In this document: piece after piece, positions 1 to 64,000 of the stretch | How the letters are laid out: each line of letters opens with the position of its first letter | Position numbering within the stretch: the stretch's first letter is position 1 | From: Pseudobdellovibrionaceae bacterium | Lineage (GTDB): Bacteria > Bdellovibrionota > Bdellovibrionia > Bdellovibrionales > UBA1609 | Direction of reading: 5' to 3' | Length of the DNA stretch: 64,000 nucleotides | Assembly (NCBI GenBank): GCA_030591685.1 | Contig: JAUVAX010000001.1 | Coordinates: 92,873 to 156,872, forward strand | The notes under the pieces: generated by a model | The model's input: only the letters and a program-made list of their open reading frames with translations | Told to the model about the DNA's origin: nothing | Database searches by the model: none | Position numbers and translations under genes: made by a program

Positions 1-3000
1 TAAAATTGTGTCTCCAAAAAAATATTTCGATTTTTCAATATTAAAATCAATTCCATTAGACCAACTCATCATTAAAAACATGAATATTATAGCTAGTGAT
101 AACCGTCACGGGCTCTCCTTAAAAGTAACTGGACTCAGAATTAAAGTTGAAAATCAGCTCAAGGCACTTTACACAGAGATTAATATCCCTAAGTTAACAC
201 TCAAAAGAAATAAATATCCAGCCCTTGCTGATTTATACATTGATACACAATTCTTATTAACCCCTAATTCTATTAAAATTGCAGGGTTAAAAATAAAAAA
301 GAAAAAATCATATGTGGTAGCAACAGGCGAGATTAATGCAAATGTCGCTGAACTTAAGTATAATAAATCAATAATAAAAACTAGAATGAATGTAAACCTT
401 CGAGAAATCACTCAATTTTCACATTATTTTTTCAAAGAACTCATGCTGCCCAATTTAACAGGGCATGCTTATTTGGATACTAATTTTTCACACTCTAAAG
501 GAGAAAAGCTCACTTCTAATTTCAAGTTAAAAACAAAAAAATTAAATATTAATCAGTTTGTGATTGGCAACATCACCCTTGAAGGGCACACCACTCCTAG
601 TGATATATTGCTGAAAAATGCTATGCTTGAGAACAATTCAGGTAAAATCACCTCTACCCCAATACAAATACCCCTCTCGGGCGCAGCAAGCTTTAAAACG
701 TCTATTAAGATACATGACCTTGAGCTGAGCCAATTATTAAAAAACCTCGACCTAAAAAGGCCACCTCTTAGATTAAATACACAAGGGGAGCTCAACTGTA
801 AAATCACTATTAAGCCTAAATTCAAAGTCAACTGCAACAAATCACGTTTGAAAATATCTCACTTTCATCTGTTTAGTGACAAACAACATATGCAAGAAAG
901 TACCATTGTAGACCTTAGCGATGTGACTCTAAATGGCGGAGTTACCGTAGACAGTAATAAGGTCACCTATTCATCCTCTATTAAAATAAAAAACTCTACA
1001 GGCTCTTCAAAGGGGACCATTTCCTATCAAAAGGGTTTTTATATCACTTATAAAACGGCTCAACCGGGGCTCGCCTTTGACGACATAAATAACCTGGTCC
1101 ATCTTAACTTAGGTGGGACGGCCATGGTTACAGGCTCTACAGCTGGAACGAGTAAATACGCCACCATAAACATGAGGATTAGAGCCAAAGATTTTCTTTT
1201 CCAGGACTTTAAAATGGGCAAGGTCAGCACTGATTTGAAATACAAATCAGGAACGCTATATTTTAAAAAAATTGTGGGCAAGTACAAACAAAATCGATAT
1301 TTTTCAGATTTAAATATAAATCTCACCAAAAGCCGCATCTACTTAAAAGGTCGCTCTGAGTATTTTAACATTCAAGACACTCAGGAAATGCTCATTAAGC
1401 ACCTCAAGATCCCCTTTGACTTCACCGGAAGCGGGCAGATGGATATAGTCCTCAATAGTCCTCTTAATTTAAAAAAACTAAATTATGACCTGAATTTCAA
1501 TTTATTTCGTGGAACTCTTGCCAAAGAAAACTATGATGAAATAAAGGGGCACATAAATAGCAAGAACGGAAAGGTCACAACTAATAATATCACTCTTAAT
1601 AAGTCCAACTCCACGATTAGCCTAAAGGGGTCTGTTTTACCTGACACAAGTACAAATATAGACATATCTGCAAGAAATTTTAGAATTGAAGAGTCCAAGC
1701 ATATTTCTAACTATGGGCTTAATTTAACTGGACAAATAGATTTAGACACAAAAATGACGGGCCCCCTTAATAGTCCCAATTTATTAATTAATGGGCGCCT
1801 AAGCAAGGTGCTTATTGCTGAGTACCCACAAAGGTCTTCAGCTTTTTCATTAAACATTAACAAACAGTTTGTCTCCGGCAGAGGAGCTCTCTTTGGAAAT
1901 ACACTAACGACAGACTTCAAATTCCCAATATCAAAAAATGAAAACTTTAAATTCGTATTAATAACTAAAAATTGGGACTTTATTAAACTATTTAATTTAT
2001 TTGCAAAAAAAGATATACAAAAAAAATATCATACTCGTTTAAACTTACATGCAGACCTCAAAAGCAAACGAGGCGGGCTCTGGAACAGCACCGGGGCCGT
2101 AACTGTCAACAGCTTTAACATTGAACGAGGGTCTATTAAAATGTCCTCCAAAAATTCACCGCAAATCTTGTTTAATAAGGGGAAAATATCTACGCATAAT
2201 TTCAAAGTAACCGGGGAGAACACATTTGCTGAACTTGTCTCTAAAAACACGGTAAAAAATAATCTTAACCTAGAGCTCACAGGCAAAATCAATCTCGGCT
2301 TGGCAGCCATACTCACCCCGCTTGAAGACTTATCAGGACTTGCAAATGCTAAAATTAAAATTACAGGCAAATCTACTCAGCCCAAATTTATGGGTTCAGC
2401 ATACATACATAACACTACCGTTAAAATTAAAGATTTCCCCCACTCTTTTACAGAGCTGAGTGCGGACATCCTGTTCAACGATGACAAGGCTTATTTAAAT
2501 GCCGCAAAAGCAAAATTTGCAAATGGAGACGCACGAGCCTCCGGTAAAATTATCTTCAGTAGTCTCGATAATATACAAGTGGATGCTCGAGGCGACTTTG
2601 AGAATGTCTCACTAAATTTTCCTAAAAATATTATAACTCACGGCTCAGGCACACTATATCTAACAGGCCACTGGTTTCCTTATGAACTCGGTGGAATATA
2701 TAATATAACTGGAGGTGAGTTTAAGGCCGAATTCACAGACGCAAACAGCTCTAGTATAACAATTGCTCCCAGCCGGTTTTTGCCTAAATTTCTTGTTAAA
2801 AAGGGGTTCGAACCACTAAGTCTAAATCTAAATATTGAAATGCTTAAGCCAATACACATCAGGAACTCTCAAATGACAGCGCCAATACAAGGTCAGTTAG
2901 CTGTTACAGGCACTCCAACAAACCCTATTTTAAACGGCCAGCTCTTATTTAAAAAAGGTGGGCAAATTGCTTTTAGAAAAAACAGCTTTGAATTACAAAG

Positions 3001-3589
3001 AGGAAACGTAGAGTTTAAAAATTCATCACCAGACAATCCAAACCTTTTTATTGCGGCCTTAACTCAAATAGAAAGTAACGACATTAATTATGATATCAGC
3101 CTACTTATGCAGGGCTCCGGTAAAAACCCAAAAATGAACCTCATAAGCTCTCCCCCACTCTCTGAAGTTGACCTCGTTACGCTACTGGCCTTAGGCATTA
3201 CTACAACTGAACTTGAAAAGACAAACTCACAAGAGCAGGCCACTCAAACCTCATATCAAATTGGGTCAGCTCTTCTCGCAAGTCCAATAGGCAAGCAATT
3301 TAAAAAGAGGTTTGGGTTAGACGTACAAATATCAAGTGATTTTGAAGAGCAAGTTGCAGTACCTAAAGTAACTTTAAAAAAGCAGTTTACACCAAAGCTA
3401 AGCGGCGCTGCCAGTCAAACACTCGGGGATAAACCTAAATTTAATGCTAAGGCTCAGTATAAATTTGATAATAACTGGTCTGTCATTGGTTTTTATGACT
3501 CTACTGAGGAAACTGACGACAGCGATAACACCACAAAAGATAACGACTCAATTGGCATCGACCTTGAGTATCGTTTTAAGTTTAAGTAG
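1..3589 (+). CDS. tamB: Translocation and assembly module TamB/AsmA-like protein (C-terminal DUF490-type region); probably 5'-truncated by the window edge
   Basis: Frame is open from the window start (ORF track 8..3589). Long beta-rich repetitive protein with a TamB-like C-terminus (G..P.L.G, L.S.P.LSE.D..TLLALG, D..YRF.F end), directly upstream of an Omp85 gene. Confidence 0.85.
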   Translation, partial: KIVSPKKYFDFSILKSIPLDQLIIKNMNIIASDNRHGLSLKVTGLRIKVENQLKALYTEINIPKLTLKRNKYPALADLYIDTQFLLTPNSIKIAGLKIKKKKSYVVATGEINANVAELKYNKSIIKTRMNVNLREITQFSHYFFKELMLPNLTGHAYLDTNFSHSKGEKLTSNFKLKTKKLNINQFVIGNITLEGHTTPSDILLKNAMLENNSGKITSTPIQIPLSGAASFKTSIKIHDLELSQLLKNLDLKRPPLRLNTQGELNCKITIKPKFKVNCNKSRLKISHFHLFSDKQHMQESTIVDLSDVTLNGGVTVDSNKVTYSSSIKIKNSTGSSKGTISYQKGFYITYKTAQPGLAFDDINNLVHLNLGGTAMVTGSTAGTSKYATINMRIRAKDFLFQDFKMGKVSTDLKYKSGTLYFKKIVGKYKQNRYFSDLNINLTKSRIYLKGRSEYFNIQDTQEMLIKHLKIPFDFTGSGQMDIVLNSPLNLKKLNYDLNFNLFRGTLAKENYDEIKGHINSKNGKVTTNNITLNKSNSTISLKGSVLPDTSTNIDISARNFRIEESKHISNYGLNLTGQIDLDTKMTGPLNSPNLLINGRLSKVLIAEYPQRSSAFSLNINKQFVSGRGALFGNTLTTDFKFPISKNENFKFVLITKNWDFIKLFNLFAKKDIQKKYHTRLNLHADLKSKRGGLWNSTGAVTVNSFNIERGSIKMSSKNSPQILFNKGKISTHNFKVTGENTFAELVSKNTVKNNLNLELTGKINLGLAAILTPLEDLSGLANAKIKITGKSTQPKFMGSAYIHNTTVKIKDFPHSFTELSADILFNDDKAYLNAAKAKFANGDARASGKIIFSSLDNIQVDARGDFENVSLNFPKNIITHGSGTLYLTGHWFPYELGGIYNITGGEFKAEFTDANSSSITIAPSRFLPKFLVKKGFEPLSLNLNIEMLKPIHIRNSQMTAPIQGQLAVTGTPTNPILNGQLLFKKGGQIAFRKNSFELQRGNVEFKNSSPDNPNLFIAALTQIESNDINYDISLLMQGSGKNPKMNLISSPPLSEVDLVTLLALGITTTELEKTNSQEQATQTSYQIGSALLASPIGKQFKKRFGLDVQISSDFEEQVAVPKVTLKKQFTPKLSGAASQTLGDKPKFNAKAQYKFDNNWSVIGFYDSTEETDDSDNTTKDNDSIGIDLEYRFKFK

Positions 3590-3596
3590 GTAAATA

Positions 3597-6383
3597 GTGA
3601 AACTTTTTGGAAATATAATCATACTCTTGTTACTCGGATCACATCCAGCACTGTCGTACCAAATACAATTTGAAAACATCAAACCTAAATTAACAAGTTC
3701 ACTTGAGGCCGAAAACCCTAAACTTTTTTCGGGGAGCGCTAACCTTAAAGACGTTGACGATGCGATTAGAAAGATAATGACATCTCGACTCTATTCTCGT
3801 GTAGTTGCCACAAAATCATCAGATAACATTATAAACATTAAGGCTCATATTATAAGAATATTCTCTTCAATTAATTTTACCGGAAACAACGTGTTCTCTA
3901 GTTCAAACCTCTCAAGCATCATCTCCATTTCTAAATCTCAAATTTTTGATAGGGTTAAAATTGAAAACTCAAGGCGAATAATCTTAAATCATTATAAAAA
4001 CAGCGGCTTTCTTAAAACTAAAGTTTCAACTTCAATTAAATTTAATACGCCGGGGAATACTCAAGTTATATATACAATTGTTGAGGGTCCCTCTAGCAAA
4101 TTATCAAAAATTAAAATCAATACAAAAAACACCTACCTTGAAAGAATATTATTAAAAAAAGTTCGAAATTTTATCAATAAGCGACTCACCTCAACACTTC
4201 AGAATGAAATCAAATCCATTATCAGTGACTATTTATCAGAAAATAGATATTTTTTAGCCCGAATTAGTGCTCCCTTAATTTCATTAAGTAAAGATCAAGA
4301 GTCTGCTGAAATTAGTTTCGATGTATCAAGTTCAAAGAAGTACGAGATACTTTTGTTTGGTAACACTTCTTTTTCAACACTAGAGCTTTCAAGAATACTT
4401 AAATTCAGCACCTTTGAAAAGGGCTCGGACCCCCTCCCTTACATTCAAAAAATCCTCACTAACCACTACCTCAACTCTGGTTATGCAAATGTTGAAATAT
4501 CTATCACCCCCTTAGAGAAGAAAAACCCTCACTCTATTTGGCTAAAGGTCTCCATAAAGGAAAGTAAAAAAATATTTATAAGTGACATTATTTTCAAAGG
4601 ACGATTTTCTAAAAGCACTAAATATTATATTGATTTTTTACGTAAAAATAGTTCACAAATTATATCTAAATCTTTTTATAATAAAATTGATTTTGATTTT
4701 GGGCTAACTAACCTTATAACTCATCTACAGAACTTGGGTTTTGTGCATGCAAAAGTGTCCTCCGTTCGTGTCAAAAAAAATAAATCTGGTTCAGAATTAA
4801 CAATTAGTGTCTATTTAGAGGAAGGTCCCTTAACTCTCATAAATAAAATTAACTTCATTGGGAACAACTCTTTTAATTCAGAGACACTTATTGATACTTT
4901 TGGTCTCAAGAAGGGCTCTCCGCTGAACTCAGAAATTATCACACAGGGTTTAGAAAAAATAAAAATGTATTATGATAATCATGGTCATATTGAAATGAAG
5001 ATTTTAAATAACAATCAGGACATAGTAAAGTACCTGCCCAACAACTCTTCAGCTAATTTATTAATTAAAATCTTTGAGGGGCCGTCGGTTACAATTAAGT
5101 CCATCATTATTGAAGGAAATGAAAAAACAAAAGACTATGTAATTTTAACGGAGATACCGTTGAAAAAAAACAGCCTTGTCACCTCAGAATTATTAAATGA
5201 AACTAGGCGGCGATTAAATAATTTAGGCGTTTTTAACCTCGTTCAGGTCAGCACTCTAGAAAGAAATACTAAACTCTCTGATCGAACATTAATTGTTTCT
5301 CTCGCTGAGCGAGACCCCGGGCTTGTTCGAATAGGGCTTGGTGTCACTGATGAGCACAAGCTTACGGTTCGTGGATTTACAGGGGTCTCTTACAATAATA
5401 TTTCGGGGCATGCACGTGCTGCCAGCCTAAGAGCTGATTTAATGAGTCATGTTGAGCTCTTTGATCGGCCTACTTACAAGGTTACTTTTGATTACCTAGA
5501 GCCCTTTTTATTAAGTTCTCGAACTCGTGGACGCTTAAATATAACCGTAAAAGAACTTTTGAAAATCGCAGACAATGCCACCGATCCAGATCTTGTTGAT
5601 CGCTCTAACCAAATATCACTGACTTTAGAGCGCGACCTAATAAATCACATTAACCTTACATGGACTATGTACAAGCTCGATACCCGTGAACAATTTGATA
5701 TAAACACCTTAACACCAAAATCTAATCGTGACCAAATTGCAACTATGGGGCCCGCTATAACTTTTGACAATAGAGACAACCCCTTTTTACCATCAAAGGG
5801 ATACTATGCACGTTGGTTTTCTGATTACTCAAGTCCAAATATCGGCAGCTCTGAAAAGGTAAAGTTCTACAGAACAAACATAAGTATTACAAATTACAGA
5901 AAAATTGAAGAAGGTTCTAATGTGATCTGGGCAAATAGTATAAGGGGGGGGTACTTAGAAAATCTGAGTGATTTATCTGGCTCGTCCGTACCAAAGTCTT
6001 ATGCATTTGCACTAGGGGGCAGGTCTACAATTAGAGGTTTTGATGCCGGAAGCCAAAACGACCGACTCTTGCCTGACATTGAGCTTCCTGACGTAGTCGG
6101 GCAACCTTATATAGAAAACTCTCAAAGCTATTATTTATATAAAACAGAGCTTCGTTTCTCATTATATAAAAATTTTGGGGCCGTATTATTTTATGATGCT
6201 GGGGCTTTATTTGCTAAAGGCGTGACTCAGAAAAAGCCCTTTAGACAGTCGGCAGGCTTCGGGTTTAGATATAATACTCCCTTTGGGCCCGTAAATTTTG
6301 AGTTTGCATTTAAACTTGATCGTATCCCAGAGTATACAGAGGAGGACCCTTTTAGGTTTCACTTCTCAATAGGTAGCTTCTGA
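3597..6383 (+). CDS. Omp85 family outer-membrane assembly protein (TamA/BamA-like, multiple POTRA domains)
   Basis: Signal peptide, repeated POTRA-like segments (I.F.GN..FS...L; Y...G....V..EG), GGRSTIRGF motif, C-terminal GFGFRYNTPFGP...FHFSIGSF. Confidence 0.9.
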   Translation: MKLFGNIIILLLLGSHPALSYQIQFENIKPKLTSSLEAENPKLFSGSANLKDVDDAIRKIMTSRLYSRVVATKSSDNIINIKAHIIRIFSSINFTGNNVFSSSNLSSIISISKSQIFDRVKIENSRRIILNHYKNSGFLKTKVSTSIKFNTPGNTQVIYTIVEGPSSKLSKIKINTKNTYLERILLKKVRNFINKRLTSTLQNEIKSIISDYLSENRYFLARISAPLISLSKDQESAEISFDVSSSKKYEILLFGNTSFSTLELSRILKFSTFEKGSDPLPYIQKILTNHYLNSGYANVEISITPLEKKNPHSIWLKVSIKESKKIFISDIIFKGRFSKSTKYYIDFLRKNSSQIISKSFYNKIDFDFGLTNLITHLQNLGFVHAKVSSVRVKKNKSGSELTISVYLEEGPLTLINKINFIGNNSFNSETLIDTFGLKKGSPLNSEIITQGLEKIKMYYDNHGHIEMKILNNNQDIVKYLPNNSSANLLIKIFEGPSVTIKSIIIEGNEKTKDYVILTEIPLKKNSLVTSELLNETRRRLNNLGVFNLVQVSTLERNTKLSDRTLIVSLAERDPGLVRIGLGVTDEHKLTVRGFTGVSYNNISGHARAASLRADLMSHVELFDRPTYKVTFDYLEPFLLSSRTRGRLNITVKELLKIADNATDPDLVDRSNQISLTLERDLINHINLTWTMYKLDTREQFDINTLTPKSNRDQIATMGPAITFDNRDNPFLPSKGYYARWFSDYSSPNIGSSEKVKFYRTNISITNYRKIEEGSNVIWANSIRGGYLENLSDLSGSSVPKSYAFALGGRSTIRGFDAGSQNDRLLPDIELPDVVGQPYIENSQSYYLYKTELRFSLYKNFGAVLFYDAGALFAKGVTQKKPFRQSAGFGFRYNTPFGPVNFEFAFKLDRIPEYTEEDPFRFHFSIGSF

Positions 6384-6521
6384 TAACACACCCTTATAGA
6401 AAATATTACTTACTCTTGAAACAATTTATGTCACTCCCTTAGTTCTTATGAACTTGAAACTCTAATCAAACGCAAAATCAAGTACTTAAGCTTTGTTTTA
6501 GCTAGTAATTACGCCTATTTT

Positions 6522-6537
6522 TGGCATCAACCTTGCT
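6522..6537 (+). promoter_or_regulatory. sigma54 (-24/-12) promoter candidate
   Basis: TGGCAT-CAACC-TTGCT (GG-N10-GC), 32 nt upstream of the ATG at 6570. Confidence 0.65.
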
Positions 6538-6569
6538 CTGTAGTAGCTTATAACAATAAGAGGTAAGGT

Positions 6570-7058
6570 ATGAAAATTAAAATGAAAGCATCCACATTGA
6601 CATTATTTAAGGTTACTAATTTTGGGCTTATTCTTACGTTAGTCATTTTAGTGTCTGCATGCTCAACATTAAAAACAATGAAACCGACTAAAGACAAAAC
6701 GGCTGTATTAACTACATCCACAGGTGGCCGAGTTGAAATTAGTGATTTAAACTCTAAAAAACAGCCCGCAAAAATCAAACATGTAATATTTAACAAGAGA
6801 ACGCGACTTTGCAAAAAAAATCCTAAATCTGAAAACCTTGCCATAAAGCAAGAGGAGTTAGACCTAGAGCTCTCCTTTATGATTAATAGCCTCAGTAATC
6901 AAGAGCTTACAGTCTCAAAAAAAGGCTCTTCATACAGACTATTATCAAAAAATATGATGACAAACCTCTACAACACTCCTAATTGCCCAAAGTTTCGGTA
7001 TAAACTTCATATTATAAGTAAGCTTTTAAAGGGCCATCAATTGGTCTCTATGCAGTAA
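6570..7058 (+). CDS. Hypothetical lipoprotein
   Basis: Basic N-terminus, hydrophobic stretch and lipobox-like VSAC; no family recognised. Confidence 0.6.
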   Translation: MKIKMKASTLTLFKVTNFGLILTLVILVSACSTLKTMKPTKDKTAVLTTSTGGRVEISDLNSKKQPAKIKHVIFNKRTRLCKKNPKSENLAIKQEELDLELSFMINSLSNQELTVSKKGSSYRLLSKNMMTNLYNTPNCPKFRYKLHIISKLLKGHQLVSMQ

Positions 7059-7145
7059 TGACATTGCTGTAAGTTAAAACTGTATTAAGAACTGATTATT
7101 ATATTCTTAAAATAATGAAATTTTTTTCTTTGCAGCCCCAAGGGC

Positions 7146-7174
7146 TTGCATTAGAACTATCTATCTCCTATTTT
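7146..7174 (+). promoter_or_regulatory. Possible sigma70 promoter of the peptide operon, overlapped by an imperfect inverted repeat
   Basis: TTGCAT-N17-TATTTT; TGCAGCCC-CAA-GGGCTTGCA (7131-7150) overlaps the -35. Confidence 0.35.
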
Positions 7175-7203
7175 TCTGGTTCATAAAACAAAAGGAGATC
7201 TAA

Positions 7204-7317
7204 ATGAAATCAAAAATAAAAAAAATTAATATAAAAGAGCTCGAACAGGAGCTCCTGCATTTAAATACTTATTCCACTTATGGTGTAAAATTAAATACGT
7301 GCACCTTTGATCGTTAA
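7204..7317 (+). CDS. 37-aa small peptide MKSKIKKINIKELEQELLHLNTYSTYGVKLNTCTFDR, putative RiPP-like precursor or signal peptide (not in ORF track)
   Basis: AAAGGAGA RBS at 7191-7198, ATG 7204, TAA 7315-7317 overlapping the AGGAGG RBS of the next gene; ELxxEL leader-like motif; Ser/Thr/Cys-containing C-half. Confidence 0.7.
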   Translation: MKSKIKKINIKELEQELLHLNTYSTYGVKLNTCTFDR

Positions 7318-7331
7318 GGAGGGTGCCGACA

Positions 7332-8381
7332 ATGATTGCTCGAAAAAATATTTTACAAAATGAATCACCTGAAGCTCATACTTACCCGTCTAGAGTGCAA
7401 AATGCCACTCTCTGGGAGAAGCTCTTTGTCAGTGAAAACAGTCCACTGCGAGAGCTCTTTCAGGAGTTCGAATTCAGCCGAAGGCTAAATCCATTTAGAT
7501 TGATGCACAAGGTAAAACATGAGACCTCTCTGGATGACAGTAATAAGGTTGAGTTTTCAGAAAAAGTACTCCCTAACAATAACCCCGTAAGCGTTGAAAG
7601 CTATCAGTCCGTAGGCGCCTACCTTGCCCTTTTTTCATGGTTTGGCGTGACCGATTTACATAAAAACAACATGATGTATAAAACAATTAATAGACACACT
7701 AAAATTACACCTCTCTCCATTGAATGCATATTTAATGATATTTACTTACCCTCGCAAACACTCTTAGCCCCAAAAAAGACTGATCAGAACAACCATTCAG
7801 GTTTTGATAAAATATTTGATCACTTGAAGTCAGAAGGTACGACTCAAGATATTTACTTATTTATTAAGGGGTATATTGAATACCTATTGTTCTTAAACAC
7901 AATAAAGCAGAGGATTTCTACACTTGTGAATTCAATTGAAAATGTTCATAACACTCCTATTAGAGTACTTGTTAAAAATGATAGCGTGTACTTAAAATTT
8001 TTTAAGGGGTATTTAATGACGGCGCAAGAATTTGAAAAAACTGAAGTTTTACAACTTAAGAAAAGCAAAATACCCTATTACTTTCATTACTTAAATGAGA
8101 ATAAAATCTACTTCTACAATACACTTGAAGAGCAGGAGCCCATACGTCAAAACTCTCCTATTCACAAATCCATACACAAACTCTCTAGAAGACAAGGCGT
8201 TATGCCTAGTCAAAATTCATATAGGAGCTTACTTGAGCGGGGAGCTTTGCAATTAGCTCGTTTACTGTTACCTAAAGATTATTCAGGTACTCTCGGAGAT
8301 AAGAATTTTAGTATAAATGCCCAACACAAAATAATCACAATCAAGTGCGCTGGTGAGTTTTATGTTGAATGTGAGTCTTAG
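7332..8381 (+). CDS. Stand-alone LanM N-terminal dehydratase-like (DUF4135-like) protein, catalytically degenerate, no cyclase domain
   Basis: GAYLALFSWFGVTDLHKNN, PLSIECIF, IRVLVKNDSVY and EVLQLKKSKIPYYF follow the LanM-N motif order (G.LLAL...DLH.EN, P.IDLE.LF, R...R.T..Y, E..DL..GDIPYF). ATG 7332 is best spaced from AGGAGG (track start GTG 7323). Confidence 0.7.
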   Translation: MIARKNILQNESPEAHTYPSRVQNATLWEKLFVSENSPLRELFQEFEFSRRLNPFRLMHKVKHETSLDDSNKVEFSEKVLPNNNPVSVESYQSVGAYLALFSWFGVTDLHKNNMMYKTINRHTKITPLSIECIFNDIYLPSQTLLAPKKTDQNNHSGFDKIFDHLKSEGTTQDIYLFIKGYIEYLLFLNTIKQRISTLVNSIENVHNTPIRVLVKNDSVYLKFFKGYLMTAQEFEKTEVLQLKKSKIPYYFHYLNENKIYFYNTLEEQEPIRQNSPIHKSIHKLSRRQGVMPSQNSYRSLLERGALQLARLLLPKDYSGTLGDKNFSINAQHKIITIKCAGEFYVECES

Positions 8382-9297
8382 AGTTAGGGTTTCCCATCCG
8401 CAAATAAGTGAATCAGATGACTATAAACTCCCTGTTATGTATTTATTTGATAATCTCATTCGAAATAAGCTCGCCATGGACTCAAAATATAATCTGGTCC
8501 AAGTTCTAAATTTAAAAAGCAAGTGTAGTTTTGACTGTTTTGCGTCGCTTTCAAATGAAGATGTTTATAAAGTACTCACGGGCCTCATTAACAACTCTTG
8601 TGAAGCTTGTGATCAGAGAAAGGGTTATATTCGCGTAAGAATAGAGGAGAAAAAACTTTTTATAAAAATTTTAATTATTGATAGCGGCACAGGAGTCCCC
8701 CATGAGATTCTTACTCGCTTAAACAACAAGAGCTTTTCTTACAAAAAAACTACTAGTACAGGATTTGGCTTAGGTTACTCTCAAAAAATATTACGAAGCG
8801 TGGGTGGGGACGTTATTTTGAAATCAAGAGCTCATAGGGGTACTATTACTGAAGTTACAATACCTAAAGGCCCAGCCCCCAGTTATCTGGCTACAAGTAT
8901 TGATATCAATGTACCAAATATTGTTATTATTGATGAGGGTCTCGACACAAGAAATGACTGGATGTCTCGGCTTCATAATGTCCCAGGGTCTAATGCTCTG
9001 AGTTTTACTTATTTCGAAAGTCTTAATCAACTTGAGCCTTTTTTGCATCACTATGCAGAGCAAGTCGATCAGTGTTTATTTTTAATAGATTTTTCTCATG
9101 GAGATCAAAATTGCCTAGAGTTTATTACTAAAAATAAACTTAAATCAGGATCACTCCTGGTGTCTAGAGGCTATGAACACCCTGAATGCATTAGAGCGGT
9201 CACCGAACTTGGGTTGAAAATATTGCCTAAGGTGTTAATCCCGTATATACCGATCAAATATGGCTCTGATGTTAGTGTACCGACCGTTGCTTTGTAA
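8353..9297 (+). CDS. GHKL (HATPase_c) ATPase fused to a C-terminal receiver-like domain; no HisKA or sensor domain seen
   Basis: N-box LINNS, G1 IIDSGTG, G2 GFGLG, then IVIIDE...FLID...LLVS...ILPK receiver pattern; overlaps the end of the upstream gene; exact start uncertain. Confidence 0.7.
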   Translation: MSFMLNVSLRVRVSHPQISESDDYKLPVMYLFDNLIRNKLAMDSKYNLVQVLNLKSKCSFDCFASLSNEDVYKVLTGLINNSCEACDQRKGYIRVRIEEKKLFIKILIIDSGTGVPHEILTRLNNKSFSYKKTTSTGFGLGYSQKILRSVGGDVILKSRAHRGTITEVTIPKGPAPSYLATSIDINVPNIVIIDEGLDTRNDWMSRLHNVPGSNALSFTYFESLNQLEPFLHHYAEQVDQCLFLIDFSHGDQNCLEFITKNKLKSGSLLVSRGYEHPECIRAVTELGLKILPKVLIPYIPIKYGSDVSVPTVAL

Positions 9298-9451
9298 AAT
9301 TTCCTAAAAACTAAACTTTGACCCATGTTTAAAAAGTAAATTTGTTGTTTTTACGTCTGATTATTCATAGACGCTCTTACTTTCTTTACTTATTTTTTTT
9401 CATATGCTTTAAATCTAACTGAAAAAGCAATTAATACTGTAAGGAATAAAT

Positions 9452-10753
9452 TTGAGTTCTCTTGTTTCACTTTTAGGTATATTTGTATTTATCGGGTTTA
9501 GCTACTTACTCTCTTCACACCGCAAACAAGTTGATAAAAGAGTGATTATTAATGGCCTCGCCCTACAGTTTGCACTCGCTATATTAGTTTTAGGTATTCC
9601 TGCGATACATTTTAATGGGCCTTTGCAGTTTTTACTACAGTGGGCCAATGTGTTTTTTTTAAGTATTCTTAGTTTTACTGAGCAGGGCACAAATTTTTTA
9701 CTGGGCCCTTTTTCAAGTCGAGAAACATATGGGTTTGTGTTTGCCATACATGCTTTGCCGACTATTATATTTTTCTCTTCATTAATGGCCGTTCTCTATC
9801 ATTTAAATATTATGCAAAAAATTGTAAAAGCATTAGCTTTTGTAATGTTTAAAATATTAAGGACCAGTGGTGCTGAATCTTTAGCTATGGCGGCCAATGT
9901 TTTTATCGGACAAACTGAGGCGCCTATTGTTGTACGCCCCTACGTAAAAAACATGACAAAGTCTGAGCTAATGACCCTTATGACGGGCGGTATGGCGACC
10001 ATCGCAGGGAGTGTGCTCGCGGCCTTTGTAGGCCTGTTACAGTTTAAAATCCCAAATATTGCGGGGCATTTACTGACGGCCTCTGTTATGTCTGCTCCCG
10101 CTGCCTTTTTATTTTCTAAAATTATATATCCTGAAACAGAAACCCCACTGACTTTACAAAAAATACCTGACGAACTCCCAGAGCAAAAATCTGTAAACAT
10201 TATTGAGGCCGCCGCCAAGGGCGCCAGCAGCGGGATGAAAATGGCTATAAATGTGGCCGCCATGCTTTTGGCTTTTATAGCCTTAATTGCCACATTAAAT
10301 GGAGTGTTAGGTTACTTTGGCGAACTCATTAACTTTAACTCATGGGGCAGGGATCTTATCCCGGAGGCCTTTATAAGCCGTGGACAGGCTGGGTTGAGCT
10401 TACAACTGATGTTCTCTTGGGTGTTCGCCCCTGTGGCTTGGCTTATGGGAATACCCTGGTCGGACTGTTTTACGGCAGGGGCTTTACTTGGTGAAAAAAT
10501 AGTTATTAATGAGTTTGTCGCCTATGTCCACCTGAGCGAGTTGACAGAGCAACTCTCTGAGCGATCTCTTATTATTTTATCTTATGCCCTTTGTGGATTT
10601 GCAAACTTTTCGAGCATAGCAATACAAATTGGCGGCATTGGGGAGTTAGCCCCATCAAGAAAATCTGAGTTGGCACAATTTGGAATCAAAGCAATGATTG
10701 GCGGTAGCCTTGCTGCCTTCACAACAGCAAGTATTGTTAGTTTGTTTATTTAA
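9452..10753 (+). CDS. CNT/NupC family concentrative nucleoside transporter
   Basis: LPTIIFFSSL, ANVFIGQTEAP, GGMATIAGSV, NEFVAY, YALCGFANFSS motifs. Confidence 0.92.
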   Translation: MSSLVSLLGIFVFIGFSYLLSSHRKQVDKRVIINGLALQFALAILVLGIPAIHFNGPLQFLLQWANVFFLSILSFTEQGTNFLLGPFSSRETYGFVFAIHALPTIIFFSSLMAVLYHLNIMQKIVKALAFVMFKILRTSGAESLAMAANVFIGQTEAPIVVRPYVKNMTKSELMTLMTGGMATIAGSVLAAFVGLLQFKIPNIAGHLLTASVMSAPAAFLFSKIIYPETETPLTLQKIPDELPEQKSVNIIEAAAKGASSGMKMAINVAAMLLAFIALIATLNGVLGYFGELINFNSWGRDLIPEAFISRGQAGLSLQLMFSWVFAPVAWLMGIPWSDCFTAGALLGEKIVINEFVAYVHLSELTEQLSERSLIILSYALCGFANFSSIAIQIGGIGELAPSRKSELAQFGIKAMIGGSLAAFTTASIVSLFI

Positions 10754-10814
10754 TTTATATTTTTTATCAGCTGACGCTTTAACTTTTTAAATCAAGCTCG
10801 CACTACAATATACA

Positions 10815-11336
10815 TTAACTCTTAATTGGTAGTTTAATAATTTGAATTTGTAACAACTTATATACGGCTACAAAAGAGAAAAAGTAAAGAGTCGTCGAAG
10901 TAAGAGTGTTGTTATAAAATAAAAGGCCTGCGACATAACAATCAATGAGGCCTTGAAATGATTTAGAGTACAATGAAGTTAAAGCCCAAACCCCAAAGTT
11001 AGTTACAAGAAAAAATAATGACGAGGCTAGGAAGCTCACCGCAATGGATTTTACTGCAAACCACTTAGAGCCCTTTAAAAAAGACGACAATAACGGCATG
11101 AGTCCTACTGCTAAGTAAACGACTAAGCTTGTGCTATGAAACCCTAAAAATAAATCGGTAAACACCATGGCAGCAACGACTGGCCACCAGGATTTTTTAA
11201 ACTCACCCAGTGCGTACCCTGAGAAGAGCCCTAATGCTAAAATGGGAGTAAAGTTCACCGGGTGAGGGAGTAGGCGTGTCAGAGAAAAAACAAACACCAT
11301 TAACGCTATGACAAATACATTATTTACGGGCTTCAT
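10815..11336 (-). CDS. DUF6580-like putative membrane transport protein (ECF S-component-like)
   Basis: RLLPHPVNFTPILALGLFSG and FFLVTNFGVW...CYVAGL motifs; about six TM segments. Confidence 0.7.
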   Translation of the reverse strand: MKPVNNVFVIALMVFVFSLTRLLPHPVNFTPILALGLFSGYALGEFKKSWWPVVAAMVFTDLFLGFHSTSLVVYLAVGLMPLLSSFLKGSKWFAVKSIAVSFLASSLFFLVTNFGVWALTSLYSKSFQGLIDCYVAGLLFYNNTLTSTTLYFFSFVAVYKLLQIQIIKLPIKS

Positions 11337-11522
11337 ACTAAGCTCCCTTTATTAAAAAGCCCTGAGAATTTATCAAGTTACTCCCCTGCCGTCACTTGGT
11401 AATTTACTATGGGTTTGCTCGCCGCATCATTGGTTTTAAATTTTGATTCCCTCTTTGAAATCAAGTGGTTATGTTACACACCTATTGTCTTCCCAAGCTA
11501 AGTCACCTTAAGGAGCCTTTAC

Positions 11523-12263
11523 ATGTACAAACTCGTCTTACTCAGACACGGAGAAAGCCAGTGGAACAAGGAAAACCGCTTCACGGGCTGGGTGGATGTT
11601 GATTTATCTGAAAACGGAATCAAAGAGGCTCTAGAGGGTGCTGAGTTACTTAAAGCCTCAGGCTTTAAGTTTGATATCGCCTACACCTCTGTTTTAAAGC
11701 GCGCCATTAGAACCCTATGGTTAACATTAGACCCGTTAGATCTTATGTGGATACCTGTGATACGCTCATGGAGACTTAACGAAAGACATTACGGAGCCCT
11801 TCAAGGGCTTAATAAATCTGAGACTAGCGAAAAGTATGGAGAAGATCAGGTTTTCACATGGAGGCGGTCTTATGACATCCCCCCTCCGGAGCTCCCCGTA
11901 GAAGACAAAGAGCACCCCTCCCATGAGGCTCGGTATAAAAATATTCCAGCCAGTGAACTCCCAAGCTCTGAAGCTCTCCTGCAGTGTAAGAACAGAGTTT
12001 TACCTATTTGGGAATCCGACATTGCCCCAGCGATTAAATCTGGTCAGCGGGTACTTATAACAGCTCACGGAAACTCTTTAAGAGCGCTTGTTAAACATCT
12101 TGATAATATTTCTGATGATGAGATCTCAAAAGTTAATATCCCCACCGCCACCCCCCTTGTTTATGAGCTCGACGAAAACCTAAAGCCCATAAAACACTAT
12201 TATTTAGGTGACCCTCTTGAAGCCAAAAAAAAAGCTCAAGCCGTAGCCAATCAGGCTAAATAA
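11523..12263 (+). CDS. gpmA: 2,3-bisphosphoglycerate-dependent phosphoglycerate mutase
   Basis: [27 protein letters not shown]. Confidence 0.97.
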
Positions 12264-12420
12264 TAAGTAAAACCTCGACTTGAGTTGTGGCCTAGCCCCT
12301 TCACCAGCACAGACCTTTTTATTAACAAGCAACCTAAAGTAAATGAGCTATAGCTATTTTAAGTAATTTTAATTATTCTATCATTGGTCTCAAACATTAA
12401 TAATTACGGAGAACTTTTTT

Positions 12421-14109
12421 ATGGAAAAAATTTGGCTAAAAAATTACCCCAAAGGTATACCTGAAAATATACATGTTGAGTTTTCTTCTTTACGAGATGC
12501 TATAGAGCATTCTTTTAACAAATACTCTGATTTAAAAGCGTACACATGTATGGGTGTGAGTCTTACTTATAAGCAAGTCGATCAACTCTCTGCACAGTTT
12601 GCCTCTTATTTGCAAAACCATACAAATTTAAAAAAAGGGGATGCCATAGCCCTACAAATGCCCAATATTTTACAGTTCCCTATTGCTTTATTTGGAGCTC
12701 TTAGGGCCGGCCTTAAAGTTGTAAACACAAACCCTCTTTATACTCAAAGGGAAATGGCTCACCAATTCAAAGACTCTGAAGCCAAGGCCATTGTTATTGT
12801 TTCTAACTTTGCTTCAAAACTAGAGGATGTAATCAAGGACACAAAAATTGAAACCGTGATTATAACTGACCTTGGAGATTTACTCGGCTTCCCTAAGTCA
12901 ATGATCGTAAATAATGTTGTTAAGTATGTCAAAAAAATGGTGCCCAAGTACTCCCTACCAAAGGCTCTTAAATTTAACGAGTGTCTAAAAAAGGGGGCGT
13001 TACAGCCCTTTCAAGCTGTAGCTATTGATAAAAAAGACATCGCTTTTTTACAGTACACAGGGGGGACGACAGGACTTTCTAAAGGAGCCATGCTCACCCA
13101 CGAAAACGCCTTAGCAAATATGACTCAAATTATTTCTTGGATGAAGTCTTCACTAAAAGAGCGTGAAGAGGTGGTGATAACTCCCCTGCCTTTGTACCAT
13201 ATTTTTTCTCTCACGGTGAACTGCCTCTCTATGATGTATTACGGTGCTGAGTCTATACTCATTACAAACCCAAGAGATATTAAGGGTTTTTTAGCCACGC
13301 TTAAAAATTCTCGCCTCACCGTGTTCACAGGGCTTAATACGCTTTTTAATGCGATGATGAATCATGAAGATTTTAGCTCTGTTGACTGGTCCTCACTTAA
13401 AGTTTCTGTGGCCGGTGGAATGGCCATGCAAACCTCAGTTTCTAAAAGGTGGGAGGAGCTTACAGGGTGTCGAATCTCTGAAGGTTATGGACTTACAGAG
13501 TCCTCCCCTGTTATATGCGTTAACCCATTAGGAATGGCCGGGCACTATGGGTCTATTGGCCTGCCGGTGCCCTCTACTGACGTCAAAATCTGTACAGATG
13601 AAGGCGAAGAAGTACCAATAGGCCAAGAGGGAGAGCTCTTTGCTAAAGGACCACAAGTTATGCTCGGGTACTGGAAGCAACCCGAGGAGACTTCAAAAGT
13701 ACTCACCCCTGATGGATGGTTAAAAACAGGCGACATGGCAGTGTGTGATAGCGATGGTTTTTTTAAAATTGTAGACCGAAAAAAAGATATGATTTTAGTC
13801 TCTGGTTTTAATGTTTACCCCAATGAAGTGGAAGATGTAGTGGCCCACATGAATGGCGTCAGCGAAGTGGCTGCCATAGGCGTCCCCCATGATAAATCAG
13901 GCGAGGCTGTCAAAATATTTGTTGTTAAAAATGATGACGACATCTCCGTTGAACAAATCATCAAACACTGTAAAACTAATTTAGCCGGATACAAGGTACC
14001 CAAGCAAATTGAGTTCAGAGATGAGCTGCCTAAAACAAATGTCGGCAAAATACTACGCCGTGAACTGCGAGATTCTGAGAAAAGCTCTCCAAAGCAGAAA
14101 GCTTTATAA
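12421..14109 (+). CDS. fadD: Long-chain fatty acid-CoA ligase
   Basis: YTGGTTGLSKG, EGYGLTE, DRKKDMILVSGFNVYPNEVE, PKTNVGKILRR. Confidence 0.93.
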   Translation: MEKIWLKNYPKGIPENIHVEFSSLRDAIEHSFNKYSDLKAYTCMGVSLTYKQVDQLSAQFASYLQNHTNLKKGDAIALQMPNILQFPIALFGALRAGLKVVNTNPLYTQREMAHQFKDSEAKAIVIVSNFASKLEDVIKDTKIETVIITDLGDLLGFPKSMIVNNVVKYVKKMVPKYSLPKALKFNECLKKGALQPFQAVAIDKKDIAFLQYTGGTTGLSKGAMLTHENALANMTQIISWMKSSLKEREEVVITPLPLYHIFSLTVNCLSMMYYGAESILITNPRDIKGFLATLKNSRLTVFTGLNTLFNAMMNHEDFSSVDWSSLKVSVAGGMAMQTSVSKRWEELTGCRISEGYGLTESSPVICVNPLGMAGHYGSIGLPVPSTDVKICTDEGEEVPIGQEGELFAKGPQVMLGYWKQPEETSKVLTPDGWLKTGDMAVCDSDGFFKIVDRKKDMILVSGFNVYPNEVEDVVAHMNGVSEVAAIGVPHDKSGEAVKIFVVKNDDDISVEQIIKHCKTNLAGYKVPKQIEFRDELPKTNVGKILRRELRDSEKSSPKQKAL

Positions 14110-14194
14110 TAGCAACTCTCCCCCTTCCAAAGCCCCTTGAAATAAAGACCAACCAAGCCATTGGGCGGTCTTAGTTGCTAGACGGCCACATATG

Positions 14195-14223
14195 TTGTCG
14201 TACCGCCATATTTAATATATTAT
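14195..14223 (+). promoter_or_regulatory. sigma70 promoter, probably leaderless transcript
   Basis: TTGTCG-N17-TATTAT, 6 nt before ATG 14230, no SD. Confidence 0.5.
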
Positions 14224-14229
14224 AAAACA

Positions 14230-15630
14230 ATGAAACAACAAAACCAATCGACCCCTCTTTCAAAAGCTCTAAGAATAAATTCAGACGACGAACAATATGG
14301 AACTTTTGCTGAAATCGGGGCTGGCCAAGAGGTAGCTCGTCACTTTTTTTTAGCTGGTCGGGCTTCACACACAATTGCAAAAACCATGTCGGCCTATGAC
14401 ATGACTTTTAGTGATGAAATTTATGGCCGCGAAGACAGTGGTCGTTATGTTGTTGAATCACGACTTTTAAAAATGCTCGACAAAGAATACAACCTACTAG
14501 ACGAGAGACTGAGCCCTGCCCGAGGTGATAGTACTTGTTTTTTCGCCTTTGCCAACACCGTTTCTACAAGCTCTGTGTCTCATGGGGGGCGATGCCATGG
14601 CTGGATGGGCATTCGCTTTCAAAGCCACCCTAAAGAACCACCAAATGATATTATTTTACACGTGAACCTCTTAGATCACTTTCGCCTACAGCAGCAAGAG
14701 GCTCTTGGGATTTTAGGTGTAAACTTAGTTCATGCCAGCCTTTATAATAATAAGTCCCCCGAGGCTTTTGTGAGTGAACTTATTGACAGCCTTGCCCTTG
14801 AGCGAATTGATGTGGACTTGATACGATTTAACGGGCCAGCACTTAAAGACGTTGATAATCGTATTTTAAACCTTGAGTTATTAAAACAAAAACTCACCTC
14901 TGCAATTATGTTTGACTCTAAGGGCGAGATCATTCAGCCCGGTGAACACCTCTACGGGTCCCCTGTCCTTATTCAGCGAGGGACTTTTAGACCTCTCACT
15001 AAAACTAACCTAAGTCTCACTAAACACGCCCTTAAGCAAATGAATGCGGAAGAACAGCTCCCCTGCAAGCCCTTAGTATTAATGGAAATGTCTATGGACT
15101 CGCTAAAAAAAGGGGCCGAGGTGGACTCCCAAGACTTTATAAACAGAGTCGATACCATTACGGCTGTTGGACACAATGTTCTTATATCTAATCTTTACCT
15201 TTTTTATGAGTTAAAATCTTATATACGTCAAAGCACCACGGAGCCCATACACATGGTTATGGGTGCTGGCCACTTAAGTAAATTATTTGACGAAGAGTAT
15301 TATAAAAACTTAAATGGCGGTACTCTTGAGGCCTTTGCAAAACTTTTTGATAGTAAAACTAAACTCTATATATATCCTTTTAAAACTGAGGATATCTGTT
15401 TAAATACAAAAAGCTTTTTCCCTGACCCTTCGCTCACCCACTTATACCAGCACCTCACAGCCAACAAGAGCATTGTTGATATTTTAAATTGCGATGACAT
15501 AGACACAAGTCTTAGCTCTTCAGATATTAGGCCGCTTCTTGAAAAGGGCGACCCTCAGTGGGAAAGCCTAGTCCCCGAAGAGGTTAAAAATATAATTAAG
15601 AAAAAACAAATCTTCGGATATAAAAAGTGA
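14230..15630 (+). CDS. Conserved uncharacterised protein with a nucleotidyltransferase-like C-terminal region
   Basis: KALRIN...YGTFAEIGAGQEVAR...TIAKTMSAYDM signature; GTFRPLT (degenerate HIGH-type) and SSSDIR...WESLVPEEV tail resembling NadD-like enzymes; no signal peptide. Confidence 0.6.
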   Translation: MKQQNQSTPLSKALRINSDDEQYGTFAEIGAGQEVARHFFLAGRASHTIAKTMSAYDMTFSDEIYGREDSGRYVVESRLLKMLDKEYNLLDERLSPARGDSTCFFAFANTVSTSSVSHGGRCHGWMGIRFQSHPKEPPNDIILHVNLLDHFRLQQQEALGILGVNLVHASLYNNKSPEAFVSELIDSLALERIDVDLIRFNGPALKDVDNRILNLELLKQKLTSAIMFDSKGEIIQPGEHLYGSPVLIQRGTFRPLTKTNLSLTKHALKQMNAEEQLPCKPLVLMEMSMDSLKKGAEVDSQDFINRVDTITAVGHNVLISNLYLFYELKSYIRQSTTEPIHMVMGAGHLSKLFDEEYYKNLNGGTLEAFAKLFDSKTKLYIYPFKTEDICLNTKSFFPDPSLTHLYQHLTANKSIVDILNCDDIDTSLSSSDIRPLLEKGDPQWESLVPEEVKNIIKKKQIFGYKK

Positions 15631-16370
15631 TAAACCAGCTTAAGTACATTGTTTTTGCCCTAGTTACAATTTTTACGTTTACACTAATGGCCGAATCAAG
15701 CGACATCAGCCTTTCACAAGAAATTCATAAAAAACGCTCTAAACATTATGATGACATACTGAATGTTTTTAAAAAATTTAATATAAACCCAGAAAAAATA
15801 AATAAATTATTGTTTGATGGCAGTAAAACGAGTGTCAGTGAGTATTTAAAAGAGCTCAGCGGTCAGGCTAAAAACTTAAAACACCAAAGGGATACCAGCG
15901 AAAACAAAGAGCAAATTGATCTGGCGATGACTGAAGTTCTTTCACTCATGAGAGCTAAAATTTATCAATCTGAAATCGACCAAGAAAAGGTCGACAACAT
16001 GCCGGAGTGGGCAAAAAAAATATTTTCTAAACATGTCTTCCCACTTGGTAAAAACATAATGATGGTGGTTATGAGAAAGGATGTCATCACGTCTTCTATT
16101 GACCTTTACACTAACCCTCGTCTTTCACGAGTCCTTTATAGTCAATTAATTTTATTGTTTTTTATTATAGTCTATAAGTTCTATCGACGGCGGTATTATA
16201 AGGATTTATTTTTTAAAAGGCTGTTTATCAATGTGGGGCTTTCAGTTTTACTTTTTGTAGGGTCTGCTTTTGTGCTGCCGAGCCTTCTGGTCGGTAAGCC
16301 TTATATAGATTTTATTTCAGCCTTGTCAACGTCAGCATATATACAAATTAACGATGAAAACAATTTTTAG
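15627..16370 (+). CDS. Hypothetical membrane protein
   Basis: N-terminal signal/TM and two C-terminal TM segments; 4-nt overlap with the upstream gene. Confidence 0.55.
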   Translation: MINQLKYIVFALVTIFTFTLMAESSDISLSQEIHKKRSKHYDDILNVFKKFNINPEKINKLLFDGSKTSVSEYLKELSGQAKNLKHQRDTSENKEQIDLAMTEVLSLMRAKIYQSEIDQEKVDNMPEWAKKIFSKHVFPLGKNIMMVVMRKDVITSSIDLYTNPRLSRVLYSQLILLFFIIVYKFYRRRYYKDLFFKRLFINVGLSVLLFVGSAFVLPSLLVGKPYIDFISALSTSAYIQINDENNF

Positions 16371-16372
16371 GT

Positions 16373-17902
16373 TCAATTTAAAAGACTCACTAAACACTGT
16401 ACCATTTGCCCACTAGCTCCTGGCTCTAAAAGGGCCCCTTTAGGTGTGTCAGCCCATGCATAAATATCTAAATGGGCCCAGGGGACGTCTTGAACAAACT
16501 CTTGTAAAAATAAACCCGCCGTAATAGCTCCGCCAAAAGCAGAGGAGGCACAATTTGTCATGTCGGCCACTGTAGAATGAAGCGCTCCTTTATAGTCTGA
16601 AAAAAGGGGCATTCGCCACACTCTTTCGGAGGTGTTTTCGGAGGCCTTTTGAATTTTTAGACTTAACCCATCATCATTACTAAAAAGACCGGCCACCTCA
16701 GCCCCTAAGCCGACTTTTATAGCCCCAGTTAATGTGGCCACATCTATTACAAATTTAGGTTTATCTTTTGTACTCTTTGACACAGCAACGTCCAGAGCAT
16801 CGGCGAGCACTAAGCGGCCCTCCGCGTCTGTGTTATGAATTTCGATAGTTTTGCCACTGCGGGCCTGTAAAATATCTCCAGGCACAAATGAAGCCGAACC
16901 CACAACGTTTTCAGCCAGTGGTAGGTACGCATCAAAACTTTGCTTACTTTTATTCATACATAGAGAGAGTGCTGCACCCACAACTGCTGCAGAGCCGCCC
17001 ATGTCTTTTTTCATATTACGCATTCCTGCTGAAGACTTAATATCAGCGCCGCCCGTATCAAAGGTAATACCTTTACCAACTAAGGCAATAGGGGGCTTAC
17101 CCCCACGAGGTCTATATTTAATATGTACAAGAACGGGCTTATTTGGGCTCGAAGCCCCTACGGCAAGTAACAGACCCATTTTTTCTTTTTCAAGTGTGGC
17201 CTCAGACCAAGTGCTCACCTGAACATCTGCGAGGTTTTTAAAAAGTTTATTAATAACCCCTTTATAGGTCTGTGGGTTTAACCAATTGCTCGGTAAATTA
17301 ACCAGGTGACGGGCAACATTAGTGCCCACACCAACGGTTTGTGCATTTTTAATCTGAGAATCTAAAATACGTCCTTTATTTTTAAAAATATAAAATTTGC
17401 AGGCATTACTTTTTTTATGGAGTATTTTTTTAAACTCATACTGTGCTAACTCTAATCCCACTAAAACCCCATGAAGTTGAGTTTGAAGGGCATTTACTAT
17501 TTCGACCCGACAGTGGGTTGGACTTTTAGTTTTTACAAAATTAATTAACATCCCCATTGCGTCCCGCGAAAGGGCATAATCACTGGGCTCAAGTAATCCA
17601 GAGTGAGCTTTTAATGGCTTTGAAGTTAAATACAGAGGCCTTATAACTAAAACATTCTCATCGGCATGAGAAAAGTACTCATAGGGGGACTTAGAGTTGA
17701 TGAGTTTATTTAACTGAGCGTTTGTTAGTGAACCCTTAAACAAACTGGTTAAATCTTTTTTAGATGTCTTAAAAACTATAAAGGCCCTGAGTAAATTATC
17801 AGAGCCCTTTATAGTTTTAGTATTAAACTGAGCCTCTTTTAAAAACGACTGGCTCAGTTGTTGAAACCCACTTTGCCAATTCAATGAATTTAGAGACTTC
17901 AT
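16373..17902 (-). CDS. M17 leucyl aminopeptidase (PepA/PepB family)
   Basis: VGKGITFDTGG, MKKDMGG, NTDAEGRLVLAD, WAHLDI. Confidence 0.93.
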   Translation of the reverse strand: MKSLNSLNWQSGFQQLSQSFLKEAQFNTKTIKGSDNLLRAFIVFKTSKKDLTSLFKGSLTNAQLNKLINSKSPYEYFSHADENVLVIRPLYLTSKPLKAHSGLLEPSDYALSRDAMGMLINFVKTKSPTHCRVEIVNALQTQLHGVLVGLELAQYEFKKILHKKSNACKFYIFKNKGRILDSQIKNAQTVGVGTNVARHLVNLPSNWLNPQTYKGVINKLFKNLADVQVSTWSEATLEKEKMGLLLAVGASSPNKPVLVHIKYRPRGGKPPIALVGKGITFDTGGADIKSSAGMRNMKKDMGGSAAVVGAALSLCMNKSKQSFDAYLPLAENVVGSASFVPGDILQARSGKTIEIHNTDAEGRLVLADALDVAVSKSTKDKPKFVIDVATLTGAIKVGLGAEVAGLFSNDDGLSLKIQKASENTSERVWRMPLFSDYKGALHSTVADMTNCASSAFGGAITAGLFLQEFVQDVPWAHLDIYAWADTPKGALLEPGASGQMVQCLVSLLN

Positions 17903-17924
17903 GGGACCTCAATTATTTAATGGT

Positions 17925-18623
17925 TTATTTTTTTAAAATCTCTAACAACTCAACTTCAAATACTAATACTGAGTTTGGTGGTATTTTTGGGCGACCTTGC
18001 TCACCGTAGGCTAGGCCAGAGGGTATGAAAAGCTCCCACTTGCCGCCCTCTTTCATAAGGGTTAATGCTTCTTGCCAGCCCTTAATAACGCCATTCACAG
18101 GGAACTCAGCAGGCTTGTTACGCTTATAAGAACTATCAAACTCTGAACCATCAATTAATGTACCCTTATAATGAACCTTAACTTTTGATTTAGACTTAGG
18201 TTTTTTACCTGTCCCTTTTTTTAATACACGGTACTGAAGCCCTGACTTAGTGACCTTTATCCCGTCTTTTGCTTTATTTTCGTCTAAGAATTTTTGACCA
18301 ATACCTACGTTCTTTTTGGCTTCTTCTTTCATTTCAGCCATTTTTTTGGTTCGCTTTTCCATCATGGTCTTTTGTAGGTTCATCATGGCTGCCTGCATGT
18401 CTTCTTTAGTCATGCGTGAGTCTTTACCTGTGATGGCCTCTTCTACGGACTGAGCGACCATTTTTGCATCGACATCAATACCCTGTTGTTTAATGTTTTG
18501 ACCAATTTGTTGCCCAATAGCATAAGATACTTTTTGAACATCTGACTTAGGGTCTTGCTTGCAACCCACAACTAGTAACATTGCTACAGCTGTTAAGGGT
18601 AAAAAATACGATGAATTTCTCAT
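17925..18623 (-). CDS. FKBP-type peptidyl-prolyl isomerase (FkpA/Mip-like lipoprotein)
   Basis: SYAIG dimerisation helix, TKSGLQY, VHYKGTLIDGSEFDSSY, VIKGWQE, IPPNSVLVFEVEL; lipobox VVGC; start moved to the ATG after GGAG. Confidence 0.92.
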   Translation of the reverse strand: MRNSSYFLPLTAVAMLLVVGCKQDPKSDVQKVSYAIGQQIGQNIKQQGIDVDAKMVAQSVEEAITGKDSRMTKEDMQAAMMNLQKTMMEKRTKKMAEMKEEAKKNVGIGQKFLDENKAKDGIKVTKSGLQYRVLKKGTGKKPKSKSKVKVHYKGTLIDGSEFDSSYKRNKPAEFPVNGVIKGWQEALTLMKEGGKWELFIPSGLAYGEQGRPKIPPNSVLVFEVELLEILKK

Positions 18624-18728
18624 AGACGACTCCATTACTTTAGTTAATTAAACGAAAAAATACTTTAACATTACCTACTTTAACCGCAACTTATTTTTTT
18701 GGCCGGCCTGGCGATGCGCCACAGCATT

Positions 18729-19580
18729 TCACAAAAGCTTTACTCTTGTTTTTTCATTCTCTGGCAGGCGCTGGTTCATTATCTCCAAGACCTGCGCTCT
18801 TCGATACTTTGTTGAGTTATGGGTTAATATAATGAGCTCACTTTTAATGTCAGGCAAAGCCTCTAGGACCTCGTCAAAATGTATATGGCCCCATTTTTTA
18901 GCTCGCTCTACGGGGCGCGTGTCGTCAAAATAAGTGCACTCCATAAGCAAAACCTTTGATTGCTTAACTTCGGGGCTTAGGCTTAGAAATTCAATTTCTG
19001 TATCCCCTGTAAACGACAGCAAAGGCGATTCAAAAGGAGCATCCACCGATGCACCACTTAGTTTTTTTTCTCTAATTTGATCTTGAGTGAGCTCTTTAAA
19101 TTCGGGTTTTAATTTTTTACCCTTCTGGTAAATAGTATACCCTTGAGAGGGTATTCGATGCTTTGTCGCAAAGGGCTTGAAGAAGTAATCTTTTGAAATA
19201 TCATATTTTTGACCAATGCATGCCGGGATAAGGAGGTGCTGACAGTCGAACTCTTCGATCTCTTTCCAGATATCTAAAATTTTTTTCATAGGGGCCATTA
19301 AGGCTTCGGGTAAAAACATTTCAGCCGGCGGGAGGCCCAGCAAGGACCTTTGAGAGGTAATATAAGGCAATCCTCCGGCGTGATCCATATGTCCGTGTGT
19401 AATTAAAAACTGTCGCATGTGATAGCTAAAGGGCCACCCCTGTGCCACGTCCATGCAAAGTTTTAGTTCGGGCACAATAAAGCATGTCCCCGTGCCCGCT
19501 TGCGATAGACCCTTTAAAGATAGGTTTTTAAACTTAAACGTTGCTAACTCTCTCATGGAGGTATTCTTAACGATAATCAT
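18729..19580 (-). CDS. Metallo-beta-lactamase fold hydrolase, short-form RNase Z-like
   Basis: THGHMDH, HRIPSQGY, FTGDT, ECT, H..(F) motifs. Confidence 0.75.
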   Translation of the reverse strand: MIIVKNTSMRELATFKFKNLSLKGLSQAGTGTCFIVPELKLCMDVAQGWPFSYHMRQFLITHGHMDHAGGLPYITSQRSLLGLPPAEMFLPEALMAPMKKILDIWKEIEEFDCQHLLIPACIGQKYDISKDYFFKPFATKHRIPSQGYTIYQKGKKLKPEFKELTQDQIREKKLSGASVDAPFESPLLSFTGDTEIEFLSLSPEVKQSKVLLMECTYFDDTRPVERAKKWGHIHFDEVLEALPDIKSELIILTHNSTKYRRAQVLEIMNQRLPENEKTRVKLL

Positions 19581-19647
19581 TTAAAATTCTAGTTTTTTTA
19601 GAACTCTTTTGATTGATTGCACCTGAAACTCAGTATAGTTTATACCA

Positions 19648-20928
19648 ATGACACTTAGTACAAAGCCCTACAAAGGCACTCGTGACTTTTACCCTGAAGA
19701 TATGGCCTTTAGAAAATGGATGTTCAGCCACCTTAAAAGTGTCGTTGAAAGCTACGGGTACAATGAGTACGAAGGCCCCATGCTTGAATCTTTTGAACTC
19801 TATGCAGCCAAAACTGGCGAAGAAATCGTCAATTCACAAATATATCATTTTGAAGACCGGGGGCAGCGCAAAGTGGCCATGCGCCCCGAAATGACTCCCA
19901 CCATGGCCCGCATGGTGGCGGGCCGCATACAAGAGCTTGCAAAACCCATCCGCTGGTACAGCCTGCCTAATTTATGGCGTTATGAAAGGCCTCAACGAGG
20001 CCGACTGCGCGAGCACTGGCAGCTTAATGTGGACCTTTTAGGTGGAGAGCGCGATTTAGCCGACAAAGAGATCATCAAAATTGCCTTTGAGTTAATTAAA
20101 AAATTTAAAGGTCAAGAACACATCAAAATACACATTAACAACCGAAAACTGGTGAACTCTTTTTTTAACGACCATTTAGGCCTAAATACAGAGCAGGCCT
20201 TACAGGCCTCCAAGGCCATCGATGCCAAAGACAAAACGGGCCCCGATAAGTTCAACCAAAGCCTCAAAGACATGGGCCTCAATGAAAACCAAATCACAAA
20301 ACTTAGTGATTTTTTTAACTCGTCCCTCGACAACCTAAATAGTAAGTACCCTTCTGAGGGGGCCACTGAGTTGGCTGATTTGTTTAATAGCTTTAAAAAT
20401 AGTGAGGTTTTTGAAAAAATAATTTTTGACCCCAGTATAATGAGAGGGCTTGATTATTATACCGGCACGGTGTTTGAGGTCTATGACACTTCTCCTGAAA
20501 ACAACAGGGCCATGTTTGGCGGTGGACGCTACGACAACCTTATTGGTTTATTTGGAAAACACCAAATCAGTGGCATAGGGTTTGGCATGGGTGACGTCAC
20601 ATTAGAAAACTTCATTAATACCCATGGCCTCGCTTGTGAAAACACAAAGCCCTCAGTGGATGCTTTTTTTGTATTACCTCACCGCAAACATATGGCTCTT
20701 ATGGATCAACTCATTGAGAAAGTTCAACTAGCCGGGCTAAGCACTGCCACATCTTTAGACACCGGTAAATTAGGTGCACAATTAAAAGTGGCCAATAAAT
20801 ACAATGCTCGTTTTGCTGTTATTTTAGGTGATGACGAAGTGAGCACTCAACAAGTGAGCGTTAAAAACCTACTCACTGGCGAACAGGTCACAGTCAGCTT
20901 TGATGGCCTGACTAAGGCCCTTAATTAA
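19648..20928 (+). CDS. hisS: Histidine--tRNA ligase
   Basis: KGTRDF, RPEMTP, RYERPQRGRLREH, RGLDYYTG, GGGRYD. Confidence 0.97.
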   Translation: MTLSTKPYKGTRDFYPEDMAFRKWMFSHLKSVVESYGYNEYEGPMLESFELYAAKTGEEIVNSQIYHFEDRGQRKVAMRPEMTPTMARMVAGRIQELAKPIRWYSLPNLWRYERPQRGRLREHWQLNVDLLGGERDLADKEIIKIAFELIKKFKGQEHIKIHINNRKLVNSFFNDHLGLNTEQALQASKAIDAKDKTGPDKFNQSLKDMGLNENQITKLSDFFNSSLDNLNSKYPSEGATELADLFNSFKNSEVFEKIIFDPSIMRGLDYYTGTVFEVYDTSPENNRAMFGGGRYDNLIGLFGKHQISGIGFGMGDVTLENFINTHGLACENTKPSVDAFFVLPHRKHMALMDQLIEKVQLAGLSTATSLDTGKLGAQLKVANKYNARFAVILGDDEVSTQQVSVKNLLTGEQVTVSFDGLTKALN

Positions 20929-20932
20929 GAGT

Positions 20933-21346
20933 TTATTTTTTATCGGCAAAGGCCAGTAGCCAGTCTTCTGTTGGGGTCACGAGCTTTCTTTTATTTAAAT
21001 CAAACATCCCTAATTTAAAGCTCGCTCGGCAGGCTATAGAGCCATCATCTTTAATCATTTCTTGGTCTATGACCCCGACCTTACCTTTAAAGGACTGAAC
21101 CTGAGTTGTAATATTAATGCGGTCGCGGGCTTTGAGCTCTTTTAAAAACTCCACCTCAAAAGATAAAATAATCGGGCCAACGTTGCTTTTAATCACCCTG
21201 TCTAAGCCGTAGCCTCTTTCGGTGATTAAGTCCCAGCGGGCCTCCTCAAATAAAGTGACATAAGAGGCGTTGTTCATATGGCCAAAAACATCTAAAAAGG
21301 TTTCTCTTATGACGTATTGTTTTTTAAATTTAATAAAATTATACAA
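20933..21346 (-). CDS. Acyl-CoA thioesterase (4HBT/YbgC hotdog fold)
   Basis: D.FGHMNNASY..LFEEAR motif. Confidence 0.85.
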   Translation of the reverse strand: MYNFIKFKKQYVIRETFLDVFGHMNNASYVTLFEEARWDLITERGYGLDRVIKSNVGPIILSFEVEFLKELKARDRINITTQVQSFKGKVGVIDQEMIKDDGSIACRASFKLGMFDLNKRKLVTPTEDWLLAFADKK

Positions 21347-21487
21347 AGTTACAACCCGTGCTCATGCTTAATTGATTACTACATCTCAAAATATATTAAG
21401 GCTTGCTATAACTATCAAGCTTTATTGATAGCTTTTTAAGGCTCACATTTGCCCCTAAGGCCATTATAGCTCTTATTTAAAAAAATA

Positions 21488-21772
21488 CTAATTGGGGCGG
21501 TTTTGGATCAACACATAGGGCTGGATAATTATAAAACAAAAAGGCTTATCATCGGCCCACGTTTTAATATCATCCAATAAGGGTTTAGTTATTAGCTTTT
21601 TATCTAACAACTCTTGAACTTCTTTAACTTGGTCCTCAGCTATGGATACACCGACTTTGACGAGGTCTAAATCTTCATTGACTAAAATAAGACCCCCTCT
21701 TTCAAAATGAGGCTTAAGAGCATGCCAGGAGGCCTTGTCTAGTTGATCTTTTAACTTATCTTCAGTGCTCAT
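21488..21772 (-). CDS. DUF2288-like small protein
   Basis: W..L.PHF.RG.L..V...LDLV.VG..IA.D...V, ending II.PYVL.Q. Confidence 0.75.
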   Translation of the reverse strand: MSTEDKLKDQLDKASWHALKPHFERGGLILVNEDLDLVKVGVSIAEDQVKEVQELLDKKLITKPLLDDIKTWADDKPFCFIIIQPYVLIQNRPN

Positions 21773-22120
21773 AAATCAGTAAGTACCATGGGTTTTTAGA
21801 GTTTAAGGTATTATTACTTAAAAATCTTAAAAAAGTCTATAACCTATTCAGATATAACAAGGGTCTATATCTAAGGGGCTCTTGTAATAAAACAAGCCCC
21901 ATAAGGCTAAAAAGGGCTCCTCAAAGTTAATTAACTATAGTCTGTGCCCTTCTAAATTAAACTCAACGAGGCTACAAATCGCCTCGTCTACATAAAAAGG
22001 TGTCTTTAGGCTGCATATATGACACTGTTTGAGTGCAAAAGATGACTATCACCCCATAATATGCCAACACTTTTAAGTATGGGTTATATTTTCAAAGCCT
22101 GAAGCACGTATAGGACAAAC

Positions 22121-22708
22121 ATGAAACCAAAACAAATAAGACCTTATTTATTACTCGCCCTGTTACTTGGGCTTGGTTTATTAGCTTTAAATCAATTTTT
22201 ATATCTCAACAAAAGCATGGGCCCCCTTTCAATAAATCCACAGCTCACTAAAAGGACCCAAAACATAAAGACTCTGTTTAAAAACATAGACAAAAAAACA
22301 CAAACTCAATTAGCAAAAATGCTTTTAAGTACCCGCAGTGACGCTGTCACTGAAGTCACACTAGATAGCTTGCGAACAAGCACAGCTGACTCTTCACTTT
22401 TAGCCCCCCTACTTCAAGAGTTTCAGCGAACTCATAGCGGGCTTTTACAGCTGGCTTTATTTATTGAAATGTATCGTTACTCAGACTCTCACAAAAGTTT
22501 AAATGCTATTAACCAAGCTGTGGCTAACAAAATTAGTCAAAAACCCCACTTATCAAATCAACTATTTTTAAAGCGAAGCGTTCGTCATATTAATAGCTCC
22601 AACATACAGGCCTTTAAAATGGCGAACAAAAAATTACCCAAAAATCACCCTAATAAATATTTAGTGCGTTTTATTTTAAATCAAAACAAAAACGTCGCGA
22701 GTCAGTAG
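22121..22708 (+). CDS. Hypothetical protein with N-terminal TM anchor
   Basis: 195-aa ORF, AGGA RBS, hydrophobic N-terminus. Confidence 0.55.
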   Translation: MKPKQIRPYLLLALLLGLGLLALNQFLYLNKSMGPLSINPQLTKRTQNIKTLFKNIDKKTQTQLAKMLLSTRSDAVTEVTLDSLRTSTADSSLLAPLLQEFQRTHSGLLQLALFIEMYRYSDSHKSLNAINQAVANKISQKPHLSNQLFLKRSVRHINSSNIQAFKMANKKLPKNHPNKYLVRFILNQNKNVASQ

Positions 22709-22759
22709 TTAATTTTCAACAGTTAATTTCAACAATTAATTTCACTAATTAATTTTACT
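22707..22759. repeat. Four degenerate tandem 13-14-nt units (A[G/A]TTAATTT(T)CAAC/ACT)
   Basis: AGTTAATTTTCAAC, AGTTAATTTCAAC, AATTAATTTCACT, AATTAATTTTACT back to back. Confidence 0.6.
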
Positions 22760-22885
22760 CAACAAAACACCTCTTTTTTTATGTTCAATGCTCTAGTGCC
22801 GTACAAGAGGAAACCTTTGCAATCCTGAGGCGTCGTTTAATCGGGCTCTACTGATCCATAGCCCTCTACTTTGTTAACAAAAAAA

Positions 22886-23611
22886 TTATTGAAAGACCGT
22901 GCCCAAAACATTGTAGTTAAAATGAGCGGACTCAGCACTTGAGAGCCAAAAGGGCTCTTTAAGCCCCTCTTTACTTGATTCAGCAACAATATCACTCACT
23001 GCCAATAAATTGTGTGTTAAAAACTGCTCGTTAATAACAATTTTTAAAGCTCTCAACTCTTTTTTAGTGAGCTGGCCCTCTAGGTTACTTAGGTGTGAAA
23101 ACACCGACCCTGTTTTATCTTTCACAGCTTTTATAAGGAGTTTTCGGCTGAGTTTTTGTAATGAACGAACCTCAAGTTTAGTAAAGTTATACTCACAGTT
23201 ATGTTTTCGGCATATGCCCCCCAAAGACTGTTCTACTAAAGTGAGTCGTAAAAAAGGGCTCATGCCATTGTTGGGCGCAAGCAAGTGGTTTGGTAAATCA
23301 AACGGCACTTTGACCTGAGGCTGATTAACACTTAATGACTCTGGTATCGGGATACGAGCTAACACCCGACCCCTCTCTTGAACCTGTAGACTTAATAAGT
23401 TTTGAGGTTGAGGCGAAAAAAACAATTGCTCCGCCGTTGAGTTTAAATATATAAGCTCAACGAGAACGGCCAACTCAAGCCCCCCAGGAAACCCATAAAG
23501 GTCCACTAAATTGCCCTTATCTATGTGATCTACAGACAACGTCAGTGTCACAGCCTTTGCTGGCCCGCTAAGAAAAGTAAGTAATAAAATGTGTAATAAA
23601 AAAACCCTCAT
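22886..23611 (-). CDS. Hypothetical secreted protein
   Basis: Signal peptide ending PAKA; no family recognised. Confidence 0.55.
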   Translation of the reverse strand: MRVFLLHILLLTFLSGPAKAVTLTLSVDHIDKGNLVDLYGFPGGLELAVLVELIYLNSTAEQLFFSPQPQNLLSLQVQERGRVLARIPIPESLSVNQPQVKVPFDLPNHLLAPNNGMSPFLRLTLVEQSLGGICRKHNCEYNFTKLEVRSLQKLSRKLLIKAVKDKTGSVFSHLSNLEGQLTKKELRALKIVINEQFLTHNLLAVSDIVAESSKEGLKEPFWLSSAESAHFNYNVLGTVFQ

Positions 23612-23692
23612 GACGACAAGAACATACCTTTAAATAGGCCCTTTATTAAGCGATTAGTTAATTATCTAAAGGTTTTAAAAAAAATTCAGCCC

Positions 23693-24994
23693 CTACTTTT
23701 TGTAAATTTTCTGTAAAACAGACATTTGCCCGTCGTAGGGGGCTTCAGTGCTGAGGCCTAATATTTTAAGTATCAAAGGGTATATATGTATATTTTTAAA
23801 GCTATACACCTTTTGAGGCACAATATTAGGCCCTTGGGCATAAAATATACCATGCATGTTTTTATTTTTATCCGGGTCCCAGCCGTGGGTGGATCTCTTT
23901 TTAAAGGCTAAACTCTTGAGTGACTCTAGAAACCTTTTACTCTTAGTCAGGTAATAACCATCATTTGCGGCAATAACAATATCCCCAACCCTTTTAGAGC
24001 GCCTGTAGTTAAAGCTTTGAGGCAGCTCGTGTCGGCAGTAAACCCCTGCGATGGGGGTCGTACGTTTGCGAGTGATTTGGTCTGACTTAAAAAAATCTTT
24101 TAATTTTTTATATAATTTTTGTTTTTTGTTTGTATTGGGCTCATGAACGCTGATTAAAGTCCCCGTGCCTACTGTGCGCGTGCTCTCAAAACCTTTAAAG
24201 GCCGATGTAATATTTAGGGTTTTTTGAGAGTCAATGGCCTGCATGCCGTGGTCTGAAACTAAAAAGATATTCACAGGTAAGCCGGTGGCCTTTACGCCCT
24301 TTATTAAAGCGTCAATATGTGTATCCACCTCTAGTACCGCTTGTTTGACCTCTAAAGACTCAGGGCCATAAGAGTGGCCGGCAGAATCAACAGTTGAAAA
24401 ATAAACTGTTAAAAAATGCGGGCGCTTTGATAATGGTAACTTTAACCATTTTATTATTTGGGTCACCCGAACAGAATTAGGGGTGGAGTGCTTATAACTC
24501 TTAAAATATGTAGGGCGAGAGCCGTTGATTTTAATTTCAGAGCCCACCCAAAAATAGCTAGCCGCCTTTAGGCCCGCTTTTTCAGCAACATTCCATAGAG
24601 GGTCCCCTTTGTAAAAGCGGGGGTCTAAAATACTGGCTTCGCCAATTTTATAAGACTTTTGTAAATCGGGGGCCCAAAACTCATTACTCACTATACCGTG
24701 AAAATCGGCATAACGACCCGTAACTATAGAGTAATGATTAGGGAACGTTTTAGAGGGGAATACGGGGATCAAGGACTCCGCACGCGCGCCCTTATTAGCA
24801 AAGCTTGAAATGTGCGGGGGCTTAAATTTTTGAGTATAGTCATACCTATACCCATCAATTGAAATTAAAAGCACATAGGGCTGTTTAGCGGCCTCAAACT
24901 TTTCAGCGGCATAACAGTTATTAAACCCAAGTAAAACACTAAAAATAAAGACGATTAAAAATATATAACTTTTAAATTTATAAAACATAATCAC
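23693..24994 (-). CDS. Nucleotide pyrophosphatase/phosphodiesterase (alkaline phosphatase superfamily), exported
   Basis: LISIDGYR, PSKTFPNHYSIVTG, DSAGH, VSDHGM, HGW. Confidence 0.9.
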   Translation of the reverse strand: MIMFYKFKSYIFLIVFIFSVLLGFNNCYAAEKFEAAKQPYVLLISIDGYRYDYTQKFKPPHISSFANKGARAESLIPVFPSKTFPNHYSIVTGRYADFHGIVSNEFWAPDLQKSYKIGEASILDPRFYKGDPLWNVAEKAGLKAASYFWVGSEIKINGSRPTYFKSYKHSTPNSVRVTQIIKWLKLPLSKRPHFLTVYFSTVDSAGHSYGPESLEVKQAVLEVDTHIDALIKGVKATGLPVNIFLVSDHGMQAIDSQKTLNITSAFKGFESTRTVGTGTLISVHEPNTNKKQKLYKKLKDFFKSDQITRKRTTPIAGVYCRHELPQSFNYRRSKRVGDIVIAANDGYYLTKSKRFLESLKSLAFKKRSTHGWDPDKNKNMHGIFYAQGPNIVPQKVYSFKNIHIYPLILKILGLSTEAPYDGQMSVLQKIYKK

Positions 24995-25020
24995 CGTCTC
25001 TTTTGTTTTGTCTATTTAGA

Positions 25021-25491
25021 CTATTTAACCTCAACCCCAGAGGCTATAAACCGAAATACTTTTTTAGGCTTAAGTTTTGCCTTTAATTGGCTTGTAGGCG
25101 CGCCTTCGTCACTTAAAAAATGTCTTTGCTCTTTTGTGTTTATTAACTTTTGAGTGATCACACCCTGAATAAGGGCTGATTTATTTAAAATATTTTGAGG
25201 CACTGTAAAGGCGTAGTCCTTAAATAAAACTCGGACTGTTTGTTTTTTAGGGCTCTCTATAACCATCCAACACCCTTTTTTTTGACACACCTTTTTAACT
25301 CGGCCTGAAACTATAACTGTTTTTTTATCAAACTGCTCAAAGTCACTCATTAGACTCTCTAAGGGGGTTGGGGCCCCCTCTAGGCTTAGAGCCTCACCAT
25401 AAATACCTGGCTGCGATGAGTTTACTGATAGCCCTAACAAAAGAGAGCTTAAAAAAAATAATCGTTTTATTAGTAATAACACTGCGCACAC
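25021..25491 (-). CDS. DUF4920-like exported protein
   Basis: VCQKKGCWM and V.FKDYAF.VP signature. Confidence 0.75.
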   Translation of the reverse strand: MCAVLLLIKRLFFLSSLLLGLSVNSSQPGIYGEALSLEGAPTPLESLMSDFEQFDKKTVIVSGRVKKVCQKKGCWMVIESPKKQTVRVLFKDYAFTVPQNILNKSALIQGVITQKLINTKEQRHFLSDEGAPTSQLKAKLKPKKVFRFIASGVEVK

Positions 25492-25666
25492 CCCGCTTTG
25501 AGTACCCTGCTTTGAACCCTACAATTAAACTACTTATAGCACTCACATCTAAAAGAGTCTTTAGCAGTTGAGTCAACCATAACCGACTGTAATTACACAT
25601 AAAATTTATTTAAATTGACCTGTTTTTAGGCTTTCCCTTCAGCCCTTATAGCCTTACAATAATCTC

Positions 25667-26995
25667 ATGCTTAATTTGCCATTATTTTGTAACCATATTA
25701 TTGAACAAATCGACCCCTGCTTAGAGCTTAAAGACCACCTCAAGCTCTCTGGCCATACCCTAAGTGTCTACGATAAGAGTTTTGATTTAAGCCGTTTTAA
25801 ATCTATACAAATTTTAGGCCTTGGTAAGGCGGCCTTTAAGCAAGTTCAGTGGGTTTATGACCTGCTGTCTAATGAGAAACATTTAAAAACCCCTCTTGTG
25901 GTCACCAAATATGAACACTCTGAGTCCTCAAGTAAGTTTGAGGTCATTGAAAGCTCCCACCCGCTCAGTGATGAAAACTCTCTCAAAGCGGGCGCACGGG
26001 TAAAGGAGCTTGTCTCTAGCCTCTCTAAAGAGGACCTGCTTATTGTGTGCCTCTCCGGCGGGGCCTCTAGTTTAGCTCTTTTACCGCCGGGTGACTTAAC
26101 TCTTAATGACATTAACTCCACCTGCAAAGAACTATTATGGGGCAACGCACCCGTTGAAGAAATCAACGCCCTTCGGCGGCAAATATGTGAGCTTAAAAAT
26201 GGCGGCACTCTGGCCCTGTGTTCAGCAGATACTGTCATTAGTTTATTGATTAATGATATCCCCACTGGGGACATCACAGACATTGGCTCGGGACCCACTT
26301 TTTTTAAAGCCCTTAACTCAGAGGACTTGCCTTTACTAAGGGACACCCCTAGCTCTAAAAAACTCACTGAGTTTGTTAACTCCCCTGAAAATAAAGAACT
26401 TAATCAGATTAAAAAACAAAAATCTGAAGCCATTGACCACAGCTTTTTTTCAGTTACGGACCTCTCTCATGCTCTGAGTATTGCTCAACGAGAGCTTAAG
26501 GCCCTAGAGTATAGTACTTTTTTACTGCCCGAAGACCTTGACGAACAGGATTTCAATAAAGGTGTCCAAAACCAGCTCCAGTATTTTAAAACACTCATTG
26601 AGTCCCAAAAAAAGCCCACGGCCTTAGTTTCAGCGGGTGAGTACCGTTTAGTCATCCCCGAAGAGGGCAGCTTAGGGGGGCGAAACCAGCATTTTACCCT
26701 TACTTTAATACATGAACTGTTTCAGTTAAACTCCCTCCAGCTCTCAGAGGATCAGTTAAAATGCATTCAGTTTTTAAGCTTAGGCACTGACGGCACTGAC
26801 GGCCCTACAAAGTCTGCGGGGGCTTACTTTGAGTGGGAGATGTTTAAACTGGTAAACCCCCAGACCATCCAAAAACACCTGGCTGAGTTTACAAGTTTTG
26901 AGTTTTTTAAATCCTACGGGGGGCATATATTTACAGGCCCCACTCAAAACAACCTCAATGACTTAAGAGTAATTATGTACAACCCCAACGCATAA
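25667..26995 (+). CDS. Glycerate kinase type 2 (DUF4147/MOFRL family)
   Basis: GLGKAA, SSHP, LSGGASSL, IGSGPT, GGRNQH, GTDGTDGPT..AGA, TGPT.NNLND. Confidence 0.85.
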   Translation: MLNLPLFCNHIIEQIDPCLELKDHLKLSGHTLSVYDKSFDLSRFKSIQILGLGKAAFKQVQWVYDLLSNEKHLKTPLVVTKYEHSESSSKFEVIESSHPLSDENSLKAGARVKELVSSLSKEDLLIVCLSGGASSLALLPPGDLTLNDINSTCKELLWGNAPVEEINALRRQICELKNGGTLALCSADTVISLLINDIPTGDITDIGSGPTFFKALNSEDLPLLRDTPSSKKLTEFVNSPENKELNQIKKQKSEAIDHSFFSVTDLSHALSIAQRELKALEYSTFLLPEDLDEQDFNKGVQNQLQYFKTLIESQKKPTALVSAGEYRLVIPEEGSLGGRNQHFTLTLIHELFQLNSLQLSEDQLKCIQFLSLGTDGTDGPTKSAGAYFEWEMFKLVNPQTIQKHLAEFTSFEFFKSYGGHIFTGPTQNNLNDLRVIMYNPNA

Positions 26996-27073
26996 CTCAC
27001 CGCATCCTTTAAACTATTAAATTTAATTGAATATTACACATAAGATTTTTATAACTTTCACTCTCATGTTTGT

Positions 27074-27150
27074 GGCGGTCGTAGCTCAGTTGGTAGAGTC
27101 CCGGATTGTGATTCCGGTTGTCGCGGGTTCAAGCCCCGTCGATCGCCCCA
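27074..27150 (+). tRNA. tRNA-His (GUG) with G-1 and encoded CCA
   Basis: G-GCGGTCG acceptor pairs with CGATCGC-C-CCA; D-arm AGCTCAGTTGGTAGAGT; anticodon arm CCGGA-TTGTGAT-TCCGG; T-arm GCGGG-TTCAAGC-CCCGT. Confidence 0.96.
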
Positions 27151-27184
27151 TTTAGTTTTTACCCTGGAGTTATAAAGGAAGTAA

Positions 27185-28383
27185 GTGATTAAAACGATTA
27201 ACAAGAGGTCTCAATCACTTAGGTCCGATCAGCTTTCTTCACCATCATACAAAACCACAAAGCATCACAGAAATTGGCCACGAACCGGGCAATGTTTGAC
27301 CACCTTGGTTTTTATCTTATTTTCTCCACTCGCTTTTGCCGGAGTCCAAATAGAGGTCACTTACCTAGAGCCCGCTGACATTTTTGACATCATGGACAAT
27401 GTCAGTCAATGGTGGCCGGGATTTACTGAAATTGAATATCAAAAGCATTGGGAAAAGAAGTTTGGCTCAAACGTGAAGGATAAGGAGCTGCTTAAGAAAT
27501 ATGGCTCTTTCAGGGAGAAATACTATGACGACCCTGACCAAAAGGAAAAAGACCCTCTTAAAAACAGGAATGGGTTCTTCTCAACCCTCGGTGCAATCAA
27601 TGCCGACCCAGTGGCCGAGGCTTTTTACTCTTCCAACTCAGTGACTGAGGCCTATGGCAAACTTAGAAAAACAATAACATCGGATGAGATTGGATTTTTG
27701 AAAGGCTTTTATAAGCACTTTGAGTCTCGATATTCCCAGCTTACCGATGAAAGTAAGAAAGGGTTTCCCAAAGCTGTCGCCCTAGTAAAAAAAGGCACCT
27801 CAAAAAAAGGAATAAGGGAATAAGGGAATAAGGGAATAAGGGAATAAGGGAATACTTTGAAAGAGTGGCAGACTTTTACAATGTAAAAGTCGATGTCACA
27901 TACACTGTTATTTACGTGTGGTGGCCTCCACTTAATCGAACCAATGCCTCTCCAACAGGAAAATACTTGGTTATGAGATACAACCCAGTAAAGCATTCCA
28001 AATATGATGGCAGTGACATCGTCATGCATGAAATTGTCCACACTATTTCAGCCAAACAATCCTTAAAGCAAAAACAAATTCTGACAAAAGAGTTTCTCAA
28101 TAAATGTAATATCAATGGGAAAATTAAAAGGCTAAGAATACTTGAAGAGCCTCTTGCTGTGGTTTTTGGACAAATGCTCTTTATAAAGCAGTTCATCCCC
28201 AATAAATTTCGATTCGACAGCAATTGGTATAGCAAACCCTGGGTAAGAATGTTTGCAAAACTGTCCATGCCCATCGTTGAAGAAACTTTTAAGGCCGGCA
28301 AGTCGATTACCGACAAACTTATACCAAGGCTTTCGAAAATCTGTGCTGAAGCAGTGCGGGTATCCACTCAACTTGCAAAATAA
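27185..28383 (+). pseudogene. Exported HEXXH (zincin-like) protein split into two ORFs (27185-27823, 27865-28383) by an 8-bp repeat expansion
   Basis: Removing four of five AAGGGAAT units gives the continuous reading KKGIREYFERVADFY; signal-like SPLAFA in part 1; IVMHEIVH plus downstream EE in part 2; true start uncertain. Confidence 0.75.
27814..27853 (+). repeat. (AAGGGAAT)5 tandem repeat
   Basis: Five perfect copies preceded by an imperfect AAAGGAAT (27806-27813). Confidence 0.95.
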
Positions 28384-28535
28384 GTTTTTTCATATTGTGC
28401 ATGTGTGGAAGGGGGACCGAAGTAAAATGGGTAACGGAGCCATGTCGCCAAAGAGGACATACAGCAACAAATCGAACTATCTATTTAATATCACAAAGTA
28501 ATTAAAAAGCTTAAGAACATAGGTGAAAACTAATT

Positions 28536-28590
28536 TAAAGGCTCCGTCACTCAAACTGTAAAGGCTCCGTCACTCAAACTGCTCAAACTA
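28536..28590. repeat. 23-bp tandem duplication TAAAGGCTCCGTCACTCAAACTG x2 plus a partial third copy
   Basis: Copies at 28536-28558 and 28559-28581, then CTCAAACT. Confidence 0.9.
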
Positions 28591-28692
28591 TTTTTTGTTA
28601 AAAAAACAAGTTAAAACTAAGTTGATCGGGCTTAAGATTTTAGGGCCCTAATAACGAGCACCAATTTTTTTAGTTATTTCAAGGGCTACAAT

Positions 28693-29214
28693 TTAGTCGA
28701 CGGACTCAGAATCTTCAAGTTTGGCCGAAACGGTAGTCGTACCACCAATTTGAAGCTCAACTCCATGCGTATCACATTTAATCATAGGAATATCTGATCC
28801 TGGACCGGATAAAATTCTCTCACACAAAACAGCTTGTGTAGCAACCATCTGGTTCACCAAGTTTACATTGTCGGTATTGTAGTGTCGGGCTATATTTTGA
28901 ACTTCAAAACCTAAACCCAAGCGAATTAATTTATAGTTACAGTCGACAAGCATCCTACTGCGTAAATTATGTGGCACTACAACAGAGCCATTCACCGCAT
29001 AATAGGGCTCAAATTTCATCTTTCTGACTACTCGACCCGACCCTTCATCGATCTTACGTGTCTTACACCACCTGGAATCACTCTGTGCTCGATAGGTTGC
29101 ATCGATAACGGGCGAAAGTGAAGAGCCCTCCTCAACCTTAATTGTTGTCAACATTTCAGCTGATACAAAGCATGAGGTTGATAAAAAAGAGAAGAGTATA
29201 AAGAGTTTTGTCAT
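28693..29214 (-). CDS. Hypothetical secreted protein
   Basis: AAGGA RBS, signal peptide ending VSA, four Cys in the mature part. Confidence 0.65.
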   Translation of the reverse strand: MTKLFILFSFLSTSCFVSAEMLTTIKVEEGSSLSPVIDATYRAQSDSRWCKTRKIDEGSGRVVRKMKFEPYYAVNGSVVVPHNLRSRMLVDCNYKLIRLGLGFEVQNIARHYNTDNVNLVNQMVATQAVLCERILSGPGSDIPMIKCDTHGVELQIGGTTTVSAKLEDSESVD

Positions 29215-29301
29215 AAAACCAGTCCTTTAGTTATTGTTTGATCTGAATATGTTTTTTTAAATTCATTTTTAAAAAAACATTAAAACTTATGACACCTTCA
29301 G

Positions 29302-29317
29302 TGCAAAACCTATGCCG
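29302..29317 (-). promoter_or_regulatory. sigma54 promoter candidate
   Basis: Minus strand CGGCAT-AGGTT-TTGCA, about 90 nt upstream of ATG 29214. Confidence 0.55.
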
Positions 29318-29549
29318 GGGCTAGCTGGCGTTATACGGCTTAAGGAGCTGCCAAGAGGAGTGACAATGCTAACTTTAGGCGATCTATAGCCCAAAAAAGT
29401 AAAAAATCTTTAGAATAACTGGTCTCTTCTTCATATTAATCTACACCGGGTAACATGTAACGGTTCAGACCTGATCGTACAGTTGCCCTTTTAGCCATCA
29501 GTTAATATTTATACTGTCTGTAAGTTAAAATCTAGATTCTTTTTTTCGT

Positions 29550-30383
29550 TTATCGCCGGCGCTTCTTTTTGCCAGGGCGGCGACTTACCTTTTTAGAAAG
29601 TGGTGGTCTTTTTGGTTTACTAGTGTGTGTTTTTTTCGTCTTTGAATTTGGTTTAGCTTCTGATGATGAGTTCGCTACCAATTTTAATAGCTTTTTTAAC
29701 TCACCCTCATCGAGGGGGCGAAAGTCTCCCTCAGGTAAGCCCCTTAAAGAGACATGCATAATGCGAGTTCGTTGGAGTTTTTGTACTTCATAATCAAAAT
29801 GCTCACACATTCGACGAATTTGACGGTTTAAGCCCTGTACTAAGGTGATTTTAAATACATTGGTAGATACCTTTTCAACTTTACATTTTTTAGTGACCAT
29901 CCCGAGGATCGGAACACCTTTTGCCATATTTGCAATAAACTCATCTGTGATGGGTTTATTGACAGTGACTAAATACTCTTTTTCGTGATTATTACCAGCA
30001 CGTAAAACCTTATTAACTAAATCACCATCGTTGGTTAAAAAAATTAATCCCGTAGAGTCCTTATCTAAACGTCCAATAGGAAATATTCGCGTGGGGTAAT
30101 TGGTAAAACTCACTATATTATCTCTTTCGCTCCCTTCAGTCGTGCAAACAATCCCGGCTGGCTTATTGAGGGCAATTAAAACAAAGGGTTCGGCCTCTTC
30201 TGCAGCTATGGTTTGACCATTGACCATTACTACATCGCCGGGTTTTACCCCTTTACTTTGTAGTACTTTTTTACCATTAATCTTAACTCGACCCTCTTCA
30301 ATAAAGCGATCAGCCTCGCGACGAGAACAGATCCCGCTTTGGGCAATGTACTTATTTAACCTGACTGAATTATCGTATGACAT
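29550..30383 (-). CDS. rluF: 23S rRNA pseudouridine synthase (RluF-like)
   Basis: S4 domain [56 protein letters not shown]. Confidence 0.88.
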
Positions 30384-30435
30384 GGCGTTTAGTATCACTT
30401 TTTTTTAATACTTTGACTTTAAATTACTTTATTCA

Positions 30436-30459
30436 AGTCTGAGCCTTTTTGCTCAGGCT
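30436..30459. terminator. Stem-loop, probable terminator of the 30481-31061 gene
   Basis: AGTCTGAGC-CTTTTT-GCTCAGGCT. Confidence 0.45.
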
Positions 30460-30480
30460 GTTTATCGAAACCTAGAGATT

Positions 30481-31061
30481 TTATTTTCTTTTCAATTTTT
30501 TGAATATATCAATCGCACCGTTAATATCAATATTATCATTTCCAATTGAAATGGAGCCGCCACCACTATTTTCATTTTCTAATTTCACGCATCTTTCAAT
30601 ATCATCACAATGCATCCCATGATTTCCATCATTCATACAAGTCTTTCTTACTAAAACTTCAGCTTCAAGCCTTGTTGGTGCTGTTGCTTTGTATCTACTC
30701 CTGAATGCCTCAGTTGTACATCTATAACCTGCAACTCCATTATTTAAATTAATATCTATATTAGAGCCCGATCTGCTTATAGAGAACCCAATGTTTACGT
30801 TAAGGTTACTAGAGTTTTCATCTTGAACACACTTCTTTATCTCGCAAAAGAAATCACTTCCTTCAATATCTGCACACTGTTCAAGCGCTAAATCTTCGGC
30901 ATTACTTCTGCTATTTGATCTCACGAGTGAAGGGTTTTTGTCCATACCCTCTGCCGTGCAAATATATTTTCCGGTACCAACCCTGATGTCTACAGTTGTA
31001 TTTACATCAGCAAAAGAACATCCGATGCCAAAAGCGTAAAGCCTAATAATATTTTCTTCAT
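30481..31061 (-). pseudogene. Cys-rich secreted two-repeat protein with a 1-nt frameshift in its signal peptide (or a sequencing error)
   Basis: GGAGA RBS then ATG 31061 reads MKKILLGFTLLAS, but the continuation SFA-DVNT is in another frame; the mature part has two Y.CT.E...R..AE......C........C....C repeats. Confidence 0.6.
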
Positions 31062-31219
31062 GATAATTCTCCATATTTTAAACTAATGGTTTTGTATAAC
31101 CGCTATTTTTTAACTCATTATTTTCAGGAATATAACAGATATTGCCCTCTGCGTCACTCTTTAGCGACGAATCATGAATTAGTTACATGCCAGCTCTTAA
31201 GTGCCAGTCCGCTTAGGGC

Positions 31220-31235
31220 TGGCATAAGGGTTGCT
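31220..31235 (+). promoter_or_regulatory. sigma54 promoter candidate
   Basis: TGGCAT-AAGGG-TTGCT upstream of the lipoprotein gene at 31361. Confidence 0.65.
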
Positions 31236-31360
31236 ATATAGGGAGTAACAGTTCATAAGAACACGAAAATATTGGGTTTTTTGCTGTTATAGTGGCAATT
31301 TTTGTCAGCTATAGGTGATTTTTTACCAAAACTTAGACACCCTTAAAAAGGACTCAGCTA

Positions 31361-32476
31361 ATGATCAAAGTACAATACTTACTAACTACGGCCAGCTTAG
31401 CTAGCTTATTACTTATTGGGTGCGGAGACACATCTAGCGGAGGCAAATTCACCGGAGTTCGTAATAAAAAACCCCTGTCTGAATCTAAAGCAACCGTTAA
31501 TGATTTGAAAAATTTAAACGCTCAAGAAAGCTTTGTATTTGTTTCTAGTGAAAAAATAGACACACTTTATGAAACAGAGTCACAACTTGAAATTAAAGAC
31601 CCTATCAACACTGGCGATTATTCACTCACCAGTGTTCGGGTGTTTTTAAAAACCTCTCAAAAAGAAACTACCATAACAACAACTGAAGAGGCTGAAGACA
31701 GTGACTCTATATCTACCGACGAAACTGATAACCTTTCAAAAACTGATCAATTTCAATTAACCTTTATATGTGAGATCGACATTAAAAACCTAAACAGCGA
31801 AAAATGTGACAATAAGTTTAAAAACAAAAAAAATATAGTGCTGCCTAAGGCCTTAAGCTCAGAGCTCATCGCCTTCAAGGGCCTTAAAATATTAGACGAC
31901 AACATGTTTAACCCTTTAGAAAACAATAATTTTTTAAATATTAAGTCACTCATCACAAGCCGGTCGTCGAATAAAAATGAAGATGAGGATAGCGTCTCTG
32001 ACTCAAGCGAGAATAAAGCCACCATAGAGAGTCGACTTAGCCTTGATGGCCTCAATGCCCTCATCACATTAACAGACCTCACTCAAGGCAAAGATTCCTC
32101 ATTAGACGAATCTAACAATGATGACATCAATCAATTTAGAGATATATTTCAAGAAAAAAACGCCCTCGGTAACGAGTACGCCTATGTGGCCTTCATTAAA
32201 AATGACCCTACAAAAGACCCCCTACAGTATGGTGTGTTTTTAAGCCCAGTGAATAACTCTAGTTTTGTAATGGCTATTAATGTGAATAATCCTGAGCTCA
32301 ATCAGGTGACTAAATATATACTCACCTATAGCCTTAATAAAACTATAAAAAATGCCCGCGCAAAAAACAGTACTCAAAACAAAAGTAAGCTAAAAGATCA
32401 ATCCTCAAGTGCGACAAACAACCCTGAAGAGACTCAAAAAAAGAAGGGTCCAAGAGGTCGTAGAAGACGCTCTTAA
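31361..32476 (+). CDS. Hypothetical lipoprotein
   Basis: Lipobox LIGC, acidic low-complexity segments, basic tail KKKGPRGRRRRS. Confidence 0.65.
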   Translation: MIKVQYLLTTASLASLLLIGCGDTSSGGKFTGVRNKKPLSESKATVNDLKNLNAQESFVFVSSEKIDTLYETESQLEIKDPINTGDYSLTSVRVFLKTSQKETTITTTEEAEDSDSISTDETDNLSKTDQFQLTFICEIDIKNLNSEKCDNKFKNKKNIVLPKALSSELIAFKGLKILDDNMFNPLENNNFLNIKSLITSRSSNKNEDEDSVSDSSENKATIESRLSLDGLNALITLTDLTQGKDSSLDESNNDDINQFRDIFQEKNALGNEYAYVAFIKNDPTKDPLQYGVFLSPVNNSSFVMAINVNNPELNQVTKYILTYSLNKTIKNARAKNSTQNKSKLKDQSSSATNNPEETQKKKGPRGRRRRS

Positions 32477-32683
32477 GTGAGCTGATAATTTTTATACGTT
32501 GATTTACTTTTCAATTTTTAACTAAATTTCACAGAACAACTAATGGTGTCACTTAGACACCATTTCTCTTTAGTAAACCCTTTAAATAGTGTATATTAGG
32601 CTGTTATTTGGGTTTACACCTCTTGATTAATCCCCATGGACCCCGGCCTTTAAATATATTAATTAATAGTTTGGAGCTTATTT

Positions 32684-34528
32684 TTGTTTAAAAAAGTACG
32701 GAATTTCTTTTACATCACCTGGGTACAGCACCTTATTCGTGTGGGGCTCGCCACACTTATTGCTATTGGCATTTGCCAGCTTGATCTCTCCTACCTAGAT
32801 GCATGGGCCTATGACTTAAGAGTCCGTACAACTCCAAATACACAGCCCAGCGGCCATATAGCGCTTATAGAAATAACCCCCACAGATGTTGAATTTTTAC
32901 AAGGAGAGCCAAAGGCCGATCACTACTCTCGCCTTTTAATAGAGCTTAAAAAGTCAAAACCAAAGGCTGTGTTGTTTTTAACCGACATGCATAATTTAGA
33001 GGGCCGTAAAAATGAACTTTTTAAACTGTCTCAAGAGACTAAAAACTTTAAAAAACTTTTTTTCACCATCCGCCAACTTATAATTAAGGGGCAAGAAGAC
33101 GAAATAAAAGCACCGGCCCCTCTAAACCACATCCCTGTTGTTATGAACTTAATCACAAGTGATGACACTAACTTTTCTAAAGACAACGTCACCAGAAGAG
33201 TTATTTTGTCAAATTCAGGCACAGAGTTTATACACCCACAATTAGCACGTCTTTTTAATAAAAAAGTTAAAGACGATAAATATAAGGGACAGTTTGATTT
33301 TTTAACCTCAAAACAGGCCTATATTGACTTTAGACCCTCAGGCACCTATGCCCCATCAAGTTTTTTAACGGTTATGCAGGGAGCGTTTGATGCTGAAAAA
33401 TTTAAAAATAAAATAGTTATTATTGGGCGCAACACAGTGGCTGAAAGTACTGATTATAAAAGAACACCTCTTTCTAGAAAGCTCACCGCAATGACAAACC
33501 TTGAAGTCCACGCCAATGCACTAGACACTTTAATATTAGACTCAAGCTCTACCCTAGCCCCTAAGTGGGTTAATTATTTTGTGACCATCATTATATCTAT
33601 ACTGGCTCTATTTAGTGTATTCACCCTTAGGCCCTCGAGAGGCCTTCTTGTGTTACTAAGCGCTCTTGCAGCAATATTAGGGTCGTCATATATATTATTT
33701 GCACTTTTTGGCCTAGCCATAGGAGTCACGCAGCCCATTTTTGCTATTTTTATTTGTTATTATTTCTTTATCCCCTACCGTCTAGTGATGGAGAACAGAA
33801 AAAGCTGGGAGTACTTGCAGCACAATAAAATTTTATCTGAAGTCGAGGAGCTCAAAACAAATTTTTTACGTATGATGTCTCATGATCTTAAAACTCCCCT
33901 CGCACGTATACAGGGCATGACAGAGGTTGCCATGAGAGACCCCTCCCCCTTATCTGATTTACAAAAACAAGCCCTTGATAATATTAAATCCTCCAGCACT
34001 GAGTTGACCTCCTTTATTGAGTCCATTTTAAATTTAACCCGCATTGAGAGCAATAAAGTCGACTTACAGGTGCAAAGCAAAGACATTAATAACATTTTAA
34101 AAACAGTCTCTAGTAAGTGTCAGTTTTTAGCCAAAGAAAAGAACATTAAAATAATAACAGAACTTGAGCCGCTGTTTAGCGTAAAGGTAGATGAAGGCTT
34201 GTTAAGCCAGGTTTTTACAAACCTCATTGAAAACGCCATTAAGTACAGCCCTAATGACACAAAAATATTAGTCAACACTGAAGAGGTTGACGGTCGCATT
34301 GTCATACAAATTGCAGACCAGGGTTACGGCATTAAGTCAGAGGACCAAATGAATGTGTTTGATAAGTTTTACCGCAGTGAAAGTGGCGACACCGTTGATA
34401 TTAAAGGCTCAGGCCTCGGCCTTTACCTATCTCGTTACTTTGTAAACCTACATAAAGGTAACATAGTTGTTGAAAGTGAATTAAACCAAGGCTCTACGTT
34501 TACAGTAGACCTGCCAATGAATGTATAA
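32684..34528 (+). CDS. CHASE2-domain sensor histidine kinase
   Basis: Periplasmic CHASE2 features (D...RR, KNKIVIIG, EVHANALDTL), three TMs, H-box SHDLKTPL, NLIENAIKYS, DQGYGI, GSGLGL. Confidence 0.9.
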   Translation: MFKKVRNFFYITWVQHLIRVGLATLIAIGICQLDLSYLDAWAYDLRVRTTPNTQPSGHIALIEITPTDVEFLQGEPKADHYSRLLIELKKSKPKAVLFLTDMHNLEGRKNELFKLSQETKNFKKLFFTIRQLIIKGQEDEIKAPAPLNHIPVVMNLITSDDTNFSKDNVTRRVILSNSGTEFIHPQLARLFNKKVKDDKYKGQFDFLTSKQAYIDFRPSGTYAPSSFLTVMQGAFDAEKFKNKIVIIGRNTVAESTDYKRTPLSRKLTAMTNLEVHANALDTLILDSSSTLAPKWVNYFVTIIISILALFSVFTLRPSRGLLVLLSALAAILGSSYILFALFGLAIGVTQPIFAIFICYYFFIPYRLVMENRKSWEYLQHNKILSEVEELKTNFLRMMSHDLKTPLARIQGMTEVAMRDPSPLSDLQKQALDNIKSSSTELTSFIESILNLTRIESNKVDLQVQSKDINNILKTVSSKCQFLAKEKNIKIITELEPLFSVKVDEGLLSQVFTNLIENAIKYSPNDTKILVNTEEVDGRIVIQIADQGYGIKSEDQMNVFDKFYRSESGDTVDIKGSGLGLYLSRYFVNLHKGNIVVESELNQGSTFTVDLPMNV

Positions 34529-34552
34529 ATTTAATATTATGAGGAGAAATAT

Positions 34553-36037
34553 ATGTTTAAAGCTTTAGTTGTCGACGATGATGCCGGACTCAGAATGTCC
34601 GTGAAGTCCACTTTATTAACTACAGGAAACTATGAAGTGACAGAGTCATTTGACGGACTCGATGCTGTAGAGAAAATTAAAAAAGACTCCTACCAACTCG
34701 TTATACTTGATGTAGACATGCCTCGCATGAACGGCCTTGAGGCCTTAAAGCATATTAAAGAACATGACCCCTCTATTATTGTTATTGTGATGACAGCTTT
34801 TGCCAACATTGACGATGCCGTAAAGGCCGTTAAAGAGGGGGCTTATAATTATATCTCTAAACCTGTCGTGGGTGAGGAGCTAGCACTTCTTATAGAAAAG
34901 GCCATGGAGGTTCACCGACTCATTTCAGATGTGGCCGCCTCGGCCCCTATTTTAATGGAGGCCGGTCGAAAAATCATTGGTCATACACAACAGATGAAAA
35001 AAGTTTTTAATATCATTAATCGCCTATCTAAAGTCGACACCCCTGTTCTTGTCAGAGGAGCCTCTGGGACGGGGAAAGAGCTTGTCGCTCAAGCCATTCA
35101 TGCGAACTCAGCCAACAAAGAGGGTAAATTTGTGGCTATAAATTGCTCGGCAATCCCCGAATCATTATTTGAATCTGAACTTTTTGGTCACGAAAAAGGG
35201 GCCTTTACAGGTGCGGACCAAAGAAAAATTGGTAAATTTCAGTATGCCGAGGGGGGCACTTTGTTTTTAGACGAATGCGGGGACATGCCTCTGCTCATGC
35301 AAGTTAAGCTTTTACGTGTTTTACAAGAAAAGGTTTTCACCCCCGTTGGATCTAACCGTGAAATTCAATCTCAAGTGAGGATCATTGCCGCCACAAATCG
35401 GCCCCTTGAAGAGATGATTAAAAAGGGAGAGTACCGTGAAGACCTCTACTACAGACTCAATGTTATGCCTATTTTATTACCGAGCCTTAGTGAGAGAAAG
35501 GGCGATTTAATATCAATGATTAATATGTTTATCAAAAAATTTAATAAAAAACATGGTCGCAATATTGTAAACGTAGCTGCTGATGCCCTAAGTTGTTTAC
35601 AAAAATATGATTGGCCGGGTAACATTCGTGAGCTTGAAAATGTAATTGAACACGCTTTTATTTTAGAAGAGTCTCAAGTTTTAAAACTCACCTCGCTGCC
35701 TGAAACTTTACTTGTAACGGTGGGGATTGACCTTGATAATATAATAACTAAAGAGGTCGCTGTAACCCCCGCTCAAGACACCCTGGAGGTTACGAATCAA
35801 AATTTATCCGCCCAAAGCTCTTCAACGACAACTTTAGACCAAGCCATTAACGCCCTCACTGAAGAAGAACTGGATTTTAGCCGACAAAAAGAGAACTTTG
35901 AGAAGGAGTTTATAATAAAGGCCCTTAAAACTTTTAAGGGGCGCATTAACCAAACCGCGTTACATGCTAATATTCCCAAGAAGACACTTTTACGAAAAAT
36001 TGAAAAATATGGGATAATGGCTAAAGATTACGGATAG
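34553..36037 (+). CDS. sigma54-dependent NtrC-family response regulator
   Basis: Receiver (VVDDD, LDVDMP), GASGTGKE, GAFTGA, WPGNIRELEN, C-terminal Fis-type HTH. Confidence 0.95.
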   Translation: MFKALVVDDDAGLRMSVKSTLLTTGNYEVTESFDGLDAVEKIKKDSYQLVILDVDMPRMNGLEALKHIKEHDPSIIVIVMTAFANIDDAVKAVKEGAYNYISKPVVGEELALLIEKAMEVHRLISDVAASAPILMEAGRKIIGHTQQMKKVFNIINRLSKVDTPVLVRGASGTGKELVAQAIHANSANKEGKFVAINCSAIPESLFESELFGHEKGAFTGADQRKIGKFQYAEGGTLFLDECGDMPLLMQVKLLRVLQEKVFTPVGSNREIQSQVRIIAATNRPLEEMIKKGEYREDLYYRLNVMPILLPSLSERKGDLISMINMFIKKFNKKHGRNIVNVAADALSCLQKYDWPGNIRELENVIEHAFILEESQVLKLTSLPETLLVTVGIDLDNIITKEVAVTPAQDTLEVTNQNLSAQSSSTTTLDQAINALTEEELDFSRQKENFEKEFIIKALKTFKGRINQTALHANIPKKTLLRKIEKYGIMAKDYG

Positions 36038-36116
36038 TTAACTGATCTCCCTAATGTTAAGTATTAGAAAATATAAGTTGATGATTTAAACCCTTTTGTA
36101 GTAGATTGGCCCACTT

Positions 36117-36674
36117 ATGAACCGAACTCAAATCCCACCACAAGCCTACACAAGAGACACCCTTGAAAAGGCCTACGAATGGCTTAATCATCAAAGCCCT
36201 GCTATTAAAGATCAGGCTCAAACGGCTGATACTTTGGTCAGCCTATTTTTACGAGCTCAACGTTACGGAGAAACAAGCCTTGGTAACTTTTCAAAGGCCA
36301 GCGTAGGTACGGTTCAGCAGGCGGCCCCTGCAAGTGTTCAACTGTTTCAATCAGACCTTAAAAACTTAGCAAAAGATTTCGAGGAGTTTGATGACATTAA
36401 TACCCTCACTCCCCCTATTGAGGCCAAAGACATTGCCCCATTACCGAGCCCCCATGTAGCTCCTCCGGCAAAAAGTATCAAAACTCGTGTCACCCAGAGT
36501 ATGATTGAGTTTGACAGTGAGGCCACCGCATTAGACCCAAAGAGTTTAAAGGCCGCTGAACAGATCCAAAAACAATTCAACCTAAGTTCACCCACTGAGG
36601 CCATAAGAATGCTCATTTCAGTGGGGTATAAACAGATCCAAAAGCTCCTCCTGCTTAACGATAAAGAGCTCTGA
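36117..36674 (+). CDS. Hypothetical cytoplasmic protein
   Basis: 185-aa ORF between the regulator and ileS; PPQAYT N-terminus. Confidence 0.65.
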   Translation: MNRTQIPPQAYTRDTLEKAYEWLNHQSPAIKDQAQTADTLVSLFLRAQRYGETSLGNFSKASVGTVQQAAPASVQLFQSDLKNLAKDFEEFDDINTLTPPIEAKDIAPLPSPHVAPPAKSIKTRVTQSMIEFDSEATALDPKSLKAAEQIQKQFNLSSPTEAIRMLISVGYKQIQKLLLLNDKEL

Positions 36675-36710
36675 CTCTTTAGTTTTTATATGTTCATTAA
36701 AAAGCATATC

Positions 36711-36739
36711 TTGACAGATTCACACGAGTTAAATAGCTT
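36711..36739 (+). promoter_or_regulatory. sigma70 promoter of ileS-lspA-lgt
   Basis: TTGACA-N17-TAGCTT. Confidence 0.6.
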
Positions 36740-36763
36740 AAATACTTACTTAATACCCACTCA

Positions 36764-39544
36764 ATGAGGTCCCCTTTGTCGCAGCAGCAAACGCCCGATT
36801 ACAAAGATACAATTAACTTACCAAAAACTGACTTTCCCATGCGCGGCAAGCTCCCCCAAACAGAGCCCAAAACAATTGAATTTTGGGAGAGCGAAAATAT
36901 TTACCAAAAGCTTGTTGATAAAAACAAAGACAACGACCCGTTTATTATGCCCGATGGCCCCCCGTACGCTAACGGTAACCTTCACCTTGGGCATGTTTTA
37001 AATAAAGTTTTAAAAGACATTATAATTAAGTATAAAAACATGCAGGGGTTTAGAGCCCCCTTTATACCCGGCTGGGACTGTCATGGTTTGCCTATTGAGC
37101 TTAAAGTGACAAAAAAATTAGGCGGCAAACGCCGTGAAATGACCGATGCTCAAGTGCGTGACTTGTGCCGAAAAGAAGCCCTTCATTGGGTCGACATACA
37201 AAAAAAACAATTTATACGCCTAGGTGTTTTAGCCAAGTGGCAAGATCCCTATTTAACACTTAACCCTGCGTACGAGGCCGAAGAAATCCGTGTGTTAGCT
37301 AAAATATTAGACAACGGCCTACTTTACCGAGGCGAAAAGCCTGTTAACTGGTGCCCAAAATTACAAACAGCTCTTGCGGCCGCTGAGGTTGAGCATCAAG
37401 ACCACACAAGCCCCTCTGTTTACGTAAAGTTTAATGTTACAAAAAATCTTGAAAAACTAGGTCACCCCAAAAAACCCACCTCTTTTGTGATTTGGACAAC
37501 AACCCCGTGGACTATCCCCGCCAACTACGCTATTTGCGTTAACGAAAAATTTGACTATGGGCTTTACGATACGGGCGATGAGTACTTTATCATTGCTAAA
37601 GATTTAAAAGAGTCCTTTGAAGCCGACACAGAGCTGAGCTTAAAAGAAATAAAAACCTTTAAAGGTCATGAGTTTGAAGGCCTTCAGGCAGACCACCCCT
37701 TTTTAGACCGCACCTCGCTGCTTATCTTAGGCCCTCATGTCACCCTAGAGGCCGGCACTGGCTGTGTACACACCGCCCCTGCCTTTGGGTTAGACGATTA
37801 CAATGTGGGCTTAAAGTACAACCTGCCCATTAATGGTAACGTTGATAAAGCGGGTAAATTTACCAGCGATTTCCCTGAGTTTGAAGGGGTGCGTATTTGG
37901 GATGCCAATGAGCCTTTGTGTGATAAAATGAAAGCCTCTGGGCACTTAGTCGCCCTTAAAATGATCACTCATAGTTACCCCCACAACCCACGTACAAACT
38001 CACCTTTAATTTTCAGAGCCACTCCTCAATGGTTTATCCGCATGGATAGCAAAAAAGGAGAGGACTTTAGCCTGCGCCAGCAAGCTTTAAAACTCGTTAA
38101 CGAAGAGATCGAATTTGTACCTAAATGGGGGAGCGCTCGTCTCAAAGCCATGATCGAAAACTCGCCAGATTGGTGCTTAAGCCGACAGCGAACCTGGGGC
38201 GTGCCTATACCTGTTTTTTATTGCAATGAGTGTGAAGAGCCCCTTGTGAGCTCTGAAATCATGAACAAAGTCGCAGACCTTATGGAGTCGACCCAACAAG
38301 GCATCGAGGCTTACTTTACTCACGATATAAAAACTTTTATTGGTGATATAAAATGCTCTTGCGGTCACTCCAATTTTACTCGTGGCGAGGATATTTTAGA
38401 TGTGTGGTTTGATAGTGGGGTTTGTCACTCGGCTGTGCAAAAAAAGCTAAAAGAGCTCACCTATCCGGCAGATATATATTTAGAGGGGTCTGACCAACAC
38501 AGGGGTTGGTTTCAAACAAGCCTAATGTCATCGGTGGCCGCTTATAAAAGCTCGCCTTATAAAGCCCTTATTACGCACGGGTTTGTGAACGATGCTCAAG
38601 GCTATAAAATGAGTAAGTCTAAGGGCAATGTCATTGACCCGGCAATTATTATTAAACAATACGGAGCTGAAATTTTAAGACTCTGGGTGGCCTATGAGGA
38701 CTACGGTCAAGACGTCACCGTGGGCAACGAAATGTTTAAGCGCATTTCAGAAACCTACAGACGCATACGTAACACGTTAAAGTTTTTACTTGGAAACCTT
38801 TCAGATTTTGACCCTCAAAAAGATAAAATCGATTTTTTAAAAATGCCTGACATAGACCAATGGGCTCTTATTAAACTTAACGAGCTTATTGAGCAAACTA
38901 CGACGTCGTATAATGAGTACAACTTTTACAAAGTCTATCACGCGTTAAATAATTTTTTCACTGTTGACCTGTCAGCGACTTATTTAGATATCCTTAAAGA
39001 CCGCCTGTACACGGCAAAAACGGATGGTCTAAAAAGGCGCAGCAGCCAAACAGTTATTTATGAACTTTTAAATAACCTCACTGTACTTATGGCTCCTATT
39101 TTAACCTTCATTGCCGAGGAGACTTATAAATACATACCCGGCTCTAAGCTCGAGAGCGTTTTGCTTGTGGACTTTCCAAAGGCCAACCCTCAGTGGAAAA
39201 ACCCTGAACTCATGAGTAGGTATGATACTTTGCTTGAAATTCGCTCTCAAGTGTCAAAAATTTTAGAGGACCTGAGGGCTGAAAAAATCATTGGCTCCAG
39301 CCTTGAGGCTAAAGTATTTATTGCCGCCAAGGGCGAAAAGTTTAAACTTTTAAAAGAGATAGAACCTGATTTATGTGAGTTTTTTATAATCTCTCAAATC
39401 GAAATCACCGAAGGGGCTGAAAGCATAAAAGCCCTTAAAGCTGACGGAGAAAAGTGCATCCGCTGCTGGAACTACAGTGTAGACATTAACACAAGCACAA
39501 CATTCCCTAACGTTTGCCCTAAATGCATTGAGGCCTTAAAATGA
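36764..39544 (+). CDS. ileS: Isoleucine--tRNA ligase (start possibly TTG 36776)
   Basis: DGPPYANG.LHLGH, GWDCHGLP, WCLSRQR.WG, EGSDQHRGWF, KMSKS, C-terminal CIRC...CPKC zinc finger. Confidence 0.98.
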   Translation: MRSPLSQQQTPDYKDTINLPKTDFPMRGKLPQTEPKTIEFWESENIYQKLVDKNKDNDPFIMPDGPPYANGNLHLGHVLNKVLKDIIIKYKNMQGFRAPFIPGWDCHGLPIELKVTKKLGGKRREMTDAQVRDLCRKEALHWVDIQKKQFIRLGVLAKWQDPYLTLNPAYEAEEIRVLAKILDNGLLYRGEKPVNWCPKLQTALAAAEVEHQDHTSPSVYVKFNVTKNLEKLGHPKKPTSFVIWTTTPWTIPANYAICVNEKFDYGLYDTGDEYFIIAKDLKESFEADTELSLKEIKTFKGHEFEGLQADHPFLDRTSLLILGPHVTLEAGTGCVHTAPAFGLDDYNVGLKYNLPINGNVDKAGKFTSDFPEFEGVRIWDANEPLCDKMKASGHLVALKMITHSYPHNPRTNSPLIFRATPQWFIRMDSKKGEDFSLRQQALKLVNEEIEFVPKWGSARLKAMIENSPDWCLSRQRTWGVPIPVFYCNECEEPLVSSEIMNKVADLMESTQQGIEAYFTHDIKTFIGDIKCSCGHSNFTRGEDILDVWFDSGVCHSAVQKKLKELTYPADIYLEGSDQHRGWFQTSLMSSVAAYKSSPYKALITHGFVNDAQGYKMSKSKGNVIDPAIIIKQYGAEILRLWVAYEDYGQDVTVGNEMFKRISETYRRIRNTLKFLLGNLSDFDPQKDKIDFLKMPDIDQWALIKLNELIEQTTTSYNEYNFYKVYHALNNFFTVDLSATYLDILKDRLYTAKTDGLKRRSSQTVIYELLNNLTVLMAPILTFIAEETYKYIPGSKLESVLLVDFPKANPQWKNPELMSRYDTLLEIRSQVSKILEDLRAEKIIGSSLEAKVFIAAKGEKFKLLKEIEPDLCEFFIISQIEITEGAESIKALKADGEKCIRCWNYSVDINTSTTFPNVCPKCIEALK

Positions 39545-40041
39545 AAATAGATCGTAAGTATTTAACCCTTATGGCCCTTGCCGGGTTCATAATCACCTTA
39601 GACCAAGCCACTAAGCTTTATGTGCACACACACTTTCAGCTGGGCGAATCGCTCATTGTTATACTTGATTATTTTAGCATTACTTATGTGCGCAACCCTG
39701 GGGCTGCTTTTGGGATACTTGGCACGTCTAATGAAACCTTCAGAACTATTTTCTTTTTAACCTTCCCTCCCATTGCGCTTATTATTCTTTTAACCATACT
39801 TAAAGACGTGGCCACAAAAGATCGCATTCAAGTCTTTGCCCTTTCTAGTATTTTTGGGGGAGCAGTAGGTAATTTTATTGATCGTATTCGATTTAGCTAC
39901 GTGATTGATTTTTTAGATTTTCACATTGGCGAGCGCTTTGTATGGCCCGCTTTTAATGTGGCCGATTCAGCTATTGTAGTCGGTGTTGCTATACTTATAT
40001 TATTAATATTTAGAAAGGACCCCGAGAAGGTCAAATCATAG
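39541..40041 (+). CDS. lspA: Lipoprotein signal peptidase II
   Basis: DQATK, NPGAAFG, GNFIDR, VIDF, FNVAD; overlaps the ileS stop. Confidence 0.96.
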   Translation: MKIDRKYLTLMALAGFIITLDQATKLYVHTHFQLGESLIVILDYFSITYVRNPGAAFGILGTSNETFRTIFFLTFPPIALIILLTILKDVATKDRIQVFALSSIFGGAVGNFIDRIRFSYVIDFLDFHIGERFVWPAFNVADSAIVVGVAILILLIFRKDPEKVKS

Positions 40042-40051
40042 GGGTTAAAGC

Positions 40052-40849
40052 TTGCACCCAATAATACACATCTCTGACTCTATTCAATTACCCACTTATC
40101 TTTTAATCATAAGCCTTGTGTACATAGTGTGCACTTATGCTCTGGTTAAAAGAGTACAGCATTTAAATTTAAATAAAAATGATGGGCTCGACATCGCGCT
40201 CGCTTTAATGGTGGGGGGTCTTATCGGCGCCCGGCTTATGCATGTGTTCTATGAGTCCCCTGCTTACTACCAAGGCTCCCCTCTAGAGGTCTTTAAAGTC
40301 TGGAAGGGCGGGTTTGTTTTTTACGGAGGGGCTATTGGGTCCTTTGCCTCATGCCTGGCAGTCATCAAGATTAAAAAATTAAGTTATCGCCAGTGGGCCG
40401 ATGTATTTGCCCCCTTGGCCGCCATTGGATATGCCTTTGGCCGACTGGGGTGTTTTTTTAACGGGTGTTGTTTTGGGCGGTTATGTGACCTGCCTTGGGC
40501 TGTTGAACTCCCAAACTTCCCAGGGGCCAGACACCCCACTCAAATTTATGCTTTTTTATTTGAAGTCTGTATATTTGCGGCCCTCATTTACTTTGACAAA
40601 ACAAGGGACAAAAAAAATACGGCCCTTCACTTGTGGATGAGGCCAAAAGGACAACTCTTTCATTTTTGGCTCGTTTTTCATAGTTTAAATCGACTGCTTA
40701 TGGAGAGTTTCAGGGCTGACTATAGGGGGGCATTTATTTTTAACCTCTCCATATCAACATGGATTAGTTTAATAATATTACTTACAGCCGGACACTTTTT
40801 ATTTCATGACGGACGAAGGGCTAAGCCTAGCCCCACTAAAAAATGTTAA
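40052..40849 (+). CDS. lgt: Prolipoprotein diacylglyceryl transferase
   Basis: GARL, GG.VFYGG, GRLGCFFNGCC.G, HPTQIY. Confidence 0.92.
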   Translation: MHPIIHISDSIQLPTYLLIISLVYIVCTYALVKRVQHLNLNKNDGLDIALALMVGGLIGARLMHVFYESPAYYQGSPLEVFKVWKGGFVFYGGAIGSFASCLAVIKIKKLSYRQWADVFAPLAAIGYAFGRLGCFFNGCCFGRLCDLPWAVELPNFPGARHPTQIYAFLFEVCIFAALIYFDKTRDKKNTALHLWMRPKGQLFHFWLVFHSLNRLLMESFRADYRGAFIFNLSISTWISLIILLTAGHFLFHDGRRAKPSPTKKC

Positions 40850-40928
40850 AAATTAGTCCCATCAACTTTTATATATTTATACCCAGATGTGAGGTAATAT
40901 TTACCTTTTAACTTAAGGGGGCTTTAAC

Positions 40929-41960
40929 GTGACAAAGACCATTCTAATATTTATTTTTTTAATACCCGGAGCAGTTATGGCAAAGAAACCTTGGCAAAAT
41001 AAAACCTGGACAGATGAAAGCATTAAAAATATATTAACCCCATTACAGTATAAGGTGACCCAAAAAGAGGGGACTGAAAAACCTTTTAAAAATAAATATT
41101 GGGATAATAAAAAACAGGGTATCTATGTAGACATAGTTTCAGGTGAACCCTTGTTTTTATCAAATGATAAGTTTAAATCAGGCACCGGTTGGCCGAGCTT
41201 TACTAAACCCCTTGTGCAAGAGAATATGATTTTCAAGCAAGACAAGGGGCTATTTTCTGTTCGCACAGAGGTTCGTAGCAAGCATGCTAACTCTCATCTC
41301 GGGCATGTTTTTGATGATGGCCCTGCCCCTTCGGGCAAAAGGTACTGTGTTAATTCAGCCTCTTTAAAGTTTATCCCCGCCGGTGAGCTTGAAAAAAATG
41401 GATACGGAGCGTTTTCAAAGCACTTTGAAGACGCTTCTAGTGCCGAATTAGCCACCTTTGCTGGTGGGTGTTTTTGGTGCATGGAGCCCCCATTTGAGGG
41501 GCTTGACGGCGTCTATAGTGTGATCTCAGGGTATATGGGCGGCACAAAAAAAAAACCCACCTATAAACAAGTATCAGCAGGGCTTACCAAATACGCCGAG
41601 GTCGTACAGGTTAAATTTAACCCCAAAAAAATCACCTATAATGAGTTAATTGAAATTTTTTGGCAAAATATCGACCCTACAACTAAAGACGCACAGTTTG
41701 TCGACAAAGGCTCACAGTACCGTACAGCTATATTTACCCATAGTGACACTCAAAGTACCATTGCCCTTAAGTCTAAAAGTGAACTCAACTCTTCAAAAAA
41801 ATTCAATAAGTCCATTGTTACTGAGATTACAAAAGCCACCCAATTTTACCCCGCAGAAGACTACCACCAGGACTATTACAAAAAAAAACCCATACGCTAT
41901 AAGTTTTATAGGTTTAATTCAGGTCGTGACACATTTTTAAATAAATTTTGGAAAAAATAA
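40929..41960 (+). CDS. msrAB: Exported MsrB-MsrA fusion methionine sulfoxide reductase
   Basis: Signal peptide; MsrB GTGWPSF, HLGHVF.DGP, RYCVNS; Msr[16 protein letters not shown]. Confidence 0.93.
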
Positions 41961-42060
41961 TTTAATACTGAGCTACGAGATGAACGCTAGGACCACCACT
42001 GACAGAGTATCCATTAGGTAATAGCTCACCAAAACTATCCGTTAAATGAGCTCTAGAGGC

Positions 42061-43935
42061 TCATTTAATACCGTTTTGGTCCCAAAGGGTAATGAGCTCT
42101 TGTTCATCTAGGGTTTCTTTTTTAATCAACTCTTTGACAGCGGCCTCTATAAATACTTTATTTTTGTTAATCAGCTCTGTTGTTTTTTCGCGGCACCGTT
42201 CAAGTATTTGACTGACTTCTTTATCAATAATTTGGCTGGTCAACTCACTCATTGAAGACTTTTGCTCAAAAGGATAGTTTGAATTTAAAAACTGTTGTCC
42301 TCTTTGCTCGTAGGTAGGAAGCCCCAGTTCATCGCTCATTGAGTATTGAGTGACCATGGCTCTTGCTATGTCTGTTGCTTTATTAAGGTCATCACTGGCG
42401 CCGGTAGAAACATCATGAAAAAACGTTTGCTCACTGACTCGGCCCCCAAGTAAAACTTCTATTTTTTCCTCTAACTGAGTCTTAGTGTGTAAGTACCTAT
42501 CTTCAGTGGGGCGCTGAAGTGTATACCCTAAGGCACCAACACCTCGTGGGATAATACTTACCTTTTGAACACGGTCCTGACACTTGAGCGCTAAGGCGGC
42601 GGTCACATGTCCCATTTCATGATAAGCCACTCGGCGCTTTTCCTCGGGGTTTATAATGCGGTTTTTTCTCTCTAATCCGGCAACAATTCTCTCAATTGCA
42701 GAGGTGAAGTCTTTTTCAGTGACATGCTTACCCTTTCTCCGGGTGGCCACAAGGGCGGCCTCATTAACAAGGTTCTCTATGTCAGCCCCTGAAAACCCAG
42801 GCGTAAGTGCGGCAACATTTTTTAATAAAATATTCGGATCTAAGGTTATTTTTTTGCAATGTATTTTTAGTATGGCCACTCGACCCGTAATATCTGGTTT
42901 ATCTATTAATACTTGTCTATCAAAGCGACCACTACGCAAAAGCGCTGGATCTAAAACCTCTGGCCTGTTTGTGGCTGCAAGCAGTATAACTCCGCCCTTA
43001 GAGTCAAAACCATCTAACTCAGCAAGAAGTTGGTTTAAGGTTTGCTCTTTTTCATCATTACCCCCTGAACCACTAAAGCCACCCATTCTAGCCTTACCGA
43101 GAGCATCTAACTCATCTATAAATATAATACATGGGGAGTTTTCGCGGGCCTGTTCAAAAAGGTCTCTCACCCTAGCGGCTCCCATGCCGACAAACATTTC
43201 TACAAACTCTGACCCGTTGATATAGTAAAACGGAACGTTAGCCTCGCCAGCAACCGCACGAGCCATTAATGTCTTACCTGTACCTGGAGGGCCAACAAGA
43301 AGAACCCCCCTCGGGGCCCGACCTCCTAATTTACCAAACTCACTAGGGTCCTTTAAGAACCCTACAATTTCCTTTAACTCCTCCTTTGCCTCTTCTACAC
43401 CGGCAATATCGGCAAAGGTGGTGGCTATGCCCTTTTCTACATAAACCCTTGCTTTAGATTTAGTCATAGAAAGAAGCCCACCCCCTGCGGAGCCCATCCC
43501 ACGCTTCAGAACAAAGTTCCAGAACAACAAAATCATAGCAATTGGGAACACCCAAGACATTAGAGAGCCTATCAAAGTACTTTTAGGAGCACCCTTAATG
43601 TTGACGCCTTTTAAGTAAAGTTTCTTAGTGAGCTCATCGTCTTTAACGGGCACTGTAGTGATAACGTTCACCTTGTCGGGGCCCTGGTCCTTTAATTCTG
43701 CTCGAATTTTGTTTTCTGAAACAAGGACTTCTTTAACCTGGTCTCCGTTAAGGTAGTCTAAAAATTCTGTATAACTGACATTTCTGCCTTTGGGTGCATA
43801 AAAATACTGTGCTGCTAATAACACCACCCAAATAACAGCAAAATAATGAAAATAGCCCCATTTTTGTGGTTTGGGGCCTAAGTATTTTTCTGTCTTTTTG
43901 CTCTTTTTAGCTTTATCTTTTATTGCAGGTGCCAT
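42061..43935 (-). CDS. ftsH: ATP-dependent zinc metalloprotease FtsH
   Basis: Two TMs, [39 protein letters not shown]. Confidence 0.95.
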
Positions 43936-44244
43936 TAATTTACTTCCCTTTAGATTAACTCTACCCCTGACTCTAGTAACAAAAAACTAGAAAGTTAATT
44001 GTTTTGTGAATTTTAAAAATTTTACCCAGTATTTTAGTTACAACTGTAAATATTAGACCTGCTCAACGCGACATAATAACAGAGCATCCCCTCTTTGAAA
44101 AATTATAGGGATCTCATATAAAAATCCTATAAAAAACTCCATCAAAGTCATCACGGCTTATTAAGTGATTAAAATCATATCAAACTGATCTGTTTTAATT
44201 TTACTAAGGATTAATTTAAATAGAGTCTTTAATTAATCATTACA

Positions 44245-45114
44245 TTAGGATTTTTGAAAAAAGCCTAACGAAGCTGAGATATAAAATTTACCGGCACTTG
44301 TAATGATCGGGATAATAATAGAGGGCCCCGAGCCAAGCGAATTAACAAGAGTTGATGTTCTGTTACAGCTCATGGGGATTAAACTATCCAATTTACAACC
44401 TAAACCCATAAACTCAGTACGCACCTGTCCATAAATCATATTTATGATTTCAACATGCATATCTTTAATGTCAGGAGTGAGCTCAGTAAAATGCTCCTCA
44501 AATAAATGTTCTGCCATATTGAAAAAAGTCTGTTTAGGAAAGCTCACACTAAAAAAACCAGTAAAGCTCTCCGTTTTTATAGGGGTATATGCTGTTGAAA
44601 AGGGCTCAAAAGGGAGCTCCTTTTTATAAGGTAAAGGTATTAACGAACTTACATTACTTGCATACCCCATTGTCGTGATCACACTCACAGAGGACTTTAC
44701 AAACATACTTATTAATTCAGCATCTAGGGATATTTTTCTAAATCTATCTGCATCAGGATGAAGGTAGTGGTGAATTTTCTCTGCAATTGAATCCTGATTT
44801 AAACTGATATCTATAACATGTATGTTTTTATAATCTCTAAATGTAACAAGCGCCTCTTCTATAGCCCTAGTTAGTAATATAAGTGGCGTTTGCCGATTCA
44901 TTTGACTTTTCTTAAGGGCCTCTACAATACTGGTAGTACTATCCTCATGGGTGTCATAAAACTTGCAAATACCATTAAACTCTTGCACGTCAGTGACCTT
45001 AAGACCCTCTGAAGATCCTTTGGCTAAATGGACAGAGTAGTTTTTTTGTAATTTCTCACAAAAAAGCTCAGACATATCATGCGATGATTCTTGAATAAAA
45101 AGTAACTTTTCCAT
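44245..45114 (-). CDS. Degenerate receiver domain + CheX-like phosphatase domain
   Basis: Receiver-like N-half without canonical DD/D; C-half with G.FSVSFP and EIINMIYG (E-x-x-N). Confidence 0.7.
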   Translation of the reverse strand: MEKLLFIQESSHDMSELFCEKLQKNYSVHLAKGSSEGLKVTDVQEFNGICKFYDTHEDSTTSIVEALKKSQMNRQTPLILLTRAIEEALVTFRDYKNIHVIDISLNQDSIAEKIHHYLHPDADRFRKISLDAELISMFVKSSVSVITTMGYASNVSSLIPLPYKKELPFEPFSTAYTPIKTESFTGFFSVSFPKQTFFNMAEHLFEEHFTELTPDIKDMHVEIINMIYGQVRTEFMGLGCKLDSLIPMSCNRTSTLVNSLGSGPSIIIPIITSAGKFYISASLGFFQKS

Positions 45115-45601
45115 CTAGTTAGAATAACATTTTTTTCAGTTAACAAATAAAAAACTAAGTTAACGTTTACCTTTTTTTACCAATGCACACTGATATCAAT
45201 AACATAGCACGTGCTGTTGATTAAATTACCTGTTTCAAGTCGGGAGAAGTATAATTATGAAACAACTCATTCCCAATTTTAAACAAAACTCAACTTCTTA
45301 AAATCTCGACTTGGACCAGTTAGTGCTTGAAAAAGAAACAGCTTCAACCCCATTAAACCTTCAAAAAATGACTAAATGTAGTTAGTTAGCCCATTTACTG
45401 TGGTTTTTTTTCATTTAATGTATAAGTCATTAATAAATGACTCTATAAATATTACATAGTCATTTTATGAAACTCACAAATTATAATCTGTATGCTATAG
45501 ATTTTTTATTAGGCGACCCCTTGTGGCTTTATTATCTCTCTTTGCTCAAATAAAGCCACATAAGTATAGCTGGGGTCAAAACACACAACAGGGGGGAATT
45601 C

Positions 45602-46075
45602 ATGAACAAATCACTAATGACAGTAATAATGGTTACAACCTTTATGTTTACCGTAGCCAATGCCGCTGAAGAGAACTTTAACTTATCTTGTACTGAGGGT
45701 GAATACTCAGCAAGCCTAGTTAATATTTACAAAGAGGGGATTAATAAAAAAGAACGTGGCCGTATTTACTATGGCAATACTGTCGCTGAAATTTCGTGCC
45801 CAAAGTATGTATTTTATGGTTTAGAGAAGGGTTATGGTTTTGTGTGTGCCGGGGTATGGGATTATGATTTAAAGTGGGATGATGAAAAAAACAAACCCTC
45901 AAAAACACGAATTGACACTGTCGTTATTGTAAATATTTATAAAGACAAATCAAACACTAGTAATGTTACAGGGTGGAAGGCTAAATTTACTGGACCTATA
46001 ATGTATGGCAAAACAGAACTCATACTCGACTGTGTATTGACCGCTAAATTGAACACTGTACCTGTTGCTAAATAA
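45602..46075 (+). CDS. Hypothetical secreted protein
   Basis: GGGGGA RBS, signal peptide ending ANA, four Cys. Confidence 0.65.
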   Translation: MNKSLMTVIMVTTFMFTVANAAEENFNLSCTEGEYSASLVNIYKEGINKKERGRIYYGNTVAEISCPKYVFYGLEKGYGFVCAGVWDYDLKWDDEKNKPSKTRIDTVVIVNIYKDKSNTSNVTGWKAKFTGPIMYGKTELILDCVLTAKLNTVPVAK

Positions 46076-46110
46076 TTTTATAAGTTTTTAATAAAACCTA
46101 ACTATTCACT

Positions 46111-46138
46111 TATCTCTGTCGCAATAGTAACAGAGATA
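46111..46138. terminator. Stem-loop between convergent genes
   Basis: TATCTCTGT...ACAGAGATA 9-bp stem. Confidence 0.45.
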
Positions 46139-46233
46139 TCGACACTCTAGGGCCATACAGTCAATATTTGACTTTATTCATTTTTTTTAAAAGGCTGCTA
46201 GTCAATATTTTTTTAAGGCAACAACTCTTGTAC

Positions 46234-47343
46234 TTAAAAATTACTAAATAATTGCATTTTATTATTAAAAACTATGTCCTCAGGGTAAGAGTTACGACTC
46301 CCGTACTCAATACCCGCATAAGATGAGTGCAAATAACCCACTAACTGCCACCCTTTAAATAAACTACGCCGCTTAAAGAGTTTCACGTCTATATCTCCTA
46401 AAAGAGCCTCGTAATCATGGAACACCTCACCATTTGGGGTCATAAACTGTAAATCCATAAATTTAGATTTTGGAGCAAAAGCTGAAATTACAATTTTGTG
46501 TTTTCCGTTTCGACTAACGCCCTTTATTTCCCACTTTCCATAATTTATATCTACAGATACAAAATCTAAATCATTGGGGCGAAATTTATACTCTTTACCC
46601 TTATACTTTAAGCCTATACATACCCCCTCATAAAAGCTCGGTATGCCGAATATATCTGGCCTACCCCCTCCGATTACAAGGGCTGTGTCAGGTGAATCAT
46701 CAAACTTATTTGAAACAATCCATGTCCACCACTCAGGAAAGCTCTTGCCCCAGTTGCGGTCCTGATAACAGGGGGCATTTTTAAAGGTATTTACTTTTCC
46801 ATCTACAATAATTTGTCCTGAGCAACGAGCATCAGCCTGCACAGGGTACCACTCAATGTTGGTAATGTTTCGACCTAACATCCACCCCTCTGCATTAAAA
46901 CTCCATCTTTTTTTAATATGAATATCCCAAGAATACTCACCATGAGGCTCTAAAAGAGCCCCTGTAATCCTCTCGTCCGTTGCCTGACCTGAGGGGAGTG
47001 AAACTAGTGTTTCATCATAGCTCGAAGCAAATTGATCTACACGGTATGTGCCTTCTAATATTCGAAGTTTTTTAAAATCACCCAACCCCACATAAGAGCG
47101 TGATGAAATATTTTTATGTTCTATATCCCAAGGGTTAACTACCCCATAAACAAAGTAATAGGCCTGCTTAGTTTCAGGTATAATTACCTTATAATACCAC
47201 CATTCGTACCAAGGCTTAGAGTTCACTTTACCATTTTTACTTTCAATATTTTTGCGATTCCACATATAGGCATTAAAATCTGGACTCGCAACGCCAGAAC
47301 TAGATAATAAAATAAAACTAATAACTAAAAGTACCGTCTTCAT
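46234..47343 (-). CDS. Tocopherol cyclase-like protein with signal peptide
   Basis: YEWWYYKV, YQDRNWGKSFPEWWTW, GGG motif typical of the tocopherol cyclase family. Confidence 0.7.
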   Translation of the reverse strand: MKTVLLVISFILLSSSGVASPDFNAYMWNRKNIESKNGKVNSKPWYEWWYYKVIIPETKQAYYFVYGVVNPWDIEHKNISSRSYVGLGDFKKLRILEGTYRVDQFASSYDETLVSLPSGQATDERITGALLEPHGEYSWDIHIKKRWSFNAEGWMLGRNITNIEWYPVQADARCSGQIIVDGKVNTFKNAPCYQDRNWGKSFPEWWTWIVSNKFDDSPDTALVIGGGRPDIFGIPSFYEGVCIGLKYKGKEYKFRPNDLDFVSVDINYGKWEIKGVSRNGKHKIVISAFAPKSKFMDLQFMTPNGEVFHDYEALLGDIDVKLFKRRSLFKGWQLVGYLHSSYAGIEYGSRNSYPEDIVFNNKMQLFSNF

Positions 47344-47443
47344 ATCCCCTCACTCCCCTTTATTTAACTAACCCTAATTACAGATACACCTTTTTAGTAT
47401 CAATAAAATATTTCTCAAGCTGAAACCCCATAATATATTCTGC

Positions 47444-48745
47444 TTAATTCATTTTCGGGGTTAGTCTACTCATTTTATCCTGTACCGAATCAATAAGAGC
47501 CTTCTCAAATTCGACATTGCTCTTATAAACATACCCCATTGTACTTTGCCAGTACTTGGCCTCTTCCATGCAAAGGTAAAAAAATACTTTTTTGTGCCAT
47601 GGCTTAAATGAATCAAACCCCAGTTTAAACATTTGATTCTTAATCTCTGAAGGGTAGGTCATCTTACCCTCCGGGTTTGCCACCATTGGCATTTGTAGTA
47701 TTTTGCTTTTAATGCTGTAGCCTCTGATTTTTTTTATTATTGGTTTTGGGTACGTTAATGCACCAAAAGACACCATGCCCACCTCACTTGAGGAAAACTG
47801 GTCTAGAACTTGCTGAATAATATTTTTATAACTCTTCTCCCATCCTACAAAATGAACCATAGGATGAAAATGAAAACCAACAATGACACCCTTGTCAGCT
47901 AATTTACGGGCCGCACCGATTCGCTCTGAAAAGCTTGCTGTTAAATGCTCCTCATTTAGGATCACCTCATCAGGGTTAAGGGACCATGTGCAAAATATAT
48001 TTTTTGGCACTTCAGTTTTTAAAAAATGTTTTATATTTTTAGACTTCGTTTTAAACTCAACAATAGCATTCGGCCATTTCTTTGAAAATTCAAACATATC
48101 GCTAAGAACACCGTTTGTATTACCCCACATCAATGCATCTGAAGACTGGCCCGTACCAATGTGGTATTTTTTTTGAGGGTCAAGTTTGATATTATTTAAT
48201 TTTTCTTTAAAGTTATCATCAAACTGCACTTTACCGTGCTTGTACATAGTTTGAATACTGCAATAACTACAGCCAAAACCACAGTTTTTAACGGCATCAA
48301 TAGTTTTTAAATTACAACATATGGTCTTTTCAGACTGCACAGGGCATTCGCCATAAATTTTGTTTTCTGAATTTTCTTTTGTAATTTCAATTCTTGAAGT
48401 ATTCAGGTCTTTTGGTTTTAGTGGAGGGACGTTTGTTTTAAAAATAACCCCTCTTTTTTTAAAATCATTCAAAAGAGTGTCTAGATTTTTAAAAGCCAGC
48501 TTCTTAAACTCGCGACCCTTTAGGTTAGACTCGGACCGCCAACCGTCCCAGTAACTTATAAAACTCTTCTCCTCCCACATATTAAAATCTAAAACAGACT
48601 CCACTGTTTTTTTTAATTCCTGAAGAGTAAATAAATTATCTAAGGCTAGTTTTTGAACCTGCTCTTGGCTCTTAGGGTCAAGGGCATGAAAGGGTGTTTG
48701 AACCCTTATTTTATTAAATTTACTTGATATATAAATCTTATTCAT
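47444..48745 (-). CDS. Spore photoproduct lyase-like radical SAM protein
   Basis: CGFGCSYC, EFKTKS, WSLNP, E..TAS..ERI.AA, GFHFHP, YLCME. Confidence 0.8.
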   Translation of the reverse strand: MNKIYISSKFNKIRVQTPFHALDPKSQEQVQKLALDNLFTLQELKKTVESVLDFNMWEEKSFISYWDGWRSESNLKGREFKKLAFKNLDTLLNDFKKRGVIFKTNVPPLKPKDLNTSRIEITKENSENKIYGECPVQSEKTICCNLKTIDAVKNCGFGCSYCSIQTMYKHGKVQFDDNFKEKLNNIKLDPQKKYHIGTGQSSDALMWGNTNGVLSDMFEFSKKWPNAIVEFKTKSKNIKHFLKTEVPKNIFCTWSLNPDEVILNEEHLTASFSERIGAARKLADKGVIVGFHFHPMVHFVGWEKSYKNIIQQVLDQFSSSEVGMVSFGALTYPKPIIKKIRGYSIKSKILQMPMVANPEGKMTYPSEIKNQMFKLGFDSFKPWHKKVFFYLCMEEAKYWQSTMGYVYKSNVEFEKALIDSVQDKMSRLTPKMN

Positions 48746-48899
48746 AGTTTACCTAGGGATAAAACAGCAACCTATCTAAAATAGCCTTAATTCGCAATCT
48801 AGATTGATTTTATTTAAAGGGACCCCCTCAAACTTATGTAAGCTTTTGTTATTAGATGGTTTTATTGATTTTACTAGTGTCAAATTCGACGCTTGGGGC

Positions 48900-49523
48900 T
48901 TAGTTTCTACTGTTATTGTCCTCAAAAAAATCAAAATCAATTGAAATGGCTGTTGCCAGCAGCACGGCTCGTTGATTGTCCGTCCATGCGCCCTGTCCGT
49001 AATCCAGCAAAAAACAGTCTGCATCTGTGAAAACTTCCTTAAGCACCCCTCCCCATTTTTTACTAATAGCGCCTTGAACTTTGCCGGAGCGATCAATGAT
49101 AGGAAAGGTCCATATTTTCCAAAATGGGCTTTTTACAGTCGCAAACACTCGGCCGTACTCATCACAAAGGTCATATTTTTTATTTAAAATTCCAAATCGA
49201 CGGCGTACAGCGCCGACCCTTACCCCTTCATTTGTTTCAATAAACATATTCGAAAAAAAGAAAAAGAATTTTCTTGAAAGATGAAGTACAGATTTTTTAC
49301 TCTCATTAAAAATATCAACACTAAACGGTCGATGGCTTCTTAAAAACTGTCGCCCAAGCGTCGTCATAAGGCCCTTGTGTCTTTCGGCCACAAACCCTAT
49401 TTCATTTTTATTTATATCCATAAGTTTATAACGATTAGCTGTTTCCCAGTTAATTATTATCTCTCCCCACTCTTTTACCTGCTGGATCATAATTTGTTGT
49501 GACTTATTAACTAATTGATTCAT
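48900..49523 (-). CDS. Phospholipid scramblase/LURP-one family protein
   Basis: ETANRY, RPF, ISKKWGG..KEVFTDAD.F, RAVLLA..ISIDFDFFE. Confidence 0.85.
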   Translation of the reverse strand: MNQLVNKSQQIMIQQVKEWGEIIINWETANRYKLMDINKNEIGFVAERHKGLMTTLGRQFLRSHRPFSVDIFNESKKSVLHLSRKFFFFFSNMFIETNEGVRVGAVRRRFGILNKKYDLCDEYGRVFATVKSPFWKIWTFPIIDRSGKVQGAISKKWGGVLKEVFTDADCFLLDYGQGAWTDNQRAVLLATAISIDFDFFEDNNSRN

Positions 49524-49592
49524 TATCTAAAACTCCTAAAGAATTTAATTTAAATGCCTTTGATGGCTCTGTTAAATTTGTACTATATCGAC

Positions 49593-50324
49593 TCACTCAT
49601 TGGTAGGCAATGGGTGAGCGCTTTTAATTTTAAAAAATTGATTAATCCACTGACCAATTATATCCTCATCCGTATCAACGTTTAAAGAGTTTACACCCTC
49701 ACGGTATGTGAGCTCTCCGAGCGACTCAACTCGCCCCTTCATTCGCATAAGTGAGTAGTCCTTTGTAAACTCTGGATGCCCTTGCATTGATAGTATATGA
49801 TCATCTATAGAATACATTTGATAGGGGCAGTAATCGCTGCACGCTAGAAGTTCTGCTCCTGATGGCAACTTAAGGACTTGATCCTGGTGAGAGTACAATA
49901 ACTTATAGCTTTTAACCTCTGGGTTCATCCAGATTTGAGTTTTTTTTATAATGGCCGATCGAACTCCAACGCCCCAGCCTTCGGCAGCTTTATTAGCAGC
50001 ACCGCCTAAACTCTGTGCAATCATTTGGTGGCCAAAACAAATCCCTAACTGCTTCACCTTTAACTTAGAAGCTTCAATAATAAACTTTGTTAACCAGTGA
50101 ATCCACGGCTCATCGTCATAAACTGACCTCGGTGACCCTGTAATTATCCACCCATCACACTCGGTGGCAGACAAAGGGTACTCACCCTGGGCTACTAAAA
50201 ATGGCGTGATTTGAGCCTCTGGCATAATTTTATTTAAATAATTTAAGCACATGGGTTGGTAGTGCCGTTGATAGCTATCAGGCGACCTATCATAGTGATA
50301 AACATTTAAAAGGCCGAGGTTCAT
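49593..50324 (-). CDS. Class I glutamine amidotransferase-like hydrolase
   Basis: ITGS, GICFGHQ nucleophile elbow, HQD, QGHPE. Confidence 0.88.
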   Translation of the reverse strand: MNLGLLNVYHYDRSPDSYQRHYQPMCLNYLNKIMPEAQITPFLVAQGEYPLSATECDGWIITGSPRSVYDDEPWIHWLTKFIIEASKLKVKQLGICFGHQMIAQSLGGAANKAAEGWGVGVRSAIIKKTQIWMNPEVKSYKLLYSHQDQVLKLPSGAELLACSDYCPYQMYSIDDHILSMQGHPEFTKDYSLMRMKGRVESLGELTYREGVNSLNVDTDEDIIGQWINQFFKIKSAHPLPTNE

Positions 50325-51475
50325 TTAAAAACCCTTTTAAAGGTCTTTAAAAATTGCTCTTCAGTGACCGGTACCATATTTGTTTGATGGCAGGGGTCTT
50401 TGAAGGCTTTTTGAGACAAGGGGCCTAATTGGTCCTCACTGACTCCATGGTTTTTTAAACCAAACTGAAGGCCTAAGGACTTAAAAAAGCTCGAGCACTG
50501 GAGCGCGAGAGTGTCCTGATTATATCCGTATTCATTAAAAATATATTTTACTCTTTGAATTTGCTTTAATTGACCTGAGTTTAATTGGCTGCTTTCAATA
50601 AACTCTATACAACCGGGCAAGCAAAGAGCATTGGCTAAACCATGGTGCATTCCGCACTCAGTAGATAAGGGGTGGGCCATTGAATGAATCATACCTAAAC
50701 CCTTTTGAAAGGCCGTCGCCCCCATGGTGGCTGCAATAAGCATTTTAGCTCTTGCCTGAACATTCGCCCCGTCTTTATATACCTTTGGCAGCTCAGAGAG
50801 AACTATACGCAAGCCCTCTAAAGCAATACCATCTGCCATTGGGTGAAACCCCGGGGCCATAAAAGCCTCTAAGTTATGTGTCAATGCATCTAACCCTGTT
50901 GCCACCGTTAAGTCGGGAGGAAGACCGATAGTAAAAGAAGGGTCTAAGACTGCAATTTTAGGCAACATATCAGGATGAAAAAAAATTGTTTTTGTATTTG
51001 TAGAGGCCAGTGTGACCACCCCACTTCGACCCACCTCTGACCCCGTCCCTGCTGTTGTTGGGATAGCGTACAACGGGGGCATATCGTTAACGATCAGTCG
51101 ATCTCCACCGAGAGCGTCATCATAGGGCTCTAAAGGGCCCTCATGGTTTACTCTAAGCATAATAACTTTTGCCACATCAATAGGGCTCCCCCCACCAAGG
51201 GCCACTAAGCAATCACAATCATGGTCTTTGTAAACAAGAATACCCCTCTCTACGTCCTCCTCAAGGGGGTTCGTGTGCGTCTCTGAAAAAATAGTTAACT
51301 TAAGTCCCTCTATACCAAATGGACCCTCTAATTTACTGACAAGACCCAGTTTAACAAGTGTTTTATCTGTAACTACTAAAGGCTTATGGTAACCACTCTT
51401 TTTAATAGCACTTGCTAGTGGTTGCAAACAGTCTTCACCATAAAAAATTGTTGTCGGGTAATTAAATTGCTGCAT
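50321..51475 (-). CDS. Iron-containing alcohol dehydrogenase
   Basis: GGGSPID, PTTAGTGSE, DALTH, HSMAH, HGLAN. Confidence 0.92.
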   Translation of the reverse strand: MQQFNYPTTIFYGEDCLQPLASAIKKSGYHKPLVVTDKTLVKLGLVSKLEGPFGIEGLKLTIFSETHTNPLEEDVERGILVYKDHDCDCLVALGGGSPIDVAKVIMLRVNHEGPLEPYDDALGGDRLIVNDMPPLYAIPTTAGTGSEVGRSGVVTLASTNTKTIFFHPDMLPKIAVLDPSFTIGLPPDLTVATGLDALTHNLEAFMAPGFHPMADGIALEGLRIVLSELPKVYKDGANVQARAKMLIAATMGATAFQKGLGMIHSMAHPLSTECGMHHGLANALCLPGCIEFIESSQLNSGQLKQIQRVKYIFNEYGYNQDTLALQCSSFFKSLGLQFGLKNHGVSEDQLGPLSQKAFKDPCHQTNMVPVTEEQFLKTFKRVFK

Positions 51476-51483
51476 AGGTATCC

Positions 51484-52860
51484 TTATATAATTTCAAAGT
51501 ATCTTTGTAACTGCCAGTCGGTGATGGCCTTCTCGTGCTCTCTCACCTCCCACTCTCTTGTGATCACGTAGTGTTCAATAAATTTTTCACCAAAAACTTC
51601 ATAGGCTTTTTTACAAGATTTTAAATTCTCTACACTTTTACTTAAAGAGCTGGGGAGTTGTAACTCAAAGGGCAAGCTGTCCTGAACCTCATAAGCACTC
51701 CCAACAACAGGGTCTGAGAGAGTTAAACCCTCCTCTATACCTAGTAGACCTGCGGCTAACATGGCTGCGGCCACAAGATAAGGATTTGCGTCAGCAGAAC
51801 CCACTCTAAACTCAATACGTTGAGATTTTTCGTTGCCGGGTATTACCCTTAATGCTGTTGTTCTATTTTCAACCCCCCATGTTGCTGCCGTTGGCGCCCA
51901 GAACCCCTTAACAAGTCTTGTGTACGAGTTTATGGTGGGTGAGGTTAAAGCTAAAAATGACTTTAAATACTTAACCTGACCAGCCGTGTAACTTTTCATA
52001 ATACTGGTCATGCCATTTTTATCACTGGGGTTAAAGAAAACATTCTCTTTTGTCTTTATATCATATAGTGACTGATGCATGTGCCCGCTTTGCCCTGGGT
52101 AATCCAAGTTCCATCGTGCCATAAACGTGGGTATCATACCTTGTTTTTGAAAAAACACTTTTGCAAAAGTTTTAAAAACACTAGCTCTGTCAGCACTTTC
52201 AAGGGCTTCATCGTACTCAAGCGCCGCCTCCCAAACCCCGGGGCCGGTCTCACAATGAAGACCCTCTATGGGAACATTGAGGGCTTCAAAGTAATCCATA
52301 AAATCATTAAATAACTCTGAGTATGTAGAGCTTCGAAGGGTTGAGTAACCAAACATACCAGGAGTTAAAGGGGTTAAATTTCGATAATTTTTATCGCGCA
52401 CTGATTGAGAGTTTTCTAAAAATAAAAAGAATTCGTATTCAAACGCGAGGTTGGCCCCAAACCCCATAGTATTTGCTTTTTCTAATATCTTCTTTAATAA
52501 ATTACGTGGGCAGACAGGGTGATACTCCTCCCCGTCTGGTGGTAAAAAATCACCTAAGAAAAAGGGGAGGTTTTCATCGGGTAGGTACCTCTCTGTGGCT
52601 CGATCTATTTTAAACGGAGCATCTGGGTAGGCCGTATGCCATCCAGTAAATTTAGCGTTATCATATAAGGTGTCCGCAACATCCCAGCCGAAAACACAAT
52701 CGCAAAAAGCACTACTGGAGTTTATAACTGAATCAAATTTTTTCTTTGATATATACTTCCCTCTTAACACACCATCAATGTCTGTTATGGCTAGCTTTAC
52801 CCTAGACAAATCAGAGTTATTAAAGGCTGCATGTTTAAACTTAAAATTATTATTACTCAT
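51484..52860 (-). CDS. Glutamine synthetase-like gamma-glutamyl ligase
   Basis: D.DG.LRGK, EYEFF, HCETGPGVWE, GQSGHMHQS, WGVENRT, RIEFR..ADANPY. Confidence 0.88.
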   Translation of the reverse strand: MSNNNFKFKHAAFNNSDLSRVKLAITDIDGVLRGKYISKKKFDSVINSSSAFCDCVFGWDVADTLYDNAKFTGWHTAYPDAPFKIDRATERYLPDENLPFFLGDFLPPDGEEYHPVCPRNLLKKILEKANTMGFGANLAFEYEFFLFLENSQSVRDKNYRNLTPLTPGMFGYSTLRSSTYSELFNDFMDYFEALNVPIEGLHCETGPGVWEAALEYDEALESADRASVFKTFAKVFFQKQGMIPTFMARWNLDYPGQSGHMHQSLYDIKTKENVFFNPSDKNGMTSIMKSYTAGQVKYLKSFLALTSPTINSYTRLVKGFWAPTAATWGVENRTTALRVIPGNEKSQRIEFRVGSADANPYLVAAAMLAAGLLGIEEGLTLSDPVVGSAYEVQDSLPFELQLPSSLSKSVENLKSCKKAYEVFGEKFIEHYVITREWEVREHEKAITDWQLQRYFEII

Positions 52861-54257
52861 AGTGTGTACCCCTCTTTTAATTTCTGCTTAAAGTGAATCG
52901 ATTTATTTTGTGTTAAATTATAAAATCCAAATTTTGATAAACTTGACCCGCGTCCTGAATTTTTATACCCAGTCCATGGTAACTCGGGGTCTAAATAGTC
53001 ACACCTGTTCATAAATACGGTACCCACTTGAACTTTTTGAGCAAATGTATCCGCTAACTCTCGATTTTTTGTAAAAATAGCCGCTGTAAGCCCCAAAACA
53101 GAATCATTTATTAATTCTAAGGCCGTGTTAATATCAGGAACCTTCATCACCGGCATGATAGGGCCAAAGTTTTCTTCGTTCATAATTCTCATTTTATGGT
53201 TCACATCAACGATAAGTGTGGGGGCAAAAAAAATGGCTTCATTAATTTTAAGCTCTTCACCACCAACTAAAACCTTGGCCCCCATTGTTGTAGCCTCATT
53301 AACTTGCTCACTCATAACTTTACTAGCACTTGACTTAAATAAGGGCCCCATATTTGTAGTTTTACTCTTTGGGTCCCCTAATTTATAATCACTCATCAGT
53401 GTTTTAGCTTTTAAAACAAATTCATCAAAAACTTTTTCGTGAACATAAACCCTCTCCACCCCACAACAAGACTGCCCTGAGTTAAACATGGCTCCATCAA
53501 CTATAGACTCCACAGCGTCATCCACATCAGCATCATTATTGACAAATACACCGTCTTTACCCCCGAGCTCTAGGCCTGGGGTTATTAAACTCTCCGCACA
53601 GTGACGTAAAATTTGTTTGCCACCATTAACAGAGCCCGTAAACACGACATGGTTGACGCTTCCGGATTCTATCACCTGCCCCGTAGTGGCGTGATCTAGT
53701 ATCACATTTTTAACTAATACATCAAAGGCTCTCTCAAAATGCAAACCCACCTCAGGGGTCTGACCAGAGTGCTTTAACAGCACGGTGTTGCCCGATAACA
53801 GTGCTGGCACTATTGAGTTGACCGCAACAAGTAACGGATAGTTCCAAGCTGCAATCGTAAACACAACACCAAAGGGCTCGTGTGCGATGGCTCTGTAAAA
53901 ATTAGGTTTTTGTGACACCTCTTTTGTTTTTAAAGTGCTTTCAGAAATACTACACATAAAGCGAGCCCTATCTAACATTCCATCAACTTCAAAAATGGCT
54001 TGATGCTGGGGACGACCCATTTGTAAGCTAATATCACTGGCGATTGTTTGCTTGTTCACTTCAAAGTAAGTTAAACACTTCAATACATGCGCCACACGCT
54101 GCTCACAGGTCTTCATGGACCAGCTCACTTGCTGAATCTTTAATTGTTTCACGGTACTCAGTGCTTGCTCAGTATTAGAGTACTCATATACTCTATCAAC
54201 GCAGCCCTCAAAGGGGTTTATAACTTTTAATGTTTTCATGGCTTTGGACTCCGTCAT
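52857..54257 (-). CDS. Aldehyde dehydrogenase (start possibly ATG 54239)
   Basis: AWNYP, FTGS, LELGGKD, NSGQSCC, EENFGP. Confidence 0.92.
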   Translation of the reverse strand: MTESKAMKTLKVINPFEGCVDRVYEYSNTEQALSTVKQLKIQQVSWSMKTCEQRVAHVLKCLTYFEVNKQTIASDISLQMGRPQHQAIFEVDGMLDRARFMCSISESTLKTKEVSQKPNFYRAIAHEPFGVVFTIAAWNYPLLVAVNSIVPALLSGNTVLLKHSGQTPEVGLHFERAFDVLVKNVILDHATTGQVIESGSVNHVVFTGSVNGGKQILRHCAESLITPGLELGGKDGVFVNNDADVDDAVESIVDGAMFNSGQSCCGVERVYVHEKVFDEFVLKAKTLMSDYKLGDPKSKTTNMGPLFKSSASKVMSEQVNEATTMGAKVLVGGEELKINEAIFFAPTLIVDVNHKMRIMNEENFGPIMPVMKVPDINTALELINDSVLGLTAAIFTKNRELADTFAQKVQVGTVFMNRCDYLDPELPWTGYKNSGRGSSLSKFGFYNLTQNKSIHFKQKLKEGYTL

Positions 54258-54265
54258 CTATACTT

Positions 54266-54877
54266 TCAACTGTACTTTACTAAAAACTGCTCTATTATTT
54301 CGCCTGAACAACTTAAATACTCTTTTTGAGCTAATACTTTTTGAGCATATTGTTTAGAAGGCTCTACAAATTTTATATGCATAGGGTTTACTTGCTTATA
54401 AAACTGCTCTTTAACCCCCTCTGGGGTACGACCTCGTTCGCGAGTGTCCCTTTCAAGACGCCTTTTAAACCTAAGGCCTTCATCACATTGTATAAAAATA
54501 GAATCATCAAAAGAGTCTCTTGTATACTCTTGAGATAATAACAAAATCCCATCCACTAAAATAATTTTTTTGGGCTTAAAAAGGCAGTTATCAAAGCCCC
54601 TCGTATGAGTTTTAAAATCATAACTAGGCATCTGTATGGGCTCCCCGCTTTTTAATAACTCTAAGTGTTCACAGAGCAATTTAAAATCTATGGCCGAAGG
54701 GTGATCAAAATTAACTCGGCCCCCGTCTTTGTCAAACGATGCACTTTGGTCATGGTAGTAGTTATCTTGTAATAAAATAGAGCACTCGCTCTCACCAAAA
54801 GCGGAGCATAAACTATTTGCAAAGGTTGTTTTACCCGAACAACTCCCCCCTACTATGGCAATAATATTTACATTCAA
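54266..54877 (-). CDS. udk: Uridine kinase
   Basis: GGSCSGKTT, QDNYY, NFDHP.AIDF, RRLERD..ERGR, FVEPSK.YA. Confidence 0.9.
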   Translation of the reverse strand: MNVNIIAIVGGSCSGKTTFANSLCSAFGESECSILLQDNYYHDQSASFDKDGGRVNFDHPSAIDFKLLCEHLELLKSGEPIQMPSYDFKTHTRGFDNCLFKPKKIILVDGILLLSQEYTRDSFDDSIFIQCDEGLRFKRRLERDTRERGRTPEGVKEQFYKQVNPMHIKFVEPSKQYAQKVLAQKEYLSCSGEIIEQFLVKYS

Positions 54878-54892
54878 ACAAATAACCCCTTA

Positions 54893-55519
54893 TTATTTTG
54901 TACTATAAAGTCGGTCGCCTGCGTCACCGATGCCTGGCACTAAGTAACCCTCATCATTAATTTCATTTTCAACCTCAAGGGTGTAAACCATTATATCTGG
55001 ATGATATTTTAGTAATTTTTTTAACCCTAACTGTCCGGCAATTAAACATAAAATAGATATTTGACCCACCTCATATTGCTTTAATCGATCGACACAAGCA
55101 ATGACCGTGTCGGCGGTGGCAATTAGTGGGTCTACTAATAATATTTTTTTACCTTTGCAGTCATCTGGTAATTTAAAATAATACTCCACTGTATTTTTAA
55201 TAAATTTATCTCTGTAAATACCAATATGACCACTTTTAGCAAAAGGTAGGCTTGATAATACCCCCTCTAACATTCCGTTACCGGCTCTCATTACTGAAAC
55301 CACAATAGGAGCTTCAGTGACTTTTTGTACTTTTGCCTCACAAATAGGAGTGTTAACTGTGTGCGTACTTGTAGACAGCTCCCTTGTCGCCTCAAACGCT
55401 AAGTATCGACTCATTTCATTAACGAGAATTCTGAACTCTGAGGACGAGGTCGTTTCATCTCTAAGTCGACCGAGTTGATGCTTTAATACAGGGTGGTCGA
55501 GCACGCTCACTTGTTTCAT
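54893..55519 (-). CDS. upp: Uracil phosphoribosyltransferase
   Basis: HP...H.L..LRD, V.V.RAG.GM, VDPLIAT, GYLVPGIGDAGDRLY; real start ATG 55519 after AAGGA (the track ORF runs into urc4). Confidence 0.93.
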   Translation of the reverse strand: MKQVSVLDHPVLKHQLGRLRDETTSSSEFRILVNEMSRYLAFEATRELSTSTHTVNTPICEAKVQKVTEAPIVVSVMRAGNGMLEGVLSSLPFAKSGHIGIYRDKFIKNTVEYYFKLPDDCKGKKILLVDPLIATADTVIACVDRLKQYEVGQISILCLIAGQLGLKKLLKYHPDIMVYTLEVENEINDEGYLVPGIGDAGDRLYSTK

Positions 55520-55529
55520 ATATACATCC

Positions 55530-56735
55530 TTAAAATACGGTTCCATCACTTTTAATTTTAATCGGAGGTTCGCCACTGGCCCTAAGGGACTTTGCCACTT
55601 TACGTCCAGCACGCCAAGTGCCCCCTTCAAGTATTTTCACTAAAGGGAAGTTCTCTTCGGTGAGTGAAAGTTTATTTCTAATAATAGTACTAATTTGTTT
55701 TAGCAATTGTACCGTCAAGGCCCGCCACTCAATAACAAGGTCACTGCCTGGTGCGTGCAGAACCTCTAACTGTAATTTATCTTTTACCTCAATAACCTGT
55801 TGATCAACAAACAACCCACCATTGCGGTACTCAGCAAGCCCCGTTAATGCGTCTAAATGAGAGACCACAAAGTTAGCCTCTTCTAAAGGCTCAATGAGTG
55901 AGTACGTGAGCCACTGTGAGAGTTTATGAAAAACAACATAGGACTCTTCTTTTGAGCCCAGTTGGGAGTGAGACCAGACATCCCCTAAATTAACATTATT
56001 ATACTGAGTACGGCCGGGCCAAATTTCACCTAAAGCCTTAAGAACTGTGCTTAATAATTCGTTAGCTCTTATTGTTGTACCAAATTTATTTTGAAGGTAA
56101 ACCACTAAGTCCCCTAAACGAGCCGACGGGAAGTAAGTATTATTGCTCTCTATCACTTGGCCGAGAGTTTGTAATAAACGAGCTCGCCCTTCTAGTCCCA
56201 CGAGGGGGTTATCTTTTGTCACTTGAAAGTGCTTTATTAAGTCTTGTTCTGTAATTGTTTTTAATCTTTCAGCATCGACCCGTAAAGGTTGGCTTGAGTC
56301 ACTTGAAAAGCTGCCGCTTTTAAACATTTGTAAACTCGCAACAGCCAACCCCTCGGAACGGCTGAGAGTTTGCTGAGTTTCAGGGTCGATATAACTCCAG
56401 TCAGGGCCTGACCCTGCATCTAATAAAACAGAAATAATAACCAAATCAAACTTTGATTCGGCCCACTGTAAATTATCGCCTGAAAAATCCTTATATACAG
56501 GAGGTATACGATCTACCCCGCCGACTTTAAAGTGCCCCCAGCGTGAGTGGTATGGGATGTCCAAGCTCGGGTAGTTCTCTTTAATGACATCTATAACATA
56601 GTTGGCACAAGTGTCTAATCGGTCCATGTGAAGAGTAAAATGACCCTTGCCCGATTGAATGTAATCAAATACATTTTCAGTCGTATCATTAACGGCCTTT
56701 GAAGAAAGAAGGTAGTCTATAGAAAGCTCACTCAT
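55530..56735 (-). CDS. URC4/Urg3 family protein (DUF1688)
   Basis: IPYHSRWGHF.VGG.DR, SVLLDAG.G..W, RSEGLAVASL, FHKLSQWLTYSL, TGLAEYRNGGL, EWRALTV, ILEGGTW.AGR, SDGTVF. Confidence 0.9.
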   Translation of the reverse strand: MSELSIDYLLSSKAVNDTTENVFDYIQSGKGHFTLHMDRLDTCANYVIDVIKENYPSLDIPYHSRWGHFKVGGVDRIPPVYKDFSGDNLQWAESKFDLVIISVLLDAGSGPDWSYIDPETQQTLSRSEGLAVASLQMFKSGSFSSDSSQPLRVDAERLKTITEQDLIKHFQVTKDNPLVGLEGRARLLQTLGQVIESNNTYFPSARLGDLVVYLQNKFGTTIRANELLSTVLKALGEIWPGRTQYNNVNLGDVWSHSQLGSKEESYVVFHKLSQWLTYSLIEPLEEANFVVSHLDALTGLAEYRNGGLFVDQQVIEVKDKLQLEVLHAPGSDLVIEWRALTVQLLKQISTIIRNKLSLTEENFPLVKILEGGTWRAGRKVAKSLRASGEPPIKIKSDGTVF

Positions 56736-58001
56736 TTACTCCTCCAGCTTTCGACCTTGAACTTTTCTTAACTTGGCGTCTGATTTGACTTTGTCCTCTG
56801 TAAAATAACCGGCCGCCTTTTTGGCCTCCATTTCAACAAGAGCATCCTCGGGGATCAACTCATTGGGGATCGAAATGCGGTTTTTAACCTCAATGCCACT
56901 TTTAACAATAGCATCGTACTTCATGTTGCTCATTGAGTGTAAGTTATCAATTTTTTTAATATTAAAATAATGAAGAGCATCGGGCATAAATTCCTGAAAA
57001 CGAGCATCTTGCACACCTGCAACGCACTCTGTGCGTTCAAAGTAGGTGGAGGCACTGTCGCCGCCCTCTTGTCGTTTACGTGCATTATAAACTAAGAACT
57101 TAGTCACCTCACCTAAAGCACGCCCCTCTTTTCTGAAATAAATAACAATACCGACCCCGCCCCTTTGAGCTGTTCGGGCGGCATCTTCTATGCCATAGGT
57201 TAAATAAGGTCGGCAGGTGCATATATCTGAACCAAAAACATCTGAACCGTTGCACTCATCATGCACTCGACATGTTAACTCAACATCAGGGTTTGATAGG
57301 TCATTAATATCTCCAAATATATAGGCCGTAGAGCTGCCTATTGGCGGCAAAAGGACTTTTAAATCGGGGCGTGTTACAAGTTCAGGGAACATACCCCCGG
57401 TCTCTTGGTACAAAACCCTTCTTAGCTCTCCCTCTTCTAAGTTAAACCTCTTGGCTATACTAGGTAAGTACCATACAGGGTCTATAGCCACCTTTGTGAC
57501 TTTTATGTCTTTAGTGTCAAAAACAACTTTTCCATCAATTGATAATCGACCCTCATCAATGGACTTATGGATTTCAGGGATACTTAATCGGGCTTGAGTG
57601 ACAGCAATAGTGGGCTGAACATTGACCTTCTTGTCGATATAGTCTTTAAATACCTCACTCACATGAGCCCCCCAGGGGTCCAAAGAAACTATTTTTTCAG
57701 GGTCAAACCACGAGGGACCTGGTTTTATTATATTTGTGGGCTCCGTATTTTCTAAGTCCGGCTTATGACTTACATCAAACGTACCTGCTGCAATAGAAAG
57801 AGCCCTGTACACCGTGTAACTCCCCCCATGACTCCCAATAGCGTTTCTGTTTTCTTTTTCGCTGAGAGTGGCAATCACGGGCCCCCGTTGATGGGGGTCA
57901 GACTCGCCCCAGTGGATAGGGACCACCTCTTTAAAAATCTGATTTGAATGGGATGTTAAAATAACATGTGAATTACGTTTCATAAAATCTTTATTTGCCA
58001 T
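56736..58001 (-). CDS. URC1/Urg1-type GTP cyclohydrolase II homologue (uracil catabolism)
   Basis: N-terminal RNAIGSHGGSY..YRAL and KIVSLDPWG; RVHDECNGSDVFGSDICTCRPYL zinc site; RKEGRALGEVTKFLVYNARKRQ. Confidence 0.92.
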   Translation of the reverse strand: MANKDFMKRNSHVILTSHSNQIFKEVVPIHWGESDPHQRGPVIATLSEKENRNAIGSHGGSYTVYRALSIAAGTFDVSHKPDLENTEPTNIIKPGPSWFDPEKIVSLDPWGAHVSEVFKDYIDKKVNVQPTIAVTQARLSIPEIHKSIDEGRLSIDGKVVFDTKDIKVTKVAIDPVWYLPSIAKRFNLEEGELRRVLYQETGGMFPELVTRPDLKVLLPPIGSSTAYIFGDINDLSNPDVELTCRVHDECNGSDVFGSDICTCRPYLTYGIEDAARTAQRGGVGIVIYFRKEGRALGEVTKFLVYNARKRQEGGDSASTYFERTECVAGVQDARFQEFMPDALHYFNIKKIDNLHSMSNMKYDAIVKSGIEVKNRISIPNELIPEDALVEMEAKKAAGYFTEDKVKSDAKLRKVQGRKLEE

Positions 58002-58014
58002 TAACTACCCTCAT

Positions 58015-59508
58015 CTAAGACATCCAATTGTCATCTTTTTGTTTTTGCCATTTACAGGTTACTTTTTTTAAGTCGGACCAAAAGTTTAAACTTGCAGGCC
58101 CCGTAATATCTCCGTGTCCAAACTTAGATTCATTCATCCCCCCGAAAGAAAAGGGCTCTCTAGGGACAGGGACTCCAATGTTCACCCCTACCATCGCAGA
58201 CTTTGCATTTGAAATTACTTTTTGAGCAAAGTGACCACTGTTTGTAAACACAGAGCACGCGTTGCCGTAAGGGTTAGAGTTTTCGATTTCTAAAGCCTCT
58301 GTAATCGTCTTACAGGGTACTATAGTTAGAATAGGGCCAAACAATTCATTTTTAACAGCTTCGCTCTCAGGCTTTAAACCGGTGAGTATAGTTGGGCCTA
58401 TCCAGTACCCCTCTTTAAATATTTCTGGCACTTTTGGGTTACGACCATCGACCAAAATCTGAGCCCCTTCGTATATGGCACGATCAATGGCTGCATTTAA
58501 AAAATCAACTTGTTGTTTTGTGATTATTGCTCCCATGCCATCGCCTATTTTTGTTGCCTCAGCCACGTGTTTAATTTGCTGGATATGCCGATCAACATCC
58601 CCCACAGCCAATAGCACACTAGCAGCCATGCAGCGCTGTCCAGCGCATCCGGTAAAAGAATCACTAATCCCCTGACCAGCCAGTTCAACATCTGCATCCG
58701 GAAGGAGCACAATATGATTTTTGGCGCCGCCTAAGGCTAAAGCTCTTTTACCATGATTTGAGGCTCTCTTGTAAACAGCCTTTGCCACTCTTGAAGAGCC
58801 AACAAACCCGATGGCCTTTATATCTGTGTGATCAATAATAAACTCTACTGTTTCTTGCCCCCCCTGAAGCACACTAAATACTCCGCTGGGGAGACCTGCT
58901 TTATTGAGGGCGTTTGCAATAAATTTTGATGTTAAAGGGGTTTTCTCAGAGGGCTTCCACATATAAGCATTACCCAAGACGAGTGCTATAGGCAAAGTCC
59001 ACATCACCACCATTGCTGGAAAATTAAAAGGGGTCACACTGGCTACCACACCCAGAGGTTCTCGAATATACTCACAGGTCACACCTCTTGAGACTTCCAT
59101 TTTTCCGCCCTGATCAGAGTTCTGCAGGCTCAAGGCGTACTCTAAAACCTCAATGCCTTTCATTAAACCCGCCTTGGCCTCGGTAAAAGTTTTACCGCTT
59201 TCTAAAGCCACTATTTTTGAAATTTCATCGGCTTCACTCAGCAAAATACTACGAAATTTAAACAACACCTGTGTCCGCTCTTTTAATGGCGTTTTACCCC
59301 ACAAGGCCTGCGCTGATTTGGCGCTCTTTACGGCGTTGTTAATGTCTTCAAGCGTTGACTCATGGCTTACGCCAATGACTTTACCAAAATAGGGAGACTC
59401 AATGGTAAACTCAAGCCCCTTTGGCTTTACCCATGAACCGGCAATGAAATTATCAATTTTATGTGGTTGATCTGGCAGCTCTGTTAATGTCAATTCTCTA
59501 GTCCTCAC
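58015..59508 (-). CDS. mmsA: CoA-acylating (methyl)malonate-semialdehyde dehydrogenase (start possibly TTG 59493)
   Basis: TPFNFPAM, KPSEKTP, FVGSS, GGAKNH, AGQRCMA, GVNIGVPVPREPFSFGG. Confidence 0.9.
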   Translation of the reverse strand: MRTRELTLTELPDQPHKIDNFIAGSWVKPKGLEFTIESPYFGKVIGVSHESTLEDINNAVKSAKSAQALWGKTPLKERTQVLFKFRSILLSEADEISKIVALESGKTFTEAKAGLMKGIEVLEYALSLQNSDQGGKMEVSRGVTCEYIREPLGVVASVTPFNFPAMVVMWTLPIALVLGNAYMWKPSEKTPLTSKFIANALNKAGLPSGVFSVLQGGQETVEFIIDHTDIKAIGFVGSSRVAKAVYKRASNHGKRALALGGAKNHIVLLPDADVELAGQGISDSFTGCAGQRCMAASVLLAVGDVDRHIQQIKHVAEATKIGDGMGAIITKQQVDFLNAAIDRAIYEGAQILVDGRNPKVPEIFKEGYWIGPTILTGLKPESEAVKNELFGPILTIVPCKTITEALEIENSNPYGNACSVFTNSGHFAQKVISNAKSAMVGVNIGVPVPREPFSFGGMNESKFGHGDITGPASLNFWSDLKKVTCKWQKQKDDNWMS

Positions 59509-59951
59509 TTAAGGTATTTACTAATACTAAATTTCAAAACTAACTTGTAAAACTGTCAAGAGTACAGTTGAATTGCTACACCGCTCATCAGCAGACAGCT
59601 GAATAAATCACTCGCATTTTTCCTTTTAGCAACCTCAAGGACCAACAACTTATTTAAAACACATAATTAGCTAGTTTTTTAAGCACGGATCTGTCTCAAT
59701 ATAAGTCAGCTCACAAAAAAAATAGCATAATTAAGTTAGGGTTCGACACTTAAACTCATGGGCCTAGGGCTTGTTATACCACACTAAGGTCGCTTGGGCT
59801 TTCGTTTAAAGCTCACAGTCGTTCCCTGCTAATAAGGGCCCTTACTTAACAACTGCAAGAAAGATCATCAAAAAACATTAAACCCAGTCGCTTATTTTAA
59901 ATAATTTATTATAAATAATTGCCCTCACTCTGCTGATTGTAGAAACTTAAC

Positions 59952-59978
59952 TAAATAACCCCTCTAAGGTACCGATAA
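59952..59978 (+). promoter_or_regulatory. sigma28 (FliA)-type promoter
   Basis: TAAA-N15-ACCGATAA directly upstream of the receiver-CheX gene. Confidence 0.65.
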
Positions 59979-59996
59979 AGAACTACAGCGAATTCT

Positions 59997-60887
59997 ATGG
60001 AGAATAAGATGAACACCATTTTGCTACCTCAAGATAACCATAAAGATTTTGAGCATGTAAAAAATGCCATTGAAAGGCAAAATATAATCACCACCTCTGG
60101 TGATGAAAAGGATACGTTTTCAAAAGCGGATCATCAAAAATACGATGCCATTTCTATCTTTTTTGATGACGAGGTGAAGAAGGTCTTTAAGTTGGTAGAT
60201 ACCATTCGAAAGAGTCGCTTCAATTACACAACCCCCATTCTTTTATTTACAGATAATTTTGATGAAGCGGCTCAGGTTTTCACCGCTATTAAAAACTTTC
60301 ATCTCATTGACTGTGATGGAAGCGCTGAACATCTGATTCAGAAAATAAACACGGCTCTTAAAGGCCCTCATTCCGAAAGAAAAAAAATAAGTCTCGACGC
60401 TTCTATAATAAATATTTTTGCAAAAGCCACGATAAACACTTTGGATGTCATGGGAAACCTTAGAAACATAGAACATCAAAAACCTTTTTTATATGAAGGT
60501 GACCTCCCCTTTGGGATAGATGTTTCAGGGTTTGCCGCTATAAATTCGGATCACTTTAAAGGATTTTTATCCTTAAACCTGCCCGAGCAAACCTTACTCA
60601 AACTCGCAGAGACCATGTTGAATACAGAGTATGATGAAATCAATGATGAAATCAACGATATGGCCAGTGAACTTAACAATGTCATTTATGGACAGGCTAA
60701 AAAACAGTTTTCACAACTAGGGTTTAACTTACCCCGACTGATCCCCATTATTGTAAAGGGCGAAGAGACCATTGTGAGGTCTCTATCTAGTGGACCCTCA
60801 ATAGTTATACCCTTCACCTCAAGCGCTGGTCCGTTTTTAGTTTCGGTATCCTTAGGCCAACTAGAAAGGCCCCCTAAAGTAGGCTGA
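59997..60887 (+). CDS. Degenerate receiver domain + CheX-like phosphatase domain (paralogue of 44245-45114)
   Basis: D...IN.F..AT, DVSG......F.G.L.L..P, ELNNVIYG.AK, IVIPF.SSAG.F; start may be ATG 60009. Confidence 0.75.
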   Translation: MENKMNTILLPQDNHKDFEHVKNAIERQNIITTSGDEKDTFSKADHQKYDAISIFFDDEVKKVFKLVDTIRKSRFNYTTPILLFTDNFDEAAQVFTAIKNFHLIDCDGSAEHLIQKINTALKGPHSERKKISLDASIINIFAKATINTLDVMGNLRNIEHQKPFLYEGDLPFGIDVSGFAAINSDHFKGFLSLNLPEQTLLKLAETMLNTEYDEINDEINDMASELNNVIYGQAKKQFSQLGFNLPRLIPIIVKGEETIVRSLSSGPSIVIPFTSSAGPFLVSVSLGQLERPPKVG

Positions 60888-60893
60888 TCTTAT

Positions 60894-61442
60894 TTATAAG
60901 CTACACCAATCACCTGGCAACACAATTTGTTTTACACTTTTAGCCCGTACACCCAAAGAGTGCGTACCTAATTTGAGCACAAATCTTTGATTTCTAACAG
61001 AGCCAGGGGTAACTAAGCGCACCTGTCCGTAGCCTTCATCATCTATTGGTATTGAGCCACTTCTTGGCCCTAATATCCATTTTATCGAACTCGTAGAAAG
61101 AGGGGACAACTCGTCGCGAGAAACTAACTCCACAGTCCCTGTACTATTACGGCACAAGAGACGAAAGTGAATCACTGTAAACCTCTTTCCGCGACATTTA
61201 CTTGATAAATCTTGCCCAATTTTACACGTATCAAACCACCTGTTTTGAAATCCAAGCTCGTCAGCCTCTCGATTCATCCTTAGGGTGGTCTGAAGTTGAT
61301 CTAAGTTAATGGAGGGGCGCTTGGGGGGCATTTTAACTTGGCCCCTGGACTCACCATAGTCACCTGATTGAGGTTTTTTAGGGGCTTGCACGCAAGCTGT
61401 GACAGCGAACATAATAAATAAAATGTATATTGAATATCTCAT
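60894..61442 (-). CDS. Hypothetical lipoprotein
   Basis: MRYSIYILFIMFAVTAC lipobox; Cys-containing mature domain; start reassigned to ATG 61442. Confidence 0.65.
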   Translation of the reverse strand: MRYSIYILFIMFAVTACVQAPKKPQSGDYGESRGQVKMPPKRPSINLDQLQTTLRMNREADELGFQNRWFDTCKIGQDLSSKCRGKRFTVIHFRLLCRNSTGTVELVSRDELSPLSTSSIKWILGPRSGSIPIDDEGYGQVRLVTPGSVRNQRFVLKLGTHSLGVRAKSVKQIVLPGDWCSL

Positions 61443-61662
61443 TCTTCGATTGTAAACAGTCCCTCTCACCCTTGGCAAAGAAAACTCTACTGTTGACCGC
61501 CCAACTGGACTGGTCTCTTTTTTTACTCATTACAGAGATAACTAAAGTCATTCATAAATTAACTATGACTAAAAACTTAGGCTCAAACCAAAGTCAGTCT
61601 GACCAAAGTCAGGCCTGCCGGATTTAATTATTTTTACGTCATAATTTTCCGATAGGTATTCA

Positions 61663-63315
61663 ATGAAATCAGTATTATACACCTTTATATTTTTCAGTGT
61701 CTTGGCCACTTATACCGCCGTCGCTGAAAGCGTTGAAAGAAACGTCAAACAGGGAACAAACCTCATTGTACTTGATGGGTCCAAGGTTTGGGCTCGCTCT
61801 AAAAGGGACTTTCGAGAGTCCCCTGACAAAAACTCTATTTTGATTAATGACAACACTGAGTTAGAAATTTATTATGAACGTAAGCTTAATAGTGGAGCCA
61901 AGCACCTATATGTTCGCATTTTATCTGGTCCGCATAAGGGGAAAATGCGTTGGGTTTACTTTCCAAAAGCTAATAAAAATTATCACCTTAAAATCAGTCA
62001 GCAATTAATACCAGAACAAGATGTAAAAAAGGCGGACACTCTCTCTGAGGCCACACATGTCACAGTGACAAAGCCAACCTCTGACCCAAAAGCAGAGCTG
62101 CCCCTCATGAAAGCCACTCGTGAAAATGAATTTATAGGTAAAACGGCCTTCTCAGACTTTAACGTCACAACAAACACTACAGCACTCCCAAAAGATACCA
62201 CAGATGCTCAAGTTAATAATGCTCTTCAAAGAACAAGTAAACTCCTCTCCACAGGAGTAAAGGGCTCTTTAAATAGCAGCCTTCAGCATTTACACGGCCG
62301 TGACTGCCAAGACAAAGGTAGTTTAGAGCACAATGACTGCAAAATTGGAGTGAATGACTACCTTGATGGGCGCCTTGAGCACGTGAGCCCCTCTCCTCCA
62401 GTAAACCTTACTAACCCTAAAAGCCAGCTCCCCCTTGAATGTATCAAGGCCGGCATGACGGGGTTTGATACTCTGAATAATAGCAACTATGCCGTATGCA
62501 ATGACAGTACAAGTAAGCCTAGTTTTTATATCACTGACCCCAAAAACCCTGGGCATCCTCGAGAAACCGAAAAACCATGTGCCTCTAATAAATTAGCCTT
62601 TAAAGTTCACACTTCATTCACCCATATTGCCGACTGCTACGGGATAGACGCAAAAACAATGGTCCCCTTAATGATGGCTGAAAGTGGGTTTCATGTAAAT
62701 GCTGTCAGCCCCTCAAACTGTGCTGGGCCCTTTCAGCTCTGTGGTGGGAAGGCTACAATTAAAGACGTCAATCAGCGTTTTTATACAAAAATGATGAGCC
62801 GATTTAAAGACTCTAAGAAGGCCTCGTGCCACTGGATCGCTAAATCTGTAGAGACACCCATGAACCATAGAAGCTCAAAATCCTGTGAGCGAATTGGGCA
62901 AAAAGTAAATGGGAAATGGGTCTACGACCCCACTCGTAATTTAGTTTACGGGACCGAATCCTTTAAACAAAACCTAATGACTACAAAAACTCGATTAGGG
63001 CTCACTAAAAGGTTTAGGGGTTTACCACCTGAAGAGCAATCAAAAATTTCAAATACCATTGCCCTCTGGGCAAACAACACAGGGCCCGGTATTATTAGTT
63101 TTGCTCAGAAAATATTTATGAGACATAAATACACCTCCTACAGTAATTTTATTTCAACGCTTAAAAGACGTTTAAAAACATCCTTTCCTGGAGATAGCAA
63201 GCGAAAGCTTGAAGTCTCAAACTTTATCAACCTTATGAGCAGTGGGGTGAAATCACTTAATAAAAATTTACCTGACCACGTGAACCCTAAAGACTGTGGA
63301 TGGAGTGTCAAGTGA
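61663..63315 (+). CDS. Secreted Cys-rich lytic transglycosylase (SLT-domain) protein
   Basis: Signal peptide; MMAESGFHVNAVS...AGPFQL (ES and G..Q motifs) and A.N.GPG motif. Confidence 0.75.
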   Translation: MKSVLYTFIFFSVLATYTAVAESVERNVKQGTNLIVLDGSKVWARSKRDFRESPDKNSILINDNTELEIYYERKLNSGAKHLYVRILSGPHKGKMRWVYFPKANKNYHLKISQQLIPEQDVKKADTLSEATHVTVTKPTSDPKAELPLMKATRENEFIGKTAFSDFNVTTNTTALPKDTTDAQVNNALQRTSKLLSTGVKGSLNSSLQHLHGRDCQDKGSLEHNDCKIGVNDYLDGRLEHVSPSPPVNLTNPKSQLPLECIKAGMTGFDTLNNSNYAVCNDSTSKPSFYITDPKNPGHPRETEKPCASNKLAFKVHTSFTHIADCYGIDAKTMVPLMMAESGFHVNAVSPSNCAGPFQLCGGKATIKDVNQRFYTKMMSRFKDSKKASCHWIAKSVETPMNHRSSKSCERIGQKVNGKWVYDPTRNLVYGTESFKQNLMTTKTRLGLTKRFRGLPPEEQSKISNTIALWANNTGPGIISFAQKIFMRHKYTSYSNFISTLKRRLKTSFPGDSKRKLEVSNFINLMSSGVKSLNKNLPDHVNPKDCGWSVK

Positions 63316-63695
63316 GGTATATATTTTTTATAACGGTCTTTTTATTTTCGTTTTACAGTCATTCAGAAGCCTATGTTCAAAGTTTTTGGAACCACTCGTT
63401 AAGTCAGTTCCAGAGCAGCACTAATAATGACATTCTTTTAAAAAATATTAATCATTTTGAAAAGAAGCTCAATCAAATAAAGCTCACAGAACATAAAGAT
63501 CAAGAGCTCATAATGCTCCTTCACTTAAAAGCTATTTTTGAAGAGTTAAATTTATCAAAATTTAAACCTCAAAGCTGCTCCGCCTACGAATCTTTTTTAG
63601 ATATATATTTTGACCCAATACGCGGTCAAAGCAGCAAGGTCAGCCCTCTGATTCGGCAAATTAAAACTTTAATCATTAAGCCTCTTTGTACGTAG
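63312..63695 (+). CDS. Hypothetical secreted protein
   Basis: GTG overlapping the TGA of the SLT gene, GGAG upstream, signal peptide. Confidence 0.55.
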   Translation: MRYIFFITVFLFSFYSHSEAYVQSFWNHSLSQFQSSTNNDILLKNINHFEKKLNQIKLTEHKDQELIMLLHLKAIFEELNLSKFKPQSCSAYESFLDIYFDPIRGQSSKVSPLIRQIKTLIIKPLCT

Positions 63696-64000
63696 TTGTC
63701 TTTTTTTAACTTCGCCCTATACACCCCTACTATTGAGGTCAATAAAGGCCACGCCCAGCTCTTTAAACTGTAACTTGTCCCTGAGGGTACAGTCGCTCAT
63801 TTGCGCGCCAAACGAGCTTATTTTACTAACATATACGCGCTGTAATATACCTTTTTTATGAGTTAATTCAGTATTTTAAATAGCCCCTCTTGTTGAGCAT
63901 AGTTATTGCAATTAAGTATATTATGTTTATTAAAAGCCTCATTTTAATGATTTTTTTGACCAGTCAATTGACATTTGCTGCCAATTTACGCGAACAGGAC

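Follow-up and report, generated by a model that had tools for sequence, protein, structure and literature searches.

A three-gene unit in the genome of a Bdellovibrio-like bacterium, encoding a short peptide, a DUF4135 protein and a GHKL-receiver protein, very probably descends, as sequence comparisons suggest, from a Bdellovibrionota cassette of the order peptide-DUF4135-SBP5-hybrid kinase-MFS, as found at locus L030. Its DUF4135 protein is predicted to be catalytically dead. In our best reading, which we hold with moderate confidence, the disarmed unit may have been kept as a peptide-binding pseudo-enzyme together with a phosphate-accepting receiver. Coordinates are positions in the window, the whole 64,000-nt stretch of DNA that was analysed (GCA_030591685.1, contig JAUVAX010000001.1, 92,873-156,872 of the forward strand); the host genome is metagenome-assembled and rated 100% complete.

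The three-gene unit and its proteins

Direct reading of the window sequence bore out the three coupled ORFs of an earlier sequence-only reading (peptide, DUF4135, HATPase-receiver; Table 1), including a 37-aa peptide gene that is led by a ribosome-binding site and whose stop codon (TAA, 7315-7317) overlaps the AAGGAGG of the DUF4135 gene. The third ORF ends at 9297 and encodes 314 aa from GTG 8353 or 311 aa from ATG 8362; the latter start, which is the one recorded (P0008), is the likelier of the two. Compared with shuffles, codon usage gave z scores of 6.1 and 5.1 for the two long ORFs and 1.2 for the peptide. Codon scores of the unit lie at the 8th-10th percentile of the genome's ORFs and that of its upstream neighbour at the 13th. 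Two RNA runs contributed no matching sequence. Promoter-like sites across the scanned DNA occurred about as often as by chance (8 found against 11.2 expected), the upstream 162-aa ORF and the peptide returned no useful Pfam or NCBIfam E-value, a VirB4-like protein had no match in the host genome, and P0005 had no plasmid match.

Table 1. Features of the unit, in window positions
Feature	Position	Strand	Basis or remark
Shine-Dalgarno AAAGGAGA of peptide gene	7191..7198	+	sequence; 5 nt before ATG 7204
Precursor-type peptide ORF, 37 aa	7204..7317	+	leader motif, tail, RBS-led
Shine-Dalgarno AAGGAGG of DUF4135 gene	7316..7322	+	sequence; 9 nt before ATG 7332
DUF4135 homologue (stand-alone LanM dehydratase domain), 349 aa, predicted catalytically dead	7332..8381	+	profiles, fold, residues
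Place of KPR motif (CylM K274), here R-V-Q-N	7392..7403	+	KPR in 50/50 relatives; exact alignment ambiguous
Retained DLHKNN motif (CylM D347, H349, N352)	7653..7670	+	alignment
Ser129 replacing metal-binding Asp (CylM D364)	7716..7718	+	Asp in 50/50 relatives; two base changes away
Asp217 replacing phosphate-elimination Thr (CylM T512)	7980..7982	+	Thr in 45/50, Ser in 5/50 relatives; two base changes away
Overlap of GHKL-receiver start with DUF4135 end, 20 nt	8362..8381	+	putative ancestral SBP5 start
GHKL (HATPase_c) + receiver ORF, 311 aa	8362..9297	+	Pfam, alignment, motifs
GHKL ATPase domain, approximate limits	8425..8871	+	N-box first Asn replaced by Gly74; first G2 Gly replaced by Ser132
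Receiver domain, approximate limits	8917..9261	+	D191/E192, acceptor D243, S268, K290 intact
Terminator-like hairpin closing the unit	9354..9373	+	consensus scan only

The peptide carries the leader motif INIKELE (aa 8-14, nt 7225-7245) and a tail with Ser, Thr, Tyr and one Cys; no hydrophobic signal was found in it. The motif, which was written after the peptides had been seen, marks a peptide upstream of DUF4135 in 37 of 49 related loci and none of 281 control ORFs, supporting the earlier proposal that a RiPP-type precursor goes with a LanM-type domain that has no cyclase. All 37 tails contain Ser or Thr and nine contain Cys. By motif and position the window peptide is a member of this precursor family, and it is the only RBS-led motif peptide in a scan of the host genome.

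The suggested LanM homology of 7332-8381 is weak in the sequence alone: a single-sequence Pfam scan matched PF13575 with an E-value of 4e-5 and 23.4 bits, under the 29-bit cut-off, and TIGR03897 gave 1e-4. Homologues and profile bear it out, with all nine scanned homologues exceeding the PF13575 cut-off and a 51-row family profile matching LicM2 (2.4e-13) and CylM (2e-12) among PDB sequences, where a 10-row profile found nothing. CylM was also the top match of a fold comparison (Z 12.1, rmsd 4.1, 248 aligned); Foldseek with the model of the window protein gave none at E 0.001 or better, CylM standing at 5.9e-3. By profile and fold, the protein is a stand-alone homologue of the LanM dehydratase domain. 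It stops at residue 349 and is followed by the HATPase ORF, so there is no fused LanC-like cyclase; PF05147 (LanC) had 0 matches in the host genome in a search that was equally silent in all 14 of its controls. The nearest homologues are 42-46% identical, and a quick tree nests the protein with P0004-6 (support 100) and with L030 (support 89), its nearest genome-anchored relative.

The third protein matches HATPase_c (E 1e-12) and no HisKA in Pfam, its receiver domain being recognised by alignment and motifs and not by Pfam; no membrane sensor or H-box was found in the ORF. The only His ahead of the N-box lies ~62 residues before it, against 104-139 residues for the H-box in 132 of the 149 closest homologues, and the description as an HATPase-receiver without an H-box stands. 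A cassette-kinase profile matches it only from position 311 of 597, and on this alignment it corresponds to the C-terminal half of a hybrid kinase of the cassette type. Changes of the Gly74 type occur in 0/184 homologues and of the Ser132 type in 2/184, while the G1 box and the second Asn are intact. The full search returned 149 matches at 35% identity or less, 11 of them of 400 aa or less; eight of these 11 lack an H-box by pattern and are possibly fragments. A length-limited homologue search at 1e-10 recovered only the protein itself, from which uniqueness does not follow.

We dropped the idea of exceptional overall decay in the kinase fragment, control kinases departing from the family at comparable counts. 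At 53 conserved columns it departs 21 times, against 15 for the kinase G000:C22:40458-42611 of the same genome (hereafter C22) and 14 for the L030 kinase; its departures divide into 11 in the CA part and 10 in the receiver, both within the cassette range of 0-13, and overall divergence is therefore uninformative on timing. C22 is the one full-length kinase of the cassette subfamily in the host genome (361 bits on the cassette-kinase profile, members' minimum 247), the other kinases reaching 136 bits or less.

The parent cassette and the origin of the unit

Within the order, 45 of the 384 genomes carry the stand-alone DUF4135 family of the parent cassette, as do 32 of 401 genomes sampled from the phylum. 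Our comparison of 49 related loci drew on 45 of the loci listed for the order and did not include the three closest DUF4135 homologues (42-46% identical). Left out of all counts were six duplicate loci and 16 of 17 metagenome-scan loci (L013-L025, L027-L029), which hold other, mostly longer DUF4135 proteins and no cassette by profiles. SBP5, a family-5 solute-binding protein, is present in 43/49 loci, a kinase of at least 400 aa in 42/49 and both in 39/49, with MFS in 21/49 and a sigma-54 activator in 18/49; precursors measure 22-101 aa. These SBP5 proteins and long membrane kinases favour signalling over antibiotic biosynthesis as the context, as had been proposed. From gene content, peptide, DUF4135, SBP5 and membrane kinase are probably a modified-peptide signalling cassette. 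By LanM chemistry, the DUF4135 enzyme would phosphorylate and dehydrate Ser/Thr of the peptide tail, an MFS protein or a Sec signal would export the modified peptide, and SBP5 would capture it and switch the kinase, often towards the sigma-54 activator.

Directly after DUF4135, on the same strand, stands SBP5 in 17/49 loci, MFS in 1/49 and a kinase in 0/49. The upstream peptide is conserved (37/49) and a HATPase-receiver gene directly after DUF4135 is not, which contradicts the proposal of the three-gene, intracellular, H-box-less layout as a conserved system. No second example was found in the 49 loci, nor among 14 others from the phylum whose flanks are short, and because the layout was found once, the case for a stand-alone new system is weaker than the earlier reading held.

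The unit can be derived from a cassette like that of L030, where DUF4135 is followed by SBP5, a HisKA-HATPase kinase and MFS. Among the 17 SBP5 genes directly after DUF4135, 15 start within the end of the preceding gene, and the SBP5 start in L030 has an offset of -20 and a ATGTTGAA context, both shared by the GHKL-receiver start. Loss of ~2.3 kb in frame would have fused the start codon of SBP5 to the kinase sequence right behind its phospho-acceptor helices; the MFS gene of the ancestral cassette would also have been lost. In six frames of 6300-9500 we found no remnant of SBP5, MFS or the kinase N terminus. A separately assembled contig (run X1) covering 8328-8771 bridges the junction with 0 differences.

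Catalytic losses, retention and decay

The relatives' family keeps equivalents of CylM D252, H254, K274, D347, H349, N352, D364, E366, R506 and T512. Those of K274, D364 and T512 are kept in 50/50 relatives (T512 as Thr or Ser) and missing in the window protein. For phosphorylation it retains D347, H349 and N352 and lacks K274 and D364; for elimination, T512 is replaced by Asp217 and D252 by Glu14, while H254 (His16) and R506 are kept, and the E366 equivalent is also retained. The family profile matches only from position 33 and the KPR-site alignment has alternatives, one of which sets Arg21 opposite K274. A 13-residue deletion at KPR holds against the wider family; the three closest homologues have equally short N-termini. 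In CylM, according to the part of PMC4550811 available, dehydration failed altogether with D364A and was slight with K274A, and T512A gave no elimination. CylM is crippled when these residues are mutated. As the window copy lacks all three, its LanM-like domain is unlikely to modify the peptide as first proposed, and neither a -18 nor a +80 Da product is expected from it.

The window copy would be unable to make, export or sense the parent's signal. In the preferred reading, the ATP and metal site would have been lost long ago while the fold and acceptor-site residues stayed under selection, which would make the DUF4135 protein most likely a cytoplasmic pseudo-enzyme holding the unmodified peptide. 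The GHKL-receiver, predicted to be incapable of autophosphorylation, would most likely take phosphate in trans through its intact receiver and act as a sink damping another kinase. C22 is the best candidate for that kinase; no cassette genes adjoin it, and its link to the unit is therefore a guess. Frames, ribosome-binding sites, leader motif, structural residues and receiver residues are all intact. The three closest homologues have 175 positions in common, and the 60 at which the window protein differs show conservative changes (mean BLOSUM62 +0.57), against about -0.4 in a neutral simulation. In simulated neutral decay, a frame of this size remains uninterrupted in 19-22% of runs once 20 replacements have accrued and in 3-5% at 40. 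Ser129, Asp217 and Gly74 of the kinase are each two base changes away, whereas 18 other conserved columns are untouched; under uniform hits this 2+2 pattern has a P of about 0.002, in a test that is post hoc and assumes uniform rates. By these measures uniform neutral decay appears to fit badly. The constraint on DUF4135 may predate the deletion, given a single genome and nearest homologues 42-46% identical.

That caveat leaves some room for a functionless cassette relic, a possibility to which we give real though lesser weight. Here the enzyme would have been disarmed earlier and the SBP5/kinase deletion would be recent, with no stops yet; in one variant, the DUF4135 frame would have been preserved solely for driving the downstream start coupled to it. 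The earlier alternative of a decaying RiPP relic survives in this form, as a relic of a signalling cassette and not of a lanthipeptide cluster. Cassettes break often: four of the 49 loci (L036, L076, L104, L107) are visibly broken, and L076, cut by a transposase-like insertion and 90% identical to the whole L073, retains the same three kinds of part as the window unit, namely kinase tail, peptide and DUF4135. The interval around the unit is also variable, being occupied by unrelated genes in 5/5 relatives compared, and both proteins of the unit form one-member clusters. Despite the completeness of the genome, neither the cassette MFS profile nor L030's MFS had a match in it, and its best SBP5 score is at most 171 bits against a members' minimum of 295. 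However, damage in the other broken copies takes the form of frameshifts, gaps or an insertion, whereas the window unit has open frames and intact ribosome-binding sites, with two-step changes confined to catalytic sites. The breakpoint moreover keeps a complete ATPase domain in frame, which for the frame has a chance of 1 in 3.

A more specific proposal, tentative and in our view unlikely, is that one deletion turned the extracellular signalling cassette into a cytoplasmic switch in which the pseudo-enzyme would bind its own precursor in unmodified form and, according to whether it is bound, control a kinase-dead GHKL-receiver that drains phosphate from the related kinase. If true, a RiPP maturase would have been re-used as a peptide receptor.

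An active atypical enzyme, modifying the peptide by phosphorylation or otherwise in the working intracellular circuit of the earlier reading, with Arg21 or another basic residue in place of Lys and Glu131 as metal ligand, is improbable. The kept D347, H349, N352, E366 and R506 equivalents, His16 and Glu14 would suit it, as would the alignment of Arg21 at the Lys site and the slight activity kept by CylM K274A (PMC4550811, available part). It has to contend with the abolition of CylM dehydration by D364A in that same text and with the Asp invariant in 50/50 relatives, as well as with N-lobe strands (1-24, 63-83) that are below pLDDT 50 here and confident in the L030 model, though the models were built from 10- and 46-row alignments and their pLDDT is not strictly comparable. 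Very improbable is descent from a class II lanthipeptide cluster that has decayed, its LanM having shed the cyclase half: LanM homology and the Thr, Ser and Cys of the peptide tail speak for it, but the ~345-aa stand-alone form is normal in those 45 of 384 genomes, few tails have Cys, and the neighbours are SBP5 and kinases. An artefact that spliced a kinase tail onto the end of DUF4135 or corrupted the motifs, conceivable in a metagenome-assembled genome, is scarcely credible, since run X1 contigs, possibly from the source sample and so a second assembly and not a second organism, have 0 differences over 7653-8320 (S129, D217) or across the junction, with no joints or indels listed in the match.

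Relation to known systems

The DUF4135 family has its profile (PF13575) and fold in common with LanM (CylM, PDB 5DZT; LicM2, PDB 6ST5), and LanM loci and the cassette family alike carry a short leader-bearing Ser/Thr peptide, which lies upstream in the cassette family. LanM, however, has 979-993 aa against ~345 aa here, and the DUF4135 family lacks the cyclase. Unlike class II lanthipeptide loci, the annotated cassette neighbours include no peptidase-ABC exporter, and Cys is found in 9/37 tails.

PoyF (polytheonamide) and EmbM (phospeptin) are described in the available part of PMC9505594 as stand-alone dehydratase/kinase domains acting on Thr; EmbM halts at phosphorylation, and its cluster also has a sensor kinase and a regulator. 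As far as that text goes, both are active and work with NHLP or Nif11 leaders, whereas the cassette family has a 7-residue leader motif with SBP5 and MFS/Sec, and the window copy also lacks the kinase residues. In Vibrio, the family-5 solute-binding protein CBP feeds the membrane kinase ChiS (PMC8050422, available part). The ligand there is a chitin sugar, and CBP has a second role with a transporter; by contrast, the peptide and its modifier come from the parent cassette itself. Neither SBP5 nor sensor is left in the window unit.

In peptide pheromone systems a ribosomal peptide is sensed by a co-encoded kinase. The same holds for nisin autoinduction through NisK/NisR, in the part of PMC5266694 available. 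Nisin and pheromone systems are Gram-positive, with a ring-containing peptide that is sensed directly, whereas the cassette belongs to a Gram-negative lineage and would have no rings and a binding-protein co-receptor. The parent cassette is the larger prize, combining a minimal LanM-type enzyme, a precursor, MFS/Sec export and an SBP5-gated kinase; if true, it would represent self-encoded modified-peptide signalling in Gram-negative predatory-type bacteria. Our literature search found no paper on it, most subscription journals being outside coverage, and no LanM-derived pseudo-enzyme.

Pseudokinases have lost the ATP-site Lys and the metal Asp and kept the fold, and stand-alone receiver phosphate sinks have an intact receiver without a phospho-donor of their own. 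The window DUF4135 protein resembles the former in its residue losses, retained binding being a candidate property, and the GHKL-receiver appears to resemble the latter, with an intact receiver and no phospho-donor of its own. A naturally occurring loss-of-function variant, the unit marks out residues that the active enzyme requires and shows how the cassette breaks; its DUF4135 protein may be a pseudo-enzyme of LanM origin. The three genes are intact, and they may have a new function that is not enzymatic.

Genes and active site of the DUF4135 protein

Direct sequence reading reproduced the coordinates of the three coupled ORFs picked out in the sequence-only reading (table), ATG 8362 being the most likely start of the third gene. 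The 37-aa peptide carries the family leader motif as INIKELE and an internal repeat (LNTY, LNTC) similar to the double-motif peptide of L030, a related locus from the same-family genome G305; the window peptide has no signal peptide. The window is part of contig C47 of a 2.66 Mb genome with a completeness rating of 100%. Second-assembly contigs from one run, which may be the source sample, show 0 differences over 7653-8320 and 8328-8771, and the latter piece spans the junction between DUF4135 and the third gene.

Features of the window locus and its flanks (window coordinates)
Feature	Position	Strand	Remarks
Flank, TamB/TamA-like	8-6383		
162-aa ORF	6570-7058	+	lipoprotein-like signal (LVSAC); no useful Pfam match
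37-aa peptide gene	7204-7317	+	direct sequence reading; preceded by AAAGGAGA
Terminator-like hairpin	7235-7256	-	within peptide gene; consensus scan only
349-aa DUF4135 ORF	7332-8381	+	RBS overlaps stop of peptide gene
Third ORF (GHKL-receiver), 311 aa	8362-9297	+	overlaps 349-aa ORF; start as on record
Flank, NupC-like	9452-10753		

The proposed LanM-N/DUF4135 likeness of the 349-aa protein was borne out. Alone, it scores 23.4 bits against PF13575, under the 29-bit cut-off, yet 9/9 homologues scanned pass, its Atlas neighbours are DUF4135 clusters, and a 51-row profile matches LicM2 (2.4e-13) and CylM (2e-12). CylM is also the best structural match of the window model (Z 12.1, rmsd 4.1, 248 aligned) and of the L030 relative (Z 15.4, rmsd 3.7, 278 aligned). 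With CylM numbering transferred via the alignment from the 51-row profile search, the equivalents of K274, D347, N352, D364, E366 and R506 are invariant among 50 relatives, and the T512 position holds Thr in 45 and Ser in 5. The window protein retains D347, H349, N352, E366, R506 and H254 equivalents, with D252 changed to Glu. Its D364 and T512 equivalents are Ser129 and Asp217, and the KPR motif is missing, the alignment there being ambiguous between deletion and replacement with Arg21 on the Lys position. Among CylM mutants, dehydration was absent with D364A and slight with K274A, whereas T512A failed to eliminate phosphate (PMC4550811). Two N-lobe strand segments have pLDDT <50 in the window model and are confident in the L030 model, the alignment depths of the two differing. 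Because the K274, D364 and T512 equivalents are missing, given the mutant data and the weakly modelled strands, the window copy is predicted to be catalytically dead; that it is atypical but active is very improbable. A class II lanthipeptide system is ruled out, since the fused cyclase is absent and the catalytic residues are missing.

The three closest homologues (Logan proteins P0004, P0005 and P0006) keep K274, D364 and T/S512; their N-termini are short, with a D252/H254 motif that is weak or absent. Either their starts are miscalled or, like EmbM, these proteins may stop at phosphorylation without an elimination step.

The probable parent cassette

Stand-alone DUF4135 proteins of similar size occur in 45/384 genomes of the order and in 32/401 sampled across the phylum, both counts including the window's own genome. 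We mapped 49 distinct loci (45 from the order survey, the others from further locus searches; several are close kin), after excluding 6 duplicates along with 16 metagenome loci that were unrelated. With labels assigned by profiles seeded with Pfam-checked genes, neighbours of DUF4135 include a family-5 solute-binding protein (SBP5) in 43 loci, a kinase of at least 400 aa in 42 and both in 39, with MFS genes found in 21 loci and sigma-54 activators in 18. Contig ends truncate six of the ten loci without an SBP5 or kinase call, and the other four are L036, L076, L089 and L107; L089:7924-9144 encodes a 406-aa DUF4135 protein without cassette neighbours.

Directly upstream of DUF4135, 37/49 loci have a short ORF with an I-[DN]-L-x-x-L-E-like motif and a Ser/Thr tail, and 0/281 other ORFs of those loci have the motif; the pattern was composed post hoc on peptides already inspected, and some of the 12 misses show visible peptides. 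All 37 tails contain Ser or Thr, and 9 contain Cys. MFS accompanies short peptides in 20/27 loci and long peptides in 0/10, and a crude pattern gives a signal-peptide-like start in 8/10 long peptides. Long precursors from MFS-less cassettes (L008:4708-4995, L035:7594-7896, L037:184-465, L091:7739-8023 and others) combine a signal-peptide-like N-terminus with a leader motif close to the C-terminus, an arrangement that reads as a precursor exported by Sec and a partner modifier in the cytoplasm. From its anatomy (peptide, DUF4135, MFS or signal peptide, SBP5, kinase), the cassette reads as make, export, capture and respond, a putative modified-peptide signalling cassette.

By analogy, its enzyme may be likened to the cyclase-less LanM-type enzymes PoyF and EmbM (PMC9505594) and its receptor arm to CBP-ChiS (PMC8050422). 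In the literature searched, which leaves out most subscription journals, neither the cassette nor a LanM pseudo-enzyme was found described. One DUF4135 mining study was limited to sequences of at least 500 residues (PMC10676384), which would leave out the ~345-aa stand-alone family.

A VirB4/TraC-like gene lies in the retrieved flanks of 11 distinct loci (L008, L009, L011, L032, L038, L077, L079, L080, L082, L083, L107), which suggests carriage on conjugative elements; none was found in the window's genome. One subgroup has erythromycin-esterase-family genes between DUF4135 and kinase (L010:5782-7152, L033:8963-10192), possibly processing enzymes. L100:1127-3769 is an 880-aa SBP5-like ORF, perhaps a fusion, and the complete cassette of L031 lies on a contig with Polynucleobacter in its title, by transfer or mis-binning.

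Origin of the three-gene layout

In a quick tree, the window DUF4135 clusters with the three Logan proteins (42-46% identical) and next with L030 (support 100 and 89), whose order is peptide, DUF4135, SBP5, HisKA-HATPase kinase, MFS. The 45-aa peptide at L030:7761-7895 contains two copies of the leader motif, with a Thr-Thr/Thr-Asn-Thr stretch after each copy, and two ATP-grasp genes lie upstream (L030:3661-7063). The upstream peptide recurs as a partner, but a kinase directly after DUF4135 does not: across the 49 loci the immediately adjacent same-strand cassette gene, where there is one, is SBP5 in 17, MFS in 1 and kinase in 0. The SBP5 start overlaps the DUF4135 end in 15/17, and in L030 lies, within the context ATGTTGAA, 20 nt ahead of the DUF4135 stop. 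The start of the third ORF in the window matches in both offset and context; this ORF then continues as kinase homology from ~residue 22, where the first ATPase-domain helix lies. The simplest history would be one in-frame deletion that took out SBP5 and the sensor and phospho-acceptor parts of the kinase. The closest 149 homologues of this ORF are mostly 450-1100-aa kinases, 132 of them with an H-box 104-139 residues ahead of the N-box.

Profile searches of the window's genome found no cassette-type MFS and no SBP5 within the score range of cassette members. A full-length kinase of the same subfamily (708 aa, HAMP-HisKA-HATPase-receiver) lies on contig C22 (G000:C22:40458-42611, locus L114), with no cassette genes beside it; close by, C22 terminates within tandem copies of an 8-base unit.

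The window locus is very probably a disarmed, truncated variant of a peptide-signalling cassette, itself apparently undescribed. The earlier interpretation, an intracellular RiPP-derived module controlling the GHKL/receiver output, stood in so far as a LanM-type domain is paired with a precursor-type peptide; the layout itself appears to be a cassette remnant whose enzyme is predicted dead. The importance of the locus rests mostly on the parent cassette and on the chance of a LanM-derived pseudo-enzyme.

Retention, decay and genomic setting

We give an even chance to a retained, non-catalytic unit, with a putative peptide-binding pseudo-enzyme and the receiver as putative phosphate sink, in the sense of the general classes pseudokinase and phosphate sink; the peptide-controlled circuit proposed earlier is a sub-case that we consider unlikely. 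That the unit is a relic is a serious though somewhat doubtful alternative. It is a singleton, no second example of its layout was found among the 49 related and 14 further phylum loci, and 4/49 loci are visibly broken. One, L076, carries what we take to be a transposase-like insertion; ~150 aa of kinase tail, the peptide and an intact enzyme remain (L076:8967-11200), 90% identical to the whole cassette L073.

Uniform neutral decay is, however, opposed by several features. At 175 positions common to the three closest homologues, 60 differences, including changes on the stem of the sister proteins, are conservative (+0.57 vs ~-0.4 simulated). Frames of this size stay open in ~1/5 runs after 20 neutral replacements and in 3-5% after 40. 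Two base changes separate each of S129, D217 and kinase G74 from the family residue, with 18 other conserved enzyme columns unchanged (P ~0.002, post hoc test). The RBSs, the leader motif and every receiver residue are intact. The overall divergence of the kinase fragment carries less weight as an argument, since it falls within the cassette-kinase range used as control. Because the changes are conservative, the frames open and the catalytic sites alone changed by two-base steps, loss of the ATP and metal site appears to be old, the fold of the enzyme having stayed under a constraint that may predate the deletion.

The flanking genes are linked in five relatives, separated there by 2.8-18.7 kb whose gene content varies. 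This interval, which holds the window unit, is insertion-prone: its content differs in 5/5 relatives fetched, and no cassette was found there in any of these. The 162-aa ORF is not a cassette member in other loci; genome G010 has a homologue of it (E 1e-8) within the corresponding variable interval (L110:4161-4571).
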